Positions 1 through 15,755 of a DNA stretch of 15,755 bases are shown one piece after another; within the stretch, counting starts at the first letter, position 1; each line of letters begins with the position of its first letter. The DNA is taken from positions 1 to 15,755 of the forward strand of contig JBMYOQ010000086.1 in NCBI GenBank assembly GCA_049599475.1, read 5' to 3'. This DNA comes from Opitutales bacterium. GTDB taxonomy: Bacteria > Verrucomicrobiota > Verrucomicrobiia > Opitutales > JABSRG01. The notes under the pieces were generated by a model. The model saw nothing but the letters and a program-made list of their open reading frames with translations, did not search any database and was not told the DNA's origin. The position numbers were made by a program, and so were the translations under genes.

Positions 1-105
1 TTCGGCCGCCGGGGTCGTCGGCCGCTACCTTTGGTTTACGAATGTATTTTTGAGAATTAGTCTAAAGGCATGAGCACCAACTTTATATTTTGAATACCAA
101 GTTGC

Positions 106-699
106 TTAGCCCTCTGGAACACTCTCCTGCATAGCCTCTCGATAATGCTTCCTGCACAGGGCCACGTAGCGTTCGTTGCCTCCGATTTCTATCTGCGCTC
201 CATCGCGAATCGGCCTACCGTCGGAGTCTGTCCGAAGATTCATCGTAGCCTTACTTCCACAGTGGCAGATTGTCTTGAGTTCAATGAGATTGTCGGCCCA
301 TCCTAACAAGGCAGCACTGCCATCGAATAGCTTGCCTTGAAAGTCAGTGCGCAAGCCATAGCAGAGGACTGGGATATTGTCCTGGTCTGCGGCATCACAG
401 AGCTGTTCCACCTGCTCTCTGCTCAGGAATTGCGCCTCATCTATCAGTACGCAATGGATGGGCTTCGCCACATGGCGCTGACGTATTAAAGCACGTAAAT
501 CTGTAGCATTTTCGAACACGATAGCTTCCACAGAAAGTCCGATCCGGGAGGCGATATTGGCCGTGCCACTGCGCTTGTCGATCGCCGGAGTCAGGAGCAA
601 TGTATTCATTCCTCTCTCCTGATAATTGTAGCTAGACTGGAGCAAACTCGTGCTCTTACCAGCGTTCATCGCGGAGTAATAGAAATAAACTTGGGCCAT
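106..699 (-). CDS. tdk: Thymidine kinase
   Basis: 197-aa ORF with near full-length similarity to bacterial Tdk as I recall it (E. coli Tdk): [17 protein letters not shown]-loop, [17 protein letters not shown]-terminal Zn-ribbon CHCG...[14 protein letters not shown]. Confidence 0.93.
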
Positions 700-824
700 G
701 CCTAGGATAAAGAGACCTCAAGCGCGCTTTCGCGAGCGTTTTTCAGCAACCAACTATATTTAAGGTCAGGCCCAATCAAGGCGTTCGCACGGTTTCAGGC
801 GCACGTCATCCATTGGTCGAAAAA

Positions 825-2234
825 TTAGTTGGGAACCAAGCGCACGACCTTTCCGGGACCATTGAATATAATATAGATGTTCCCGTCTGGTCCCGATGCT
901 ACGTCTCTAATCCGCCCTTTACCTTGGAAAAGCAATTCACTATCAGCGACCTCACCGTTTTGAATGATCAAGCGATGAAACTCTTGACGCGCCAAACTCG
1001 TGACAAAGAGGTTATACTTCCAATTAGGGAAAACATCTCCCTCATAGAAATCGATTCCACAGACCGCAATTGATGGAGTCCAATGCAACTTCGGTTGTTC
1101 CATCCCTGGCGCGCTTGTTTTGTCGGAAATGGGTGTCCCATTGTAATTCACGCCAAAGGTAATTTCTGGCCAACCATAGTTCTTACCCTTTTCGATAAGG
1201 TTTATCTCGTCGCCACCCTTTGGCCCATGCTCGGACTCCCATATTTCTCCCGTCAGCGGATGCAAATCCATGCCCTGTGGATTGCGTATCCCAAAGGCCC
1301 AGATTGTAGGTAGGGCATCGCGGTCGTTAACGAAAGGGTTGTCACGAGGTATCCGACCATCGTCATTCAGACGATGAATCTTCCCATTGGGCTTAGAGAG
1401 GTCTTGCGCATCTTCGGGTTTACCTCGGTCGCCAATACCAAAATAGATGTATCCACCCTTAAATACAATGCGCACTCCCCAATGCAAACTCGAGTTGCGA
1501 TAGGTATCCGTAGGTGCCTCATAAATGATTTCCTGGCTAGTCCAGCGGTTACCATCCAGCTTGCCGCGAATGACTCGGGTCATACCATCCTTTTCGCCAC
1601 CCTTCTGATGAGAATATGCCAGATATATCCAGCCATTACTGGAATAATTGGGATGTAGGGCTACTTCCAACAAACCTCCCTGCCCTACACGAAAGACTTC
1701 AGGAAGGCCCTGGACTTCCCCGGTGATTTCATCATCTCGAAACATCAGTAACTTAGGATCATCGCCTCCACGTACCGTGATAAAGCCTGCTAACTCATCC
1801 GGTAAAAAGGCTATCGACCAGGGCAACCCCTCGACAGGGAACACCTCTTCCATCTCAAAGTCATGCTCGCCTGTTCCTACCTGCGCTTCAGCGGTTGCCT
1901 CTACCTCCGCTGGCTGTGGCCCTTTTTTCCGGGACGCTGCTATGTAATGGGCAATACTCAAAATCTCCTCATCGTTGAGCGCCGCACCAAAGGGAGGCAT
2001 ACCCAATTCAAGGTTTCCCTCCTTAACAAACGCCAAAAAGCCCTTCGTTTTACCAACTTGTTTGAACTCTGCTTGTGTGAGCGAGCCCCCAAGTCCACCT
2101 TCATGATTCACGCCGTGACACGAGGAACACCACTGAGTGTAAAGTGCGCGCCCAGGATCCCCATTAACTACGATCGTACAGAGGGCATTAGAAAGCGCTA
2201 GAAGCAGACAAGAGATTCGGGGGTATCTATTCAT
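825..2234 (-). CDS. Secreted c-type cytochrome fused to PQQ-dependent sugar (glucose/sorbosone) dehydrogenase, beta-propeller
   Basis: 469 aa. N-terminal signal peptide (MNRYPRISCLLLALSNALC). Single CxxCH haem-binding motif (CSSCHG). Remainder matches soluble GSDH/YliI-type propeller signatures (GLPWSIAFLPD..., GGLLEVALHPNYSSNGWIYLAYS, NYGWPEITFG). Confidence 0.8.
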   Translation of the reverse strand: MNRYPRISCLLLALSNALCTIVVNGDPGRALYTQWCSSCHGVNHEGGLGGSLTQAEFKQVGKTKGFLAFVKEGNLELGMPPFGAALNDEEILSIAHYIAASRKKGPQPAEVEATAEAQVGTGEHDFEMEEVFPVEGLPWSIAFLPDELAGFITVRGGDDPKLLMFRDDEITGEVQGLPEVFRVGQGGLLEVALHPNYSSNGWIYLAYSHQKGGEKDGMTRVIRGKLDGNRWTSQEIIYEAPTDTYRNSSLHWGVRIVFKGGYIYFGIGDRGKPEDAQDLSKPNGKIHRLNDDGRIPRDNPFVNDRDALPTIWAFGIRNPQGMDLHPLTGEIWESEHGPKGGDEINLIEKGKNYGWPEITFGVNYNGTPISDKTSAPGMEQPKLHWTPSIAVCGIDFYEGDVFPNWKYNLFVTSLARQEFHRLIIQNGEVADSELLFQGKGRIRDVASGPDGNIYIIFNGPGKVVRLVPN

Positions 2235-2491
2235 TCAATCGCAGACTAACCCCATGGAATCGCAACCGTCACATCATTACGTTTTTAGCAACAAATACTA
2301 CAATTCAAACGACACGCGGAATGTGCCCATTCCTGAATCCACGTCCTTAAGGTAGGTCGATTCTTCATTCTTCAGCGGTTCAAATTCAACGCTTTCAGAT
2401 CTAGCTGAGCCGCCATTCTTCGAGCATACTGTCTGATTCACTGCAAGGAAGCAATCAGGTGGGGATTGATTTTCCATAATCAGTAAGCCCG

Positions 2492-4168
2492 ATGCGAATA
2501 CACTGTTTAGTCATCACTTTTCTATTCTCTACAATATATGCATTCTCAGATTTTCAGATGTATCTTAACCAGTTAGGCTACTATCCGCAGTCTACTAAGA
2601 TTGCGCTCATTCCGAAGACCGAGATTACAGAATTTACCATTTTAAATGAGGATGAGATCGCAGTATATTCAGGAAAATTATCGCTTGCGCAATTCTGGGA
2701 TGATGCGGGAGACCACTACAGCTTAGCTGATTTCTCCAAGTTGACAACGGAGGGCTCCTACCGGCTAAAAGTCGGACGAGAGGTAACACCGCCATTCACG
2801 ATCAACAGAGGTGCCTACTCCGATGTCGCTTTAGCCACCGTAAAAGCACTCTACTTTCAGCGCGCGTCCACCTTACTTGATCCTGAACACGCAGGAAAAT
2901 GGGCCCGCGCTTTTGGGCACCCAGACGACGCTTGCGTCTACCATCCTTCGACAGGAAAAAACGAGGGCACACGATCATCCCCAGGCGGATGGTATGATGC
3001 AGGAGATTACGGAAAATATACCATTCCCCTCGCCTACACCACCTATCGGCTCCTATCGCTTTATGAGCGGTACCCATTCGTCTTTTCCGATGGGACTTTA
3101 AACATACCCGAGTCTGGAAATGGTCGGAATGATTTGCTCGACGAGATGCGGGTCGGGCTCGACTGGTTACACACGATGCAGGATACCGATGGGGCCGCAT
3201 TTCACAAGCTGACCTCTTTGACCTTCGAACCTAAGGACGTGATGCCCCATCAAGCGCGGAAACAGCGGTGGATTATTGGGAAGTCAACTAAGGCTACCCT
3301 AGACTACGCAGCCGCCCTGGCACAAGCTGCCCGTGTCTATCGTGAGATTGATTCTGCCTTTTCCAAAGCGTGTATTCAGCGCGCAGAGCGAGCCTGGGCC
3401 TGGGCAAAGAAGAACCCTCGAGTGCATTACAAAAACCCGGAAGATGTAAGGACTGGAGAATACGGCGGAAGGGCCGGTGCCGACGAGTTTTTCTGGGCAG
3501 CCGTTGAGCTCTTAATCACCACACAGAAGCCAGAATATAGAGAGACCGTCAAAGCTTATGATTCCAAGCTCAACGTGGGTGATGCGGCCGGTTGGAACAA
3601 TGTAAAAATGCATGGCGTCTTTTCTCTTTTACAACATCCGGATGCACTGGATACCGAAGACTGGGAAGAGCTCAAAGATGATTTCCTAAACTATGCCAGG
3701 GAAATCGCACTGCAAATTGATCATAGCCCCGGACGCATCGTATCCTCTCGCTTCGGATGGGGTTCCAATGGCTACAAAGCTTACCGAGGCGTAGCACTTA
3801 TGGAAGCATTTAGGTTATCAGGAAAATCTCAATACATCACCGCGGCCGGAGAGATCGCTGATTACCTACTGGGCAAAAATCCACTCGGCTATTCATTCAT
3901 AAGCGGATTTGGCAGTAATCCGGTAAAGAACATACACCACAGGTTATCCATAGCAGACGGCGTTGAAGACCTCATCCCGGGGCTCGTTTCAGGCGGACCC
4001 AACAAAGGGCAGCAAGACAGAGATGGTGTGGATTATCCAAATTCATTTCCCGCAAAGTCGTTTGTAGACGACACAAATAGCTACGCATCCAACGAAGTTA
4101 CGACCTACTGGAACGCCGAAGCAGCCTATCTCCTTACGGCATTGGAAATAGAACACAGACATCTCTAA
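2492..4168 (+). CDS. Glycoside hydrolase family 9 endoglucanase with N-terminal Ig-like (CelD_N) domain
   Basis: 558 aa with a signal peptide. GH9 catalytic motifs GGWYDAGDYGKY (DAGD), NIHHRLS (HHR) and C-terminal SNEVTTYWNAEAAY (catalytic Glu region). The first ~90 aa are typical of the Cel9 Ig-like fold. Confidence 0.85.
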   Translation: MRIHCLVITFLFSTIYAFSDFQMYLNQLGYYPQSTKIALIPKTEITEFTILNEDEIAVYSGKLSLAQFWDDAGDHYSLADFSKLTTEGSYRLKVGREVTPPFTINRGAYSDVALATVKALYFQRASTLLDPEHAGKWARAFGHPDDACVYHPSTGKNEGTRSSPGGWYDAGDYGKYTIPLAYTTYRLLSLYERYPFVFSDGTLNIPESGNGRNDLLDEMRVGLDWLHTMQDTDGAAFHKLTSLTFEPKDVMPHQARKQRWIIGKSTKATLDYAAALAQAARVYREIDSAFSKACIQRAERAWAWAKKNPRVHYKNPEDVRTGEYGGRAGADEFFWAAVELLITTQKPEYRETVKAYDSKLNVGDAAGWNNVKMHGVFSLLQHPDALDTEDWEELKDDFLNYAREIALQIDHSPGRIVSSRFGWGSNGYKAYRGVALMEAFRLSGKSQYITAAGEIADYLLGKNPLGYSFISGFGSNPVKNIHHRLSIADGVEDLIPGLVSGGPNKGQQDRDGVDYPNSFPAKSFVDDTNSYASNEVTTYWNAEAAYLLTALEIEHRHL

Positions 4169-4202
4169 GCATCCCCCCACCGAACTCTCCACACTCTCGA
4201 TC

Positions 4203-5672
4203 TTGAAAATCTCACTCATCCAACAAAAAGAAGCTGATATTCGCTTGTTCATGTCCGACGGCAGCGAACGTTCAGACTACCTACCTCAAGCGAAAGCTCT
4301 CGACGTGCTCGGCAGCCCACATGCGGGGATTAACTTAATGGCGTGCTACTACCCGAAGCAGGAATTCTGGCCCGAGCGCCGACTGTTCAGCGATGACGTG
4401 CCTCACTACCGGCATGCACCCAAGGATGAAACCGCTTTCACTAAAATGGAATGCCTGAATGAATGGACAGACGGCTACTACAACTTGGATATCAAGGATC
4501 CAAACTGTGCCGTAATCCAGCAAATGGAAGATGTTCGCCGATACGGCCAGGACGTCCGTCTCACGCTCACTGCAGACATGGACACATCTGATGACGATCT
4601 TCGGGCAATCGCTGAGATTCTCAAACCATTCGGAAAGGTCGAACTGCGCCTCAACCATGAAGCAAATGGCAACAACTGGTTTCGCTTCGCGCAAAACGTC
4701 GGCGCATTACAGGGCCAGAAGCAGATAGAGAAGTACTACGCGATCAGCCAATTCTTCCTGCGGGCCAATACCGTTATCCGAGATGTGGCTCCGGAAGTTG
4801 TATTGGTCGGCTGTTACAATGGTCCGGGCGAGCGCACTACCATGGGCGAACTCGCCCCCGGTGAGCTCCCTCATCTCACCTTGGAAGAATTGGGTCTGAT
4901 GTATCAACACCCAGATACGATGGTCTCTCTCGATCAATATGGATCGCTCCACTACGGATGGCCCGGTCACACCATCGGCACCGTCCCCGTTATCGATGGA
5001 GTCAACCATCAAGAACATCAGAGCTTTTCCCTCACCAGCCTCGAACTGTGTGAAACAGTAATCCGCCCTTTCCACACCTTTATCGAAGAGCTGCGCGGGA
5101 AACCAACGCGCATTGACCTCGGAGAATTGGACTTCGACGAAGATATCCACGGTCCAGAGATTCGCGCTCACCTTCTCTACGAGTGCTACAACTGGGTACG
5201 TAAACACCCAGAAATCGTCGGGAGTGTAACCTTCTACGAACTCACCGACATGGGGGGCCTCGGGCTATTTCGCCAGAAGGCCTACGGAAATCTCGACGAG
5301 CTCTCCTCAAACATCGTCACAGACTTCTATAAACGGGTCCTAAAATGGGAAGAATTCGAGCCAAAGGTTGAGACCATAAGGGCCCTTTCCCAGAATGCGG
5401 AAAACATAGAACTGGAGTGGATATCATCTTCAGACGCCACTGGTTTAGAGATCGAATTGGATCCAGAGCAGGCTAAAATCGACTTCCTTGAGTCCACCTG
5501 GAAGCGTATCATATTCATAGATAAATCTGGCACACACTCGTATTTACACACCTCCGCGGAAAAGGTAAACATTCCGCGGGATACGCAATCCGTCCGTATT
5601 TTCGCCCTCCCTGAAGACGGACGAAACAACACCTGCCATTCCTATACCCGGACAATTCCAGTCCCACGTTGA
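4203..5672 (+). CDS. Hypothetical protein, possible clan GH-A (GH26-like) TIM-barrel glycosidase. No signal peptide.
   Basis: 489-aa ORF. VELRLNHEANGNNWF resembles the GH26/GH-A acid-base HE(M/A)NG-W motif. Start uncertain: TTG at 4203 versus ATG at 4251 (MSDGSER...). Sits immediately downstream of the GH9 gene on the same strand. Confidence 0.5.
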   Translation: MKISLIQQKEADIRLFMSDGSERSDYLPQAKALDVLGSPHAGINLMACYYPKQEFWPERRLFSDDVPHYRHAPKDETAFTKMECLNEWTDGYYNLDIKDPNCAVIQQMEDVRRYGQDVRLTLTADMDTSDDDLRAIAEILKPFGKVELRLNHEANGNNWFRFAQNVGALQGQKQIEKYYAISQFFLRANTVIRDVAPEVVLVGCYNGPGERTTMGELAPGELPHLTLEELGLMYQHPDTMVSLDQYGSLHYGWPGHTIGTVPVIDGVNHQEHQSFSLTSLELCETVIRPFHTFIEELRGKPTRIDLGELDFDEDIHGPEIRAHLLYECYNWVRKHPEIVGSVTFYELTDMGGLGLFRQKAYGNLDELSSNIVTDFYKRVLKWEEFEPKVETIRALSQNAENIELEWISSSDATGLEIELDPEQAKIDFLESTWKRIIFIDKSGTHSYLHTSAEKVNIPRDTQSVRIFALPEDGRNNTCHSYTRTIPVPR

Positions 5673-5824
5673 ATCTAGAGCGCCCTCCTCCCAATTGGCC
5701 GCTCTGGTATTGTGTTGCAAATCAAGACCATCTCGGACGAGTCTTATTGGTTTTTGAGCACACTGCGGACTTCCCCTGCAAGCTATGACATACCGTAGGT
5801 TGAAGGATACGCAGGTGAGGACAC

Positions 5825-6916
5825 ATGCCAACAACCGCTTCCAGTTCAGCCAAGCAAGTTACTCATCGCCGATCAGCTCTGCGTAGATTGGTGATCGTGG
5901 TCCTTCTGATTCTGCTTCCGATGAGCGCTATGGCGGCCTTACTCGTCGGCCCGATGGAGATGAAGCTGGTCGACGTGCTCAAAATACTCGCCAACGGCAT
6001 TCTGGGTAGCGAAGCGGATTCTCCCGGCGGAGCACACATAGTCATCTGGGAGATCCGACTCCCGCGAGTCCTGCTCTCGGTGTTAATCGGGTGCGGCCTT
6101 GCCGTCGCAGGAGCCTCCATGCAAGGCGTGTTTCGCAACCCATTGGCAGACCCCGGTATAATCGGCGTCTCAGGAGGCGGCGCAATGGGCGCCATCGCAA
6201 TGATCGTTCTGGGTAATCGCATTTTCCCTCAAGTCTTCTTCGACAACTACGGGATCTACATCGTCCCCGCAGCAGCGATGCTCGGCGCAATAGCCATCAC
6301 CTTTCTGATCTACAGGTTATCGCTGCAAAACGGGAGCGTGAATCTTATCGCGATGCTCTTAATAGGGATCGCCATTAATGCTCTAGGAGGTTCCTTCATA
6401 GGTTTTTTGACCTTCATCTCGAACGACGAGGAACTACGCACACTCACCTTCTGGAATCTCGGCTCTCTGGGTCGGGCCACCTGGAGTCTGATTATTCCGG
6501 CATTCGTTTTTATGGTGTTACCCTTGTTTCTAATTCCCCACTACGCCACAGCTTTAAACGCCCTTCTGCTGGGTGAATCCGAGGCACGGTATCTAGGGTT
6601 GAATACCGCTCGCGTAAAACGCAATATCATCATCCTTTCGGCATCGTTAGTCGGCGTCTCAGTGGCTCTCTGCGGCGGAATCGGCTTCATTGCCCTCGTG
6701 GCCCCGCACATGGTGCGCTCCATGTGCGGCCCAGATCATCGCATCCTGATTCCGGCGAGTGGATTGCTCGGAGCAATCATCCTCACCTTGGGCGATATTG
6801 GCGCACGCACCCTCGCTGCGCCGGCGGAGCTACCGATCGGCATTCTTACAGCATTAATCGGAGCACCGGTATTCCTTTACATTCTTATTCAGTGGAAGCG
6901 TTCCTCCGCTCATTAA
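5825..6916 (+). CDS. hmuU: FecCD-family iron-chelate/haem ABC transporter permease (HmuU-like)
   Basis: 363 aa, polytopic membrane protein. Typical BtuC/FecCD motifs: RLPRVLLSVLIGCGLAVAGASMQGVFRNPLADPGIIGVSGG, ARYLGLN, LIGAPVFLYIL. Confidence 0.85.
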   Translation: MPTTASSSAKQVTHRRSALRRLVIVVLLILLPMSAMAALLVGPMEMKLVDVLKILANGILGSEADSPGGAHIVIWEIRLPRVLLSVLIGCGLAVAGASMQGVFRNPLADPGIIGVSGGGAMGAIAMIVLGNRIFPQVFFDNYGIYIVPAAAMLGAIAITFLIYRLSLQNGSVNLIAMLLIGIAINALGGSFIGFLTFISNDEELRTLTFWNLGSLGRATWSLIIPAFVFMVLPLFLIPHYATALNALLLGESEARYLGLNTARVKRNIIILSASLVGVSVALCGGIGFIALVAPHMVRSMCGPDHRILIPASGLLGAIILTLGDIGARTLAAPAELPIGILTALIGAPVFLYILIQWKRSSAH

Positions 6917-6928
6917 TCGAGCTCTTTA

Positions 6929-7771
6929 ATGATTCACGCTAAAAACATTTCAGTCGTCCGAACGGGCAAACATCTTGTTGATCAAGCCAGCTTGGAAACT
7001 CGGCCGGGAGAATTGAGCGTGATCGTCGGGCCCAACGGTGCTGGCAAATCTACACTTCTCAAAGTCCTCACCGGAGATCTCCAAGCTGACTCGGGATCAG
7101 TCCAGTATGATGGGACGCAGCTCGAAACGATAGCCCCCGAAGACCTAGCCAGACGCCGAGCAGTGCTTGCACAGAGTACCTCTTTAACCTTCGATTTCAC
7201 CGTAAGTGAGGTAGTCATGCTCGGAAGGATCCCGCACTTAAACGGTTGGGAAAGCCCAGACGATCGTAGAGCAGCACGAGACGCAATCGAGGCGGTCGAG
7301 ATGGAAGATTTCATAAACCAACCCTACACGACCTTAAGCGGCGGCGAAGCTCAACGCGTCCATCTCGCCAGGGTGCTCGCTCAACTCGATTTTAATCAGC
7401 CGAAGAAAAATGCCGAAATCGCTCCGTGGCTCTTCCTCGACGAACCCACGTCCGCGCTCGACCTTCGCCACCAACACACGACCTTAGGCTTGGTAAAGGA
7501 GCTCACCCGTAAACACGGATTTGGCGCCGTCGCTGTGCTTCACGACCTCAGCCTCACCATGCATTACGCAGACCACGTAGTCATGATGTCCGGAGGAAAA
7601 ATTGCGGCAGAGGGTTCCCCCGAGGACACACTCACCCCCCAGCTGATAGCCGATGTCTATGGAGTGAAAGTAGAGACATATCACGTATCCGCAGATTCGC
7701 GTCCCTTTATCCATATCGTCGAAGCCAATTCCGAATCAGGCAACCCATTCACCGAAAAACCAAATGAGTAA
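6929..7771 (+). CDS. hmuV: Haemin/iron-chelate ABC transporter ATP-binding protein (HmuV-like)
   Basis: Walker A GPNGAGKST, signature LSGGEAQRVHLARVLAQ, Walker B PWLFLDEPTSALD, H-loop LHDL. Strong resemblance to HmuV as I recall it. 12 bp downstream of the permease. Confidence 0.88.
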   Translation: MIHAKNISVVRTGKHLVDQASLETRPGELSVIVGPNGAGKSTLLKVLTGDLQADSGSVQYDGTQLETIAPEDLARRRAVLAQSTSLTFDFTVSEVVMLGRIPHLNGWESPDDRRAARDAIEAVEMEDFINQPYTTLSGGEAQRVHLARVLAQLDFNQPKKNAEIAPWLFLDEPTSALDLRHQHTTLGLVKELTRKHGFGAVAVLHDLSLTMHYADHVVMMSGGKIAAEGSPEDTLTPQLIADVYGVKVETYHVSADSRPFIHIVEANSESGNPFTEKPNE

Positions 7772-8321
7772 CGACTCTTCCGATACGAACGAACCCTCGC
7801 CCCCCGATACCGACCCCACTGTCCAATCAGGACTCGCGGAACTCTTTGAGACCACAAAGACCGCAAACCTAGGCAGCGTCAGTGCACAGGGAATCCCATC
7901 TGCGAGCTACGCCCCCTACATTATGGATGAGGCGGGGAACTTTTACATCTATATCAGCGCGCTGGCAAAGCACACCGCCAACATCAAACGCTCTCTCAAG
8001 ACTAGTTTCATGCTCATCGAAGATGAAGCGCAAGCGAGCAGCTTATTCGCACGTAAGCGAGTGACATGGGATTGTGAAGTCGAGCCTATTGAACGGGATG
8101 GTGAGGAGTTTAATGTACGCATCTCCGATTTCGAAGAGACTTTCGGCGACATCATGAATACCCTCGCAAATATGACAGACTTCAGTCTTTTCCGGTTAAA
8201 GCCTTGCAATGGCGTGCTCGTCCTGGGCTTTGGCCAAGCCTTTCGTTTATCGGGACACGAGATTAATCAGCACCTTCAGGGACGCCACAGCAGCGGTCAC
8301 AAGATAAAGAAATCGAGCTGA
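7764..8321 (+). CDS. HutZ/HugZ-like haem-utilisation split-barrel (PNPOx-like) protein
   Basis: 185 aa. Its start overlaps the hmuV stop by 8 nt (translational coupling). Pyridoxamine-5'-phosphate-oxidase-like split-barrel signature (SVSAQGIPSASYAPYIMDEAGNFYIYIS...) in a haem ABC importer context. Confidence 0.6.
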   Translation: MSNDSSDTNEPSPPDTDPTVQSGLAELFETTKTANLGSVSAQGIPSASYAPYIMDEAGNFYIYISALAKHTANIKRSLKTSFMLIEDEAQASSLFARKRVTWDCEVEPIERDGEEFNVRISDFEETFGDIMNTLANMTDFSLFRLKPCNGVLVLGFGQAFRLSGHEINQHLQGRHSSGHKIKKSS

Positions 8322-8324
8322 TGC

Positions 8325-8356
8325 ATTATAATATCAACGTAAAATGATATTATAAT
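8325..8356. promoter_or_regulatory. Perfect 12-bp AT-rich inverted repeat (attataatatca-N8-tgatattataat). Each arm holds a consensus TATAAT. Loose Fur-box resemblance.
   Basis: Seen directly. The palindrome lies 4 bp after the hutZ-like stop. aatgatattataatat matches about 13/16 of the Fur-box half aatgataatcattatc. Two TATAAT hexamers at 8327-8332 and 8351-8356. Confidence 0.35.
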
Positions 8357-8466
8357 ATTTGTATGCTCGGAATTATCACTTGACCCTTCACAGCCTTTAA
8401 TAGATTCCACATCTGAACCTTTTTCAAAATGCTTCACTTAAAACAGAATAGAGGAACGCAAATAGA

Positions 8467-8565
8467 ATGCCGTCGGAGTCAATATCCGAGGGATATCTTT
8501 GCATCCACATGTCTGGTACTCAAAGTGTCGAGCAATCATTTTCCCCGCGAGTTGGGATAAAATAA
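8467..8565 (+). CDS. Possible 32-aa small ORF (MPSESISEGYLCIHMSGTQSVEQSFSPRVGIK) inside the candidate sRNA/leader transcript
   Basis: ATG preceded by GAGGA 11 nt upstream. Ends 25 nt before the terminator at 8593. No homology known to me. Confidence 0.15.
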   Translation: MPSESISEGYLCIHMSGTQSVEQSFSPRVGIK

Positions 8566-8592
8566 TTGGAAATTAAGTACACTTCATATTTG

Positions 8593-8627
8593 AGCCCGGA
8601 CTGTAAAATACATCCGGGCTTTTTTGT
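8593..8627 (+). terminator. Rho-independent terminator (agcccgga-N12-tccgggct + T7)
   Basis: GC-rich 8-bp stem followed by TTTTTTG. Lies about 270 nt downstream of the hutZ-like stop, so it delimits a non-coding or small-ORF transcript. Confidence 0.7.
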
Positions 8628-8980
8628 GCTCATTTATAGAACATTGGCATTTCAACACTGAAATCCTGCGTTTATGCGGAGCTTAAAAACATCTAAAAAA
8701 CATTCATAAACACTTAACTTGCAACAATTTGTGAATTTTAAATATTGACTTCAACATTTTCCTACCCAGCATCATTCGTATCAACAAAAACAGACAATGC
8801 AGTTAGGCACACAGCAGATACAAATAGAAAACAACCAAGGGCACAGCGATCCCCTGAGCAGAGCCTCATATGGAACGCGGCCTCATGGATATGGGCTTAG
8901 AATCAGCACTTGTTTCAAATGCACCGACGCAATCGTCAATATCGACTGAATCAGACGATGAAACAAAAACGCTTTTTTCT

Positions 8981-9015
8981 AGCCCGGGCAGCCAATCATG
9001 CGCCTGGGCTTTTTA
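8981..9015 (+). terminator. Terminator-like hairpin (agcccgggc-N12-gcctgggct + TTTTT), preceded by an A-tract and so possibly bidirectional
   Basis: 9-bp stem with one G-U pair and a downstream T-run. aaaaacgctttttt lies just upstream. Confidence 0.5.
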
Positions 9016-9324
9016 GTTTCTACCGCAGCCAGTTTATCGGTAATCCCTTCCACCAGAAGCGAAGGGTCAAACGTCACGTAATCGGCGTCCAAACCATGAA
9101 TACACATTCATGAGAGGGGCGAAACAGCTCCTTGGTAGAAACAAAGCATTTGTATCGCTGATTCAGAATTTGTATTCAAAGACATATAGGTCCGATTTCG
9201 GAGTGTTTGCATATCCCAAGCACTTGAAATAGGAAACGTAATAAACTTTCGGTCGGCAGTGCGAGCGCCTCTGGCTTCCAGTCAGGCTATCGTATTCTGT
9301 TCGGCATTCTAAACGAAAAACCAC

Positions 9325-15755: not shown

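Follow-up and report, generated by a model that had tools for sequence, protein, structure and literature searches.

To our knowledge, the association of band-7-associated tRNAs (b7a-tRNAs) with Band-7 proteins and RtcB, like bacterial tRNA arrays, is known only from comparative genomics and from one cyanobacterial study. The b7a-tRNA RNA-repair system was predicted by Burroughs and Aravind (NAR 2016); a summary is given in bioRxiv 10.1101/312249. In Anabaena, tRNA arrays that are co-regulated with rtcB remain silent until the cells meet translational stress (PMC8421152), and long tRNA arrays (L-arrays) are reported in Verrucomicrobia and Planctomycetes (PMC8421152). The window analysed here, a 15,755-nucleotide stretch from a contig of an Opitutales metagenome-assembled genome, carries in one cluster the components named in the summary of the b7a-tRNA system: a Band-7/SPFH protein, a tRNA-like gene directly 5′ of the Band-7 gene, and RtcB. 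The subject of the analysis is the kilobase in front of that cluster, at positions 8322-9320; the coordinates of all features refer to the + strand.

Linkage of the kilobase to the slipin cluster

An interpretation made earlier from the letters of this DNA only (the sequence-only reading) had described 8322-9320 as an AT-rich, non-coding island downstream of a haem-uptake operon, encoding a candidate Fur-type small RNA. Its composition is as described, with a GC content of 41.0% (36.9% at 8322-8627) against 50% for the window, and so is the absence of a credible long ORF: the longest one on either strand has 67 amino acids, and a Pfam search of the ten longest ORFs in 8322-9320 gave no match at E ≤ 1. 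Upstream of the island, the window indeed has a hutZ-like gene together with an ABC transporter of the haem type. However, positions 8333-9146 and 9245-10100 are colinear (BLAST, MAFFT) with the DNA located 5′ of slipin in L002, L003, L005, L087, L089, L091 and L008, related Puniceicoccales genomes in which the kilobase has the same order and orientation. The upstream neighbours in the relatives are genes for a giant vWA-linked protein, a peptidase S9, a UvrA-like protein or ribosomal proteins, and no haem or iron genes were found beside the homologous units of five of them (L002, L003, L005, L089 and L091). Since the kilobase stays colinear 5′ of slipin next to upstream neighbours unrelated to haem, its adjacency to hutZ is incidental. 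Colinearity, together with the presence of the RNA motif R1 at all 13 loci, places 8322-9320 in the slipin cluster and not in the upstream operon, and on these comparisons the functional partner of the island is the downstream tRNA-like/slipin/RtcB cluster. A GTDB search started from HutZ for syntenic relatives found no close relative.

The downstream side of the module begins with a non-conserved spacer (9147-9247), in which BLAST colinearity breaks and where the relatives carry their tRNA array. Between R1 and the tRNA-like genes these genomes have from 3 to 14 tRNA genes, and slipin loci of Planctomycetota have up to 40; the array is missing in the genome under study and also in L006, so that in place of an L-array the window contains three tRNA-like genes only. 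The spacer is followed by a conserved block, CGGUCGGCGGC ... UUCUAAACGGAAA (9248-9324; nine-genome alignment, 81-85% BLAST identity), which adjoins the three abutting tRNA-like genes of the b7a-tRNA type (9325-9545; ARAGORN, Rfam tRNA scores of 47-55 bits). Their anticodon loops are aberrant (a 6-nt loop, ATT and ATG). Across the relatives the bodies of these genes are conserved and the anticodons hypervariable, and tRNA-like genes upstream of slipin are a feature of the relatives and of the majority of 80 slipin loci. The slipin gene itself (9943-11058; Pfam Band_7 PF01145, 2.2e-33), listed in source records as a 'slipin family protein', likely starts at the ATG at 9943, giving a protein of 371 amino acids; the slipins of the relatives have the same length, are 83-85% identical and align in the start region. 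The RtcB RNA ligase gene (12052-13449; Pfam RtcB, 1.2e-88), whose product is taken as the repair enzyme of the module, encodes a protein with 74% identity to the RtcB encoded after slipin in L091. RtcB accompanies slipin also in L003, L086 and L091, and is not beside it in L002, L005, L087 and L089, the order in the relatives being R1, tRNA array, tRNA-like genes, a long leader, slipin and often RtcB. PADLOC returned nothing for slipin, the 260-amino-acid protein, RtcB or the GYF protein.

On the other side, conservation begins at most about 12 nt from the hutZ stop codon (8319-8321), and the flanks vary by genome. The left edge of the module is a conserved AT-rich motif, ATCAAnnTAnAnnGATAnnnTAATAT (8333-8358), which aligns in the window, L002, L003, L089 and L091, and weakly in L005; it is possibly a regulator site or a −10-like element. 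Within the motif lie a perfect 12-bp palindrome, ATATTATAATAT (8347-8358), and a TATAAT (8351-8356). The palindrome had been placed 4 bp after the hutZ-like stop; its perfection stands, but the actual distance is 26 bp, and at 4 bp there is just an 8-bp palindrome, ATTATAAT (8325-8332). As perfect 12-bp palindromes are expected at 0.29 per shuffle of this AT-rich kilobase, a single one is by itself not rare. In the relatives the palindrome itself is imperfect. The twin TATAAT boxes that had been noted do exist, at 8327 and 8351, among five such sites in the window; only the second, with the palindrome, overlaps the conserved motif, the first one being specific to the window. Scanned with the sigma-70 consensus, the region gave no + strand promoter.

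Units 1 and 2 and the RNA motif R1

Unit 1 contains a −35-like box, TTGACC (8380-8385), of which TTGAC is invariant in six genomes; the box occurs as TTGACA in six relatives (L002, L003, L005, L089, L091 and L007), at −630 to −676 from R1. No canonical −10 follows it, the sequences found 17 nt further on being GATTCC, GAGAAA, GATCAA and similar. Downstream lies a small ORF of 43 codons (8429-8560), which starts at an invariant ATG and is open over 40-45 codons in all six genomes. The 32-amino-acid ORF that had been pointed out within the unit, with a GAGGA ribosome-binding site, is present (8467-8565; GAGGA at 8451-8455, 11 nt 5′ of the ATG), but neither its GAGGA nor its start codon is conserved in the relatives, and its frame corresponds to that of the C-terminal half of their 40-45-codon ORF, which begins at the ATG at 8429. 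In the longer ORF the residues N, E, P, G, C and S do not vary, the P and G codons show synonymous changes, and L003 has a 9-nt in-frame indel. The differences by codon position amount to 143/183/206, the window has the frame shifted by 1 nt, a protein search with the micro-ORF alignment found no homologue among 5.8 billion proteins, and no gene caller predicts the ORF; these four observations count against coding, and the coding status of the conserved ORF is doubtful.

Unit 1 is closed by the intrinsic terminator T1 (8592-8627), formed by a hairpin at 8592-8621 and a U-run reaching 8625/8627. Its fold, at −18.5 kcal/mol (z = −5.0), was matched by none of 200 shuffles, in agreement with the terminator that the sequence-only reading had located at 8593-8627. 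T1 is kept in six relatives (L002, L003, L005, L089, L091 and L006), with compensatory changes by which the upper stem covaries, and a T1-like hairpin with a T-run is found in L007 and L008. From its structure and position T1 is the predicted end of unit 1, and it probably also halts read-through from the hutZ operon, insulating the module. Between T1 and the second TTGAC box there is a small conserved hairpin (8664-8684) with the sequence GCGGAGC (8676-8682), which is invariant in six genomes; GGGCGGAGC was also found in L006, L007 and L095.

The second box, a −35-like TTGACT (8745-8750), ends an AT-rich tract that starts at 8706, and belongs to a putative promoter, here named promoter P2, from which the leader, R1 and the genes downstream would be transcribed. 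In 12 of 13 genomes TTGAC[AT] is located 271-307 nt 5′ of where R1 starts, the exception being L093 with −192; the AT-rich tract precedes it in every genome inspected. By inspection of the alignment, no canonical or convincing −10 hexamer follows the box, which, like the negative sigma-70 scan, weighs against the explanation favoured below. The body of the unit-2 leader RNA (8781-8980), with its 5′ end set from the position of the TTGAC box, is non-coding, no consistent ORF being found across genomes. It includes an invariant GGGCTT (8893-8898) and a hairpin in which GUUUCA (8912-8917) pairs with UGAAAC (8959-8964), with 91% pairing and changes on both sides in three of the six pairs. The leader gave nhmmer matches in seven genomes (E from 1e-41 to 1e-85) and none in the more distant L007 and L008; being far less conserved than R1 and undetected in these two genomes, its sequence argues against a conserved ligand sensor. 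Between GGGCUU and the 5′ arm of the following terminator a match of only 5-6 nt was seen by eye, and the search for conserved antisense complementarity of units 1 and 2 to the rest of the module gave nothing beyond unconserved 9-10-mers at the level of chance.

Directly 5′ of R1 is the second intrinsic terminator, T2 (8981-9019; hairpin 8981-9010, conserved U-run to 9014/9019), also anticipated by the sequence-only reading as a terminator-like hairpin. Its fold energy is −19.1 kcal/mol (z = −3.6), which none of 200 shuffles matched. In an alignment of 10 genomes 96.4% of the cells are paired, against 10-52% in slid controls, and four pairs change on both sides (GCCCGGGC/GCCTGGGC, GCCCAAGC/GCTTGGGC, GCCCGAGT/ACTCGGGC). 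T2 is present also in L095 and L096; it is atypical in L093, which we count against the explanation favoured below. The T-runs of T1 and T2 occur on the + strand only, and both terminators escaped a simple terminator scan because their loops are longer than its 8-nt limit. The interval from T2 to R1 has neither room nor a conserved motif for a promoter. We propose that T2 is an attenuator or gate.

R1 is a structured RNA motif of 131 nt (9016-9146), in which a closing stem P1 (GUUUCUACC/GGUAGAAAC) surrounds a hairpin P2, a helix P3 and a variable hairpin P4, with an invariant core AAACGUC..GUAAnnGGCGUCCAAACC..GAGAGGGGCGAAAC. Its covariance model scored 72-147 bits at 13 of 13 Puniceicoccales slipin loci examined, three of which were obtained after the model had been built. 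In the 13 sequences pairing extends to 91.3% of the cells (38-44% in slid controls), and 37 cells in 13 pairs change on both sides, a figure reached by none of 500 shuffles; the fold energy is −45.9 kcal/mol (z = −5.7). Conserved G-U pairs, such as the U-G pair of P3 kept in 11 of the 13 genomes, and covariance-model matches restricted to the + strand indicate a + strand RNA, and R1 is always found in this orientation 9-434 nt 5′ of the first tRNA(-like) gene. R1 is not protein-coding: the indels are of 1-2 nt and of variable length, not multiples of three, several frames are open simultaneously, and the invariant 31-nt core has no third-position pattern. A 65-amino-acid ORF called in L003 was rejected as the R1 product on account of frame changes and non-triplet indels. 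R1 had no Rfam match at E ≤ 10, and Rfam 15 sub-threshold matches in the region (trpB motif, tmRNA fragment, anti-hemB and others) were rejected as driven by the terminators. The model found no matches in about 75 slipin loci of Planctomycetota, Desulfobacterales and other groups, and R1 appears to be restricted to Puniceicoccales or diverged beyond detection. A scan with the exact core pattern (AACGTCNNNTAANNGGCGTCCAANCC) found none in viral contigs; the sole metagenome match (L092) has neither a covariance-model match nor tRNAs and was set aside as a chance one. R1 is classed as a new structured non-coding RNA motif, supported by covariation.

A proposed terminator-gated leader and the alternatives

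We consider the island to be the conserved non-coding 5′ region of a tRNA-like/slipin/RtcB RNA-repair module, organised as a terminator-gated leader, and give this reading a probability of about 0.6. The conserved sequence, its colinear order, the covarying pairs and the place in the gene cluster are shown; promoter use, termination, read-through and the controlling signal we infer as follows. In the model, the first unit, made up of the AT-rich motif, the TTGAC box and the doubtful 40-45-codon ORF, would finish at T1 and thereby shield the module from hutZ transcription. Transcription from promoter P2 would stop mostly at T2, giving a short, structured leader RNA of about 235 nt that ends in the conserved hairpin and T2. 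Conditional read-through of T2 would produce R1 and allow expression of the tRNA(-like) genes and of slipin-RtcB, the leader most likely controlling their expression in this way. R1 sits 3′ of T2, and therefore it cannot decide T2 termination in cis within the same transcription round; its role may be that of a leader element within the read-through RNA, concerned with processing or antitermination, or that of a stable partner RNA.

Several other readings of the same DNA have to be weighed. That unit 1 is a Fur-repressed, iron-responsive sRNA of the PrrF/RyhB kind, running from the palindrome/TATAAT region to 8627 and tied to the haem operon, is scarcely tenable, for all that haem-type genes adjoin it, an AT-rich palindrome contains a TATAAT and the terminator is genuine. 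The region of the palindrome does not bear out the Fur-box likeness that had been suggested: within 8300-9320, GATAATGATAATCATTATC is matched at 11/19 at most, under the modal best of 12 in shuffles, 80% of which reach at least 12. Neither an iron sRNA nor another family of Rfam was matched. The unit is conserved in five other genomes, where haem genes never adjoin it, and neither the perfect palindrome nor the first TATAAT is conserved. What survives of the sequence-only reading is a terminator-bounded non-coding unit; since such units are conserved in related genomes, a function at the RNA level is plausible, and a decayed gene, the alternative which that reading had itself allowed for, is rejected. 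Very improbable, too, is the wider proposal of a decayed gene, or of a mobile-element end (a recombination site or inverted repeat), devoid of RNA function. The sharp left boundary, about 12 nt from unrelated genes in several genomes, suggests that the module moves or is rearranged as a unit, and the palindrome stands at its edge, but no ORF has a Pfam match, frames are inconsistent and indels are not multiples of three, whereas compensatory changes, kept G-U pairs and strand-specific T-runs indicate selection on RNA. Besides, the window has no integrase or transposase, BLAST of the region against plasmids gave no match, and the R1 core is in no viral contig. Units 1 and 2 might instead be independent co-travelling small genes, one for a 40-45-amino-acid microprotein and the other for a trans-acting sRNA, with T2 as a plain terminator and R1 and the tRNAs transcribed from an unrecognised promoter. 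Each unit does have its own TTGAC box and its own terminator, unit 2 ends in two stem-loops as many sRNAs do, and the unit-1 ORF, open from its ATG in six of six genomes, shows the in-frame indel and the synonymous changes described. We hold this reading possible though unlikely, given that the stretch from T2 to R1 or to the first tRNA, a gap of only 9-13 nt in L003 and L089, holds no conserved promoter-like motif, that the codon-position pattern is not coding-like, the window has the frame shifted and the ORF has no protein homologue, and that no antisense complementarity to the rest of the module is conserved.

The remaining alternatives concern the signal that would open T2. In a translation-sensing attenuator, an ORF starting at the conserved ATG at 8958, about 23 nt 5′ of T2, and with many Lys, Gln, Asn, Phe, Tyr and Leu codons would run into the 5′ arm of T2, and ribosomes stalled on it when the matching tRNAs are cleaved or scarce would mask the terminator, turning on the backup tRNAs and RtcB. 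An ATG located 20-25 nt 5′ of T2 opens such an ORF in 8 of 10 genomes, L003 and L087 have a 3-nt in-frame indel between the ATG and T2, L006 and L007 have SD-like sequences (GGAG and AAGGA) before the ATG, and by eye the first eight codons mostly match the amino-acid set of the downstream arrays. Against this, AUGAAAC is the 3′ strand of the covarying leader hairpin (8912-8917/8959-8964), which explains its conservation and would hide the start codon; the clade of the window has no SD; the ORF runs through T2 and R1 in frames that differ between genomes, and with several frames open its openness looks compositional; and the distance from the ATG to T2 is so short that ribosome loading before termination is hardly possible. 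We find this attenuator distinctly improbable. A broader proposal, that leader, T2 and R1 form an undescribed RNA switch sensing tRNA damage or shortage, we rate as quite unlikely. The switch might respond to ribosomes stalled on the Lys/Gln/Asn/Phe/Tyr-rich codons 5′ of T2 or, alternatively, to a cleaved or uncharged tRNA bound directly by the leader or R1, and it would open the expression of backup or decoy tRNAs, of tRNA-like RNAs with hypervariable anticodons and of the slipin-RtcB machinery. If true, it would represent an RtcR-independent riboregulation of RNA repair and of defence against anticodon nucleases.

Comparison with known systems

The terminator-gated leader that we favour has to be set against systems of several kinds. 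With PrrF/PrrH of Pseudomonas and RyhB the likeness is limited to a short terminator-bounded unit by haem-uptake genes; unlike them, the island lacks a Fur box, shares no homology with them and is not linked to iron genes in a conserved way. The attractive annotation of an iron sRNA beside haem genes is corrected, and the case illustrates that adjacency in a single genome can mislead. Riboswitch and attenuator leaders present a promoter, a structured leader, an intrinsic terminator and an operon in that order, and in processive antitermination (put of HK022, EAR) a structured RNA heads a long, untranslated, hairpin-rich transcription unit. The module, with its putative promoter P2, has the same order of elements as these leaders and antitermination RNAs, but differs from terminator-based leaders in that its most conserved element, R1, comes after the terminator, and it has no sequence or Rfam likeness to a known class.

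Among RNA-repair systems, the b7a-tRNA system as summarised covers the protein and the tRNA-like RNA, and the summary describes no upstream leader, no terminators and no R1-like structured RNA. The Anabaena arrays likewise combine extra tRNA genes with rtcB and are induced by stress from a regulated promoter; the relatives of the window carry arrays and the window none. Regulation there relies on 9-nt direct repeats over the −10 box and the transcription start, and a leader made of a terminator plus a structured RNA is not described for it. In the Salmonella rsr-yrlBA-rtcBA locus (Ro60, Y RNAs, RtcB), structured ncRNAs, one of them tRNA-like, lie beside RtcB and are proposed repair cofactors. 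By analogy R1, which has a long closing stem and a body of several helices, could be a Y-RNA-like partner; the Rfam YrlA model gave a weak 21-bit match on one tRNA-like gene and none on R1. Unlike the Salmonella locus, the one described here has no Ro60/TROVE gene and no RtcR or sigma-54 regulator. The region offers testable cis elements for the way in which RNA-repair systems and tRNA arrays are switched on outside RtcR-containing bacteria, namely a promoter-like box at a fixed distance, a conserved terminator gate and a 131-nt RNA outside Rfam, in every Puniceicoccales locus examined; and Puniceicoccus vermicola, the source of L002, is cultured, so that transcript mapping and stress experiments are feasible.

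Genomic setting of the AT-rich interval

In the 15,755-bp window, which comes from an Opitutales (Verrucomicrobiota) MAG, the interval 8322-9320 has 41% GC versus 50% overall, its longest ORF is 67 aa, and its ORFs yielded no Pfam match, in agreement with the sequence-only reading, which had described an AT-rich island devoid of credible long ORFs. Across the region, the window agrees letter for letter with a Logan assembly contig of the same sample. On the 5' side lie genes for a FecCD permease, an ABC ATPase and a HutZ-like protein (ending at 8321). Between these and a GH9 cellulase gene, a 489-aa protein (4203-5672) without Pfam or NCBIfam match may be an unrecognised substrate-binding or receptor part of a haem-type transporter. 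On the 3' side, three abutting tRNA-like genes (9325-9545; Rfam tRNA 47-55 bits; a 6-nt anticodon loop, ATT, ATG) are followed, in that order, by genes for a slipin/Band-7 protein, a 260-aa protein of no assigned family, RtcB and a GYF_2 protein, all of them absent from the sequence-only reading.

The slipin gene region, including its longest reading, spans 9715-11058, and the product of 9784-11058 is 100% identical to the NCBI entry 'slipin family protein [Opitutales bacterium]'. Judging from the alignment, translation most likely starts at ATG 9943 (giving the 371 aa found in all close relatives); TTG 9715 (447 aa) and the 424-aa start of NCBI are probably to be disfavoured. The 260-aa protein (11121-11903) has no match in Pfam, NCBIfam or PADLOC and is unrelated to the 328-334-aa protein occupying the same slot in relatives, where RtcB is 74% identical; the slot between slipin and RtcB looks like a variable 'cargo' position. 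Further 3', at 13852-14985, the window encodes the GYF_2-domain protein, in place of which one relative (L086, 3820-6068) carries Fic-like and HipA_C genes, which are toxin-antitoxin-like. This neighbourhood looks like a conflict-system hotspot.

Since no close HutZ relative was found in the GTDB species set, relatives were traced through the slipin gene. The nearest slipin homologues (63-85% identity) belong to Puniceicoccus vermicola and several Puniceicoccaceae/Opitutales MAGs; all these genomes have 1-3 kb of gene-free DNA ahead of slipin. BLAST and MAFFT showed window positions 8333-9146 and 9245-10100 to be colinear with those stretches. The genes further upstream vary by genome (a vWA-linked giant protein, peptidase S9, HpiC1-like, UvrA-like, ribosomal protein genes, EF-P), and the left edge of conservation lies at most about 12 nt from the hutZ stop. 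Taking into account the colinearity, the differing upstream genes and the position of the edge, we propose that the island is part of the slipin/RtcB module (probability about 0.9). Its adjacency to the haem genes appears to be incidental.

Two terminator-bounded units and a structured RNA

All the elements described here are on the + strand. Unit 1 opens with a conserved motif, ATCAAnnTAnAnnGATAnnnTAATAT (8333-8358), kept in five to six genomes. The two TATAAT boxes noted earlier are present, at 8327 and 8351; the first is window-specific, and the second falls within the motif together with the perfect 12-bp palindrome. The latter exists, but at 8347-8358, 26 bp past the hutZ stop instead of the 4 bp claimed, where only an 8-bp palindrome is found; a single 12-bp palindrome is not unusual at this composition (0.29 expected per shuffle). 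A TTGACC box follows (8380-8385; TTGAC invariant), and then an ORF of ambiguous coding status that begins at an invariant ATG (8429-8560). It is open for 40-45 codons in 6/6 genomes, an indel of 9 nt keeps the frame, and its N, E, P, G, C and S residues do not vary. Its substitutions by codon position (143/183/206) show no third-position concentration, and no homologue was found among 5.8 billion proteins. In the window, a 1-nt deletion (8487-8492; CCGA-GGGA versus CCGAAGGGA in five relatives) splits this ORF between two frames. The deletion may be genuine or may stem from faulty assembly; the same sequence is present in the Logan contig. The 32-aa ORF with a GAGGA element noted earlier does exist, and its frame is homologous to the C-terminal half of the ORF of the relatives.

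Both hairpins noted earlier are strong intrinsic terminators, 0/200 shuffles reaching either. Terminator T1 (8592-8627; hairpin 8592-8621 plus U-run; -18.5 kcal/mol, z -5.0), the first 3' of hutZ, closes unit 1; alignment or nhmmer shows it to be kept in seven genomes, and T1-like terminators are visible in two further loci (L007, L008). Terminator T2 (8981-9019; hairpin 8981-9010 plus U-run; -19.1 kcal/mol, z -3.6) closes unit 2, and in 10 genomes 96.4% of its cells are paired, four pairs changing on both sides, versus 10-52% in slid controls. Between T1 and the body of unit 2 lie a small hairpin and an invariant GCGGAGC (8664-8684), then an AT-rich tract that has TTGACT (8745-8750) at its end. 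The body of unit 2, a putative leader without any consistent ORF across the compared genomes, contains an invariant GGGCUU (8893-8898) and a hairpin, GUUUCA/UGAAAC (8912-8917 with 8959-8964), which is 91% paired with three covarying pairs and accounts for the conserved GAUGAAA. A TTGAC[AT] box lies 271-307 nt 5' of the start of the structured RNA R1 in 12/13 genomes. The consensus promoter scan and the alignment revealed no recognisable -10 hexamer after either TTGAC box.

R1 (9016-9146) consists of a closing stem around three elements: hairpin P2, helix P3, which is invariant, and hairpin P4, whose length varies. The stem is GUUUCUACC/GGUAGAAAC in the window and GUUUCCACC/GGUGGAAAC or AUUUAAA/UAUAAAU elsewhere, and the core AAACGUC..GUAAnnGGCGUCCAAACC..GAGAGGGGCGAAAC is invariant. 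A covariance model built from eight sequences subsequently matched loci L006 and L007, and then all three Puniceicoccales loci fetched later as a test (L093, L095, L096). R1 thus occurs in 13/13 Puniceicoccales slipin loci, on the + strand only. It is better conserved than the leader (nhmmer). Over the 13 sequences, 91.3% of the cells are paired versus 38-44% in slid controls, and 13 pairs (37 cells) changed on both sides, which 0/500 shuffles reach. A U-G pair of P3, kept in 11/13 genomes, fixes the strand. The lengths of R1 indels are not divisible by three, and more than one frame is open simultaneously; the gene call of 65 aa that covers R1 in L003 is therefore spurious. Rfam gave nothing over R1 even at E<=10, the model did not find it in about 75 non-Puniceicoccales slipin loci, and a search with its core pattern did not find it in viral or JGI metagenome contigs.

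tRNA arrays and tRNA-like genes

Between the homologues of window positions 9146 and 9245, relatives carry an array of 3-14 tRNA genes, mostly Asn, Phe, Leu-CAG, Lys, Met, Glu, Gln, Arg-ACG, His and Asp; the window, with a non-conserved spacer at this site (9147-9247), and L006 are without it. The Puniceicoccales arrays (L002, P. vermicola, 8806-9287; L003 7737-8691; L005 8538-9262; L091 7852-9059; L093 4207-5222) are enriched for Asn/His/Asp, Lys/Glu/Gln, Met, Phe, Leu-CAG and Arg-ACG. Anticodon nucleases such as colicins E5 and D, PrrC and VapC classically target these types, and a backup or decoy role beside RtcB would fit. Among 80 slipin loci from Planctomycetota, Verrucomicrobiota and Desulfobacterales, + strand tRNA genes occur in the 3.5 kb 5' of the slipin gene in most cases, often as large arrays (up to 40 tRNAs, in L016, the largest array among GTDB loci L006-L085), the last tRNA-like gene lying about 450-700 nt from slipin, often with an odd anticodon. 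Planctomycetota loci typically end with Arg-GCG, Cys-GCA and one tRNA-like gene of variable or abnormal anticodon (ATG, ATC, TTA, or anticodons of 2 or 4 nt).

A conserved block (9248-9324) directly precedes the three abutting tRNA-like genes, which recur in L002 (9375-9601), L003 (9328-9550), L005 (9350-9576), L087 (2205-2431), L089 (3422-3641) and L091 (9310-9538). The gene bodies are conserved, the middle one being almost invariant in nine genomes; its anticodon differs nearly genome by genome (ATT, ACG, GAA, GAT, CAT, ATT, GTAA, CTG, GAA). The anticodon alone appears hypervariable, as might be expected of RNAs that act as decoys for anticodon nucleases or sense them. The following ~400 nt up to the slipin ATG (9546-9942) are non-coding in relatives, contain the conserved islands CACCACCUGCGG..UGCGGAUACCGG, CCUCAAGCA..CCCCGUGG and CUGCGGGCACCUCUUUU, and could include a further structured RNA or serve as a long regulatory 5' UTR; a 450-700-nt gap is also kept in Planctomycetota loci.

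Proposed control of the module and known systems

The second TTGAC box is the only conserved promoter-like element 5' of R1 and the tRNA genes, the T2-R1 interval offers neither room nor motif for a promoter, and in L003 and L089 the first tRNA begins 9-12 nt past R1. From the conservation, order, strand and structure of these elements we infer, as the simplest model, a terminator-gated leader. A putative promoter at 8745-8750 would produce a structured leader of about 235 nt normally ending at T2, read-through of which would yield R1, then the tRNA(-like) genes and slipin-RtcB, while T1 would shield the module from upstream transcription wherever it sits in the genome. R1 could serve in processing or antitermination of a long, hairpin-rich transcript that is not translated; alternatively, it could be a stable RNA set free by an RNase P cut at the first tRNA, or a Y-RNA-like partner of repair proteins. 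The lack of a recognisable -10 hexamer, the lower conservation of the leader compared with R1 and the location of R1 3' of T2 are weak points of this mechanism, which stays tentative, at slightly under even odds; module membership and mechanism, stated together, are rated somewhat above even.

The Fur-type iron sRNA previously proposed beside the haem-uptake operon fails on homology, synteny and the Fur box itself, whose best match in a consensus scan is 11/19, when shuffles usually reach 12. It is possible that independent small genes are present, a microprotein and a trans-acting sRNA. A ribosome-stalling attenuator at ATG 8958 is attractive, the following codons being rich in Lys/Gln/Asn/Phe/Tyr, but is weakened by the location of the AUG inside a covarying helix and by inconsistent frames. 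RNA-type covariation and the lack of protein similarity contradict a gene remnant or the end of a mobile element.

The region contains a new structured RNA with good support, together with a control region, open to testing, of an RNA-repair/backup-tRNA system about which little is understood. Neither Rfam 15 nor the literature searched describes R1 or the conserved leader architecture (T1, TTGAC box, leader, T2); the slipin/RtcB gene system and the tRNA arrays are of known kinds. In Anabaena, long tRNA arrays are described that are linked to rtcB, share its regulation and are not expressed before translational stress sets in (PMC8421152). Burroughs & Aravind (2016) predicted a 'band-7-associated tRNA / Band-7 / RtcB' RNA-repair system and, in the outline of it summarised in bioRxiv 10.1101/312249, it is to this system that the module of the window corresponds.
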